IMG/VR virus record: IMGVR_UViG_2534681934_000021
Coordinates: 1-7,469 of that record
DNA: 7,469 bases
Reading direction: 5' to 3' (one strand)
Origin: a virus
Lineage: Duplodnaviria > Heunggongvirae > Uroviricota > Caudoviricetes
In this document: one piece after another, positions 1 through 7,469 of the stretch
Position numbering within the stretch: the first letter of the stretch is position 1
Layout: each line of letters starts with the position of its first letter
The notes under the pieces: model-generated
Databases searched by the model: none
What the model was told of the DNA's origin: nothing
Seen by the model: only the letters and a program-made list of their open reading frames with translations
Position numbers and translations under genes: made by a program

Positions 1-975
1 TTACACATCATTAGTACCTTCCTTATTTTTTGACTGGGACAAATTTGGGACCGATGGGTTCAGGATCGAGTCTATTTGCCGTGCGTGTTCGGTAAGGTGA
101 TTAGGTGCAAGGTGAGCATATCGACGAACCATTTCGATAGACTCCCAGCCTCCCATTTCCTGTAACACTGACAACGGGACTCCGGCTTGAACCAGCCAAC
201 TTGCCCAGGTGTGTCTCAAGTCGTGAAATCTGAAATCATCAATACCAGCCCGTCTCAGCGCCGCTTTCCAGGCTGTGTTTGCGTCATACCGCATCTTCCT
301 TACTGTTGGCGCTTTCGTTCCGTCTGGTTTGGTACAGCTTTCCTTGTACACAAATACCCAACGGTGATGATTACCGATTTGTTTTTTCAATACGCGACAT
401 GCAGTATCATTCAGCGCAACGCCAATTGCGCGGTTTGATTTACTCTCTTCCGGGTTTATCCATGCCACCCGGCGCTGCATATCTATTTGTTGCCATTCAA
501 GGTTGATGATGTTCGAGCGTCTTAAGCCTGTTGCCAGTGCAAATTCAACAACAGACTTTAATGGCTCCGGACATTCATCAATCAGCCTTTGTGCTTCATG
601 GGGCTCCAGCCAGCGGATCCGTTTATTCTTTGGTTGAGGCACTTTAATAATTGGTGCCTTATCGAGCATTTTCCATTCACGCTCTGCGGCTCTTAGCAGG
701 GCCTTTATAAATGAAAGATGCGTAGCCTTCGTTGCAACGGACGCTGGTTTTGGCGTGTATTCTGGAACAGGTTTCCCTTTTTTTCTGCATGCTTCTGCCC
801 TGAGTTTCCAGTTTTCCTCATGACGCCGGTTCGTCATTTTCTGCATTGCTGAATAAATTTTTGATTCAGTAATGTCTCTTAGTTGCATTCCTGCGAAATG
901 TTGAAGCCAGAATCCGATCTGCTTTCCATTGAGCCTGTTTCTCTGCGCGACGTTCGCGGCGGCGTGTTTGTGCAT
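1..975 (-). CDS. int: Tyrosine site-specific recombinase/integrase, 5'-truncated (core-binding and catalytic domains only); the ORF begins at an ATG in the N leader and its first ~20 codons are N DNA read in the +1 frame
   Basis: C-terminal motifs [18 protein letters not shown] and RRYAHL match the Arg/His-x-x-Arg/Tyr catalytic signature of tyrosine recombinases. There is no arm-binding N-terminal domain. The sequence upstream of ~918 is identical to the lambda N start as I recall it, so the N-terminus is a deletion fusion. The protein is not similar to lambda Int. Confidence 0.72.
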
Positions 976-979
976 CCAT
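866..979 (-). pseudogene. N: Antiterminator N remnant: the first ~20 codons match lambda N ([20 protein letters not shown]), followed by an out-of-frame tail after the deletion junction near 918
   Basis: The minus strand reads AGGAGAATCCAG ATG GAT GCA CAA ACA CGC CGC CGC GAA CGT CGC GCA GAG AAA CAG GCT CAA TGG AAA GCA, then diverges from the recalled lambda N (AANPLLVG...). The Shine-Dalgarno AGGAGA lies at 986-991. Confidence 0.8.
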
Positions 980-1136
980 CTGGATTCTCCTGTTAGTTAG
1001 CTTTGGTTGTGTGTGGGAGTCGTAGTCCTGAACGAAAACACCCCGCAATGGCACATTGGCTGCTAATCCGGATTCGCACTTCCGGCCAATGCTTCGTTTC
1101 GTATCACACACACCAAAGCCTTCTGCTTTGAATGCT

Positions 1137-1167
1137 GCCCTTCTTCAGGGCTTAATTTTTAAGAGCA
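1137..1167 (-). promoter_or_regulatory. nutL: nutL (boxB 1137-1151, boxA 1159-1167)
   Basis: The minus strand reads TGCTCTTAA...GCCCTGAAGAAGGGC, matching the lambda nutL boxB stem-loop exactly as recalled; boxA differs by one base (T for C). Confidence 0.7.
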
Positions 1168-1206
1168 TCACCTTCATGGTGGTTAGTGCGTCCTGCTGAT
1201 GTGCTT

Positions 1207-1269
1207 GGTATCACCGCTAGTGGTATTTGTGTCAACATCGCCAGAGATAATTTATCACCGCAGATGGTT
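1207..1269 (-). promoter_or_regulatory. pL promoter with operators OL1 (1209-1225), OL2 (1233-1249), OL3 (1253-1269)
   Basis: Three 17-bp operators, TATCACCGCTAGTGGTA, CAACATCGCCAGAGATA and TATCACCGCAGATGGTT, sit around -35 TTGACA (complement of 1230-1235) and -10 GATACC (complement of 1207-1212). The region is near-identical to lambda pL/OL with a few substitutions. Confidence 0.8.
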
Positions 1270-1282
1270 ATCTGTATGTTTT

Positions 1283-2158
1283 TTATATAGATTTATTTTT
1301 TGCAGGGTTGTGTGGCTTGGGAGGTGATCGAGAGATCAGAATTGCGTTGTTTAGTGAGTTGCACCTATTAATTTTAAAATAAATACAATTGCCTTTTTTT
1401 CGATCTTCCCACCAGTCAGGTGCCGGGTCTGGCTCAACATGTAAAGCATCGGCAAGTCCTGATATCAAGCTGTATGACTGAACTCCATCAATGTGCTCTG
1501 ACAGTGATGGGGTAACATTCTGTCTTAGTGGATCAAGAATAAAATCAATACCTTTAATTCTGGCGTGTTTGGCGGCAGGCACAAAGTCTGAGTCCCCAGC
1601 AACAAGGACAATTACATCAACAAGTTTTTCATAAGCTAAAGTCGTGATATCCATCCCTAGCTTGATATCAACTTGTTTTTGTTTGATGTCATAGTAAAAA
1701 TCATCATTTGTCAGTTCATCCCATTTTTTCGTTCCTTTCATCAGAGCATCAAGGGAGAATGTAGTTAGTTGCCATCGCTTATTATCAACAAGATTCCCTA
1801 ATCTTAAGGCTGTTTTTCGAGTTTTTCTTAACTCTTCATGCAGCTCCGTTCTCAGAATATATGATTTTTCGAGTTTGAAATTCTTGCGACCAGGCGTCTT
1901 ATTGCCAGGCTCAGGAAGTGGAAGGCGTGTTTGAATGTCGAGTGGTGGACAGTCATAGAAGTAAATTCTATAAAGCTCAAGCGGTTCCCTACGTTCTTGT
2001 GATTGACGTTTTCCATTAAGATGGGAAAGAACCATTGACCATATTACTTTCATTATGCATTGCGCAGTCAGTTCATGCTCGGCGAAGTGTTTACGATGCG
2101 TAGCATGAACACGCTGCATGAAAAAACCCGCATCAATTAAAATTGCTGCTTTCTTCAT
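1283..2158 (-). CDS. NYN/LabA-like (PIN-fold) nuclease-domain protein, 291 aa; a cargo gene occupying the rexA-rexB position; candidate exclusion/defence gene
   Basis: The N-terminal MKKAAILIDAGFF and C-terminal VLVAGDSDFVPAAKHARIKG motifs are typical of NYN/LabA domains, along with an internal acidic motif (VDIKLGMDI). The start ATG is at 2158. The gene lies between the cI stop (2286) and the point where lambda-like sequence resumes (~1400). The last ~38 codons read through lambda-like DNA. Confidence 0.7.
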   Translation of the reverse strand: MKKAAILIDAGFFMQRVHATHRKHFAEHELTAQCIMKVIWSMVLSHLNGKRQSQERREPLELYRIYFYDCPPLDIQTRLPLPEPGNKTPGRKNFKLEKSYILRTELHEELRKTRKTALRLGNLVDNKRWQLTTFSLDALMKGTKKWDELTNDDFYYDIKQKQVDIKLGMDITTLAYEKLVDVIVLVAGDSDFVPAAKHARIKGIDFILDPLRQNVTPSLSEHIDGVQSYSLISGLADALHVEPDPAPDWWEDRKKGNCIYFKINRCNSLNNAILISRSPPKPHNPAKNKSI

Positions 2159-2167
2159 AAGAGTCCC

Positions 2168-2227
2168 AAAAAAATAGCCCAGAGCCGTTATGCAGATATT
2201 AACAATTGTCTGCGAACGGGGCTGGGC
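2168..2227 (-). terminator. Candidate intrinsic terminator/attenuator hairpin followed by U7, immediately upstream of the NYN start codon
   Basis: On the minus-strand RNA: GCCCAG-CC-CCGUU...(inner stem GCAGA/UCUGC)...AACGG-CU-CUGGGC, then UAUUUUUUU (plus 2168-2174 is A7). The outer stem is 11 bp with a 2x2 internal loop. Confidence 0.35.
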
Positions 2228-2238
2228 TTGGTTTAATT

Positions 2239-2267
2239 AATCTATGCCAAGTTGACTGTGCCGTCAA
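2239..2267 (-). promoter_or_regulatory. Candidate sigma70 promoter between cI and the NYN gene, overlapping a perfect palindrome TTGAC-N6-GTCAA
   Basis: -35 TTGACG (complement of 2262-2267), 17-bp spacer, -10 TAGATT (complement of 2239-2244). The palindrome ttgactgtgccgtcaa is at 2252-2267. Confidence 0.25.
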
Positions 2268-2285
2268 CATAAAACTTACTTCCTA

Positions 2286-2998
<713 letters not shown>

Positions 2999-3004
2999 AC
3001 GTTA

Positions 3005-3074
3005 AATCTATCACCGCAAGGGATAAATATCTAACACCGCGCGTGTTGACTACTTTACCTCTGGCGGTGATAAT
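3005..3074. promoter_or_regulatory. Right operator region: OR3 (3009-3025), OR2 (3032-3048), OR1 (3056-3072), with divergent pRM (leftward) and pR (rightward)
   Basis: OR3 TATCACCGCAAGGGATA, OR2 TAACACCGCGCGTGTTG, OR1 TACCTCTGGCGGTGATA. pR has -35 TTGACT (3046-3051) and -10 GATAAT (3069-3074). pRM has -10 TAGATT (complement of 3005-3010) and -35 TAGATA (complement of 3028-3033). Confidence 0.85.
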
Positions 3075-3089
3075 GGTTGCATGTACTAA

Positions 3090-3302
<213 letters not shown>

Positions 3303-3305
3303 CCC

Positions 3306-3337
3306 CGCTCTTACACATTCCAGCCCTGAAAAAGGGC
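3306..3337 (+). promoter_or_regulatory. nutR: nutR (boxA CGCTCTTAC 3306-3314; boxB GCCCTGAAAAAGGGC 3323-3337)
   Basis: Both elements match the lambda nutR boxA/boxB as recalled, directly downstream of cro. Confidence 0.75.
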
Positions 3338-3399
3338 ATCCAATTAAACCACACCTATGGTGTATGCATTTATTTGCATACATTCAATCAATTGTTATC

Positions 3400-3440
3400 T
3401 AAGGAAATACTTACATATGGTTCGTGCAAACAAACGCAAC
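3400..3440 (-). promoter_or_regulatory. pRE, the CII-activated promoter for repressor establishment
   Basis: The minus strand carries the CII binding motif TTGC-N6-TTGC (TTGCGTTTGTTTGC, complement of 3426-3439) overlapping the cII start, with a -10-like AAGTAT downstream, as in lambda. Confidence 0.5.
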
Positions 3441-3710
3441 GAGGCTCTACGAATCGAGAGTGCGTTGCTTAACAAAATCGCAATGCTTGGAACTGAGAAG
3501 ACAGCGGAAGCTGTGGGAGTTGATAAGTCGCAGATCAGCAGGTGGAAGAGAGACTGGATTCCAAAGTTCTCAATGCTGCTTGCTGTTCTTGAATGGGGGG
3601 TCGTTGACGACGACATGGCTCGATTGGCGCGACAAGTTGCTGCGATTCTCACCAATAAAAAACGCCCGGCGGCAACCGAGCGTTCTGAACAAATCCAGAT
3701 GGAGTTCTGA
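3417..3710 (+). CDS. cII: CII transcriptional activator, 97 aa, apparently intact
   Basis: MVRANKRNEALRIESALLNKIAMLGTEKTAEAVGVDKSQISRWKRDWIPKF...EQIQMEF matches lambda CII. The ATG is at 3417; the ORF track's upstream start at 3357 is an in-frame extension. Confidence 0.9.
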   Translation: MVRANKRNEALRIESALLNKIAMLGTEKTAEAVGVDKSQISRWKRDWIPKFSMLLAVLEWGVVDDDMARLARQVAAILTNKKRPAATERSEQIQMEF

Positions 3711-3733
3711 GGTCATTACTGGATCTATCAACA
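3656..3733 (-). ncRNA. oop: oop antisense RNA (~77 nt) overlapping the 3' end of cII
   Basis: The minus strand reads GTTGATAGATCCAGTAATGACCTCAGAACTCCATCTGGATTTGTTCAGAACGCTCGGTTGCCGCCGGGCGTTTTTTATT, i.e. the lambda oop sequence as recalled, with a GC-rich hairpin and U-tract terminator. Confidence 0.65.
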
Positions 3734-3742
3734 GGAGTCATT

Positions 3743-4664
3743 ATGACAAATACAGCAAAAATACTCAACTTCGGCAGAGGTAACTTTGCCGGACAGGAGC
3801 GTAATGTGGCAGATCTCGATGATGGTTACGCCAGACTATCAAATATGCTGCTTGAGGCTTATTCGGGCGCAGATCTGACCAAGCGACAGTTTAAAGTGCT
3901 GCTTGCCATTCTGCGTAAAACCTATGGGTGGAATAAACCAATGGACAGAATCACCGATTCTCAACTTAGCGAGATTACAAAGTTACCTGTCAAACGGTGC
4001 AATGAAGCCAAGTTAGAACTCGTCAGAATGAATATTATCAAGCAGCAAGGCGGCATGTTTGGACCAAATAAAAACATCTCAGAATGGTGTATCCCTCAAA
4101 ACGAGGGAAAATCCCCTAAAACGAGGGATAAAACATCCCTCAAATTGGGGGATTGCTATCCCTCAAATTGGGGGATTGCTATCCCTCAAAACAGGGGGAC
4201 ACAAAAGACACTATTACAAAAGAAAAAGAAAAGATTATTCGTCCGAGAATTCTGGCGAATCCTCTGACCAGCCAGAAAACGATCTTTCTGTGGTTAAACC
4301 GGATGCTGCAATTCAGAGCGGCAGCAAGTGGGGAACAGCAGAAGACCTGACCGCCGCAGAGTGGATGTTTGACATGGTGAAGACCATCGCGCCATCAGCC
4401 AGAAAACCGAATTTTGCTGGGTGGGCTAACGATATCCGCCTGATGCGTGAACGTGACGGACGTAACCACCGCGATATGTGTGTGCTTTTCCGCTGGGCCT
4501 GCCAGGACAACTTCTGGTCCGGTAACGTGCTGAGTCCGGCCAAACTCCGCGACAAGTGGACCCAGCTCGAAATCAACCGTAACAAGCAACAGGCAGGCGT
4601 GACAGCCAGCAAACCAAAACTCGACCTGACAAACACTGACTGGATTTACGGGGTGGATTTATGA
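3743..4664 (+). pseudogene. O: Replication initiator O, disrupted by a 23-bp tandem duplication inside the ori iterons and by a 1-bp shorter A-run
   Basis: The N-terminal 174-aa ORF (3743-4267) matches lambda O up to the iterons. An intermediate frame (4153-4350) matches ...LKLGDCYPSKQGDTKDTITKEK. The C-terminal portion (KRKDYSSENSG... to GVDL) is in a third frame, ending at 4664. Confidence 0.85.
4092..4198 (+). repeat. ori-lambda iterons, five copies where lambda has four (iteron 3 tandemly duplicated), followed by an AT-rich region
   Basis: tccctcaaaacgaggga (4092-4108), tcccctaaaacgaggga (4112-4128), tccctcaaattggggga (4135-4151 and again at 4158-4174), tccctcaaaacaggggga (4181-4198). 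The duplicated 23-bp unit is 4135-4157 and 4158-4180. Confidence 0.8.
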
Positions 4665-4972
4665 AAAACATCGCCGCACAGATGGTTAACTTTGACCGTG
4701 AGCAGATGCGTCGGATCGCCAACATCGATAACCAGGACATGACGATATCGGTCTGGGTCTTTCCTGATACTGATATTTCAGATGTATCGCGTGAGTTAAT
4801 TGCGGCAATTAAACAGGGGTATCTAACAGTAAAAGCCGCCGGGGTATGGGCGGGGGGCATTGAAACACCTTCGGTGGAAACTCCATCGGAAGGCTCTAAA
4901 TTTTTTGGTTTTGATATGGATAACGAATTCATCAGTGGTTTTGATGTAGGGGCATGGGGAGTATTACTCTGA
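4661..4972 (+). pseudogene. P: P' remnant: the first ~21 codons of replication protein P fused in frame to the C-terminal ~80 codons of an unidentified tail/baseplate-module gene (deletion junction near 4725)
   Basis: MKNIAAQMVNFDREQMRRIAN matches the lambda P N-terminus, then diverges (IDNQDMTISVWVFPDTD...). The ATG overlaps the O stop, and the ORF's own stop overlaps the downstream stf start (TGATG at 4970-4974). Confidence 0.7.
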
Positions 4973-5766
4973 TGGCGAAAAATGACTTTAAAGCGTTTGC
5001 AACTGATCGAAATGCCAATGTTATGTCGCAGGAGGAATGGGAAGCGTTGCCTGCGCTTATATCCGGATTTACAGCAGGGAAAGCATCCAGTGCGCAAGTC
5101 AATAAGGTTATTCGGCAGGCCAGCTTTATTGCTGCAGCTCTGGCCCAGTTTGTAAGTGATAAAACGCAACGGGATGTGCTTGATAATGGTGATCTGCCCG
5201 GTTTTGTTGAATTGCTGGGATCGGGGTTTGCTGTTGAATACCTGAGCCGCAAGAATCCGTTTGGCGATATCAAATCGGACGGCACGGTGAAAACGGCTCT
5301 TCAAAACCTTGGTTTGGGAGAAGGTGCTCCAGCTATTGGCGTTCCGTTCTTCTGGCCGTCCGCTGCAATGCCAAATACTGTAATCGACAGCTGGTCCTGT
5401 ATGGTGTTTTTGAAGTTCAACGGCGCGAAATTCTCTGCCACTGATTATCCTGTGCTGGCGAAAGTGTTTCCTTCGCTGGTATTACCTGAAGCCCGCGGTG
5501 ATTTCATTCGTATCTGGGATGACGGGCGAGGTGCAGACGGTGGTCGCGAATTATTAAGCTGGCAGGCAGCTACAAACTTTTCTCAGTTTGCCGGGAATAT
5601 AGGCGAAGGTGCGGGACACGCAATTAACTTTCATGATGGCATCGCCGGAAATCAGCCAGGATTTTCACGATTTAATTTCACCAGTAACTCTGTGGGTGAT
5701 GGTGTGAATTTTGTTGCAGTCAGACCGCGAAATATTGCATTTAACTTTCTGGTGAGGGCTAAATAA
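4954..5766 (+). CDS. stf: Short side tail fibre protein with a receptor-binding-type C-terminus; the likely true start is ATG 4972 (MAKNDF...)
   Basis: C-terminal motifs [12 protein letters not shown]...[20 protein letters not shown]...[19 protein letters not shown]...[11 protein letters not shown] resemble the lambda Stf and P2 H / Mu S C-termini (GAPIPWP...NIAFNYIVRLA). It is followed directly by tfa. Confidence 0.75.
5297..5322. other. Candidate DNA-invertase (Pin/Gin/Cin/Hin family) crossover site inside stf
   Basis: The 26-bp sequence CTCTTCAAAACC-TT-GGTTTGGGAGAA has imperfect 12-bp inverted half-sites around a 2-bp core. It fits the AAACC-NN-GGTTT pattern of hix/gix/cix/pix sites and lies at the boundary between the constant and variable parts of the fibre. 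Confidence 0.5.
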
Positions 5767-6359
5767 TGAAACCTGTTTTTGATGAAAATGGGCTGGCTAC
5801 AGTGCCGGGCGATATGCGTTGTTTTTATTATGATGCTGAAACATCTGAGTATACGGGCTGGTCTGATGAATATATTAATACTGGCGTAAGTATGCCCGCC
5901 TGTTCCACTGGTATTGACCCTGGCGAAAACATTCCGGGAAGAGTGGCAGTATTTACAGGTAAGGGATGGAGCCATGAAGAAGACCATCGCAATGAGACTG
6001 TTTACTCAATCGAAAATGGCGCAGCTGTTACAGTGGATTATATCGGTGCCATCAAAGACGGTTATGTCACGATTTCACCGTTAACGCCATACGATAAATG
6101 GGATGGTGAGAAATGGGTGACAGACACTGAGGCACAACACAGTGCCGCAGTAGACGCGGCAGAAGCACAGCGCCAATCACTGATTGATGCAGCAATGGCT
6201 TCCATTAGTCTGATTCAGCTGAAGTTACAGGCCGGACGGAAACTGACTCAGGCAGAAACAACCCGACTTAACGCCGTGCTGGATTACATTGACGCGGTGA
6301 CGGCAACAGATACCAGCACCGCGCCGGATGTCATCTGGCCTGAACTGCCGGAGGCGTAG
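5766..6359 (+). CDS. tfa: Tail fibre assembly protein (chaperone), 197 aa
   Basis: The ATG overlaps the stf stop (TAATG). The C-terminus ...LNAVLDYIDAVTATDTSTAPDVIWPELPEA is typical of the lambda Tfa / Mu U family (VDTSTAPDIEWP). Confidence 0.8.
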   Translation: MKPVFDENGLATVPGDMRCFYYDAETSEYTGWSDEYINTGVSMPACSTGIDPGENIPGRVAVFTGKGWSHEEDHRNETVYSIENGAAVTVDYIGAIKDGYVTISPLTPYDKWDGEKWVTDTEAQHSAAVDAAEAQRQSLIDAAMASISLIQLKLQAGRKLTQAETTRLNAVLDYIDAVTATDTSTAPDVIWPELPEA

Positions 6360-6783
6360 GCCATTCAATATCTGGCGCACCGGAAGTATCGACCAGCTCC
6401 AGTGCGTCCAGATAATCCAGCCACAAATTATATTGCGTCAGTTCGTCACCTTTCAGACGACCAATAGCCGCTTTACCGGGCCATTGCTTACTGTTCATGT
6501 ATTCGTTGGCCTGGTTAATTAGTAGCTGTCTTTCTGATTCAGTAATTTCAATAAGCTCTTCATGCGTGGGTGGAGGAATATCTGCCCACGCAGGCAGCCC
6601 ATCATCTCCGGCAATACGGATTTTTCCTTGTGGCGGTTCAGCCATAAACTCACTGATAATATTTTGATTTACTTCCTTAGCGTCTGATAAATCCCATCCC
6701 TCTGATTTATATTTATCAATCATATCCACAGGGAAAAAAGCATTATGCCTTGCGCTATAAACATATTCGTCCATATAAATCAC
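6331..6783 (-). CDS. tfa: Second tail fibre assembly protein in inverted orientation (U'-like), orphaned from its fibre gene; the likely start is ATG at 6774
   Basis: The C-terminus ...NLWLDYLDALELVDTSGAPDIEWPTPPAVQAR is Tfa-family. It converges on the plus-strand tfa with a ~29-bp 3' overlap, the classic invertible-segment arrangement. Confidence 0.75.
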   Translation of the reverse strand: MIYMDEYVYSARHNAFFPVDMIDKYKSEGWDLSDAKEVNQNIISEFMAEPPQGKIRIAGDDGLPAWADIPPPTHEELIEITESERQLLINQANEYMNSKQWPGKAAIGRLKGDELTQYNLWLDYLDALELVDTSGAPDIEWPTPPAVQAR

Positions 6784-6891
6784 CCTGAATAAAATTACTC
6801 ACCAACAGCCCACCAACTGTAATTCATCGATACCGTGTGAACCGCCCCGGGTTTCCTGGAGACTAAACTCCCTGAGAAAGAGGTAAACAGG

Positions 6892-7218
6892 ATGACTAAA
6901 AATACTCGTTTTTCCCCCGAAGTCCGTCAGCGGGCGATTCGTATGGTTCTGGAAAGTCAGGATGAATATGACTCACAGTGGGCGGCAATTTGTTCCATTG
7001 CCCCAAAGATTGGCTGTACGCCGGAGACTCTGCGTGTCTGGGTTCGCCAGCATGAGCGGGATACCGGGGGCGGTGATGGTGGGCTCACCAGCGCTGAACG
7101 TCAGCGTCTGAAAGAGCTGGAACGTGAAAATCGTGAACTGCGCCGCAGTAACGATATCCTTCGCCAGGCTTCCGCTTATTTTGCGAAGGCGGAGTTCGAC
7201 CGCCTCTGGAAAAAATGA
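6892..7218 (+). CDS. IS3-family transposase OrfA (helix-turn-helix / leucine-zipper part)
   Basis: [22 protein letters not shown]...[36 protein letters not shown]. It ends at an A6 run followed by TGA (7210-7218). Confidence 0.85.
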
Positions 7219-7469
7219 TGCCACTGCTGGATAAGCTGCGTGAGCAGTACGGGGTCGGACCGGTATGCAGCGAACTGCATATTGCCCCGTCAACGTATTA
7301 CCATTGTCAGCAACAGCGACATCATCCGGATAAACGCAGTGCCCGTGCGCAGCACGACGACTGGCTGAAGAGAGAGATACAGCGCGTATACGATGAAAAT
7401 CATCAGGTGTACGGTGTGCGTAAAGTCTGGCGTCAGTTGTTACGGGAAGGAATCAGGGTGGCCAGATGT
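7215..7469 (+). CDS. IS3-family transposase OrfB, N-terminal part (partial; -1 frame relative to orfA, 3' end beyond the window)
   Basis: The -1 frame is open from 7215 to the window end: [85 protein letters not shown], typical of IS3 OrfB before the DDE domain. Confidence 0.75.

Follow-up and report, generated by a model that had tools for sequence, protein, structure and literature searches.

The N-to-integrase junction of cryptic prophage Sp1/CP-933H in Escherichia coli O157:H7, very likely the scar of an illegitimate deletion

The locus and the position of the junction

How did the leader and first codons of a lambda-type N gene come to run directly into the interior of a foreign integrase gene, and what can the joined pieces still do? 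The question arises on the minus strand near the left end of a 7,469-bp stretch of viral DNA, which was analyzed as a whole and is called the window here. The window was 99.8-99.9% identical to E. coli O157:H7 chromosomes, in which it lies directly to the right of proB-proA-thrW. Site, gene remnants, and sequence all matched Sp1/CP-933H (99.6-99.9%; proA-thrW on the left and, in Sakai, Sp2 on the right), and the Sakai annotation describes the same DNA as "prophage Sp1, lambda-like phage" (300042-310627). On the strength of these comparisons, the window is regarded as established to be the cryptic prophage Sp1 (Sakai) or CP-933H (EDL933) of E. coli O157:H7. ARAGORN placed the end of the tRNA-Thr(CGT) gene thrW ~15 bp to the left of the window, where a look for a tRNA or attachment site had been suggested, and a 46-bp att core was found inside thrW. 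Sakai Sp1 shares with the window the thrW site, the coordinates of the int' pseudogene (975 nt), and a 246-nt "early gene regulator" open reading frame. The window differs from the Sakai and related Sp1 copies by three SNPs in 1-1391, two in pL/OL. The closest genome for window positions 1-1391 was 644-PT8 (100% identity), which has lost the entire immunity and replication region. The features around the junction are as follows.

1..918, minus strand: int', codons 83-387 plus stop of an SfIV/SfI-type, P22-family, thrW-specific tyrosine integrase
1..975, minus strand: apparent 324-aa open reading frame, starting at ATG 975, with 19 residues from the N +1 frame followed by Int 83-387
866..979, minus strand: fusion open reading frame in the N frame, 37 aa, consisting of 20 N residues and 17 out-of-frame int-derived residues, then stop
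919..919, minus strand: deletion junction, a single G common to both parental sequences (three-way alignment of lambda, window, and SfIV)
919..979, minus strand: N', lambda-type N codons 1-20 (arginine-rich boxB-binding motif) plus one base
~987-991, minus strand: N Shine-Dalgarno sequence AGGAG (alignment with lambda, ev099, and SfI)
980..1206, minus strand: N leader, transcribed from pL (same alignment)
~1137-1151, minus strand: boxB GCCCTGAAGAAGGGC of nutL, with boxA TGCTCTTAA (same alignment)
1207..1280, minus strand: pL/OL, -35 TTGACA, 17-nt spacer, -10 GATACC
1207 and 1238: SNPs of the window's sub-lineage in pL/OL, in the -10 hexamer and OL2

The breakpoint had been predicted at about 918, and base-level alignment placed it at 918/919. 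In the ungapped three-way alignment, identity to lambda ended at 919, and identity to SfIV began at 919. At this point lambda reads ...CAATGGAAAGCAG|CAAATCC, the window ...CAATGGAAAGCAG|ATCGGATTCTGG, and SfIV ...GACAAAAGCCGG|ATCGGATTCTGG. All N-side phage matches began at 919, and the int-side matches ended between 919 and 925. The BLAST alignment of the integrase reached 925 with a 1-nt gap because an imperfect AAAGC match, one base out of register, lies just upstream of 919. This AAAGC was considered as the crossover site and rejected, as the window has the AAAGCAG of lambda and not the AAAGCCGG of SfIV; thus, the crossover is assigned to the single G. A chance resemblance was ruled out, with E = 0 for all alignments and 100% conservation of the junction among the matches listed. 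Window positions 866-979 are very likely what an illegitimate (non-homologous) deletion left behind within Sp1/CP-933H, a cryptic lambdoid prophage at thrW.

A 126-bp probe across the junction detected the complete junction in 214 of 5,426 complete E. coli genomes. Probe identity was 100% among the matches listed, and the named genomes were O157:H7. Some 1,565 further genomes contained either the N half only (annotated as "antitermination protein N") or the integrase half only ("tyrosine-type recombinase/integrase"). Judged by this distribution, the junction is the derived state, as the halves occur separately elsewhere, and it can be taken as a lineage marker for O157:H7.

The same data bear on whether an insertion sequence made the deletion, either next to an IS629/IS1203 copy or by excision of an IS with loss of flanking DNA. 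Rearrangements by these elements are frequent in Sp1, with an IS at ~1391 in strains 155 and 644-PT8 and another at 6837 in the window. However, neither an IS nor an IS end or remnant was present at 919 in the window or in the retrieved O157 loci, the junction did not vary among the matches listed from the 214 genomes that hold it, and the two ends meet at one shared base, as in ordinary illegitimate recombination. With no trace of an IS at 919, an IS-mediated origin of the junction was rejected and is considered very improbable.

The two remnants and the reading frames across the junction

The integrase part is not derived from lambda Int, as had been predicted; its closest relatives are of the SfIV/SfI type. 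Window positions 1-919 were 99.4% identical to the SfIV integrase gene, and DNA identity to SfI, SfV, and SfII was 98.5-98.8%; E. coli phage phi458 also matched. The first complete integrase-derived codon is I83 of a 387-aa protein, and the 305 retained residues (83-387) equal those of SfIV Int. Synonymous and nonsynonymous differences numbered 4:0 in the comparison with SfIV and 8:1 in the comparison with SfI, counts that are too few for selection to be tested from them. The lack of any protein decay since truncation would fit a recent event in a young clone and is silent on selection.

Pfam recognized only the catalytic domain (Phage_integrase, PF00589, E = 2e-47, profile positions 1-171 of 172) at residues 121-292 of the open reading frame, corresponding to 184-355 of the full protein. 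In an alignment of homologues, the family-invariant RHDLRH and Y349 columns were kept in the window's row, and the missing 82 residues were among the most conserved parts of the family. The best 120 homologues were almost all 380-388 aa long and aligned to ~94% of the open reading frame, omitting its first 19 residues, which were matched by none of these 120 proteins. Natural integrases of ~320 aa beginning with MHKHAAAN would have spoken against a truncation, but the best homologues are ~387 aa long.

A sequence search of solved structures matched only the catalytic domain of Sf-type Int (HP1 Int and XerC/D) and gave no N-terminal boundary, and Pfam returned for the N terminus only a sub-threshold match to DUF6538 at residues 3-44. 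An AlphaFold model of a 387-aa homologue, of moderate confidence, was used for this reason (mean pLDDT 68; 73-89 over the first ~160 residues except for 61-66 at 41-60). In the model, three strands at 4-25 and a helix at 31-51 form what appears to be the usual arm-binding type of domain, and the predicted core-binding helices span 59-69, 77-90, 100-108, 113-129, and 143-165. In this model, a protein cut after residue 82 has no arm-binding domain, no first core-binding helix, and only half of the second one (77-90). Thus, the original prediction that the arm-binding domain was lost was confirmed, but the loss is larger than it stated, as about one and a half core-binding helices are gone too; with residues 1-82 missing, the window has neither an N-terminal arm-binding domain nor a complete core-binding domain. 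In Sakai, window positions 1-975 are annotated as "intD, pseudogene" (ECs_0271), RefSeq likewise lists a pseudogene, and the PGAP call is "incomplete; missing N-terminus". The int' sequence is a pseudogene fragment.

On the other side of the junction, a base-by-base alignment showed window positions 979-919 to be identical to codons 1-20 plus one base of the lambda and ev099 N genes, exactly as expected if the first ~20 N codons were retained. The phage matches to the right of 919 were 99.1% identical for ev099, 96.6% for lambda, and 96.8% for SfI. The Pfam family N36 (N arginine-rich peptide) was found in the open reading frame with E = 3e-9 at profile positions 1-19, and the N-terminal arginine-rich motif of lambda N (residues ~1-22) is present, residues 1-20 being those of lambda N. 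Lambda N binds NusA through residues ~34-47 and RNA polymerase through residues ~73-107. A full-length N of this kind (~107 aa, with NusA- and RNA polymerase-binding regions) is absent, the N frame ending at 37 aa. A longer, GTG-started version of this frame (866-1111) is annotated in Sakai as ECs_0272, "phage early gene regulator". The reference annotations of lambda N (NC_001416; retrieved locus L004, 8238-8639), ev099 N, and ECs_0272 all use an upstream start codon, which results in 133 aa for lambda N and 81 aa for ECs_0272. In the alignments the accepted start of the 107-aa N protein (MDAQTRR) lies 78 nt downstream of the annotated start, and coordinates taken from those annotations are therefore misleading.

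The integrase frame is +1 relative to N, and the 324-aa open reading frame begins at the second ATG of ATGGATG (975); its translation agreed with the original prediction in both respects. This frame owes its existence solely to the chance that the +1 frame at the N start has no stop codon and includes an ATG. The 324-aa "integrase open reading frame" is a by-product of the fusion and not a gene. The distance from the N Shine-Dalgarno sequence is 7 nt for the N ATG and 11 nt for the second, out-of-frame ATG, and some translation of Int' from the latter is conceivable.

Could the fusion have been kept because it is useful, N' acting as a decoy against incoming lambda-type phages or Int' acting at the thrW att site? 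Both the arginine-rich motif and the ribosome site of N have been preserved, Int' 83-387 has no amino acid change relative to SfIV Int, the early genes of Sp1 are SOS-inducible in Sakai, and the junction is conserved in its 214 genomes. However, O157:H7 is a young clone, so that conservation and absence of decay are no evidence of selection. Moreover, the Int' frame opens only with an out-of-frame ATG that is there by chance, and its core-binding domain is incomplete; in the lysogen cI represses pL, which mutation probably weakens further in the window's sub-lineage; and other sub-lineages continue to delete neighboring parts of Sp1. We regard retention for use as extremely unlikely. The same very low probability attaches to its two specific forms, in which SOS-derepressed N' would be a dominant-negative nut-site decoy against phages with lambda-type N, or arm-less Int' would block Sf-type integration at thrW. 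If N' were such a decoy, it would represent a domesticated anti-antitermination or exclusion function.

The parent phage and the deleted interval

As predicted, the genes that normally lie between int and N, from xis to ral, are missing; comparison with SfI, ev099, lambda, and the thrW prophage of O55:H7 showed the absence of xis, the 3' part of N, and everything between them. The two breakpoints are separated by 5,695 bp in SfI, where, besides several small genes and the remainder of N, the interval contains xis, exo, bet, gam, kil, cIII, and ral. In ev099 and lambda, ~6.4-6.5 kb separate the N breakpoint from the int start. By analogy with these relatives, ~5.7-6.8 kb would have been deleted between int codon 82 and N codon 21. 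The DNA lost would have comprised xis, the recombination genes, genes of the kil/cIII/ral type, the 3' part of N, and the terminator downstream of N. Of the claim that one large internal deletion made the junction, the deletion itself stands; the single step, like the size, is tentative and judged from the relatives, and several successive deletions may have been involved.

Both the shared and the differing features of known phages point to a mosaic parent. The serotype-converting Shigella flexneri phages SfI, SfIV, SfII, and SfV are intact, with a 387-aa Int, xis, recombination genes, and a complete N, all of which Sp1 lacks; they share with Sp1 the integrase and the 46-bp attP core in thrW. 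The Sf phages carry gtr O-antigen genes adjoining attP, which are absent from Sp1. Phages ev099 and lambda are 96-99% identical to Sp1 in pL, OL, nutL, the N start, the NYN gene (ev099), cI, cro, cII, and O; unlike Sp1, they have a lambda-type Int/attP and a complete N to xis region. SfI unites the two halves, having the same int (98.8%) and thrW attP core together with a lambda-type N-pL-(rexAB)-cI-cro-cII-O-P region (~97%); it has rexAB where Sp1 has the NYN gene.

The attachment sites gave a consistent picture. The 46-bp SfI attP core occurred in exactly two copies in Sakai, one inside thrW (attL), ~15 bp from the int stop codon, and the other at the Sp1/Sp2 border (attR). The cognate xis is absent. 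The right end of Sp1 consists of 172 bp of Sf-type attP arm plus the core, and the AraC/IS-remnant region beside the right-end att was 99.5% identical to the region beside the ev099 attP. A single mosaic parent with an internal deletion is well supported by these comparisons, because SfI pairs the same int with a lambda-type region and because Sf-type attP arms are found at both ends. The original prediction of a mosaic parent thus has a precedent in SfI and agrees with the presence of ev099-like DNA between the Sf-type arms of the two Sp1 ends. Such a parent would have combined an Sf-type (P22-family) int-xis-attP module for thrW with an early region of the ev099/lambda type (N, pL, NYN gene, lambda cI, cro, cII, O, and P). 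Sp1 would then descend from a single integration of this ev099-like, lambda-immunity phage, followed by internal deletions.

Alternatively, two prophages in tandem at thrW might have recombined, an Sf-like remnant giving int' and a lambda/ev099-like phage giving N'-pL-cI and the genes beyond. Tandem occupation of thrW does occur (the P4-like Sp2 lies in the attR copy), the site is a busy one with another phage present in O55:H7, and the ev099 int is of the lambda type, not the Sf type. On the other hand, only two att cores flank Sp1, and they carry complementary Sf-type attP arms; a phage with lambda int is not expected to integrate at thrW; SfI demonstrates that an Sf-type int and a lambda-type early region are viable in one phage; and the order of int, N, and pL, all leftward, is that of a single prophage. 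Recombination between tandem prophages is accordingly judged very improbable, and a single mosaic parent is the preferred reading.

None of the genomes retrieved contained a direct undeleted ancestor, with Sf-type int, the NYN gene, and lambda cI together in an intact prophage. The thrW prophage of strain CB9615, from the O55:H7 progenitor lineage, was considered for this role and rejected. It is a nearly complete lambdoid prophage that shows the normal gene order at thrW, but its int has no DNA match to window positions 1-918 and its immunity differs, so that it is another phage and not the ancestor. Occupancy of thrW therefore differs between O55:H7 and O157:H7. The CB9615 prophage (locus L007, 17545-40001) has a divergent P22-family int, a full N, and a different immunity; tRNA-Asn and tRNA-Gly genes follow Q, and a PerC-family regulator is present.

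Leftward transcription, consequences, and further rearrangements

A lambda-type leader is complete upstream of N, where the pL hexamers, the operators OL1-3, and nutL boxA and boxB were all recognizable; a scan of the window also detected a boxB hairpin on the opposite strand. In pL/OL, the window departs at two positions from lambda, ev099, SfI, Sakai, and strain 155: a T-to-C change turns the -10 hexamer GATACT into GATACC, and GGCGATG replaces GGCGGTG in OL2. A consensus promoter scan found pL in Sakai (TTGACA-17-GATACT) and none at the same place in the window. The window's pL/OL allele was present exactly in 10 O157 genomes, including 644-PT8 and 180-PT54. Judged from the hexamer, the -10 change probably weakens pL in the window's sub-lineage, and together the two SNPs may silence the leftward promoter of the remnant.

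Between pL and the start of the window, a scan predicted no terminator-like site on the minus strand, and the terminator downstream of N in lambda-type phages presumably falls in the interval deleted here. Transcripts from pL should therefore read through; when derepressed, they would pass N' and int' and continue antisense towards thrW. The original prediction that pL transcription would enter the integrase fragment is thus likely to hold for Sakai-type alleles, but in the window's sub-lineage read-through into int' is probably weak because of the mutated -10 hexamer. The 37-aa N' peptide would keep the boxB-binding motif without the NusA- and polymerase-binding regions, and since these regions are missing, antitermination is not expected of it.

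Several of these consequences agree with the known status of Sp1. In the survey by Asadulghani et al. 2009 (PMC2669165), the Sp1 integrase is defective and the excisionase absent; the table entry reads repressor +, Cro +, integration "D", excision "-", and replication "D", with the rest absent. Circularization, replication, and packaging of Sakai Sp1 were not found experimentally, and its residual early genes were induced by mitomycin C (PMC2669165). With Xis missing and Int lacking its 82 N-terminal residues, Sp1 cannot excise, which explains why it does not circularize despite its mitomycin C-responsive early genes. Other deletion-locked cryptic lambdoid prophages, such as Sp3, Sp11, and Sp12 of Sakai with disrupted int, are likewise non-excisable remnants, and loss of int or xis in such prophages is ascribed to deletion, frameshift, or IS insertion (PMC2669165). 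Sp1 differs from these cases in that its breakpoint creates an open-frame N'::int' fusion. The junction is a pseudogenizing deletion in a well-known, annotated, and heavily degraded prophage, and its features are already tabulated in the literature. A literature search by locus tags returned a CGH listing and an expression table only, with nothing on the fusion itself. The junction provides a base-resolved example of lambdoid prophage fixation in the chromosome of a pathogen: one illegitimate deletion would have removed excision (xis and the Int N terminus) together with antitermination (N), leaving a repressor-controlled promoter in place. By comparison with SfI, ev099, and lambda, host-toxic early-left genes would have been removed as well.

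Further rearrangements were observed in the remainder of the window, which contains the following two features.

1283-2158, minus strand: NYN-domain gene, 291 aa, predicted RNase fold
6837-7469: left 633 bp of an IS3-family IS629/IS1203 element, orfA at 6892-7218, inserted in a yfdL-like tail-fiber gene

The NYN gene stands in place of the rexA-rexB genes of lambda and SfI and is also found in phages ev099 and 2B8 and in many E. coli prophages. A role in exclusion or defense, with expression in the lysogen, is possible. The gene is uninterrupted in the window, whereas Sakai has a shortened copy and strain 155 one with an IS insertion. A recurrent breakpoint lies at window positions ~1389-1392 (retrieved loci L002, 9475-9630; L001, 8392; L006, the Sakai locus, ~5465; L008, 9203). 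A stretch of 157 bp that is present in ev099 and many non-O157 E. coli is missing from the window at ~1391, with TTG microhomology. This loss removes the NYN stop codon and the following hairpin terminator, and because of it the 3' end of the window's NYN gene reads into DNA upstream of pL. In strain 155, IS1203/IS629 is inserted at ~1391 and window positions 1392-1805 are lost; Sakai has no IS there and lacks ~1392-1810; in 644-PT8 an inverted IS abuts 1391. The position has the appearance of a hotspot at which IS629 insertion and excision occur along with deletion of adjacent DNA. The window's own arrangement at ~1391 occurred in none of the 5,426 complete genomes, nor did its combination with the IS at 6837 (0/5,426). 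The IS629/IS1203 copy at 6837 sets the window's Sp1 sub-lineage apart and is 100% identical to the IS in the NYN gene of strain 155.

Three 1-bp homopolymer deletions, at window positions 2923, 3282, and 4223, distinguish the window from Sakai and strain 155. The first (T6 instead of T7) splits the lambda-type cI by frameshift into two open reading frames (2825-2998 and 2286-2879), the second alters the C terminus of Cro, and the third introduces another frameshift into O, a gene that in Sakai is a pseudogene already. The pattern is typical of long-read errors, although it could be real decay.

A second large deletion lies at window positions ~4724-4954. Homology to ev099, lambda, and SfI ends at 4724, 64 nt into gene P, and tail-fiber genes begin at 4954; ren, the nin region, Q, and the lysis, head, and tail genes are missing, as is the remainder of P. 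The cassette of tail-fiber and tail-fiber assembly genes that follows (4954-6836; 8630-11447 of the Sakai locus, L006) includes two convergent tfa genes, and a pinE invertase gene lies just to the right of the window. The orientation of the tail-fiber segment is reversed in 644-PT8, as expected for a Pin-invertible host-range segment. In Sakai, the right end of Sp1 has the P4-like prophage Sp2 (L006, 14600-22001) integrated in tandem in its thrW-derived att core, and Sp2 carries genes for which the strain 155 annotation is "ABC-three component system", a candidate defense system.

Follow-up and report, generated by a model that had tools for sequence, protein, structure and literature searches.

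The window analysed here, a 7,469-nucleotide stretch of DNA in a defective lambda-type prophage of Escherichia coli O157:H7, contains a mobile, self-contained module in decayed form. The module comprises a sigma70-like promoter with its -35 hexamer inside a dyad, a hairpin leader of about 60 nt, and the gene for a NYN-domain protein (285 amino acids in phage ev099). By analogy with type III toxin-antitoxin and abortive-infection modules, we tentatively read it as an RNase that is expressed in the lysogen, is kept in check by its leader RNA, and acts in Rex-like exclusion, a reading to which we give somewhat less than an even chance. Features of the window are summarized in Table 1.

Table 1. 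Features of the NYN cassette and its surroundings, in window coordinates
Feature	Position	Strand	Remarks
N, first 20 codons	919–979		lambda-like region
nutL boxB	1137–1151		beside lambda-like OL/pL
lambda-like OL1–OL3 and pL	1205–1272	-	lambda comparison
NYN-domain ORF	1283–2158	-	291 aa as it stands
Deletion junction	1389–1391	.	156 bp missing relative to ev099 (L002 5394–5549)
NYN cassette remnant	1389–2278	-	985 bp in ev099
Leader hairpin and U-tract	2168–2228	-	RNA fold; ends 10 nt before the ATG
Sigma70-like promoter, TTGACG-17-TAGATT	2239–2267	-	predicted start at about 2232, 3–4 nt before the hairpin
Perfect dyad, GTTGAC-N6-GTCAAC	2251–2268	-	overlaps the -35 hexamer; read from sequence
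lambda-type cI	2286–2998	-	split by a 1-nt homopolymer deletion at 2922

A cassette in the rexAB slot

An earlier note on this DNA, made from its sequence alone, had described a 291-codon ORF 3' of the cI stop codon, and the ORF is indeed present and uninterrupted on the minus strand, with the cI TGA at 2288–2286. The extent given for the ORF was right; the cassette's own promoter and leader hairpin, at 2159–2278, had been left out. The abrupt change in the flanks was also borne out: lambda homology runs from 919 to 1391 and again from 2279 on, and the DNA in between is unrelated to lambda. Alignment of the lambda-immunity phage ev099 to lambda shows that the NYN ORF precisely occupies the rexA-rexB slot, the cassette having been exchanged for lambda 35827–37218 (rexB, rexA, and the cI-rexA spacer), and the product, as had been claimed, bears no likeness to RexA or RexB (best BLASTP E-value 4.7). 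The complete ev099 cassette, from promoter to terminator, lies within NC_049953 35150–36160. In Stx2a-converting phages, the segment 1389–2304 is 100% identical to the window.

Like rexAB of lambda, the module is encoded on the cI strand and is bounded by the cI stop codon and the t_imm terminator. It differs from rexAB, a sensor and a membrane protein, in consisting of one soluble nuclease-fold protein without sequence similarity to either, and in that the gene is separated from cI by a dedicated promoter and a terminator-like leader. Because the module lies 3' of pRM, it could be transcribed in the lysogen both by read-through and from the dedicated promoter.

The NYN protein and the damaged O157 copy

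Profile comparison upheld the assignment of the ORF to the NYN family: Pfam NYN (PF01936) scores 36.7 bits against a gathering threshold of 24.2 (E = 7.2e-9), the match covering residues 158–205 only (profile positions 72–119 of 145). The motifs ILIDAGF and VLVAGDSDFVPAAKHARIKG are present as they had been quoted, and the fold check gave a PIN-like alpha/beta fold to which solved NYN domains are closest. None of six aspartates (D9, D69, D164, D170, D189, and D191) varies among 53 homologues; the window ORF has all six and appears to keep the conserved acidic metal-binding residues of the NYN/PIN fold. The protein has a full-length profile match to PHROG 5783, a phage family of unknown function (E = 4e-119; residues 1–257 on profile positions 1–244 of 246). 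A search of PDB sequences with the family profile gave no match, and the NCBIfam model TIGR00288 was rejected, its score being far under the cut-off.

LabA-like NYN proteins (NYN.COG1432; VPA0982, PDB 2qip) and the NYN domain of MARF1 (PDB 5yaa) have the same core fold and active-site acidic residues as the phage protein, which is about 100 residues larger, owing to insertions and a C-terminal PxWW segment, and lacks the OST-HTH/LOTUS domain. RNase activity of the NYN fold is supported by the CRISPR-associated NYN protein of Bacteroides fragilis, which cleaves ssRNA in vitro in a Mn2+-dependent manner; that protein differs in belonging to a type III CRISPR locus, where it trims crRNA. A scan of PADLOC-DB 2.0 returned partial matches only, to HEC-09 (E = 2e-4) and to a NYN profile (E = 1.5e-3). 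HEC-09, a PADLOC candidate embedded in Hma systems, is likewise a possible defence protein with a NYN domain and has MARF1-like aspartates; it carries in addition an N-terminal HTH-like domain, and its match to the window protein is weak and partial (residues 155–200).

The earlier note had taken the gene to be apparently intact and had argued from this for selection for its retention; neither point stands. Relative to ev099, whose native protein has 285 amino acids, a 156-bp deletion took 29 native codons at the 3' end together with the stop codon and the lambda t_imm-type terminator. Residues 1–256 (window 1391–2158) are native and identical to the protein of ev099, 2B8, and the Stx2a phages, whereas the last 35 residues, 257–291 (1283–1390), come from reading on into the lambda-like DNA upstream of OL3. 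IS1203 replaces window 1392–1805 in about 200 O157:H7 genomes, leaving 118 codons, and the left end of the element coincides with the deletion-junction coordinate. The loss of the 3' end and the truncation by IS1203 lead us to reject retention by selection. Among the matches listed for complete E. coli genomes, DEC4E provides the only full-length, single-piece match to the window; the split ORF in its PGAP annotation is an artefact, the DNA there being uninterrupted and the same as in the window.

There is close to an even chance that the O157 copy is a pseudogene, drifting along with its defective prophage whatever the function of the family. The deletion exchanged a basic tail (11 K/R in 29 amino acids) for read-through sequence and removed the terminator, about 200 related genomes have the IS1203 replacement, a full-length, single-piece match to the window was listed for DEC4E alone, and the prophage genes N, int, O, and P are wrecked, as the earlier note had recognised. 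That note had counted cI among the decayed genes as well, but the lesion there is a single missing T in the homopolymer at 2922, and DEC4E, otherwise identical to the window, has an intact cI. Against a dead remnant, damage has not reached the core up to the WW motif (residues 249–250), any invariant residue, the promoter, or the leader, which match those of functional phages exactly, and conservation within the family is lowest in the tail.

Promoter and leader RNA

Description of the cassette as a single gene is probably wrong, as the NYN gene is accompanied by a conserved leader RNA and by a promoter with a dyad. The promoter at 2267–2239 is also carried by ev099, and the interval from the hairpin to the ATG contains no promoter-like site. 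Of 89 homologue loci, 26% have a promoter with 10 or more of 12 positions matched, compared with 2% of shuffles. The dyad is a candidate operator: a TTGAC-anchored dyad is present in 19 of 26 distinct upstream regions, compared with 15% in controls, and its arms covary.

The predicted hairpin (2228–2176) consists of three stacked helices of 7, 5, and 5 bp, followed by an A and seven U residues (2175–2168), and looks like an intrinsic terminator. When 15 gammaproteobacterial copies were aligned, 95.3% of cells paired, compared with 28–45% in slid controls, with compensatory changes at 12 of the 17 hairpin pairs. Nearly all homologue loci have a hairpin and U-run, mostly 1–40 nt 5' of the start codon. 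Two models of the leader were run, one (R1) built from canonical hairpin sequences and the other (R2) built without enteric sequences. R1 gave one significant match per locus, always just 5' of the ORF, at 46 of 80 species loci (726 kb searched), and no match to the enteric hairpin itself at E-values up to 1. R2 ranks 2171–2228 on the minus strand first in the window, weakly (13.8 bits, E = 0.15), and its scores are graded, with 27.8 bits in Proteus, 17–20 in Pseudomonas, and 16 in E. albertii. RNA variant and protein clade shift together, the enteric three-helix hairpin going with proteins whose C-terminal part includes the extra PxWW segment. A search of IMG/VR with a loose DNA pattern for the canonical hairpin was discarded, most of its matches being due to chance: of 120, 107 lacked a NYN gene downstream and 5 others were at a contig edge, and R1 retained only 11 of the 100 to which it was applied.

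The Gram-positive form of the leader hairpin is Rfam family TEG147 (RF03535), the 60-nt S. aureus sRNA Teg147/srn_0960. The S. aureus leader, 19 nt 5' of the NYN gene, scores 86.6 bits (gathering threshold 56.1) and the leader of a Streptococcus-phage NYN gene 52.6 bits. TEG147 has been detected as an independent 60-nt RNA (PMC5826253) and holds a strong sarcin-ricin-type loop (PMC13085918); in the literature searched it appears only as an sRNA of unknown function, and a link to NYN was not found. The window hairpin shares with TEG147 its position and the same order of promoter, hairpin, U-run, and ORF, and differs in having an extra helix where TEG147 has the sarcin-ricin loop. An Rfam scan of 2168–2228 gave no match at E-values up to 1, the TEG147 gathering threshold not being reached. 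The case for homology between the two draws on position and a weak model score, and the absence of the loop from the window hairpin counts against the reading as an RNA-restrained RNase.

The hairpin might instead be merely a portable intrinsic terminator for the cI transcript, with no specific tie to NYN. Its geometry fits, and 5 of 60 enteric-type hairpins in viral contigs occur without any NYN gene; these copies lack the promoter and have the positions of plain terminators, whether at the end of a gene or ahead of holin/endolysin genes, a tRNA, or a kinase gene. We regard this as improbable: the hairpin is kept with NYN genes across phyla and in unrelated contexts, an internal loop (AGUA/GA) and an apical AU that termination does not need are conserved in the leader family, and in S. 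aureus a discrete sRNA accumulates. The promoter, moreover, separates the upstream gene from the hairpin, which would start a transcript rather than end one.

Distribution and possible function

The placement next to a repressor that had been pointed out in the window recurs among homologues beside cI-type genes, in ev099, in the heteroimmune phage 2B8, in 48 Stx2a phages, and in the Proteus P22-like phage Brookers. The cI gene is directly 5' of NYN in ev099, 2B8, and Brookers, and a DUF3024 ORF lies between the two in the Stx2a phages. Among 55 IMG/VR contigs with the enteric hairpin and NYN, 5 hold too little upstream sequence, and a cI-like gene is directly upstream in 30 of the 50 that could be assessed. 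Other contexts are varied. In Streptococcus phage Javan85, NYN lies between an XRE-family regulator gene and int, and it adjoins int in a P. syringae prophage and in Burkholderia phiE202; an E. albertii prophage carries it in antisense orientation between Q and the lysis genes. A P. aeruginosa element has it beside higBA, many Proteus genomes have a copy at a fixed chromosomal site adjoining glmS, and the S. aureus copy is on the island nuSa-alpha. The promoter-hairpin-ORF layout is found across phyla, on chromosomes and genomic islands as well as in temperate phages and on plasmids. Most of the distant homologues stand alone on the chromosome, with neighbours such as prfB, glnA, argJ, pheS, and ruvB. 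The immediate neighbours of 80 species-level homologues fall into 118 Pfam families, mostly housekeeping, with 4 integrases and a handful of defence matches, and no association with defence islands was found in these neighbourhoods. Searches of the literature for NYN with prophages, rexA, cI, RNA antitoxins, or anti-phage action found no paper on this family.

Type III toxin-antitoxin and abortive-infection loci (ToxIN, CptIN, and TenpIN; AvcID and AbiF with an upstream ncRNA) have the same order of promoter, structured RNA, terminator, and nuclease gene; in the window the hairpin and its seven U residues (2228–2168) likewise lie between a single promoter and the ORF. Both kinds of locus are found on mobile elements, and in both the nuclease gene lacks a promoter of its own. 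They differ in that known type III antitoxins are tandem repeats and the module RNA is a single hairpin (TRF found no toxI-type tandem repeats in 1200–2400), and in that the module protein has a NYN/PIN fold and not the ToxN/AbiQ fold.

On the reading as an RNA-restrained RNase, the module's own promoter and read-through from pRM would yield mostly the short, terminated leader RNA in a lysogen, and rare read-through past the terminator would supply NYN mRNA, so that the RNase would be scarce. The protein would have the leader as its RNA partner, which might inhibit it or act as a decoy, as in type III systems, or might be an autoregulatory substrate, and the dyad would allow the promoter to be repressed. 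An infecting phage that stops host transcription or destroys a labile leader could then free the metal-dependent RNase, which would cut RNA and abort the infection, so that the lysogen would show exclusion like that of Rex.

Prophage-encoded exclusion has its classic site in the rexAB slot, and a different, portable occupant common to heteroimmune lambdoid and Stx2a phages is for that reason an obvious candidate for a new function in exclusion or abortive infection. Several observations count against this reading. The mostly housekeeping neighbourhoods of distant homologues weaken it, as does the negative phage challenge of HEC-09, the only NYN defence candidate tested, which gave no protection against any phage tried. 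The O157 lineage has damaged the gene repeatedly, enteric-type hairpins occur in viral contigs without NYN, and, as noted, the RNA is a single hairpin and the protein lacks the ToxN fold.

Some of the same evidence fits an autoregulated RNase outside defence, engaged in RNA processing or turnover or in modulating host or prophage transcripts, with the leader as feedback target and an opportunistic placement in phages. The leaders of rnc and rne are feedback targets of their own enzymes. The solitary distant homologues with their housekeeping neighbours, the scarcity of defence genes near them, the Proteus copy fixed at glmS, and the failure of HEC-09 to defend all favour such an enzyme, as does the tie, by gene context, of NYN.COG1432 proteins to tRNA and rRNA processing (PMC5499597). 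We consider it rather unlikely, since synteny is not conserved, distribution is patchy, copies reside on phages, plasmids, and islands, the gene is antisense to flanking lytic genes in at least one prophage (the E. albertii type), and an identical cassette has been swapped among heteroimmune lambdoids into an exclusion-gene slot.

A broader proposal, which we think improbable, is that TEG147-type hairpins and NYN RNases form a new and very widespread class of RNA-protein toxin-antitoxin or abortive-infection systems, from Staphylococcus islands to lambdoid phages, where it would be an alternative to RexAB. The sarcin-ricin-like loop would act as decoy or inhibitor, and the RNase's real target would be a similar motif, for example the ribosomal sarcin-ricin loop; the leader loop AGUAMG/GA resembles the start of the sarcin-ricin loop of 23S rRNA. 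Slightly less probable still is a selfish addiction element of the toxin-antitoxin type that stabilises its carrier element or site, without anti-phage effect. The module is self-contained and its contexts are variable, including plasmids (beside higBA), islands, and prophages, and with its promoter and dyad, a short abundant RNA, and a nuclease that is rarely expressed, it resembles autoregulated toxin-antitoxin loci. Against such an element, loss by IS insertion was tolerated in O157, and most characterised RNA-protein toxin-antitoxin modules (ToxIN, AvcID, and AbiF) are reported to defend against phage.

TEG147, an Rfam family and "bona fide" sRNA of S. aureus that had been an orphan, is now tied to a specific protein partner, and the RNA-protein pairing is extended across phyla and into phages. 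Two uncharacterised objects, the PHROG 5783/NYN.COG1432 proteins and TEG147, thereby become one testable module. If the RNA is an antitoxin or a feedback substrate, a PIN-fold member would be added to the repertoire of RNA-protein toxin-antitoxin systems; if it is neither, a conserved leader-terminator controlling an RNase would still have been defined.

A promoter, leader RNA, and NYN gene in the rexAB slot

The earlier note placed a NYN/LabA-type nuclease gene in the rexA-rexB slot of a lambda-type immunity region. That observation was essentially right; what it overlooked are two elements lying between the cI stop codon and the ATG of the gene, namely a promoter and a leader RNA. Occupancy of the slot is confirmed by comparison of lambda with ev099, a functional lambda-immunity phage that carries the undamaged cassette (promoter, leader hairpin, and NYN ORF). 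Homology between the two extends to the rexB stop codon and resumes 8 nt beyond the cI stop, so the 985-bp ev099 cassette stands in place of lambda 35827-37218 (rexB, rexA, and the cI-rexA spacer). The ev099 cassette shares lambda's own t_imm-type terminator.

Features of the prophage region (positions in the window)
Feature	Position	Strand	Description
Order of region			int' - N' (first 20 codons) - nutL - pL/OL - NYN ORF - cI - cro - cII - O' - P' - tail-fiber genes - IS1203
N remnant	919-979		lambda-type N reduced to its first 20 codons
NYN ORF	1283-2158	minus	uninterrupted, 291 aa; motifs quoted in the earlier note present
Leader hairpin	2228-2168		long hairpin followed by A-U7; ends 10 nt 5' of the NYN ATG
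Promoter	2267-2239		sigma70-like, TTGACG-17-TAGATT; between cI stop and NYN ATG
Dyad	2268-2251		perfect, GTTGAC-N6-GTCAAC; overlaps the cassette promoter at its -35
Tail-fiber ORFs	4954-6783		tail-fiber C-terminal ORF and two convergent assembly ORFs
ALIL pseudoknot	7173-7289		RF01497, 121.5 bits; right end of window

The ORF is as the note described it. The Pfam NYN profile scores 36.7 bits (gathering threshold 24.2), in an alignment covering the C-terminal half of the domain only, and an AlphaFold model built from 53 homologues is confident (pLDDT 87.8); we count the fold as confirmed. Residues D9, D69, D164, D170, D189, and D191 are invariant throughout the family, and all are present in the window ORF. 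PHROG 5783, a family of unknown function, matches residues 1-257 (E 4e-119), and the PADLOC profile HEC-09 and a LabA-like NYN profile match weakly and partially only. The lack of resemblance to rexA or rexB was borne out, no similarity being found when RexA and RexB were compared with the window protein. In vitro, a bacterial NYN protein cleaves ssRNA in a Mn2+-dependent manner; apart from this, NYN.COG1432 proteins had received no functional study by 2017 (PMC5499597).

Sigma70-type promoters are enriched just 5' of the leader hairpins, with matches at 10 or more of 12 positions in 26% of loci versus 2% of shuffles. In enteric copies the -35 lies inside the dyad; 19 of 26 distinct upstream regions have it, compared with 15% of controls, and its arms covary. 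Other phage contexts have -35-anchored dyads with different arms (TTGACGG/CCGTCA, TTGACA/TGTCAA). Because such dyads recur with differing arm sequences, their pattern suggests a candidate operator for a dimeric binder, possibly the module's own protein.

The leader hairpin and its relation to TEG147

A hairpin with a U-run lies mostly 1-40 nt 5' of the start codon in all contexts first examined (E. albertii, P. syringae, P. aeruginosa, Proteus, Moraxella phage Mcat4, Burkholderia phiE202, and Streptococcus phage Javan85), and so it does in almost every one of 80 species-level loci spread over many phyla. For the gammaproteobacterial variant, which includes the window copy, pairing holds in 95.3% of cells, against 28-45% in slid controls, and compensatory changes are seen at 12 of 17 pairs; this hairpin recurs, with a compensatory change, in the cassette of the Proteus phage Brookers. 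In the canonical variant, which is commoner, two covarying helices enclose an internal loop (5' AGUAMG, 3' GA) that is conserved, as is an apical AU. Its covariance model, R1, finds a significant match in 46 of the 80 loci over 726 kb, one per locus and always directly 5' of the NYN ORF (E-values down to 1e-15).

Rfam RF03535, TEG147, is the family matched by the leader in the Streptococcus phage. Its model scores 86.6 bits in S. aureus, 19 nt 5' of the gene for a 229-aa NYN homologue, beside ssl genes. The literature lists Teg147 as a bona fide sRNA of 60 nt (PMC5826253), a size that fits termination at the hairpin; it is expressed from a genomic island (PMC3053349) and has a strong 7x6 sarcin-ricin-type loop (PMC13085918). 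A literature search found no paper tying TEG147 to an NYN gene. The enteric hairpin of the window is missed by both Rfam and R1; a model made from non-enteric sequences alone places it first in the window, weakly (13.8 bits, E 0.15), and scores of this model are graded in Proteus and Pseudomonas. Since position and layout agree, the enteric hairpin is probably a diverged homologue of TEG147. One viral contig (L135) carries a canonical TEG147-like hairpin (9218-9276; R1, 51 bits) with no NYN gene next to it; a small RelA_SpoT-domain ORF (9531-10178; Pfam E 1.7e-8) lies about 250 nt 3', a single case of a TEG147-like RNA beside a different toxin-type enzyme.

Origin, spread, and damage of the O157 copies

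Megablast identifies the 7,469-bp window as a defective thrW-proA prophage (CP-933H/Sp1 type) of E. coli O157:H7. Strain DEC4E matches it over its full length, the sole differences being three 1-nt homopolymer indels at 2922 (cI), 3281, and 4222 (O), each one base absent from the window. Because the cI frameshift comes from one such missing base, at 2922, the "decay" of cI may be a sequencing or assembly error rather than biology. PGAP splits the uninterrupted DEC4E ORF into a 123-aa "NYN domain-containing protein" and a partial pseudogene (L001 7283-7654 and 7805-8158, window 1283-1654 and 1805-2158), probably because its protein evidence stems from an IS-truncated allele. Elsewhere in the window, the N remnant runs in frame into sequence that overlaps the integrase gene, itself truncated at the 5' end, and therefore everything between N and int has been deleted. 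The tail-fiber ORFs follow directly after the P remnant in what looks like a wrecked invertible segment; in DEC4E a truncated recombinase gene lies beyond them, past two more IS1203 copies. The ALIL pseudoknot is the programmed-frameshift site of IS1203, an IS3-family element.

The cassette is 98-100% identical in lambda-immunity ev099, heteroimmune 2B8, phages E212 and EC.P3, and 48 Stx2a-converting phages. In the Stx2a phages a DUF3024 gene sits between cI and the cassette, and a second, internally deleted copy adjoins IS1203. Stx2a-converting phages thus have a duplicated immunity region interrupted by IS1203 (in EH0505, L005 886-1680 and 3913-6027), in which an intact cI - DUF3024 - NYN - N set is accompanied by the truncated 3' end of a cI gene and by an NYN remnant with an internal deletion but with its hairpin preserved. 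P22-like Brookers carries a 74%-identical homologue directly 3' of a LexA-type repressor gene.

The gene had been taken to be intact and kept by selection while its neighbors decayed; neither claim holds. The window lacks 156 bp that ev099 has (deletion junction 1389-1391); gone with them are the stop codon, the terminator, and the final 29 codons, whose product is a basic tail with 11 K/R. Residues 257-291 are therefore read-through into lambda-like DNA, ending just short of OL3. A survey of 5,426 complete E. coli genomes found cassette DNA in 275, of which only 75 have 80% or more of it; in about 200, mainstream O157:H7, the match begins only at about window 1805. In strain 155, the one such genome examined, IS1203 adjoins window 1391, 1392-1805 is deleted, and 118 codons remain. 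The left end of this IS1203 (L106 1191-2500) thus abuts the left edge of the window's deletion, a coincidence that suggests that IS-mediated adjacent deletion or imprecise IS excision gave both states. The window's conserved core is intact up to the WW motif at 249-250, and the C-terminal tail is the family's least conserved part. That the O157 copy is itself non-functional, whatever the family does, has a somewhat less than even chance.

Genomic context and possible function

Several placements favor a lysogen-expressed accessory or defense-like role. Copies occupy moron-type positions: they lie 3' of cI, next to int, between int and the gene for an XRE-family regulator, or in antisense orientation between Q and lysis genes. 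A plasmid or ICE copy adjoins higBA, and S. aureus has an island copy. Recurrent placement next to cI, which the note had suggested surveying, was found: among 55 IMG/VR contigs with enteric hairpin and NYN, 5 have too little upstream sequence, and 30 of the remaining 50 have a cI-like gene directly upstream.

Counting against such a role, the nearest neighbors of 80 distant homologues fall into 118 Pfam families, mostly housekeeping, with few integrases or defense genes. Phage challenge of HEC-09, the sole NYN candidate so tested, showed no protective effect. Many assemblies of Proteus species (L022-L025, L040) have a 47%-identical NYN gene, together with its hairpin, inserted alone between glmS and an ABC transporter, a fixed chromosomal site and the classic Tn7 attachment neighborhood. 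Of 60 enteric hairpins, 5 near-identical copies (IMG/VR contigs L231, L244, L257, L275, L286) lack both NYN and the upstream promoter; they follow ORF ends, 5' of holin/endolysin genes, a tRNA gene, or a protein-kinase-like ORF, in plain-terminator positions, and each is either a terminator put to use elsewhere or the trace of a lost cassette.

The layout, in which a promoter is followed by a short structured RNA, a terminator, and the nuclease ORF, resembles type III toxin-antitoxin and abortive-infection loci, although the RNA lacks the defining tandem repeats and the protein the defining ToxN fold. By this analogy we tentatively propose that termination at the leader would keep the RNase scarce, that the leader RNA would restrain it or act in feedback, and that infection, by perturbing transcription, could release it. 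An autoregulated RNase with a role outside defense ranks second and seems rather unlikely; a pure addiction module ranks third and is improbable.

The identity of the gene is not new, as RefSeq phage records already annotate the NYN domain. Seeing the NYN gene, its leader sRNA, and the promoter/operator as a single conserved module tied to TEG147 appears to be new, and a defense role for the window gene is a plausible conjecture.

What the first reader, a model, noticed from the sequence alone, without database searches (positions are those of the whole stretch)
1283..1400. NYN ORF reads through into lambda-like noncoding DNA, giving a probable non-native ~38-residue C-terminal tail
Seen in sequence: the last ~38 codons of the NYN ORF (...KKGNCIYFKINRCNSLNNAILISRSPPKPHNPAKNKSI) are encoded by sequence that closely matches the noncoding stretch just beyond OL3 in lambda (TATCTGTATGTTTTTTATAT.AATTTATTTTTTGCAGGG...AATAAATACAATTG). 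The cassette junction therefore lies near 1400, and the ORF simply runs to the first stop inside phage-backbone DNA. Inference: the acquired gene lost its native 3' end or stop at insertion, or the fusion tail is tolerated.
Basis: partly seen in the sequence, partly recalled or inferred. Interest (0 to 1): 0.45.

Follow-up and report, generated by a model that had tools for sequence, protein, structure and literature searches.

The report
Deletion-made junk tail on prophage NYN gene
In a decaying lambda-like prophage, a 159-base deletion removed the natural end, stop codon and transcription terminator of a nuclease-like (NYN) gene, so the gene now reads 35 extra codons into regulatory spacer DNA; this is an ordinary decay lesion.

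Summary
Window 1180-1391 aligns to lambda 35562-35769 (OL/pL and the spacer beyond OL3; 87%, E 2e-67). The last 35 codons and the stop of the NYN ORF (1283-1390, minus strand) lie in that spacer.

The break at 1389-1391 is a deletion scar, not a cassette boundary. Phages ev099, 2B8 and E212, 5 viral contigs and at least 58 complete E. coli genomes carry the same gene and the same spacer with 159 more bases between them. Those bases encode the native 29-residue Lys/Arg-rich tail (KPRGKNNSGKRRYGNTQAESAKKHQRNKR), the stop codon, and a terminator that aligns with the hairpin just downstream of lambda rexB. The real cassette/backbone boundary sits at that terminator, inside the missing segment. The junction shows a 3-base microhomology (TTG).

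The fused 291-aa protein was found on only 2 contigs, and its junction in none of the collections scanned. Residues 1-256, with every invariant family residue, are identical to the intact gene. Both tails are predicted with low confidence.

The host element is the degraded prophage beside thrW/proA, orthologous to one in O157:H7 that carries an independent, larger deletion at the same spot. Low interest.

The parts
1283..2158 (-). Chimeric NYN ORF: 291 codons plus TAA stop
   Evidence: ORF list; Pfam NYN PF01936 36.7 bits; PHROG 5783 E 1.5e-119 for the intact ev099 protein; the AF2 model's best PDB match is the MARF1 NYN domain.
1391..2158 (-). Native part of the gene, codons 1-256, holding the whole folded NYN core and all invariant residues (D9, D69, D164, D170, D189, D191, P247, W250)
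   Evidence: 100% identical to the 285-aa proteins of phages ev099, 2B8 and E212 over residues 1-256. Invariant columns come from 29 homologues. pLDDT is about 90 or higher for most of 1-255.
1286..1390 (-). Non-native tail, codons 257-291 (NCIYFKINRCNSLNNAILISRSPPKPHNPAKNKSI), read from the lambda-type spacer upstream of pL
   Evidence: Alignments. This DNA is noncoding in lambda and ev099 annotation. None of the 28 aligned homologues shares this tail; 120 were listed. pLDDT 51-60.
1283..1285 (-). Stop codon TAA, the first in-frame stop, 13 nt from OL3
   Evidence: OL3 is placed by alignment to the lambda annotation.
1389..1391 (.). Deletion junction: TTG microhomology where 159 bp (ev099 locus L002 2712-2870) are missing
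   Evidence: The two BLAST segments of window against L002 overlap by exactly 1389-1391; multiple alignment; the 159-bp segment is 157-159/159 identical in 5 viral contigs and 2B8.
1270..1391 (.). Retained part of the conserved lambdoid spacer between OL3 and the immunity-region terminator
   Evidence: 177 phage records match the wider 1180-1460 query, operators included; one search shows the right half is conserved even in the hetero-immune phages 2B8 and E212.
1207..1269 (-). OL1 (1209-1225), OL2 (1233-1249), OL3 (1253-1269) and pL (-35 TTGACA at 1235-1230; -10 GATACC at 1212-1207, versus GATACT in lambda and ev099)
   Evidence: Alignment to annotated lambda operators. The promoter scan lists ev099 pL but not the window's.
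2239..2267 (-). Promoter-like site TTGACG-17-TAGATT inside the cassette, upstream of the NYN start; also present in ev099
   Evidence: This is a consensus match only.
2159..2278 (.). Cassette-specific DNA between the NYN start and the point where lambda homology resumes (2279, just past the cI stop): the right-hand cassette boundary
   Evidence: BLAST of window against lambda resumes at 2279.
2286..2998 (-). Lambda-type cI, upstream in the same orientation. pRM read-through is the probable second source of NYN transcription (inference). The apparent frameshift at 2928 is a 1-nt homopolymer difference from sister contigs
   Evidence: No terminator-like site was found between cI and NYN.

Best explanation
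The window is a heavily degraded lambdoid prophage beside thrW/proA. In the slot where lambda carries rexA-rexB it carries a single-gene cassette for a 285-aa NYN-domain (PIN-like nuclease fold) protein. In intact relatives the cassette has its own promoter-like site, and the gene ends 7 nt before an intrinsic terminator that aligns with the hairpin just downstream of lambda rexB (I know that lambda terminator as t_imm; that name is from memory).

In this lineage a 159-bp deletion between two TTG triplets removed the last 29 native codons (a disordered Lys/Arg-rich tail), the stop codon and the terminator. Codon 256 is now joined to the spacer upstream of pL, and translation runs 35 chance codons to a TAA 13 nt from OL3.

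Shown: the deletion, its endpoints, the lost parts, the intact catalytic core, and the rarity of the allele. Inferred: (1) it is a neutral or mildly deleterious decay lesion, not an adaptation; (2) the enzyme may still fold and act, since the core is untouched and some homologues have almost no tail; (3) transcripts from the NYN promoter and pRM now read on through OL/pL and nutL into the N'-integrase fusion, because no other terminator-like site lies downstream in the window.
For: - **The deletion itself.** Window against ev099 gives 919-1391 = L002 2238-2711 and 1389-3958 = L002 2868-5439, so 159 bp are absent with a 3-bp overlap. The alignment with ev099, 2B8, E212 and lambda shows the same.
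- **The protein.** Residues 1-256 are identical; the native tail KPRGKNNSGKRRYGNTQAESAKKHQRNKR is replaced.
- **The terminator.** AACCCGGCCACCGAGCCGGGTT followed by TTCTTTG sits at L002 2772-2751 on the gene's strand. The window has no terminator-like site on that strand in 900-2400.
- **Prevalence of the intact form.** 58 complete E. coli genomes match both flanks at 100%, all with the extra 159 bp. Sixty genomes cover at least 80% of a longer query; all 40 listed carry N plus NYN plus the 159 bp. Five viral contigs hold the intact version.
- **Rarity of the junction.** It has 0 exact matches in species-representative genomes, viral contigs and metagenome contigs. The fused protein is on 2 contigs.
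- **Not an assembly artefact.** The same junction occurs in GCA_002464985.1 and in SRR15415547.
- **Homologues.** There are 7008. The 28 aligned are conserved only up to the P247..W250 motif; their tails vary in length and are mostly basic, and one ends right after WW.
- **Structure.** AF2 gives core pLDDT above 90, native tail 42-56 and junk tail 51-60.
- **Context of decay.** N is fused to int, P is truncated, IS629 is inserted, and the O157:H7 orthologue carries a larger independent deletion of the same gene.
Against: Nothing contradicts the deletion. The functional inferences are untested: there are no expression, stability or activity data. The junk tail keeps a net positive charge (+6 against +10 for the native tail), so tolerance or even retained function cannot be told apart from loss. 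Two independent deletions in sister lineages with left ends 6 bp apart could point to a hot spot or to selection rather than pure drift. The three datasets that share the junction may be one strain.
Confidence: 0.9

Rival explanations
1. One reading: the NYN cassette arrived already truncated, or lost its end during insertion into the lambda backbone, so about 1400 is the original cassette/backbone junction.
For: Homology to lambda does stop at 1391 and the ORF does run on into backbone DNA.
Against: ev099, 2B8, E212, 5 viral contigs and at least 58 complete genomes have the same cassette in the same slot. Their spacer is 109/109 identical and their coding sequence for residues 1-256 is identical, with the 159 bp present. 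In them, homology to lambda continues through the terminator up to 7 nt from the native stop. The truncated form is confined to one degraded remnant.
Confidence: 0.04
2. The deletion was selected. Removing the terminator and/or the basic tail is advantageous in the remnant, for instance by attenuating a nuclease that is harmful once the rest of the phage is gone, or by coupling pRM/NYN transcription to the downstream N'-integrase fusion now that pL carries a -10 mutation.
For: The orthologous O157:H7 remnant has an independent deletion that also removes the terminator and the NYN 3' part. Its left end is 6 bp from the window's: O157 keeps GTTATG, which the window lost. The pL -10 is GATACC here against GATACT elsewhere. 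The junk tail is still basic.
Against: The allele is very rare: 2 contigs, and none of 5426 complete genomes. The two deletions have opposite outcomes for the protein: the core is kept here and destroyed in O157. The whole element is decaying. Two events are too few for a selection argument.
Confidence: 0.1
3. The deletion is a footprint of IS629: insertion near ACAATTG followed by excision promoted by the IS-excision enhancer, with loss of adjacent DNA and microhomology end-joining.
For: IS629/IS1203 sits 3-5 nt from the window's left breakpoint in many O157:H7 strains. A copy lies in the window at 6838-7469. [quoted passage not shown] O157 strain PNUSAE146742 looks like an imprecise excision product.
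Against: In O157 the IS is flanked by a TTA duplication within the already-deleted sequence, so it inserted after that deletion and did not cause it. No IS-bearing intermediate with the window's right breakpoint was found. A 3-bp microhomology deletion is explained just as well by replication slippage or other end-joining.
Confidence: 0.15
4. Sequencing or assembly artefact: the 159 bp exist in the real genome.
For: The window has three 1-nt homopolymer differences from sister contigs, typical of long-read error.
Against: The same junction appears in an NCBI draft assembly and in an independent Logan assembly of SRR15415547. A clean 159-bp loss with microhomology is not a typical assembly error.
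Confidence: 0.02

Closest known systems
Intact NYN cassette of lambdoid phages ev099 (YP_009909946.1), 2B8 (YP_009909878.1) and E212 (QVW53964.1)
   Same: Same gene in the same slot between cI and OL/pL and in the same orientation. Residues 1-256 are identical, and the spacer is identical in ev099.
   Different: Those genes are 285 aa with a native Lys/Arg-rich tail, their own stop and a downstream intrinsic terminator. The window lacks these 159 bp and has a 35-residue read-through tail.
Lambda immunity region: cI-rexA-rexB, the terminator downstream of rexB, then OL/pL
   Same: Same backbone architecture. An accessory cassette lies downstream of cI, and in intact relatives it is closed by a terminator that aligns with the lambda hairpin, followed by the same conserved spacer and OL3-OL1.
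   Different: The cargo is one NYN gene instead of rexA and rexB, with no sequence relation between them. In the window the terminator is deleted.
Degraded prophage beside thrW/proA in E. coli O157:H7 (I know it as Sp1 / CP-933H; those names are from memory)
   Same: Orthologous element at the same chromosomal site, with the same N'-integrase fusion, cI-cro-cII-O-P' and tail-fibre remnant; 99.7-99.9% identity.
   Different: O157:H7 has an independent deletion of about 570 bp. It leaves 116 native NYN residues plus 13 junk residues read from the same spacer in another frame, often with IS629 at the junction. The window keeps the whole NYN core.
NYN / LabA-like PIN-fold nucleases (Pfam PF01936; e.g. 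the MARF1 NYN domain, PDB 5yaa)
   Same: Pfam hit above the curated cut-off. The best structural match is the MARF1 NYN domain. The invariant acidic residues are all present, including the GDSDF motif.
   Different: Low sequence identity (about 10%) and large insertions (TM 0.4 on the query length). Activity and substrate are unknown. PHROG 5783 is labelled 'unknown function' and there are only weak PADLOC hits.

Membership tests
Deletion-derived chimeric ORF (read-through into formerly noncoding DNA) | The tail-encoding DNA is homologous to DNA that is noncoding in relatives | tested here: met
   1283-1391 is 109/109 identical to the ev099 spacer and 85/102 to lambda. No CDS is annotated there in either.
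Deletion-derived chimeric ORF (read-through into formerly noncoding DNA) | Close relatives carry a different C-terminus and stop, and the missing segment has two defined breakpoints | tested here: met
   159 bp (L002 2712-2870) are absent, with a TTG overlap at 1389-1391.
Deletion-derived chimeric ORF (read-through into formerly noncoding DNA) | The tail is absent from homologues elsewhere | tested here: met
   The 28 aligned homologues are conserved only to about residue 255, and the 120 listed (of 7008) mostly cover about 86-88% of the query. The exact fused protein is on 2 contigs. The junction k-mer has 0 hits in three collections.
   In ev099, 2B8 and E212, homology with lambda continues for about 61 more bases through the terminator, and the cassette starts 7 nt before the native stop.
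NYN domain (Pfam PF01936) | Profile match above the curated cut-off | tested here: met
   36.7 bits against 24.2; residues 158-205.
NYN domain (Pfam PF01936) | PIN-like fold with conserved acidic active-site residues | tested here: met
   The AF2 model (pLDDT 87) has the MARF1 NYN domain as its best PDB hit: probability 1.00, TM 0.69-0.71 on the target. D9, D69, D164, D170, D189 and D191 are invariant in 29 sequences.
NYN domain (Pfam PF01936) | Nuclease activity | not testable with these tools
   Needs biochemistry.
Intrinsic terminator closing the lambda-type immunity operon | GC-rich hairpin plus T-run on the gene's strand, between the cassette and OL3 | tested here: not met
   Present in ev099 (8 pairs, 6 G-C, then TTCTTTG). 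Absent from the window's minus strand in 900-2400.
Known anti-phage defence systems (PADLOC-DB v2) | Significant match to a defence-system protein model | tested here: inconclusive
   Only weak local hits confined to the NYN motif: HEC-09 at E 2e-4 and NYN at E 1.4e-3.

The most novel reading that the evidence does not exclude
The loss of the terminator and native tail is not neutral. Two sister lineages of the same prophage remnant independently deleted the NYN 3' end together with the terminator, with left breakpoints 6 bp apart. This could reflect selection to attenuate or silence a prophage nuclease once its phage context is lost, or to let immunity-region transcription run into the downstream N'-integrase fusion. 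It could also reflect a local deletion and IS629-insertion hot spot next to the terminator.
Probability: 0.12. Interest if true: 0.4.

Novelty: new member of a known kind. Interest (0 to 1): 0.15.

Why it matters
The matter is mostly one of housekeeping. The 291-aa protein (UniParc UPI0002ECCB84) is a truncation-fusion allele and should not be used as the reference form of this family or to define its C-terminus. The correct form is the 285-aa protein with a basic, disordered tail.

The locus also gives a clean, fully resolved example of how accessory genes in cryptic prophages decay step by step: intact in phages, tail and terminator lost here, core lost in O157:H7, then IS629 insertion and excision.

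The more interesting object is the intact cassette. It is a widespread, uncharacterised single-gene NYN cassette (7008 homologues) occupying the rexAB slot and other classic accessory-gene sites in prophages.

Tried and rejected
1. I considered that the O157:H7 deletion derived from the window's allele by slippage between the imperfect repeats GCCTTTTTTTCGA (1391-1403) and GGCTGTTTTTCGA (1808-1820). Rejected: O157 strains 272 and 28RC1 keep GTTATG to the right of ACAATTG, which the window has lost, so the two deletions are independent.
2. IS629 as the cause of the O157 deletion. Rejected: the IS is flanked by a TTA duplication inside the already-joined sequence, so it came later. For the window's own deletion, an IS629/IEE origin remains possible but unsupported.
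3. IHF consensus WATCARNNNNTTR in the spacer 1270-1391: no match with up to 1 mismatch, and the window-wide count is not above chance. I therefore do not claim an IHF site here, although from memory lambda pL has upstream IHF sites (Giladi et al. 1992, seen only as a reference in PMC2709558).
4. Rfam gathering-threshold search of the window and the ev099 locus: nothing in the spacer or the cassette. The only hits are the IS629 ALIL pseudoknot and the cIII thermoregulator in ev099.
5. Literature searches for NYN with lambdoid, rexB or defence terms found no description of this cassette.
6. Exact junction scans of genome contigs, viral contigs and metagenome contigs gave 0 hits. A positive control with the intact sequence gave 5 viral contigs.
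7. The SS17 (L007) junction ACAATTGGCTGTT[IS]ATATGGCTG does not fit the simple scheme. That record has an N at this place, so I left it unexplained.

Full report
**What the window is**

The window is a short, heavily degraded lambda-type prophage. On the minus strand, reading right to left, it carries:
- lambda-type cI (2286-2998);
- a 291-codon ORF with a NYN domain (1283-2158);
- OL3-OL1 and pL (1207-1269);
- nutL;
- the first codons of N, fused by deletion to an integrase gene (1-975).

On the plus strand it carries cro, cII, O, a truncated P joined to tail-fibre genes, and an IS629/IS1203 copy from 6838.

An NCBI draft contig (GCA_002464985.1, NJJE01000059.1) matches the window over 6352 bases with no mismatch and three 1-nt gaps. 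It places the element next to proA, proB and phoE. The site is thrW, where O157:H7 genomes carry an orthologous prophage remnant; from memory this is the element called Sp1 / CP-933H.

**Checking the observation**

Window 1180-1391 aligns to lambda 35562-35769 at 87% (E 2e-67) and to HK97/HK542/mEp234-type phages at about 94%. In lambda this covers pL, OL1-OL3 and the unannotated spacer that runs to the rexB stop at 35825. Within 1283-1391 the identity is 85/102 to lambda and 109/109 to phage ev099.

So the last codons of the ORF are indeed read from lambda-type noncoding DNA. Homology ends at 1391, and the non-native part is 35 residues (N257 to I291), because K254-K255-G256 are native. An open run of 35 codons in DNA of this composition is expected about one time in ten; the other two frames close after 5 and 12 codons.

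**What actually happened**

The first BLAST hit to phage ev099 came in two pieces spanning 439 bases for a 281-base query. Alignment of the window with ev099, 2B8, E212 and lambda, together with pairwise BLAST, shows that the window lacks 159 bases present in all three phages (ev099 locus L002 2712-2870). The two flanking alignments overlap by exactly TTG at 1389-1391, a 3-base microhomology.

The missing segment holds three things:
- the last 29 codons of the native gene (KPRGKNNSGKRRYGNTQAESAKKHQRNKR) and its TAA stop;
- seven bases of spacer;
- an intrinsic terminator on the gene's strand, AACCCGGCCACCGAGCCGGGTT followed by TTCTTTG.

That terminator and its flank align with the lambda sequence just downstream of rexB.

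The ancestral cassette was therefore complete, and its left boundary with lambda-type DNA lies at the terminator, inside the deleted segment. Its right boundary is at window 2279, just past the cI stop, where lambda homology resumes. Position 1389-1391 is a deletion scar, not a cassette junction.

**How common each form is**

| Form | Where it was found |
|---|---|
| Intact (159 bp present) | 58 complete RefSeq E. coli genomes match a 106-base probe across the junction at 100%, always as two pieces 159 bp apart |
| Intact, longer probe | 60 genomes cover at least 80%; all 40 listed have full N, NYN and the 159 bp. None combines the N'-integrase fusion with a full-length NYN |
| Intact | 5 IMG/VR viral contigs, with the segment 157-159/159 identical |
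| Deleted (junction k-mer) | 0 exact matches in species-representative genomes, viral contigs or metagenome contigs |
| Deleted (exact 291-aa protein, UPI0002ECCB84) | 2 contigs in a collection of 153 billion gene positions |

Because the junction recurs in an NCBI draft and in an independent assembly of SRR15415547, an assembly artefact is unlikely.

**The protein**

The ORF matches Pfam NYN above the curated cut-off. The intact protein matches PHROG 5783, labelled 'unknown function', over residues 1-258. It has only weak PADLOC hits.

A database search found 7008 homologues, and the 120 best listed mostly cover about 86-88% of the query. In an alignment of 29 sequences the conserved core ends at the invariant P247..W250 motif. 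After that, tails vary in length and sequence and are mostly Lys/Arg-rich. One Pseudomonas protein stops four residues after W250.

All invariant residues, including D9, D69, D164, D170 and the GDSDF motif (D189, D191), lie in the untouched part.

AlphaFold models give high confidence for the core (pLDDT about 90 or more). Confidence is low for both the junk tail (51-60) and the native tail (42-56). The best PDB match is the MARF1 NYN domain.

The native tail has 11 Lys/Arg and 1 Glu in 29 residues. The junk tail has 6 Lys/Arg, no acidic residue and 13 hydrophobic residues in 35.

I infer that the enzyme core can still fold. Whether the hydrophobic junk tail destabilises it is unknown.

**Transcription (inference)**

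In intact relatives the cassette has a promoter-like site (TTGACG-17-TAGATT, window 2267-2239) and the terminator. No terminator-like site lies between cI and NYN, so co-transcription from pRM, as for rexAB in lambda, is plausible.

In the window no terminator-like site remains on the minus strand between 2400 and 900. Transcripts should therefore run through OL/pL and nutL into the N'-integrase fusion. In a functional phage this would leak N expression in a lysogen. Here N is already destroyed, and the pL -10 reads GATACC instead of GATACT, so the loss is probably harmless.

**Sister lineage**

The O157:H7 orthologue shares the N'-integrase fusion at 99.7% identity but has a different and larger deletion.
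- Strains 272 and 28RC1 read ACAATTGGTTA[IS629]TTATGGCTGTTTTTCGAG. That is a deletion from just after GTTATG to the position matching window 1808, followed by IS629 insertion with a TTA duplication.
- Because O157 keeps GTTATG, which the window lost, the two deletions are independent.
- Strain PNUSAE146742 has ACAATTGGTGTTTTTCGAG without the IS. It encodes 116 native residues plus 13 junk residues read from the same spacer in another frame.

That last structure looks like an imprecise IS excision of the kind promoted by the IS-excision enhancer, which leaves adjacent deletions and uses microhomology (PMC9943667).

Two independent deletions with left ends 6 bp apart are mildly suggestive of a hot spot or of selection, but two events do not support more than a note.

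**Family context**

More distant family members are also single genes at classic accessory-gene positions of prophages. One sits between the Q antiterminator and the lysis genes in an E. albertii-type prophage. Another sits at a prophage end in Pseudomonas syringae. This fits a lysogen-expressed accessory function, possibly exclusion of other phages, but nothing here tests that. I found no paper describing it.

**Verdict**

It is wrong about when and where: the cause is a later 159-bp microhomology deletion that also removed the terminator, in one rare lineage of a decaying prophage. It is an ordinary pseudogenisation step of low interest. Its practical consequence is that the 285-aa form is the true gene product.

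Noticed in passing
window 866-975 (and the ORF 1..975, minus strand): The first codons of the antiterminator N ([20 protein letters not shown]...) are joined by a deletion to an integrase gene. All of the pL operon between N and int is gone, and the 324-aa 'integrase' ORF starts inside the N leader in another frame. Homology to the ev099/lambda pL-N region starts at 919. RefSeq annotation (PGAP) calls the O157 orthologue an integrase missing its N-terminus.
   Followed up: partly
window 2928, 3287, 4227: Three single-base deletions in homopolymer runs (T7 to T6 in cI, A7 to A6 at the cro 3' end, A6 to A5 in O) relative to two independent sister contigs. They create the apparent cI and O frameshifts and look like long-read sequencing errors rather than real mutations.
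   Followed up: yes
window 1207-1212: The pL -10 hexamer reads GATACC instead of GATACT as in lambda and ev099, i.e. the conserved last T is changed. OL2 also carries one change (CAACATCGCC). The promoter scan finds ev099 pL but not the window's.
   Followed up: partly
L009/L010 about 2682-2700 and 4006-4030; L008 3182-3200; L007 7182-7200 and 8508: The O157:H7 orthologous remnant shows a series of states: an independent deletion of about 570 bp in NYN, then IS629 insertion with a TTA duplication, then (strain PNUSAE146742) loss of the IS with about 10 flanking bases. Strain SS17 has an odd junction (GGCTGTT on both sides plus ATAT, with an N in the record) that I could not explain.
   Followed up: partly
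window 6838-7469: An IS629/IS1203 copy (orfA 6892-7218; ALIL frameshift pseudoknot, Rfam RF01497, at 7173-7289) is inserted at the end of the tail-fibre assembly segment. O157:H7 lacks an IS at this position and continues into a gp53-like gene and pinE.
   Followed up: partly
window 5766-6359 (+) and 6331-6783 (-): Two convergent tail-fibre assembly genes overlap at their 3' ends, as in invertible host-range segments. The O157 orthologue has the pinE invertase next to them.
   Followed up: no
window 4050-4200: The O gene contains the iteron-like repeats (ATCCCTCAAAACGAGGGA / TCCCTCAAATTGGGGGA ...) of a lambda-type origin. The O reading frame is split (3743-4267 and 4059-4664), partly because of the homopolymer gap at 4227. 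PGAP also marks the O157 orthologue as frameshifted, so the homopolymer gap is not the only lesion.
   Followed up: no
L016-L021 (loci of homologues P0016 and P0083): Distant members of the same NYN family are single, oppositely oriented genes at other prophage accessory-gene sites: next to the Q antiterminator and lysis genes in E. albertii-type prophages, and at a prophage end in Pseudomonas syringae. The family has 7008 homologues and no described function.
   Followed up: partly
alignment A1 columns about 165-290 (window 1330-1391, continuing in ev099 L002 2712-2775): The right half of the spacer and the terminator are highly conserved even in phages 2B8 and E212, whose operators and repressors differ. 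This may be a shared linker at which immunity and accessory cassettes are exchanged, or an unrecognised regulatory element.
   Followed up: no

What the first reader, a model, noticed from the sequence alone, without database searches (positions are those of the whole stretch)
2159..2285. Promoter-like element, perfect palindrome and terminator-like hairpin packed into the 127-bp gap between cI and the NYN gene
Seen in sequence: on the minus strand there is a -35 TTGACG / 17-bp spacer / -10 TAGATT combination (2267-2239), overlapping a perfect palindrome TTGAC-N6-GTCAA (2252-2267). It is followed by a long GC-rich hairpin (2177-2227) and a U7 tract (2168-2174) that ends only ~10 nt before the NYN ATG (2158). 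Inference: read-through from pRM/cI into the cargo gene would be attenuated, and any transcript from the local promoter begins with a terminator-like leader. That suggests tightly gated expression (attenuator, protein-bound operator or leader-dependent control), as might be expected for a potentially toxic nuclease. Alternatively the hairpin is simply the cI operon terminator and the cargo gene is silent.
Basis: partly seen in the sequence, partly recalled or inferred. Interest (0 to 1): 0.5.

Follow-up and report, generated by a model that had tools for sequence, protein, structure and literature searches.

The report
Conserved leader hairpin-terminator of NYN nuclease cassette
The short gap after the phage repressor gene is the control region of a mobile nuclease gene: a promoter followed at once by a conserved RNA hairpin that looks like a stop signal, an arrangement kept with this gene family across distant bacteria and not yet catalogued as an RNA family.

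Summary
The hairpin folds far better than shuffled sequence (z = -5.0) and the palindrome is unexpected by chance (0.01 expected).

Similarity to lambda stops exactly at the cI stop codon, so the 127-bp gap belongs to the NYN cargo gene. Relatives of that gene in about 75 distinct loci were examined, from Enterobacteria, Pseudomonas, Rhizobiaceae, Lysobacteraceae, Vibrio/Marinomonas, Pasteurellaceae and Coriobacteriia, plus loci with a Bacteroidota-type promoter. Nearly all carry the same layout: promoter, then within about 10 nt a 50-75 nt interrupted hairpin, a U-tract, a Shine-Dalgarno site and the ATG.

- Base pairs covary in three independent groups (12 of 17 pairs in the E. coli group).
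- The hairpin is better conserved than the coding sequence.
- Nothing in Rfam 15 matches it.

Best reading: a conserved 5' leader RNA that doubles as an intrinsic terminator. It would attenuate the cassette's own promoter and transcripts arriving from pRM, and yield a ~60-nt RNA. Its conservation suggests it is also a recognition site, probably for the nuclease. No transcript ends were mapped. A role as an RNA antitoxin, like a type III toxin-antitoxin system, remains open.

The parts
2286..2288 (-). Stop codon of lambda-type cI. This is the exact point where similarity to phage lambda ends.
   Evidence: In the alignment of the window with ev099, 2B8, E212, lambda and CL707, identity with lambda stops at TGA. 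ORF list.
2251..2268 (.). Dyad-symmetric element GTTGAC-N6-GTCAAC overlapping the -35 hexamer. Candidate operator; the binding protein is unknown.
   Evidence: Found once in the window against 0.01 expected. The same TTGAC-N6-GTCAA geometry, with different spacers and arms reaching beyond the hexamer, occurs in Tatumella, Yersinia, Lysobacteraceae L019 and the Pseudomonas-like L104 and L106. An N9 version occurs in L074, L075 and L082.
2262..2267 (-). -35 hexamer TTGACG of the cassette promoter.
   Evidence: Consensus scan, 9 of 12 matches with a 17-bp spacer. TTGAC(A/G/T) is kept in most proteobacterial relatives.
2239..2244 (-). -10 hexamer TAGATT.
   Evidence: In relatives the -10 ends 8-17 nt before the first paired base of the hairpin.
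2230..2233 (-). Predicted transcription start, about 7 nt after the -10 and 2-5 nt before the hairpin.
   Evidence: Inferred from promoter geometry only. Not mapped.
2176..2228 (-). 53-nt leader hairpin.
- P1: 2222-2228 with 2176-2182.
- 2x2 internal loop.
- P1b: 2215-2219 with 2185-2189.
- P2: 2209-2213 with 2192-2196.
- 12-nt apical loop CAAUUGUUAAUA: 2197-2208.
   Evidence: Fold of -25 kcal/mol, z = -4.98. Covariation: 95.5% of cells paired, 12 of 17 pairs with changes on both sides, slid controls 27-43%. Covariance model R1 scores 83.2 bits at 2167-2228 on the minus strand. No Rfam match.
2168..2174 (-). U7 tract, one base after P1. Together with P1 it forms an intrinsic-terminator-like end.
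   Evidence: Sequence. U-rich tails follow the hairpin in most relatives.
2164..2167 (-). Shine-Dalgarno-like GGGA, 5 nt before the ATG.
   Evidence: Sequence. U-tract followed by GGA recurs in the enterobacterial relatives.
1283..2158 (-). NYN-domain nuclease ORF, 291 aa here. The first ~255 aa are identical to phage ev099 gp48. The C-terminus is replaced because of a 156-bp deletion with its junction near 1389-1391.
   Evidence: Pfam PF01936, E = 7e-9. Comparison with ev099. AlphaFold model with mean pLDDT 87; best solved-structure match is the MARF1 NYN domain. phrog_5783, unknown function.

Best explanation
The 127-bp gap is the 5' control region of a self-contained, horizontally mobile NYN-nuclease cassette. 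The cassette sits in the slot where lambda carries rexAB.

**Proposed mechanism.**
1. A sigma-70 promoter, overlapped by an operator-like dyad, starts transcription a few bases before a conserved three-helix hairpin.
2. The basal helix of that hairpin plus the U7 tract form an intrinsic terminator.
3. Most transcripts are predicted to stop there. This applies both to transcripts from the cassette promoter and to those arriving from pRM or pRE through cI.
4. The product would be a ~60-65-nt RNA. Only read-through reaches the Shine-Dalgarno site and ATG 9 nt further on.
5. The nuclease is therefore made at a low, gated level and is insulated from the immunity transcript.

**What is shown.** The anatomy, the linkage to the NYN gene, the conservation and covariation of the structure, and the absence from Rfam.

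**What is inferred.** That the promoter fires and that termination occurs. The interior of the hairpin and its apical loop are conserved more strongly than the coding sequence; from this I infer that the hairpin is also a sequence-specific recognition site. The most likely partner is the NYN nuclease, which is the only protein that travels with the hairpin, acting in feedback on its own leader.
For: **The unit belongs to the NYN gene.**
- Similarity to lambda ends at the cI stop. The gap is identical in phages ev099, 2B8 and E212, and the last two have a different repressor N-terminus.
- In 36 species loci and 38 distinct IMG/VR upstream regions, nearly all NYN relatives have promoter, hairpin, U-tract, Shine-Dalgarno site and ATG in that order.
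- The settings differ: downstream of several repressor types, next to glmS in Proteus, beside higBA in P. aeruginosa. No second conserved protein accompanies the gene.

**The structure is under selection.**
- E. coli group: 95.5% of cells paired, 12 of 17 pairs changed on both sides, against 27-43% paired in slid controls.
- Coriobacteriia: 85.8% paired, 7 pairs changed on both sides.
- Vibrio, Pasteurellaceae and Proteus-type P1 helix: 93.8% paired, 6 of 8 pairs changed on both sides.
- G.U outnumbers A.C by 17 to 4 on the NYN-sense strand.
- The hairpin is 83-100% identical where the coding sequence is 72-78% and the promoter region 58-68%.

**The motif is specific.**
- Model R1 scored 63-84 bits directly upstream of NYN genes on the same strand, and also on the identical NYN-less hairpin in L165; nothing else in the roughly 750 kb searched matched strongly. 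Lambda and CL707 gave no hit at the motif position.
- 38 of 40 IMG/VR contigs holding the hairpin core have the NYN ORF 24-29 nt downstream.

**The promoter is coupled to the hairpin.**
- The -10 ends 8-17 nt before P1 in most proteobacterial loci.
- Five loci carry a TAnnTTTG motif 12-21 nt upstream instead.

**Other points.**
- The intact cassette in ev099 also has an ordinary short terminator after the NYN stop. The long conserved leader hairpin is therefore something extra.
- No Rfam 15 family matches, either in the window or in 11 diverse loci.
Against: - No experimental 5' or 3' ends are available. The part of the Hfq-crosslinking orphan-sRNA table for strain Sakai that I read lists nothing at this locus, and a text search of that supplement found no coordinate beginning 3018. 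The gap in Sakai is identical to the window.
- The promoter match alone is not above chance.
- The hairpin is long, with a 12-nt loop, which is unusual for an intrinsic terminator. The simple scan did not call it.
- In the E. coli version the antisense strand folds better (-32.7 against -25 kcal/mol). Across 41 hairpins the sense strand is the more stable in only 13. The strand assignment therefore rests on the U-tract, the promoter side and the G.U counts.
- One identical hairpin occurs without promoter or NYN gene, just before a tRNA-Arg gene in a late operon (L165). It can act as a generic terminator.
- Apical loops differ between groups, so recognition by the nuclease is an inference.
- Rhodanobacter-type relatives have a different leader without a clear U-tract.
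- U-tracts are weak in Marinomonas and some Coriobacteriia.
Confidence: 0.6

Rival explanations
1. RNA antitoxin or decoy, in the manner of a type III toxin-antitoxin system. The abundant terminated ~60-nt hairpin RNA binds and neutralises the NYN nuclease made from rare read-through transcripts. When transcription is shut off, for example by an infecting phage, the RNA decays and the nuclease is freed, giving abortive infection or addiction.
For: - The order promoter, structured RNA, terminator, nuclease gene is the ToxIN layout (from my own knowledge of Fineran et al. 2009 and Blower et al. 2012).
- No protein partner travels with the NYN gene.
- The hairpin is conserved more than the coding sequence.
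- The cassette occupies the rexAB exclusion slot downstream of repressors.
- The NYN gene is often truncated in E. coli prophages, as might be expected of a costly gene.
Against: - There are no tandem repeats.
- The nuclease has a NYN fold, not a ToxN fold.
- There is no evidence of toxicity or defence.
- The distantly related NYN candidate HEC-09 gave no protection in tests (the PADLOC hit is only E = 2e-4).
- No literature links NYN proteins to an RNA partner.
Confidence: 0.2
2. A plain terminator and insulator. The hairpin simply ends the cI transcript, or any incoming transcription. The upstream promoter-like match is incidental and the cargo gene is essentially silent.
For: - The hairpin sits right after cI, and after other repressors in several phages.
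- An identical hairpin alone occupies a tR'-like position before a tRNA gene in L165.
- The promoter match is not above chance on its own.
Against: - The same unit occurs where there is no repressor gene upstream, in Proteus, Pseudomonas, Yersinia, Photorhabdus and Xenorhabdus.
- Similarity between cassettes starts about 10 nt upstream of the -35, so the promoter is part of the mobile unit.
- A promoter at a fixed short distance is kept even in the TAnnTTTG-type loci.
- Interior and loop conservation exceeds what termination needs.
Confidence: 0.08
3. A 5'-terminal processing or stabiliser hairpin. The main role is control of mRNA decay: an RNase III-type cleavage site, or a 5' stem-loop that protects the NYN mRNA. 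This resembles the rnc, pnp and ompA leaders. Termination would be secondary.
For: - The hairpin begins within a few nucleotides of the predicted 5' end.
- It is a ~20-bp interrupted duplex.
- It is kept even where the U-tract is weak, in Marinomonas and some Coriobacteriia.
Against: - A U-rich tail is present in most loci.
- There is no direct evidence of cleavage.
- Conserved apical-loop bases are not expected for RNase III recognition (this point is from my own knowledge).
Confidence: 0.1
4. A trans-acting base-pairing small RNA that regulates host or phage mRNAs through its apical loop, with NYN expression only a by-product of read-through.
For: - It is compact, with a terminator hairpin and U-tail typical of small RNAs.
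- Loop bases are conserved.
- EHEC prophages encode many short small RNAs (PMC4104026, PMC13502914).
Against: - It is not among the Hfq-bound orphan RNAs in the part of the Sakai table that I read.
- A target shared by Actinomycetota, the Bacteroidota-type loci and Proteobacteria is unlikely.
- Its own mRNA shows no consistent loop pairing: complementarity to the translation start region is no better than shuffled loops in 12 of 15 loci.
- The RNA almost never occurs without the NYN gene.
Confidence: 0.05
5. A DNA-level element: a cruciform or single-strand hairpin recognised by a recombinase or replication protein and marking the cassette boundary.
For: - The antisense strand folds as well or better.
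- The hairpin lies near the left edge of a mobile cassette.
- It appears alone at another site (L165).
Against: - The U-tract and the promoter are on one side only.
- G.U outnumbers A.C by 17 to 4 on the sense strand.
- No recombinase travels with the cassette.
- Cassette similarity extends upstream of the hairpin to include the promoter.
Confidence: 0.03

Closest known systems
Intrinsic-terminator leaders (transcription attenuators) of bacterial genes, including ribonuclease genes that autoregulate through 5' leader hairpins (rnc, rne, pnp)
   Same: - A structured 5' leader lies between the promoter and the start codon.
- A GC-rich stem plus U-tract is expected to stop most transcripts.
- The gene product is itself a nuclease that could act on its own leader.
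   Different: - There is no room for an antiterminator, a leader peptide or a separate aptamer, because transcription starts about 5 nt before the hairpin.
- The sensor, if there is one, must be the terminator hairpin itself.
- No Rfam family matches.
- Feedback by the NYN nuclease is not shown.
Type III toxin-antitoxin systems (ToxIN, CptIN, TenpIN)
   Same: - The order is promoter, non-coding RNA, Rho-independent terminator, nuclease gene.
- There is a single protein gene.
- They are found on phages and mobile elements and linked to phage exclusion.
   Different: - The RNA is one hairpin, not tandem 34-45-nt repeats.
- The protein is a NYN (PIN-like) fold, not a ToxN/AbiQ fold.
- Toxicity, RNA processing and inhibition are untested.
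Lambda rexAB and other cargo genes downstream of cI (the immunity-region 'moron' slot)
   Same: - It occupies the same position, immediately after the repressor gene and before oL/pL.
- It is carried by phages of lambda immunity, such as ev099.
- The intact cassette has its own promoter and a 3' terminator.
   Different: - There is no sequence similarity to rexA, rexB or the lambda cI-rexA spacer.
- rexAB is co-transcribed with cI from pRM. Here a terminator-like hairpin separates cI from the cargo gene.
tR' and short leader RNAs of lambdoid late operons (6S RNA, StxS)
   Same: - A short RNA would be produced by a constitutive promoter followed by an early terminator.
- An identical copy of this hairpin sits in that position in one phage contig (L165).
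   Different: - In the window it precedes a single cargo gene in the immunity region.
- No Q-type antiterminator is known to act on it.

Membership tests
Intrinsic (Rho-independent) terminator | GC-rich stem closed within a few nucleotides of a U-rich tract | tested here: met
   P1 AGCCCAG/CUGGGCU is followed by A then U7. U-rich tails occur in most relatives.
Intrinsic (Rho-independent) terminator | Compact hairpin with a short loop, as required by standard scans | tested here: not met
   It is a 53-nt interrupted hairpin with a 12-nt loop. The consensus scan did not report it.
Intrinsic (Rho-independent) terminator | RNA 3' ends mapped at the U-tract | not testable with these tools
   Term-seq data exist for strain Sakai (PMC7547250), but no tables were available.
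Sigma-70 promoter | -35 and -10 hexamers with a 16-18 bp spacer | tested here: met
   TTGACG-17-TAGATT, 9 of 12 matches. Comparable promoters occur at a fixed short distance from the hairpin in relatives.
Sigma-70 promoter | Mapped primary transcription start | not testable with these tools
Type III toxin-antitoxin system | Antitoxin made of tandem direct RNA repeats | tested here: not met
   No direct or tandem repeats in 2000-2400. There is one hairpin per locus.
Type III toxin-antitoxin system | Terminator between the RNA gene and the toxin gene | tested here: met
   The hairpin and U7 end 9 nt before the ATG.
Type III toxin-antitoxin system | Toxin of the ToxN/AbiQ (or CptN, TenpN) family | tested here: not met
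   Pfam NYN PF01936. The best fold match is the MARF1 NYN domain.
Type III toxin-antitoxin system | The toxin is inhibited by, and processes, its RNA | not testable with these tools
   This needs expression and binding assays.
Any curated Rfam family (riboswitch, leader, small RNA) | Match to a covariance model | tested here: not met
   No match at E <= 1 in window 1000-3500. No match at the motif in 11 diverse loci. Only the ALIL pseudoknot reached gathering score in the whole window.
Riboswitch-type attenuator | An aptamer plus mutually exclusive terminator and antiterminator folds | tested here: not met
   The -10 ends 8-17 nt before the hairpin, so there is no upstream sequence to form an alternative fold. 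The minimum-energy and centroid folds are the same single hairpin.
Lambda immunity-region elements (cI-rexA spacer, rexAB) | Sequence similarity to lambda 37115-37226 and rexA | tested here: not met
   Identity ends at the cI stop. Model R1 finds nothing in the lambda locus L003.
Phage 'moron' (autonomous cargo cassette) | Own promoter upstream and terminator downstream of an extra gene | tested here: met
   Promoter. A canonical terminator follows the NYN stop in intact ev099. That terminator is lost in the window through the 156-bp deletion.
Hfq-dependent small RNA | Hfq binding in vivo | tested here: inconclusive
   No entry near Sakai 3018xx in the part of the Hfq-crosslinking orphan table that I read, and a text search of the supplement found no coordinate beginning 3018. 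Expression in those conditions is unknown.

The most novel reading that the evidence does not exclude
The hairpin and the NYN protein form a previously undescribed two-part RNA-protein module, analogous to a type III toxin-antitoxin system but without repeats. The terminated leader RNA is the specific inhibitor, or decoy substrate, of the nuclease. The cassette would then be an exclusion or addiction system that fills the rexAB slot of lambdoid prophages and spreads across phyla. In some groups the apical loop may mimic a tRNA anticodon loop: ACGAUAA, ACUGAUAA, ACUAUAA and UUGAUAA compared with CUGAUAA in E. coli tRNA-Ile(GAU). That would hint at a tRNA-directed nuclease held in check by a mimic.
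Probability: 0.2. Interest if true: 0.85.

Novelty: new member of a known kind. Interest (0 to 1): 0.6.

Why it matters
- **A candidate new RNA family.** It would add a widely distributed, covariation-supported structured RNA, absent from Rfam 15, with a clear genetic partner. That partner is an uncharacterised NYN nuclease family with about 4,800 sequence clusters, common in prophages.
- **Phage biology.** It shows that in some lambda-immunity phages the immunity transcript is cut off from the cargo slot. The cargo brings its own promoter, operator-like dyad and leader.
- **Relevance to E. coli.** The element is present, unannotated, in about 5% of complete E. coli genomes, including O157:H7 Sakai and EDL933.
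- **If the RNA neutralises or feeds back on the nuclease,** this would be a new type of RNA-controlled nuclease module at a known phage-exclusion locus.

Tried and rejected
- **Rfam scans.** The window at E <= 1, 11 diverse loci at E <= 1, and the whole window at gathering score: nothing at the motif.
- **Literature searches.** NYN with prophage or lambdoid, non-coding RNA or terminator, defence or abortive infection, type III toxin-antitoxin, RNA motif, and the locus tags ECs0273, ECs0274, Z0308 and Z0309: nothing relevant.
- **Hfq-crosslinking orphan table of Tree et al. 2014.** No peak at the Sakai coordinates in the part read, and a text search of the supplement found no coordinate beginning 3018.
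- **HnrS, a 66-nt prophage small RNA.** Considered and rejected, because it lies in late genes of Sp9, Sp10 and Sp12.
- **Supplements of Sy et al. 2020.** Not held, so no start-site or 3'-end tables.
- **Kissing interaction between the apical loop and the NYN translation start region.** Duplex energies were no better than shuffled loops in 12 of 15 loci. Rejected.
- **Strand assignment from folding energy.** Inconclusive, and the antisense strand is often more stable. I relied instead on the U-tract, the promoter side and the G.U/A.C counts.
- **A DNA-binding domain in the NYN protein that could read the palindrome.** No second Pfam domain was found. Only the MARF1 NYN domain passed E <= 0.001 in the PDB fold search, and no DNA-binding fold appeared among the listed matches. 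A profile search against PDB sequences found nothing.
- **Dispersed repeat (REP-like).** Rejected: one copy, at most two, per genome and one per phage locus.
- **A promoter inside the hairpin, or on the plus strand using the other palindrome arm.** By reading the sequence I found no acceptable -10 or -35.
- **Other inverted repeats in the gap** (2222-2251, and 2132-2141 with 2232-2241). They are AT-rich and are not apparent in the relatives' upstream sequences read, so I treated them as chance.
Full report
**1. Setting.**
The window is a decayed lambdoid prophage. It is nearly identical to Sp1 (CP-933H) of E. coli O157:H7 Sakai, which is inserted at thrW.
- On the minus strand lie an integrase gene (1-975), a NYN-domain ORF (1283-2158) and a lambda-type cI (2286-2998).
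- On the plus strand follow cro, cII, fragments of O and P, tail-fibre genes and an IS3-family element.
- The finding concerns the 127 bp between the cI stop and the NYN ATG (2159-2285).

**2.
- On the minus strand the gap reads: TGA (cI stop)..., GTTGACGGCACAGTCAAC..., TAGATT, AATTAAACCA, a 53-nt hairpin, A, U7, GGGACUCUU, AUG.
- The promoter scan reports TTGACG-17-TAGATT with 9 of 12 matches. Matches of that quality are not rare: 2 were found against 5.1 expected.
- The palindrome TTGAC-N6-GTCAA occurs once, against 0.01 expected.
- The hairpin folds at -25 kcal/mol, z = -4.98, with no shuffle as good.
- There are no direct or tandem repeats, and no credible small ORF.

**3. The gap belongs to the cargo gene, not to lambda.**
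- In an alignment with lambda, CL707, ev099, 2B8 and E212, identity with lambda ends exactly at the cI stop codon.
- The whole gap plus the NYN gene is identical in ev099, which has lambda immunity. It is also identical in 2B8 and E212, whose repressors differ in the N-terminal part.
- Among more distant cassettes, similarity begins about 10 nt upstream of the -35. The promoter is therefore part of the mobile unit.
- In intact ev099 the NYN stop is followed by an ordinary 8-bp terminator. The cassette is thus promoter, leader hairpin, NYN gene, terminator.
- In the window a 156-bp deletion has removed the last ~30 codons and that terminator.

**4. The arrangement is conserved with the gene family.**
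- The NYN protein belongs to a large uncharacterised family. There are 4,788 clusters at E <= 1e-5. It matches phrog_5783, of unknown function, and 526 stretches in IMG/VR.
- An AlphaFold model (mean pLDDT 87) is most similar to the MARF1 NYN RNase domain and shows no extra DNA-binding domain.
- I read the upstream regions of 36 species-level loci and 38 distinct IMG/VR loci.
- Nearly all show a promoter, then a long interrupted hairpin, then a U-rich tail, a Shine-Dalgarno site and the start codon. The hairpin has a GC-rich basal helix of 5-10 bp, internal loops and an apical helix.
- The taxa include Tatumella, Yersinia, Photorhabdus, Xenorhabdus, Proteus, Pseudomonas, Rhizobiaceae, Lysobacteraceae, Methylococcaceae, Moraxella, Vibrio, Marinomonas, Pasteurellaceae and Coriobacteriia.
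- A further group of viral contigs carries TAnnTTTG in place of the sigma-70 hexamers. I recognise that motif from my own knowledge as the Bacteroidota -7 element.
- In most proteobacterial loci the best sigma-70 promoter ends 8-17 nt before the first paired base. The RNA would therefore start at the foot of the hairpin.
- Exceptions are the chromosomal Rhodanobacter-type genes and one Enorma locus, which have other leaders.
- The surroundings vary: downstream of at least five different S24-type repressors, beside glmS in Proteus, next to higBA in P. aeruginosa, and elsewhere. No second protein is conserved with the gene.

**5. The structure is under selection.**
- A nearly gapless alignment of 16 distinct hairpins of the E. 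coli type supports the three-helix fold. 95.5% of cells are paired, and 12 of 17 pairs have changes on both sides. When the 3' partner is slid, only 27-43% are paired.
- Two other groups give the same picture: Coriobacteriia with 85.8% paired and 7 pairs changed on both sides, and the Vibrio/Pasteurellaceae/Proteus-type basal helix with 93.8% paired and 6 of 8 pairs changed on both sides.
- Within the defined pairs, G.U outnumbers A.C by 17 to 4 on the NYN-sense strand.
- Among enterobacterial cassettes the hairpin is 83-100% identical. The first 690 nt of the gene are 72-78% identical and the promoter region 58-68%.
- Several apical-loop bases are invariant.
- A covariance model built from this alignment scores 63-84 bits directly upstream of NYN genes on the same strand, and on the lone hairpin in L165. 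There is one hit per locus, in about 750 kb of phage and bacterial DNA. The lambda and CL707 loci gave no hit at the motif position.
- An exact-pattern scan of IMG/VR found the hairpin core in 40 contigs. In 38 of them the NYN ORF starts 24-29 nt downstream.
- In complete E. coli genomes the element occurs once (at most twice) in 274 of 5,426 genomes, and is never annotated.
- No Rfam 15 family matches it in the window or in 11 diverse loci. Full-text searches found no description of an RNA associated with NYN genes.

**6. How it most likely works.**
- *Shown:* the anatomy, the linkage, the covariation and the extra sequence conservation.
- *Inferred from established knowledge of intrinsic termination:* P1 plus U7 would release most transcripts 9 nt before the ATG.
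- Because the predicted start lies 2-5 nt before P1, there is no room for an antiterminator, a leader peptide or a separate aptamer. Any regulation must act on the hairpin itself or on the promoter.
- Transcripts from pRM or pRE that run through cI meet the same signal. The cargo gene is therefore uncoupled from the immunity transcript, unlike rexAB in lambda.
- The output would be an abundant ~60-65-nt RNA and a trickle of NYN mRNA.
- A simple terminator does not need a conserved interior and loop, so I infer a specific binding partner. The only co-inherited candidate is the NYN nuclease, through feedback on or cleavage of its own leader, as the rnc, rne and pnp leaders do for their nucleases.
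- A stronger version is that the free RNA inhibits the nuclease, in the manner of a type III toxin-antitoxin system. The layout fits, but two defining features of known type III systems fail: tandem repeats and a ToxN-type toxin.
- The dyad GTTGAC-N6-GTCAAC over the -35 recurs with unrelated spacers in Tatumella, Yersinia, a Lysobacteraceae genome and Pseudomonas-like contigs, with arms that extend beyond the hexamer. An N9 form occurs in another group. That is the signature of an operator for a dimeric protein, but I could not identify the protein. The dyad is absent from many groups.

**7. Points against, and open questions.**
- No transcript ends are available.
- For the E. coli sequence the antisense strand folds better (-32.7 kcal/mol). 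Across 41 hairpins the sense strand is more stable in only 13.
- One contig (L165) carries the identical hairpin without promoter, dyad or NYN gene. It lies 6 nt before a tRNA-Arg(UCU) gene, between a promoter-like site after a 207-aa ORF and the lysis genes. That is the place of a late-operon terminator. The hairpin can therefore serve as a free-standing terminator module.
- Pairing between the apical loop and the NYN start region was tested and is not supported.

**8. Comparison and novelty.**
- It works like a leader attenuator. It resembles type III toxin-antitoxin loci in layout, lambda rexAB in position, and tR'-type early terminators in product.
- It is not a member of any curated RNA family tested.
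- I file it as a new member of a known kind: a conserved leader terminator RNA with a defined gene partner.
- There is about a one-in-five chance that it is something less ordinary, an RNA-protein nuclease module.

**9. The test is cheap.**

Noticed in passing
window 2825-2998 and 2286-2879 (minus strand); site at 2922: The lambda-type cI gene is split into two overlapping ORFs by the loss of one T in a T-run, relative to O157:H7 Sakai, where cI is intact. The repressor is therefore a pseudogene in this window.
   Followed up: yes
window ~1389-1391 (junction): A 156-bp deletion relative to phage ev099 removes the last ~30 codons of the NYN gene, its stop codon and the canonical terminator behind it. 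The ORF now runs on towards the oL/pL region. Sakai has a different, larger deletion (window 1391-1810 is missing there), which leaves the 129-aa ECs_0273.
   Followed up: yes
L165 3565-3617 (IMGVR_UViG_3300011920_000033): A 58-nt stretch identical to the window's hairpin occurs without promoter, palindrome or NYN gene. It lies 6 nt upstream of a tRNA-Arg(UCU) gene, between a promoter-like site following a 207-aa ORF and the holin and lysozyme genes. That is a tR'-like position.
   Followed up: partly
L122 2861-3718; L121 5424-5813; L150, L152, L155, L163, L170: The NYN gene is often broken in E. coli prophages, either split into two ORFs or truncated at ~129 aa, and once deleted internally. 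The leader hairpin stays intact in all of them.
   Followed up: partly
Apical loops of L021-L028, L033, L034-L039, L111-L119; L171 82-158: In the Coriobacteriia, Vibrio/Marinomonas and TAnnTTTG-type leaders the apical loop ends in (G/U/A)AUAA. Examples are ACGAUAA, ACUGAUAA, ACUAUAA and UUGAUAA. This resembles the anticodon loop CUGAUAA of E. coli tRNA-Ile(GAU). The E. coli-type loop (CAAUUGUUAAUA) does not share it. The resemblance may be coincidence.
   Followed up: partly
window 2166-2232, plus strand: The antisense strand of the hairpin folds more stably than the sense strand (-32.7 against -25 kcal/mol). C.A oppositions flanking P2 on the sense strand become G.U pairs on the other strand. 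C21.A32 alternates with U.G and A-U in relatives.
   Followed up: partly
L010 2057-2246 (minus strand): In a Pseudomonas arsenicoxydans prophage the NYN cassette lies about 250 nt from a C4 antisense RNA (80.5 bits) and its a1/b1 targets, which make up a P1/P7-type immunity region. This is another case of the cassette sitting next to immunity functions.
   Followed up: no
L123-L126 4001-4795: In Proteus the NYN gene with its leader is a single-gene island between an ABC transporter operon and the 3' end of glmS, the side where Tn7-like elements insert.
   Followed up: no
window 7173-7289 (plus strand): An ALIL pseudoknot (RF01497, 121.5 bits), the frameshift signal of the IS3-family element at the right end of the window.
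   Followed up: no
window ~1207-1235 (minus strand): The lambda pL promoter (TTGACA-17-GATACT in ev099, mapped by offset) survives just downstream of the truncated NYN ORF. The N gene behind it is mostly missing, and the integrase gene follows directly.
   Followed up: partly
window 2245-2249 with 2227-2231, and 2132-2141 with 2232-2241: Two further AT-rich inverted repeats bracket the -10 and start region. They are not apparent in the relatives' upstream sequences read and were treated as chance.
   Followed up: partly

Follow-up and report, generated by a model that had tools for sequence, protein, structure and literature searches.

A perfect 23-bp tandem duplication within the O gene has given the lambda-type replication origin in the window (the whole stretch of 7,469 nt analysed here) a fifth iteron and has put O out of frame. 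We place a probability of about 0.85 on the whole account, in which this is a loss-of-function duplication in the origin-bearing O gene of the decayed Escherichia coli O157:H7 prophage Sp1/CP-933H, and the five-iteron array is a fossil origin. None of the observations made here conflicts with this account.

The iteron array and the reading frame of O

The 23-mer ATCCCTCAAATTGGGGGATTGCT was found exactly twice in the whole window, as head-to-tail copies, and Tandem Repeats Finder reported at 4135–4190 a period-23 array of 2.4 copies with 100% matches and a score of 112; no match to ATCCCTCAAATTGGGGGATTGCT appeared in 200 dinucleotide-preserving shuffles of the window. Scanning the + strand with the iteron consensus TCCCYYAAAWYRRGGG returned five matches, at 4092, 4112, 4136, 4159 and 4182 (spacings of 20, 24, 23 and 23), where approximately 0.01 would be expected by chance. 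Alignment to lambda (J02459), through which the window positions of iterons 1–4, annotated there at 39034–39118, were mapped, showed a clean 23-bp insertion between iterons 2 and 4, consisting of an exact second iteron 3 (lambda 39078–39095) and a 5-bp TTGCT spacer; the window thus holds five iterons versus four in lambda. The insertion was equally clean in alignments to the prophage of strain 14EC020 and to the thrW prophage of O55:H7 strain CB9615. A preliminary description of this DNA had proposed five iterons through a 23-bp tandem duplication, with a single copy of the unit between iterons 2 and 4 in lambda, and the repeat search, the lambda alignment and the consensus scan all bear this out. 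Its coordinates were right as well, and its unit was written one base off register (starting at 4136), a shift without consequence where a unit repeats head to tail. Its further statement that an O-binding site is added holds at the sequence level, since the copy is exact and would be predicted to bind O; as to occupancy, only four of six iterons are reported to be strongly bound (PMC7466680).

The arrangement of the array is that of a lambda-type origin, with dyad-symmetric iterons of ~18 bp, each showing this symmetry, spaced by 20–24 bp inside the initiator gene, and with an AT-rich tract directly to the right of the last iteron, as such an origin requires. The two protein partners are another matter: an intact cognate initiator does not span the origin in the window, where the O frame is broken, and of the helicase loader P, which should follow O, 21 codons are left. 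Positions are collected in Table 1; the limits of oop were carried over from lambda 38599–38675, presumably the extent of that gene there. This placement is consistent with PMC3349717.

Table 1. Features of the origin region and single-nucleotide differences in the window
Feature	Position	Strand	Remarks
T-run deletion	2922		In the repressor gene; relative to Sakai
A-run deletion	3281		In cro; relative to Sakai
oop antisense RNA gene	3656–3732	−	Putative, by correspondence to lambda; the pO promoter overlaps the O start
Truncated O frame, 174 aa	3743–4267	+	Residues 1–141 as in lambda O, then 33 out-of-frame residues and a stop
Iteron 1	4091–4108	+	Lambda 39034–39051 via alignment; consensus match
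Iteron 2	4111–4128	+	Lambda 39054–39071 via alignment; consensus match
Copy 1 of the 23-bp unit	4135–4157	+	Iteron 3 (4135–4152) and TTGCT spacer; identical to lambda 39078–39100
Copy 2 of the 23-bp unit	4158–4180	+	Extra iteron 3′ (4158–4175) and TTGCT spacer; absent from lambda, phage 21, the 14EC020 prophage and the O55:H7 thrW prophage
Iteron 4	4181–4198	+	Lambda 39101–39118 via alignment; consensus match; opens with ATCCCTCAAA
AT-rich unwinding region	4199–4239	+	~76% A+T; as in lambda except for A5, not A6, at 4218–4222
Rest of O (linker and C-terminal domain)	4200–4664	+	No longer in the frame of the N-terminal part
A5 run in O	4218–4222	+	A6 in Sakai, strain 155 and lambda; A5 also in the ATCC 43888 assembly
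P (helicase loader) remnant	4661–4723	+	First 21 codons, joined directly to unrelated DNA of the tail-fibre region

As 23 bp is not a whole number of codons, the O frame is lost after codon 141. The truncated frame keeps the Phage_rep_O (Pfam) DNA-binding domain complete (residues 22–115, E = 1.9e-36) and loses in frame the C-terminal domain, which is the P-binding part of O; a PDB sequence search with the 174-aa fragment as the query gave zero matches. Relative to lambda O, other strains have a net length change of +23; in the window, the duplication (+23) and the A-run at 4222 (−1) sum to +22, and both values are out of frame. The frame is therefore broken with or without the missing A, as had been proposed when the duplication was described as a frameshift independent of the nearby homopolymer change. 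In Sakai and other strains, the O gene measures 923 bp (900 + 23) and its product ends after 202 aa. The inactivation of O, likewise proposed earlier, agrees with this loss of frame and is already reflected in public records, in which Sakai ECs_0277 is annotated as ‘phage replication protein O, pseudogene’ and the RefSeq entry as ‘replication protein, frameshifted’. On the other side of the O start, oop and pO are identical to those of lambda, with one mismatch in ~260 nt aligned, which lies outside oop.

As to how the extra copy arose, a 10-nt direct repeat, ATCCCTCAAA, begins at 4135, 4158 and 4181 and is common to the starts of iterons 3 and 4. Misalignment of the repeats opening these two iterons, by replication slippage or unequal exchange, would copy the intervening 23 bp and yield an exact second iteron 3, a 23-bp deletion being the reciprocal outcome. 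The array carries the features expected of such an event, namely perfect head-to-tail copies, a unit length equal to the spacing of the direct repeats, and a repeat running 10 nt into iteron 4. The slipped-strand origin suggested in the preliminary description is backed by these repeats, 23 bp apart; unequal exchange fits equally, and the sequence alone cannot separate the two. The dyad symmetry of the iterons may, through hairpins, have assisted the misalignment.

Reality, distribution and age of the duplication in prophage Sp1

The whole window matches, at 99.8–99.9% identity and in many genomes, an E. coli O157:H7 chromosomal locus that lies directly after proB-proA-tRNA-Thr (thrW) in the feature tables of strain 155, ATCC 43888 and Sakai, and that is labelled ‘prophage Sp1, lambda-like phage’ in Sakai. 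Its genes comprise, in order, a truncated integrase, a cI-like LexA-family repressor, cro, cII, O, a P stub, tail-fibre genes and pin. Both the thrW/proA site and this order (int′-cI-cro-cII-O′-P′-tail fibre-pin) are those by which Sp1/CP-933H is identified. Sp1 is a heavily deleted remnant, that is, a cryptic prophage, since P has been reduced to its first codons fused to tail-fibre-region DNA. An Rfam scan of the window found nothing except an IS3-family ALIL pseudoknot.

The distribution of the duplication was determined with a junction 40-mer, which spans the novel junction and is unable to seed a megablast match on a four-iteron origin. This probe matched 191 records at 100%, corresponding to 190 of 5,426 complete E. 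coli genomes, with the finished Sakai genome and the EDL933 re-sequencing among them. The matches listed were O157:H7 or unlabelled strains with Sp1-like coordinates, and every match inspected lies in Sp1. No match to the junction was found in 50,697 phage records, and the exact 46-mer was absent from 185,579 species-representative genomes (GTDB) and from JGI metagenome contigs; among IMG/VR viral contigs it occurred in six, five of which are Sp1 fragments. The duplication is thus genuine, fixed in one clonal lineage and absent from the free phage records searched.

Three further occurrences were considered separately. In one IMG/VR contig (L005), the duplication has Sp15-like sequence on either side, and P and ren are intact; SNP mapping shows an Sp1-like patch (O nt ~349–594) within this Sp15-like background, interspersed with a single Sp15 SNP, as well as an additional A at codon 3. 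This layout was found in none of the complete genomes, and we rejected the contig as an independent occurrence, regarding it as a draft consensus that is chimeric or that, at the very most, records a gene conversion. An apparent plasmid occurrence (pAR-0428-2) was also rejected, being a linear 46.9-kb chromosomal fragment with proBA-thrW-Sp1. The genome M1300706002 has two junction matches, and in its 40-kb neighbourhood the Sp1-type genes recur as a further, partial copy with many frameshifts, which is probably a segmental duplication or a misassembly.

The presence of the junction in 190 independently assembled complete genomes, Sakai included, confirms that the duplication is a structural change and no sequencing or assembly artefact, as the preliminary description had held. 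The contrary reading, in which the array truly holds four iterons and was expanded by an assembly or sequencing error, draws on the quality of the window itself: over 5 kb (1811–6838), the window differs from Sakai by three 1-nt deletions and zero substitutions, which indicates that its source assembly is error-prone. This reading is nevertheless practically negligible in probability, as the junction recurs in all those genomes and in the six IMG/VR contigs, and a perfect 23-bp insertion is unlike a homopolymer-type error. The three homopolymer deletions have the profile typical of such error and are probably sequencing errors, which agrees with the distinction drawn earlier between them and the duplication; the deletion at 4222, which the ATCC 43888 assembly also has, may be either genuine or a systematic error common to both.

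This distribution shows a single origin followed by clonal inheritance, the one event having taken place in an ancestor of the carrier O157:H7 strains. That the two copies are still identical is expected, because sequence divergence among the carriers is small; and as all carriers are near-clonal, the conservation of the array is uninformative about its function. Strain 14EC020 has, in a lambdoid prophage that is complete, the closest four-iteron O gene, which shows 5 mismatches over 900 bp. O55:H7 is the lineage from which O157:H7 arose, and O55:H7 strain CB9615 harbours a complete prophage at the same thrW site, with O (900 bp, four iterons) and P intact and with 21 positions differing between its O and that of Sp1. 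A relative date within the decay of Sp1 is provided by a 414-bp segment (1392–1805), which completes a 291-aa NYN-domain gene and is kept in the window; Sakai and ATCC 43888 have lost it by deletion, and strain 155 has IS629 in its place. Because the window has both the duplication and the P deletion yet retains this segment, both lesions are older than the losses of the NYN segment, and the duplication is an early lesion that predates several later decay events of Sp1.

Iteron-number variation in other lambda-type origins

The lambda origin resembles that of Sp1 in its site within O, in iterons 1–4 and the AT-rich tract (bar one flanking base and one A), and in O residues 1–141, oop and pO, which are identical; Sp1 differs from it by the 23-bp copy of iteron 3, the frameshifted O, the deletion of P after codon 21 and the failure to replicate (PMC2669165). 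Among the origins compared, unchanged four-iteron arrays with an intact O were found in lambda, 14EC020 and CB9615, which are live or complete prophages, and the array with +23 bp at iteron 3, five iterons and a frameshifted O was that of the 190 genomes above, the inspected ones being O157:H7 Sp1.

A second type of expansion is carried by the functional Stx phages P27 and 933W and by Sakai Sp15, in which +39 bp (iterons 1 and 2), with four diverged positions, gives six iterons and an intact O longer by 13 aa (PMC7466680). In these origins, as in Sp1, a tandem duplication in the array that lies within O has altered the number of iterons; they co-reside with Sp1 in O157 genomes, and the same iterons are recognised by their O proteins (PMC7466680). 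The Stx expansion is in frame, diverged, functional and required, whereas that of Sp1 is out of frame, undiverged and located in a dead gene. The in-frame 39-bp unit of the Stx type is absent from the window, where the insertion is of 23 bp at iteron 3, and none of the origins found in IMG/VR exceeded six iterons.

The Stx phages raise the question of whether Sp1 might yet make a full-length O with a longer linker, its frame being regained through a compensating indel or through programmed frameshifting at the A-run. The O linker tolerates the additional 13 aa of the Stx phages as well as small in-frame deletions (PMC7466680; PMC6022878), and 38 nt separate the duplication from the A6 run that follows it, where one extra A would bring the change to +24, in frame. 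A compensating +1 was present in no carrier, however: the window and ATCC 43888 have +22, a change in the wrong direction, and the others +23. The A-run offers no canonical slippery heptamer in the incoming frame, and P is missing anyway. Restoration of the frame is accordingly scarcely credible.

Deletions that end in iteron repeats were found in two other groups, which resemble Sp1 in having an O annotated as frameshifted and in being otherwise lambdoid prophages. In the first, O26 strain RM10386 and other E. coli (43 complete genomes), −67 bp leaves three iterons and an O of 872 bp; in the second, single prophages of strain 2003-3014 and of one IMG/VR record (L015), −20 bp leaves five iterons and an O of 919 bp. 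Both derive by deletion from the six-iteron type, whereas Sp1 derives by duplication from the four-iteron type. Throughout this search of other lambdoid prophages, out-of-frame changes in iteron number coincided with O pseudogenes. This suggests that iteron arrays are slippage-prone, with in-frame outcomes persisting in live phages and out-of-frame ones marking dead O genes; since most of the iteron spacings (19–24 bp) are not divisible by three, an array that slips will usually inactivate O.

The lambda ori− mutants r93 and r98 and the survivors of replicative killing provide a further parallel, in that small rearrangements at iterons 3/4 abolish origin or initiator function, and their recovery is due to the death of cells in which the origin of a trapped prophage fires (PMC6022878). 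The lesions of r93 and r98 are 24-bp in-frame deletions selected in the laboratory, whereas that of Sp1 is a 23-bp out-of-frame duplication fixed in nature. The O lesion of Sp1 may represent neutral decay. Alternatively, it may have been favoured, as an SOS-inducible, non-excising prophage with active O, P and ori would kill its host: on induction of non-excisable lambda fragments, in-situ replication is lethal and the survivors carry O, P or ori mutations (PMC6022878). Inactivation of O and P would have been advantageous in Sp1 because it has a truncated integrase and a repressor of the SOS-cleavable type, and by analogy with the lambda fragments we infer that selection against replicative killing may have acted on it.

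Activity of the five-iteron origin and a possible role of the early region

In Sakai, Sp1 was negative for circularisation, replication and packaging, and its DNA was not amplified after mitomycin C, while its residual early genes were clearly induced by this treatment, for a reason described as ‘unknown’; Sp5 and Sp15 did replicate in these cells, and even their flanking DNA was amplified (PMC2669165). Those cells very probably combined transcription across the Sp1 origin with lambda-type O and P, and an origin without detectable firing under such circumstances argues against one that is activated in trans. The reading at issue is that the array is a working origin fired by the O and P of the co-resident Sp5 and Sp15 when rightward transcription of Sp1 is induced. 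Its components are largely at hand, as the iterons and the AT-rich region are lambda-identical (bar one flanking base and one A), there are approximately four places with lambda-type O/P per O157 genome, and induction of the Sp1 early genes by mitomycin C would give transcriptional activation in cis (PMC2669165); moreover, the O proteins of lambda, P27 and 933W all bind single iterons, and three iterons are enough for lambda growth (PMC7466680). But Sp1 was not amplified where Sp5 and Sp15 replicated and amplified their flanks (PMC2669165), and complementation by O in trans is poor with P co-expressed (PMC6022878), which leaves activation in trans very improbable. A fossil origin in a pseudogene is the best reading of the five-iteron array.

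The Sp1 early region, whose genes are still SOS-induced (PMC2669165), may retain some residual role. One form of such a role, which we consider unlikely, is an interference module, retained because its SOS-inducible expression damps the replication of lambda-type phages as a decoy or in a dominant-negative manner, with oop RNA, five predicted O-binding sites and a truncated O with its DNA-binding domain as the components. Lambda 38359–39168 on multicopy plasmids blocks rep-lambda phages, an effect that needs oop transcription and iterons 3–4 (PMC3349717; Hayes et al., 2012), and the window has the full equivalent of this segment, in which an intact, lambda-identical oop with pO and iterons 3, 3′ and 4 in cis would constitute an oop+ ori-lambda+ determinant. 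The truncated O, with the lambda residues 1–141 and the whole Phage_rep_O domain, could compete for binding. In addition, induced single-copy cryptic prophages without P show non-immune exclusion of rep-lambda phages (PMC3349717), and the induction of the Sp1 early genes for an ‘unknown’ reason (PMC2669165) points in the same direction. The inhibition phenotype, however, was shown only with multicopy plasmids, the copy number of which was raised further by rop deletion (PMC3349717), whereas Sp1 is a single chromosomal copy that is not amplified, and the presence of Sp1 in Sakai does not keep Sp5 and Sp15 from replicating well (PMC2669165). The truncated O product is at present a prediction, and clonal inheritance alone accounts for the retention of the region. 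That the early region is a domesticated SOS-inducible brake, made up of oop RNA, a five-site decoy and a truncated O unable to recruit P, is likewise quite improbable; were it true, the brake would modulate incoming rep-lambda phages or the co-resident Stx prophages, and hence toxin output, and the extra iteron 3 would strengthen the iteron 3–4 element needed for the plasmid inhibition phenotype.

As a fossil origin, the locus matters little in itself, given that the duplication lies in an O gene already annotated as a pseudogene or frameshifted, within a known cryptic prophage. Variation in iteron number among lambda-type origins has already been published (PMC7466680); the specific 23-bp event seems undiscussed in the literature searched, in which ‘five iterons’ did not occur in the context of lambda. 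In the collections searched, the 23-bp duplication is a clean lineage-specific marker, confined to O157:H7 Sp1, and could serve for typing or for dating the decay of Sp1. The survey further suggests a simple rule, by which only in-frame events in the array, such as the 39-bp expansion of the Stx phages, survive in live phages, and an ‘origin variant’ that lies within a gene should be read together with the state of the remaining replication module.

Differences of the window from other Sp1 copies

Across 5 kb of the window, no substitutions were found relative to Sakai, and three 1-nt homopolymer deletions were identified against the same reference, at 2922, 3281 and 4222. By such deletions the cI-like repressor ORF is split and the end of cro altered, a condition found in the window only, while the deletion at 4222 is common to the ATCC 43888 assembly. 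All three deletions are probably sequencing errors.

Larger differences were observed in the NYN-domain ORF, which is intact in the window, as a 414-bp segment of it (1392-1805) is missing from Sakai and ATCC 43888 and is replaced by IS629 in strain 155. The insertion site of the window's own IS629/IS1203 copy within Sp1 also differs from that in the other strains examined, and the exact layout of the window was not found in any complete RefSeq E. coli genome, the top coverage being 95%. Furthermore, the tail-fibre and tail-fibre-assembly segment (window 5300-6838) has the reversed orientation in ATCC 43888 and in the IMG/VR contigs L006 and L008, which is consistent with a Pin-invertible segment adjoining pinE that is still flipping, or flipped earlier, among strains.

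Features located in the window and in the compared records
Feature	Record	Position	Strand	Remark
NYN-domain ORF	window	1283-2158	(-)	intact, 291 aa
P remnant	window	4661-4723		21 codons, fused in frame to unrelated DNA
IS629/IS1203 (IS3 family) copy, left end	window	6837-7469		100% identity to strain 155 copy
ALIL frameshift pseudoknot of the IS629/IS1203 copy	window	7173-7289
Complete lambdoid prophage at thrW	L013 (O55:H7 CB9615)	17635-40001
Iteron-count variant locus	L020 (O26 RM10386)	2125-2996		O annotated frameshifted
Iteron-count variant locus	L021 (strain 2003-3014)	2114-3032		O annotated frameshifted

The P remnant and related records

The P stub and the DNA joined to it form a chimeric ORF of 103 aa (window 4661-4972), the second part of which is labelled "phage replication protein, missing N-terminus" by RefSeq; this appears to be a mis-annotation, because the fused DNA is not P. 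At the thrW site of O55:H7 CB9615, the prophage has intact int, P and O, the last with four iterons, and a different immunity region. Two further records look like assembly problems. One, pAR-0428-2 (L012), bears a plasmid label and consists of a linear piece of chromosome with proBA-thrW-Sp1; in the other, M1300706002 (L022, 1-2000), Sp1-type genes are present a second time close by, as an incomplete copy with many frameshifts.

Iteron number in other origins

Natural variants of lambda-type origins included a three-iteron form lacking 67 bp, found in 43 complete genomes, and a five-iteron form derived from the six-iteron type through a 20-bp deletion. The O annotation of variants was checked in two complete genomes (L020 and L021). 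Among those of the IMG/VR variant contigs L015-L019 that contain the O start, L015, L016 and L019 have a truncated O ORF.

The 23-bp duplication itself is also present in IMGVR_UViG_2541047164_000016 (L005, 11985-13062), where an Sp1-identical patch carrying it lies inside an Sp15-like replication module with intact P and ren; codon 3 of O there has an additional A (+1). This arrangement represents either a chimeric draft consensus or gene conversion from Sp1 to the Stx1 prophage, and if the latter is true, O of this Stx1 prophage would be killed.

Follow-up and report, generated by a model that had tools for sequence, protein, structure and literature searches.

The open reading frame at positions 4661-4972 (+ strand) of the stretch of DNA analysed here (7,469 nt, hereafter the window) is a real, though ordinary, scar of a deletion: the beginning of a lambda/21-type replication gene P (P') continues in frame into the 3' end of a baseplate-wedge gene ('wedge). 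The window represents the thrW cryptic prophage CP-933H of strain EDL933, which is Sp1 of strain Sakai, in Escherichia coli O157:H7. The scar ORF and the position of the fibre genes behind the promoter pR probably result from the in-frame loss of about 26 kb, in a single deletion, from a thrW lambdoid prophage with a myovirus-type tail; we assign this origin a probability of roughly 75%.

The literature and the databases already cover the element, including the truncation of P and the defective state. New in the present analysis are the breakpoint at single-base resolution, the derivation of the ORF's second half from a wedge gene and a connection to expression data from the literature, while the intact comparators supply the size (~26 kb) and the content of the loss.

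Structure and parents of the fusion ORF

The following features of the window are relevant to the fusion ORF and its surroundings:

3046..3074, + strand: pR (TTGACT-17-GATAAT, 10/12 match) in a lambda-type oR, presumed transcription source for the fusion ORF and the fibre genes
3099..3302, + strand: cro, a Cro/CI family regulator in EDL933
3417..3710, + strand: cII, Z0310 in EDL933
3743..4664, + strand: replication gene O (Phage_rep_O, E=1.9e-36), frameshifted in EDL933
4661..4724, + strand: P', remnant of a lambda/21-type replication gene P (64 nt at 100%)
4725..4972, + strand: 'wedge, 3' end of a DUF2612/Phage_Wedge1 baseplate-wedge gene (residues 145-226 and stop), in the frame of P'
4970..4974, + strand: TGATG stop/start overlap of the fusion ORF and stf (CTCTGATGGCG; TGA 4970-4972, stf ATG 4972-4974)
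4972..5766, + strand: tail-fibre gene stf, 264 aa, of the same length as in intact phages
5766..6359, + strand: tail-fibre assembly chaperone gene tfa, 197 aa (Caudo_TAP, E=2.3e-27)
6331..6783, - strand: alternative tfa' of the invertible fibre cassette (Caudo_TAP, E=2.9e-30)
6838..7469, + strand: IS629/IS1203 (IS3 family) inside the alternative stf', separating the window from the second crossover site and pin

The sequence around 3046-3074 reads as oR/pR of lambda. In the O gene, ori iteron 3 is duplicated in tandem (23 bp, 4135-4180), which breaks the gene; in the window O also bears a 1-nt deletion at 4222. The constant N-terminal part of stf stops at the invertase crossover core at 5309-5323.

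According to the ORF listing the fusion ORF encodes 103 aa, with MKNIAAQMVNFDREQMRRIAN-IDNQDM... at the N-terminal side. The initial annotation had described it as P reduced to 21 codons and fused to the tail end of a tail-module gene, and had proposed to align 4661-4730 with P and to search phage tail proteins with the translation of 4725-4972. Both comparisons bear this description out. Residues 1-21 are identical to P of phage 21 (21/21, BLASTP), and in a megablast of positions 4300-5300 against 50,697 phage records the DNA of 4300-4724 matched O-P of phage 21, lambda imm21, phi458 and further phages with 100% identity, in a single block running on from O. The identity to P extends through 4724 and thus covers 21 codons and the first base of codon 22. 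Since these 64 nt are contiguous with the O block and match at 100%, a chance resemblance is excluded.

In the same megablast the window from 4725 to 5300 showed 97.9% DNA identity to vB_EcoM-606R2/611R5/683R1, where it spans the end of a gene for a 226-aa protein and the start of stf. Residues 23-103 of the fusion correspond to residues 146-226 of this protein with 81/81 identities. The full-length parent belongs to Pfam family DUF2612 (PF11041, alias Phage_Wedge1; E=2.5e-47, 161.6 bits), and its gene lies between baseplate J and stf in intact prophages, directly upstream of stf in those with contractile tails. The partner of P is therefore indeed the 3' end of a tail-module gene, which contributes 82 of the 103 codons. 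Five nucleotides in 4725-4972 differ from those of the intact wedge gene, all of them silently.

The junction was resolved by a three-way alignment and direct inspection. The P donor reads ...GATCGCCAACA|ACATGCC and the wedge donor ...ATGCAGATAG|TCGATAACC, while the window reads ...GATCGCCAACA|TCGATAACC. No microhomology was found at 4724/4725 (0 nt); as the two donors have no base in common at the crossover, the join is a blunt, illegitimate one. The wedge identity begins at the second base of a codon and P ends at the first base of codon 22, so that the reading frame is kept across the join.

The TGATG overlap between the fusion ORF and stf was located where the initial annotation had placed it, and it is native to the wedge-gene/stf junction of an intact phage, which shows the same 1-nt overlap (L002, 5568..6248 / 6248..7042). 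The overlap was thus inherited and is not a product of the deletion. Furthermore, overlapping stop and start codons also link O to P' (ATGA) and stf to tfa (TAATG), so the whole chain is built alike. The translational coupling of stf to the fusion ORF that had been proposed along with the overlap is putative, the overlap being what suggests it. An independent initiation of stf is also possible, as a Shine-Dalgarno-like motif (GGGGAG) is located 10 nt upstream of the gene.

Identity and state of the prophage

The window matches the EDL933 chromosome at 300-306 kb with 99.9% identity, and its positions 1811-6838 show 0 mismatches and 3 single-base gaps. The gaps reflect three 1-nt homopolymer deletions, which are unique to the window, resemble sequencing errors and all lie outside 4661-4972. 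Further features in which the window varies from EDL933 are an intact NYN gene, of which 407 nt are missing from EDL933, and the IS629 at 6838. The exact 103-aa sequence of the fusion protein already bears the name CP-933H in the databases. A junction query was found with 100% identity over its full length in 204 of 5426 complete E. coli genomes, O157:H7 chromosomes being among the matches, and the identical junction occurs in 7 IMG/VR contigs. An exact-match scan for the junction among the GTDB species-representative genomes gave no match.

In EDL933 the element directly follows proA and thrW. It is flanked on both sides by at least 39 nt repeated from the 3' end of thrW (L001 2064-2102 and 12650-12688), which means that both att repeats are kept. 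The window itself begins at the int stop, and thrW is visible in the matching genomes only. The int remnant is 99% identical to the int of the thrW-integrating Shigella phages SfIV, SfI, SfV and SfII and of the E. coli phage phi458. A second scar is present in the element, where N is joined at about codon 20 to int.

Asadulghani et al. described Sp1 as a highly degraded lambdoid prophage in which repressor and Cro are present (PMC2669165). It is defective in integration and replication and lacks any morphogenesis, packaging and lysis functions. Neither excision nor amplification was observed, yet the residual early genes were clearly induced by mitomycin C, with "biological significance unknown" (PMC2669165).

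The source names of CP-933H/Sp1 call the entire ORF a P fragment, whereas we find most of it to be wedge-derived. Likewise, PGAP divides it into two pseudogene fragments and names both of them replication protein. Judging from the sequence, which derives from the wedge gene, the label "phage replication protein" is wrong for the second fragment (261 nt).

Intact relatives and the origin of the junction

The ancestor of CP-933H/Sp1 would have been a thrW-integrated mosaic lambdoid prophage with a contractile (myovirus-type) tail. An illegitimate deletion starting at P codon 22 and reaching codon 145 of the DUF2612/Phage_Wedge1 gene, the last of the baseplate-wedge genes, would have removed the rest of P, ren/nin, Q, the lysis, packaging and head genes and nearly all tail genes, and would have kept the stf-tfa invertible fibre cassette intact. 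One event within one phage genome appears to be the most economical origin.

Phage phi458 is colinear with the element at either end. On the left, window 1-919 corresponds to phi458 61-979 (int), 919-1005 to 8409-8495 (start of N) and 3304-4724 to 10849-12247 (cII-O-P'). It shares int, N, O-P and att with the element, also matches its attR-proximal DNA and carries an stf/invertase region at its right end. Due to its lambda-type siphovirus tail phi458 was rejected as a model of the full ancestor; it represents the ends and the left arm only.

The thrW prophage of strain 2018-06-4CC is of full length, with the order int-exo/bet/gam-repressor-cro-O-P-ren-nin-Q-lysis-terminase-head-sheath/tube-baseplate J-wedge-stf-tfa-tfa'-stf'-pinE-GIY-YIG-attR. 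Compared with Sp1 it shows identities of 98.4% in the int region, 96.4% in pinE-GIY-YIG and 97.2% in the attR region; in O-P the identity is 95% and the homology extends precisely to the junction. The last wedge gene of this prophage is of the YmfQ type and not DUF2612, and we therefore rejected it as the direct ancestor. That the best complete thrW comparator ends its wedge genes in this way is a weak point of the single-deletion origin.

Contigs with both modules were sought in IMG/VR by intersecting the best 80 of 481 contigs carrying the wedge gene with the first 120 that carry an uncut 5' end of P. At least one contig has both on the same strand, namely 3300010259_000006 (32.6 kb), a metagenome assembly of which both ends were read, on either side of the middle 11 kb (11033-22145). 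One end comprises a lambda/21-type gam...N...cI...O-P-ren-nin-Q region with 96.7-98.8% identity to the window, phage 21 and phi458, and the other a tail of the 611R5 type that includes stf and the complete wedge gene (97%). This two-module contig is possibly chimeric, being a metagenome assembly, which is a further weakness of the single-deletion origin.

The three intact comparators share the order int...O-P-nin-Q-lysis-head-tail-wedge-stf, and the distance between the two breakpoints is 26.26 kb in contig 3300010259_000006, 26.5 kb in phi458 and 25.8 kb in the 2018-06-4CC prophage. These colinear relatives, together with the two retained thrW att repeats, support the large deletion from P to just upstream of the fibre genes that the initial annotation had suggested. 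The proposed loss of the head and tail morphogenesis cluster is likewise supported by the comparators, with the refinement that the lost tail was of the myovirus type and not the siphovirus tail of lambda.

A chimeric query consisting of the 5' part of the wedge gene and window 4725-6830 detected the full DUF2612 gene with this stf in 36 complete E. coli genomes. The two prophages inspected are located at the yfhL/yfhH site, carry a DNA polymerase and lack O/P; this speaks against the single-deletion origin, and taken alone the search lent no support to a single ancestor. The wedge tail module is also present at other chromosomal sites, and its occurrence at several integration sites indicates that such modules are freely reassorted. 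Among the 50,697 phage records none was found with both modules, a further point against the single-deletion origin; a tblastn search with the wedge protein gave 61 records, mostly from hosts other than E. coli. For four E. coli phage records listed among the wedge-protein matches, megablast covered the wedge/stf half only and not O-P. The NYN gene beside cI was used as a marker of the left arm; its relatives are lambda-like (ev099, 2B8, Stx2a phages) and are absent among the wedge-protein matches.

The same outcome would have resulted from an illegitimate recombination between a lambda-type thrW prophage and a separate DUF2612-tailed myovirus, the latter being integrated in tandem at thrW or at another site, or entering as an infecting genome. 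We regard this as a possible but clearly less probable origin. It is suggested by the different types of the nearest intact relatives of the two arms, which are phage 21, phi458, ev099 and the Stx phages on the left and the vB_EcoM-611R5-type prophages at yfhL/yfhH with a DNA polymerase on the right. The right arm of Sp1 is, moreover, itself composite: a stretch of about 350 nt behind GIY-YIG is homologous to a chromosomal tRNA-Ser region, and its AraC/IS3 part is found independently elsewhere. The absence of microhomology also fits, as expected of any illegitimate event. However, the retention of both thrW att repeats and the match of the attR-proximal DNA to phi458 and the 2018-06-4CC prophage argue against a second element, and so does the 96% identity that pinE-GIY-YIG shows to the right end of a thrW prophage whose int is the same. 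Furthermore, a contig with both modules in the correct order and spacing exists, and the free reassortment of the wedge-gene tail modules across integration sites likewise speaks against it.

The notion that the junction is a chance resemblance or an assembly artefact could draw on the error-like homopolymer deletions of the window, but it is hardly credible, as the fusion ORF holds none of them, the 64 nt of P are contiguous with about 1.4 kb of O/cII homology, and the occurrence of the same junction in the 204 complete genomes and the 7 IMG/VR contigs shows that it is not an assembly artefact.

Probable transcription from pR and fate of the peptide

After the presumed single deletion, pR, which is repressed by a lambda-type SOS-cleavable cI, would now read cro-cII-O'-P'::'wedge-stf-tfa. 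Read-through of the scar from this cI-controlled promoter would render the fusion ORF and the fibre genes inducible by DNA damage. On the + strand no intrinsic terminator-like site is predicted between pR and 6359, the end of tfa.

Landstorfer et al. provided strand-specific transcriptomes of EDL933 under 11 conditions, among them treatment with trimethoprim-sulfamethoxazole, which induces the SOS response (PMC4048457 supplement). Under this treatment cI was unchanged (logFC 0.5, RPKM 228), while strong increases were recorded for cII (Z0310; logFC 7.7, RPKM 465), O' (Z0311; 7.5, 297), O'' (Z0312; 8.1, 108), the fusion ORF (Z0313; 6.7, 162) and the fibre gene Z0314 (6.0, 92), as well as for Z0315 (4.5, 32), Z0316 (5.3, 123) and Z0317 (7.6, 121) (PMC4048457). 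In plain LB the RPKM values were 1-12 for all of these genes but cI (PMC4048457). The assignment of Z0314-Z0317 to stf, tfa, tfa' and stf' was made from the order of the genes only. The induction of cII, O', the fusion ORF, stf and tfa thus ranges from 2^4.5- to 2^8-fold and follows a declining gradient (PMC4048457).

The placement of the fibre genes in the pR operon, as put forward in the initial annotation, is in agreement with the position of pR, the terminator-free stretch behind it and the co-induction with cII and O' (PMC4048457), and it also fits the mitomycin C induction of the residual early genes of Sp1 (PMC2669165). The co-induction is consistent with read-through from pR, and a single transcript may cover the whole stretch. 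Since N is deleted, the Rho-dependent terminator tR1 and the polarity caused by the broken O could limit this read-through. Z0316 and Z0317 are induced as well, although in the reference orientation they are encoded on the other strand; this would require the segment to have inverted in the culture or counting that was not strand-specific. The broken O and the truncated P offer a possible explanation for the induction without amplification that was noted in 2009. The scar likely accounts for the strong, hitherto unexplained induction of this dead prophage by SOS-inducing drugs, tail-fibre genes included, in which the DNA is not amplified.

The 103-aa peptide itself is most likely an inert by-product, presumably lacking any function of its own. 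In a Pfam scan no replication-protein family was detected in the fusion ORF, and the sole match, to DUF2612, reached 19.9-20.3 bits, which is below the gathering cut-off of 23.5, at profile positions 135/141-177 of 181. The lambda/phage 21 gpP is a DnaB helicase loader of about 233 aa with O-binding and DnaB-binding regions; the scar agrees with it in the first 21 residues (64 identical nt) and in the retained ATGA overlap with O, but lacks 212 of the 233 residues, and its product therefore cannot be a helicase loader. With the DUF2612/Phage_Wedge1 protein of the vB_EcoM-611R5-type prophages it shares the C-terminal 81 residues, the position just upstream of stf and the 1-nt overlap, whereas the first 144 residues are missing.

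That the chimera is instead a selected functional protein, either an adaptor in the docking or assembly of the fibres or a P-derived inhibitor of the replication of co-resident lambdoid phages, seems very unlikely. The ORF is intact and in frame, has the start region of P itself, is transcribed upon SOS induction and is kept in all of the 204 complete genomes bearing the junction. However, this conservation carries no weight in a clone as young as O157:H7, and an in-frame result has a prior of 1 in 3. The exclusively synonymous differences from the intact wedge gene would also agree with selection, but they may predate the deletion. Furthermore, merely 21 of the 233 residues of P are left, the breakpoint lies within the DUF2612 domain (profile position ~141 of 181), so that a native fold is unlikely, and PGAP scores both halves as pseudogene fragments.

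It is conceivable, yet in our view quite improbable, that the deletion created a DNA-damage-inducible, phase-variable fibre module (stf-tfa, with stf'-tfa' chosen by Pin inversion) that has been retained by the host lineage. Such a module might provide fibres and chaperones in trans to O157 prophages induced at the same time, provided that their baseplates or side-fibre sites are compatible, and might thereby alter the host range of the released particles, the wedge C-terminus of the peptide perhaps taking part in docking. The scar would gain in interest only if other O157 phages were shown to use the induced fibres; otherwise it has little weight beyond annotation hygiene.

A comparably short scar is the NinH fragment of phage 21, which is annotated as "10 N-term ninH codons fused to 7 other codons". 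Fibre and invertase genes have likewise been kept in e14 and in Rac/Qin of K-12. In contrast to other lambdoid scars and cryptic prophages, CP-933H/Sp1 has its intact fibre cassette in the early (pR) and not in the late operon.

Deletion scars of the Sp1 prophage

The comparison with the intact phage phi458 revealed a second deletion scar in addition to the in-frame join of P to the wedge gene at 4724/4725, and the latter overlaps an annotated fragment in the EDL933 reference copy (L001).

Window 866-975, minus strand, junction at about 919: second deletion scar, N joined to int
L001 6413-6673, corresponding to window about 4712-4972: pseudogene fragment, RefSeq/PGAP "phage replication protein, missing N-terminus"

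At the second scar the first codons (approximately 20) of a lambda-type N are fused to the interior of an int of the SfV/phi458 type with a microhomology of a single nucleotide (G). Relative to phi458, position 979 is joined to 8409, and the lost stretch of about 7.4 kb comprises the 5' end of int, xis, exo/bet/gam, kil, cIII and most of N. Approximately 20 codons of the cut gene remain at both scars.

Contrary to its RefSeq/PGAP label as a replication protein, the pseudogene fragment in EDL933 is the 3' end of a DUF2612/Phage_Wedge1 baseplate gene. A ClaI site (ATCGAT, window 4724-4729) arises from the P'-wedge junction and is absent from both parent sequences. Since the element is natural and widespread among O157 isolates, this site is taken as a coincidence.

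Immunity region and replication origin

Window 1283-2158, minus strand: intact NYN-domain gene, 291 aa (Pfam E=7e-9)
Window 2922, 3281 and 4222: three 1-base deletions in A/T homopolymer runs
Window 4135-4180: iteron 3 of ori-lambda, duplicated in tandem over 23 bp (ATCCCTCAAATTGGGGGATTGCT, two copies here, one in phage 21)

The NYN-domain gene is placed between pL and cI, the position of rexAB in lambda, and possibly represents an immunity-region defence or exclusion gene. In EDL933 and the other matched complete O157 genomes it either lacks 407 nt or is interrupted by IS1203; the stretch of special note in the window is 1404-1810. An intact NYN gene adjoins a lambda-type cI in the phages ev099, 2B8 and E212 as well as in many Stx2a phages, whose copies carry approximately 159 more bases (a small PIN/hypothetical gene) than the window.

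The iteron duplication results in five iterons and a frameshift in O, and is the origin of the "partial O" genes Z0311/Z0312. The three single-base deletions, identified against EDL933 and all seven IMG/VR copies, shift the frame of cI (2825-2998 / 2286-2879), change the C-terminus of Cro and cause a further frameshift in O. They resemble sequencing errors of the homopolymer type; if they are real, the strain would lack the Sp1 repressor and pR would be constitutively open.

Invertible tail-fibre segment and IS629

Window 5300-6838: Pin-type invertible segment with distal stf, tfa and the alternative pair tfa', stf'
Window 5309-5323: crossover core (TTGGTTTGGGAGAAG), inverted partner at L001 8855-8869
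Window 6838-7469: IS629/IS1203 (IS3 family), OrfA at 6892-7218

The segment is reversed in two IMG/VR contigs (L013 and L016), and therefore both orientations occur in nature. In this window the IS629 at 6838, which entered stf' 43 nt short of its 3' end, cuts the segment off from both pin and the second crossover site, and has probably locked the orientation of the segment. The insertion site varies between O157 strains; strain 155 carries the element in the NYN gene instead.

Right end of Sp1

L001 about 10492-10840 (not part of the window): approximately 350 nt located 3' of the Sp1 GIY-YIG gene

This stretch of EDL933 shares 96-98% identity with a chromosomal region annotated as tRNA-Ser in almost every E. 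coli genome (some part of the query matched in 5422 of 5426), and ARAGORN detected no tRNA in the Sp1 stretch. In other genomes the GIY-YIG and AraC/IS3 parts are found apart from each other, and the right end of Sp1 is therefore itself a patchwork.

Follow-up and report, generated by a model that had tools for sequence, protein, structure and literature searches.

Does the DNA downstream of the lambdoid genes at this locus hold an invertible tail-fibre switch, and if so has an insertion sequence (IS) locked it? The preliminary description of the locus favoured a switch frozen by loss of its partner site. Here we consider the window, that is, the whole stretch of 7,469 nucleotides, together with its relatives in Escherichia coli O157:H7. 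It is virtually certain that the region holds a Pin-invertible tail-fibre segment, that of prophage Sp1, of which the left two-thirds are present, and that this segment is closely homologous to the P segment of e14.

The fibre module in a decayed Sp1 prophage

The locus beside tRNA-Thr (thrW) and proA in O157:H7 genomes is 99.8-99.9% identical to the whole window, and the Sakai annotation of this locus reads 'prophage Sp1, lambda-like phage' (300,042-310,627). Judged by its sequence, the window is prophage Sp1 at the thrW site of E. coli O157:H7, in a decayed state. Gene losses were assessed against strain DX6, in which this site is occupied by an intact lambdoid prophage. Relative to this reference, Sp1 retains an N-terminally truncated integrase, an N-like fragment, an NYN-domain gene, cI, cro and cII, while the replication genes are reduced to a frameshifted O and 21 codons of P. 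The window-specific NYN protein is 291 amino acids long and led only to a 9.9-kb draft contig and a 4.2-kb Logan contig. Colinearity with the DX6 prophage ends at 4724, and at about this position the lambdoid DNA abuts the 3' part of a structural gene, after which comes the fibre module. Comparison with DX6 revealed no further virion gene in Sp1 besides this structural-gene remnant and the fibre module. The features from the joint to the end of the window are as follows.

4661 to 4972, plus strand: deletion joint upstream of the fibre module; about 21 codons of a lambda-type replication protein P lead into what remains, at the C-terminal end, of a structural (baseplate-like) gene.
4972 to 5766, plus strand: stf, tail-fibre gene of 264 amino acids in the currently expressed configuration (PHROGs; e14 comparison; annotated tail fiber protein, ECs0280).
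5297 to 5322, no strand: 26-bp Pin-type crossover site, CTCTTCAAAACC-TT-GGTTTGGGAGAA (e14 comparison, inversion breakpoints, published repeat).
5766 to 6359, plus strand: tfa, TfaE-like tail-fibre assembly chaperone for StfV (Caudo_TAP, E = 2.3e-27; phrog_105; 65.5% identity to e14 TfaE).
6331 to 6774 or 6783, minus strand: tfa', TfaP-like chaperone of the alternative tip (Caudo_TAP, E = 2.9e-30; 53.6% identity to e14 TfaP; annotated yfdK / ECs0282).
6795 to 6836 or 6837, minus strand: what is left of the 3' end of stf'V (gp53-like C-terminal domain): 13 codons and the stop, translating to TVSMNYSWWAVGE*.
6838 to 7469, plus strand: left 632 bp of IS629/IS1203 (IS3 family; 1310 bp when complete), 100% identical to the IS1203 annotated in strain 155 and with an HTH_Tnp_1 domain.

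The product of the deletion joint matches phrog_36642 over residues 1-21 and phrog_587, a structural protein family, over residues 18-96. It also yields a weak match to DUF2612, and in the Sakai annotation it appears as a P pseudogene. The stop codon of this reading frame overlaps the start of stf (TGATG), and it is at this overlapping ATG, position 4972, that gene callers begin stf, rather than at the 4954 previously given as the start of the region.

The Stf protein is divided between two sets of families: residues 1-119 match phrog_11303 and phrog_1396, both constant-part families, and residues 103-264 match the tail-collar families phrog_3100 and phrog_523. A Pfam search of Stf, unlike the PHROG search, returned no match. 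At the DNA level the constant part, StfC, runs to about 5308, and the variable tip of tail-collar type, StfV, extends from about 5311. Two tips are represented, each with its own chaperone: StfV with Tfa and, on the other strand, the remnant of the gp53-like tip with Tfa'. The two chaperone genes, both located where the preliminary description had placed them, converge with an overlap of 29 bp. The C-terminus of the alternative fibre had been described as absent. Most of the tip is indeed missing from the window, but the last 13 codons and the stop are kept on the minus strand: the 43 nucleotides separating tfa' from the IS encode a peptide identical to the end of a 136-residue protein in strain 155 and Sakai.

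The crossover site and natural inversion at the locus

The AAACC-TT-GGTTT core of the crossover site occupies 5304-5315, with the central dinucleotide at 5309-5310, and the site as a whole is built of two imperfect inverted 12-bp half-sites around the 2-bp core. It falls at residue 119 or thereabouts of the 264-residue Stf, where the PHROG families split and hence, as first suggested, at the boundary of the constant and variable parts. With one mismatch allowed, 0.33 matches to the core motif are expected by chance, and at least one match was found in 51 of 200 shuffled sequences. The core motif is consequently not significant alone, and the reality of the site rests on comparison. The corresponding site in e14 stfP shares 24 of its 26 bases, and positions 5309-5324 coincide with the inverted repeat published for e14, TTGGTTTGGGAGAAGG, where inversion of its P segment has been demonstrated (PMC12529663). 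Together with natural inversion breakpoints that lie within the site (below), the sequence comparison identifies 5297-5322 as a genuine serine-invertase crossover site, in agreement with the 26-bp invertase-type site originally proposed.

The remainder of the system is seen in IS-free relatives. In strain 155 and Sakai the order is stf, tfa, tfa' (minus strand), stf'V (minus strand), an inverted site TTCTCCCAAACC-AA-CGTTTATGAAAA and pinE, with the minus-strand gene for the 136-residue gp53-like tip lying past the point at which the window's IS starts. The second site, on the pin side, shows no difference from that of e14 and is directly followed by the gene for PinE, a protein of 184 amino acids with PF00239 and PF02796 (Resolvase and HTH_7) that is 96.7% identical to K-12 PinE. 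The spacing is constant among all the IS-free relatives: past the point of IS insertion, the centre of the second site comes after 329 bp and the start of pinE after 397 bp. Within the 7,469 nucleotides of the window our scan found neither a second site nor an invertase gene, just as the preliminary description had reported.

Inversion has occurred naturally at this locus. Ten versions of the O157 locus were obtained from gene-context look-ups, four in the orientation of the window and six flipped. The former encode the 264-residue StfC-StfV, with the 136-residue tip next to pin; the latter encode an in-frame StfC-Stf'V of 236 residues, with a 164-residue tip next to pin. In the six flipped loci colinearity breaks off at window position 5323 and positions 5300-6838 reappear inverted, while the outer half-sites stay in place. 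A count of StfC junctions among 5,426 complete genomes gave 155 for StfC-StfV and 87 for StfC-Stf'V; the two pin-side junctions were found 278 and 243 times in complete genomes.

The serine invertase PinE would cut at the central TT of the stf site and at the inverted partner site by pinE, flipping the segment of about 1.85 kb between them. StfC would then be joined either to StfV with Tfa, the state of the window, or to Stf'V with Tfa'. The likeness to the Mu G, P1 C and e14 P segments drawn in the preliminary description is borne out in that StfC lies outside the segment, the tip-chaperone cassettes are opposed and both orientations occur in O157.

The IS629 insertion and the state of the switch

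The element at the right-hand end of the window begins with the left terminal inverted repeat TGAACCGCCCCGGG..., followed by orfA (6892-7218; HTH_Tnp_1, E = 2.4e-12) and the start of orfB, and it is 100% identical to annotated IS629/IS1203 copies. Its first base, 6838, lies 55 bp past the GTG start of tfa', matching the distance of about 55 bp noted before, and some 12-13 codons before the stop of stf'V. The insertion costs the alternative tip its last 12 residues, among them a terminal motif also conserved in the tip of e14 StfP, and 1.3 kb now lies between stf'V and its chaperone gene tfa'. The evidence thus supports damage to the alternative fibre on two counts, the end of the tip being lost and the tip gene being split from tfa'. 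An exact pattern for the tfa'/IS junction had no match in viral_contigs, metagenome_contigs or genome_contigs. Context look-ups with tfa' and stf gave 20 places, none having the arrangement of the window. As a separate observation, the locus carries several independent IS629 insertions, IS-linked deletions and excision scars with microhomology.

For what follows the IS in the window's own genome we infer from relatives. There, the second site, of sequence TTCTCCCAAACCAACGTTTATGAAAA, belongs with the remaining stf'V and pinE beyond the IS point, so that in the window's genome the site and pinE would fall about 1.0 kb past 7469, outside the window. The partner site and the invertase gene have most likely been cut off by the edge of the window, not lost, and the earlier view that loss of the partner site locked the switch is not upheld. 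We consider it likely that a Sp1 Pin switch has here received a simple IS629 insertion in stf'V, with the partner site and pinE still present and the segment invertible but the alternative fibre crippled. In outline, a copy of IS629/IS1203 would have inserted into stf'V 12 codons before its end, and some 0.7-1.6 kb beyond the end of the window one would come upon the rest of the IS, the remaining stf'V of about 370 nucleotides, the second site and pinE. The segment, now of about 3.2 kb, could still flip, and its alternative state would present a truncated tip, of 124 or 224 amino acids, with the IS standing between it and its chaperone. The preliminary description had set against its own reading a functional switch, with site, invertase and an intact alternative C-terminus beyond the IS: the first two are probably there, but the C-terminus is not intact.

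Proteins of just this kind are on record. The protein predicted for a simple IS insertion was looked up by exact sequence, and NCBI assemblies were found to encode both a pin-proximal truncated tip of 124 amino acids, MPFARYF...TSSTSDT (EES9714853.1 and others, including ELN9845092.1, EOS3999143.1 and HAZ1643740.1, on contigs of up to 38.9 kb), and a 224-residue form fused to StfC, MAKNDF...TSSTSDT (EOL5695254.1 and EOQ8323641.1, on contigs of up to 31.7 kb). Both end exactly at the insertion point of the window and both are of the O157 allele. Since these proteins retain the pin-proximal part, the portion of the tip gene missing from the window still exists in IS-bearing genomes; and since they occur in both configurations, the IS-bearing segment has flipped, inversion having continued after insertion. 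The two proteins require a 4-bp target duplication (CGTG) for their TGA stop, whereas the clean IS629 copies of the neighbourhood (n = 7) show duplications of 3 bp. The read-through versions predicted for a 3-bp duplication were absent from the protein collection on exact look-up. The truncated proteins are tied to the lineage of the window solely by exact allele identity and the shared end point. It is on account of this discrepancy in duplication length, of the link by allele alone and of the flanking deletions made by IS629 that we rate continued inversion as likely rather than assured, and a locked segment as unlikely rather than dismissed.

A locked segment would mean that the IS marks the end point of a deletion in which the remaining stf'V has gone along with the partner site, and perhaps pinE, leaving the segment frozen as StfC-StfV and tfa' an orphan. 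This unlikely reading accords with the lack of a second site and invertase in the window and with the flanking deletions in O157 ascribed to IS629 in a published account (PMC9943667), as it does with the many IS629-linked deletions at the locus. In addition, a composite query for the IS right end joined to stf'V in one piece had no match among 5,426 complete genomes, and in the three strains that matched in two pieces (107, 109 and 110) the IS is in tfa. A new IS3-family insertion is by its nature simple, however, and the left flank in the window is intact to the base, while tips with the pin-proximal part, ending at the insertion point, occur in both configurations.

Nine complete genomes bear on the same question from both sides, for their tfa'/IS junction is identical to that of the window base for base and yet they have lost one site and are truly locked. 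In 644-PT8 and 319, the two of the nine that were examined, the order is int...CAATTGGTTA, IS, tfa', tfa, StfV, a single hybrid site and pinE: the segment is flipped and about 5.5 kb, from cI through StfC and including the stf-side site and the rest of stf'V, has gone. The site lost after the flip is therefore the stf-side one, which is not the state of the window, and the presence of the same tfa'/IS junction in the flipped orientation requires that inversion took place after insertion. At this very position on the int side, another O157 genome carries IS629 as a clean insertion bounded by a TTA duplication. The simplest history of the nine genomes would start from an ancestor in which the copy at 6838 was a simple insertion and lay inverted to a second IS629 at 1391, a pair that a Pin flip would have converted to direct copies; homologous IS-IS recombination would then have deleted the DNA between them. 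Two other routes were rejected. Recombination between inverted IS copies alone would leave the int-side IS junction unchanged, and a de novo IS-adjacent deletion is at odds with the window, which has the same junction yet keeps the deleted DNA.

It is highly improbable that the window is instead an assembly chimera, in which a true left part of Sp1 has been joined through the repeated tfa'/IS to a foreign junction. No complete RefSeq genome contains the whole window, the best coverage being 95%, and O157 genomes carry both tfa' and IS629 in multiple copies. The window-specific junction at 1391 is found on two short contigs only, the 9.9-kb draft contig, which stops at about 6353, before tfa' ends, and a 4.2-kb Logan contig; an exact pattern scan of viral_contigs for this junction gave no match. 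Against a chimera, the DNA to the left of the IS is the stf'V remnant unique to Sp1, which runs on into tfa' and tfa at 100% identity, and complementary truncated gene products exist, which means that in some strains an IS does occupy this exact position with the remainder of Sp1 present. Finally, that 5297-5322 is a palindrome-like sequence arising by chance in a fibre gene, with no recombination there, has a vanishing probability and is refuted, since even though a one-mismatch core is expected 0.33 times in a sequence of this size, natural O157 inversion breakpoints land exactly in the motif, all but two bases are shared with an experimentally inverted e14 site, and relatives carry the partner site and pinE alongside.

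Significance and comparison with known systems

The system is already known, belonging to the Gin/Hin/Cin/Pin family of fibre switches with the e14 P segment as its nearest relative, and there is nothing new in kind: the Sakai annotation already names pinE and the fibre genes. The IS629 insertion is likewise ordinary, one of many IS polymorphisms at the locus. As one more such polymorphism in Sp1 it matters little beyond O157 strain typing, although it offers an example in which a site-specific flip may re-orient an IS, after which recombination with a second copy may delete several kilobases and finally lock the switch. With every other virion gene of Sp1 gone, the switch has ceased to serve phage host range. 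In e14, a chimeric gp53-like protein encoded proximal to pin, StfE2, arises through inversion and keeps phage T2 from adsorbing (PMC12529663). The Sp1 counterpart of StfE2 in the orientation of the window (MPFARYF... plus the gp53-like tip) is the very gene struck by IS629. By analogy, O157 might keep the Sp1 switch for the benefit of the host, with the IS allele changing phage susceptibility and Pin flips gating IS-IS deletions through conversion of inverted to direct copies, but we think this decidedly doubtful. Were the cryptic switch to have an e14-like anti-phage role, such IS alleles would be relevant to the phage susceptibility of O157.

Among the individual systems, the closest is the e14 P segment of K-12 (stfP-tfaP / tfaE-stfE, pinE), which has the same gene order, the same invertase, the same partner site and a stf-side site differing at two positions. 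The protein comparison with e14, which the preliminary description had recommended, agrees: besides the chaperone identities listed above, the 28 residues of StfC before the site are 93% identical to StfP and the tip is 41% identical to StfE. Both are defective prophages found in both orientations among sequenced genomes. They differ in that Sp1 is a lambda-like remnant at thrW while e14 lies at icd, and the N-terminal 90 or so residues of Sp1 StfC are unrelated to e14 StfP. In the state of the window the tail-collar tip is on the StfC side, unlike e14, and the Sp1 gp53-like tip is marginally similar to that of StfP (25% over 67 amino acids, E = 0.057). The segment measures 1851 bp in Sp1 against 1797 bp in e14, pinE is followed by a GIY-YIG gene in the former and by mcrA in the latter, and the window's allele, unlike e14, has IS629 in its alternative tip gene.

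In the G segment of Mu and the C segment of P1 the serine invertases Gin and Cin act on 26-bp sites with a 2-bp core, the crossover lying inside the fibre gene at the boundary of its constant and variable parts and two tip-plus-chaperone cassettes lying in opposite orientation. The window shows this arrangement of the fibre gene and the cassettes. The switches of Mu and P1 serve live, virion-making phages, whereas Sp1 is without every other tail and head gene.

Lastly, the IS is the same as that of the IS629/IS1203 prophage polymorphisms of O157 and their IEE-promoted excision, as covered in PMC9943667, and the window's copy is 100% identical. Unlike those other IS629 polymorphisms, that of the window sits inside an invertible segment, so that a Pin flip would change the orientation of the IS relative to a second copy.

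IS629 in the Sp1 remnant

The prophage remnant Sp1 is an IS629 hot spot, with at least six distinct insertion positions within its 10 kb among the loci compared. The entries in the loci of relatives (L-numbers) are as follows.

IS629 entries in the Sp1 locus
L001 16393
L015 4244
L012-L014 ~4790
L010 13560
L005 9731
L024 ~1100
L003 8256

At the int-side 1391 site, IS629 is found in either orientation, 3 bp apart and with differing flanking deletions, and strain 107 bears an excision scar there. Comparison with the intact prophage of strain DX6 shows that 156 bp are missing from the window at 1389-1391, where the joint has a 3-bp TTG microhomology. Since the deletion begins 4 bp away from the IS629 position of other O157 genomes (CAATTGGTTA/IS/TTATGTG in L015), this joint, too, looks like the scar of an IS excision. 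An ORF present on just two public contigs is a product of the deletion.

1283-2158, minus strand: NYN-domain ORF, 291 amino acids

Of draft genomes, only GCA_002464985.1 has the 1391 junction in the form seen in the window; it also carries IS629 in phoE (L006 9852-9944), a possible lineage marker for the source strain of the window.

Orientation of the tail-fibre segment

Several 'partial' tip proteins of draft assemblies (proteins P0007 and P0009) start precisely at GLGEAAK, the crossover site, and these contig breaks suggest that both orientations of the segment coexisted in the sequenced cultures. The tfa'/IS junction of the window is common to nine complete O157 genomes. Both of those examined, 644-PT8 and 319, carry the segment in the flipped orientation and lack cI through StfC. 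They retain only one crossover site, a hybrid (TTTTCATAAACG-TT-GGTTTGGGAGAA) that adjoins the invertase gene pinE.

L002 11000-13853: flipped, deleted locus with the window's tfa'/IS junction
L003, same coordinates: likewise

Two IS629 copies that lay in inverted orientation seem to have been made direct by a Pin flip and to have recombined with one another afterwards.

Loss of the late region

Replication gene O (window 3743-4664) is broken by a frameshift into two ORFs.

3743-4267: O fragment
4059-4664: O fragment

P is reduced to its first 21 codons (4661-4724), which run in frame into the last part of a structural gene; the deletion of the whole late region thus stopped immediately upstream of stf, retaining the native stf start.

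Comparison with e14

Where tfa and tfa' converge, their 3' parts share an inverted repeat encoding the common chaperone motif LDYIDA / LDYLDA.

6278-6295 and 6404-6421: 18-nt inverted repeat, 83% complementary

Over their last 80 residues, Tfa of the window and TfaE of e14 are identical, which suggests that fibre cassettes exchange modules. Just past pinE, outside the window, lies a further gene.

L001 23746-24519: LEM-3-like GIY-YIG nuclease gene

In e14 its place is occupied by mcrA; in both prophages a nuclease gene adjoins the invertase at the prophage end.
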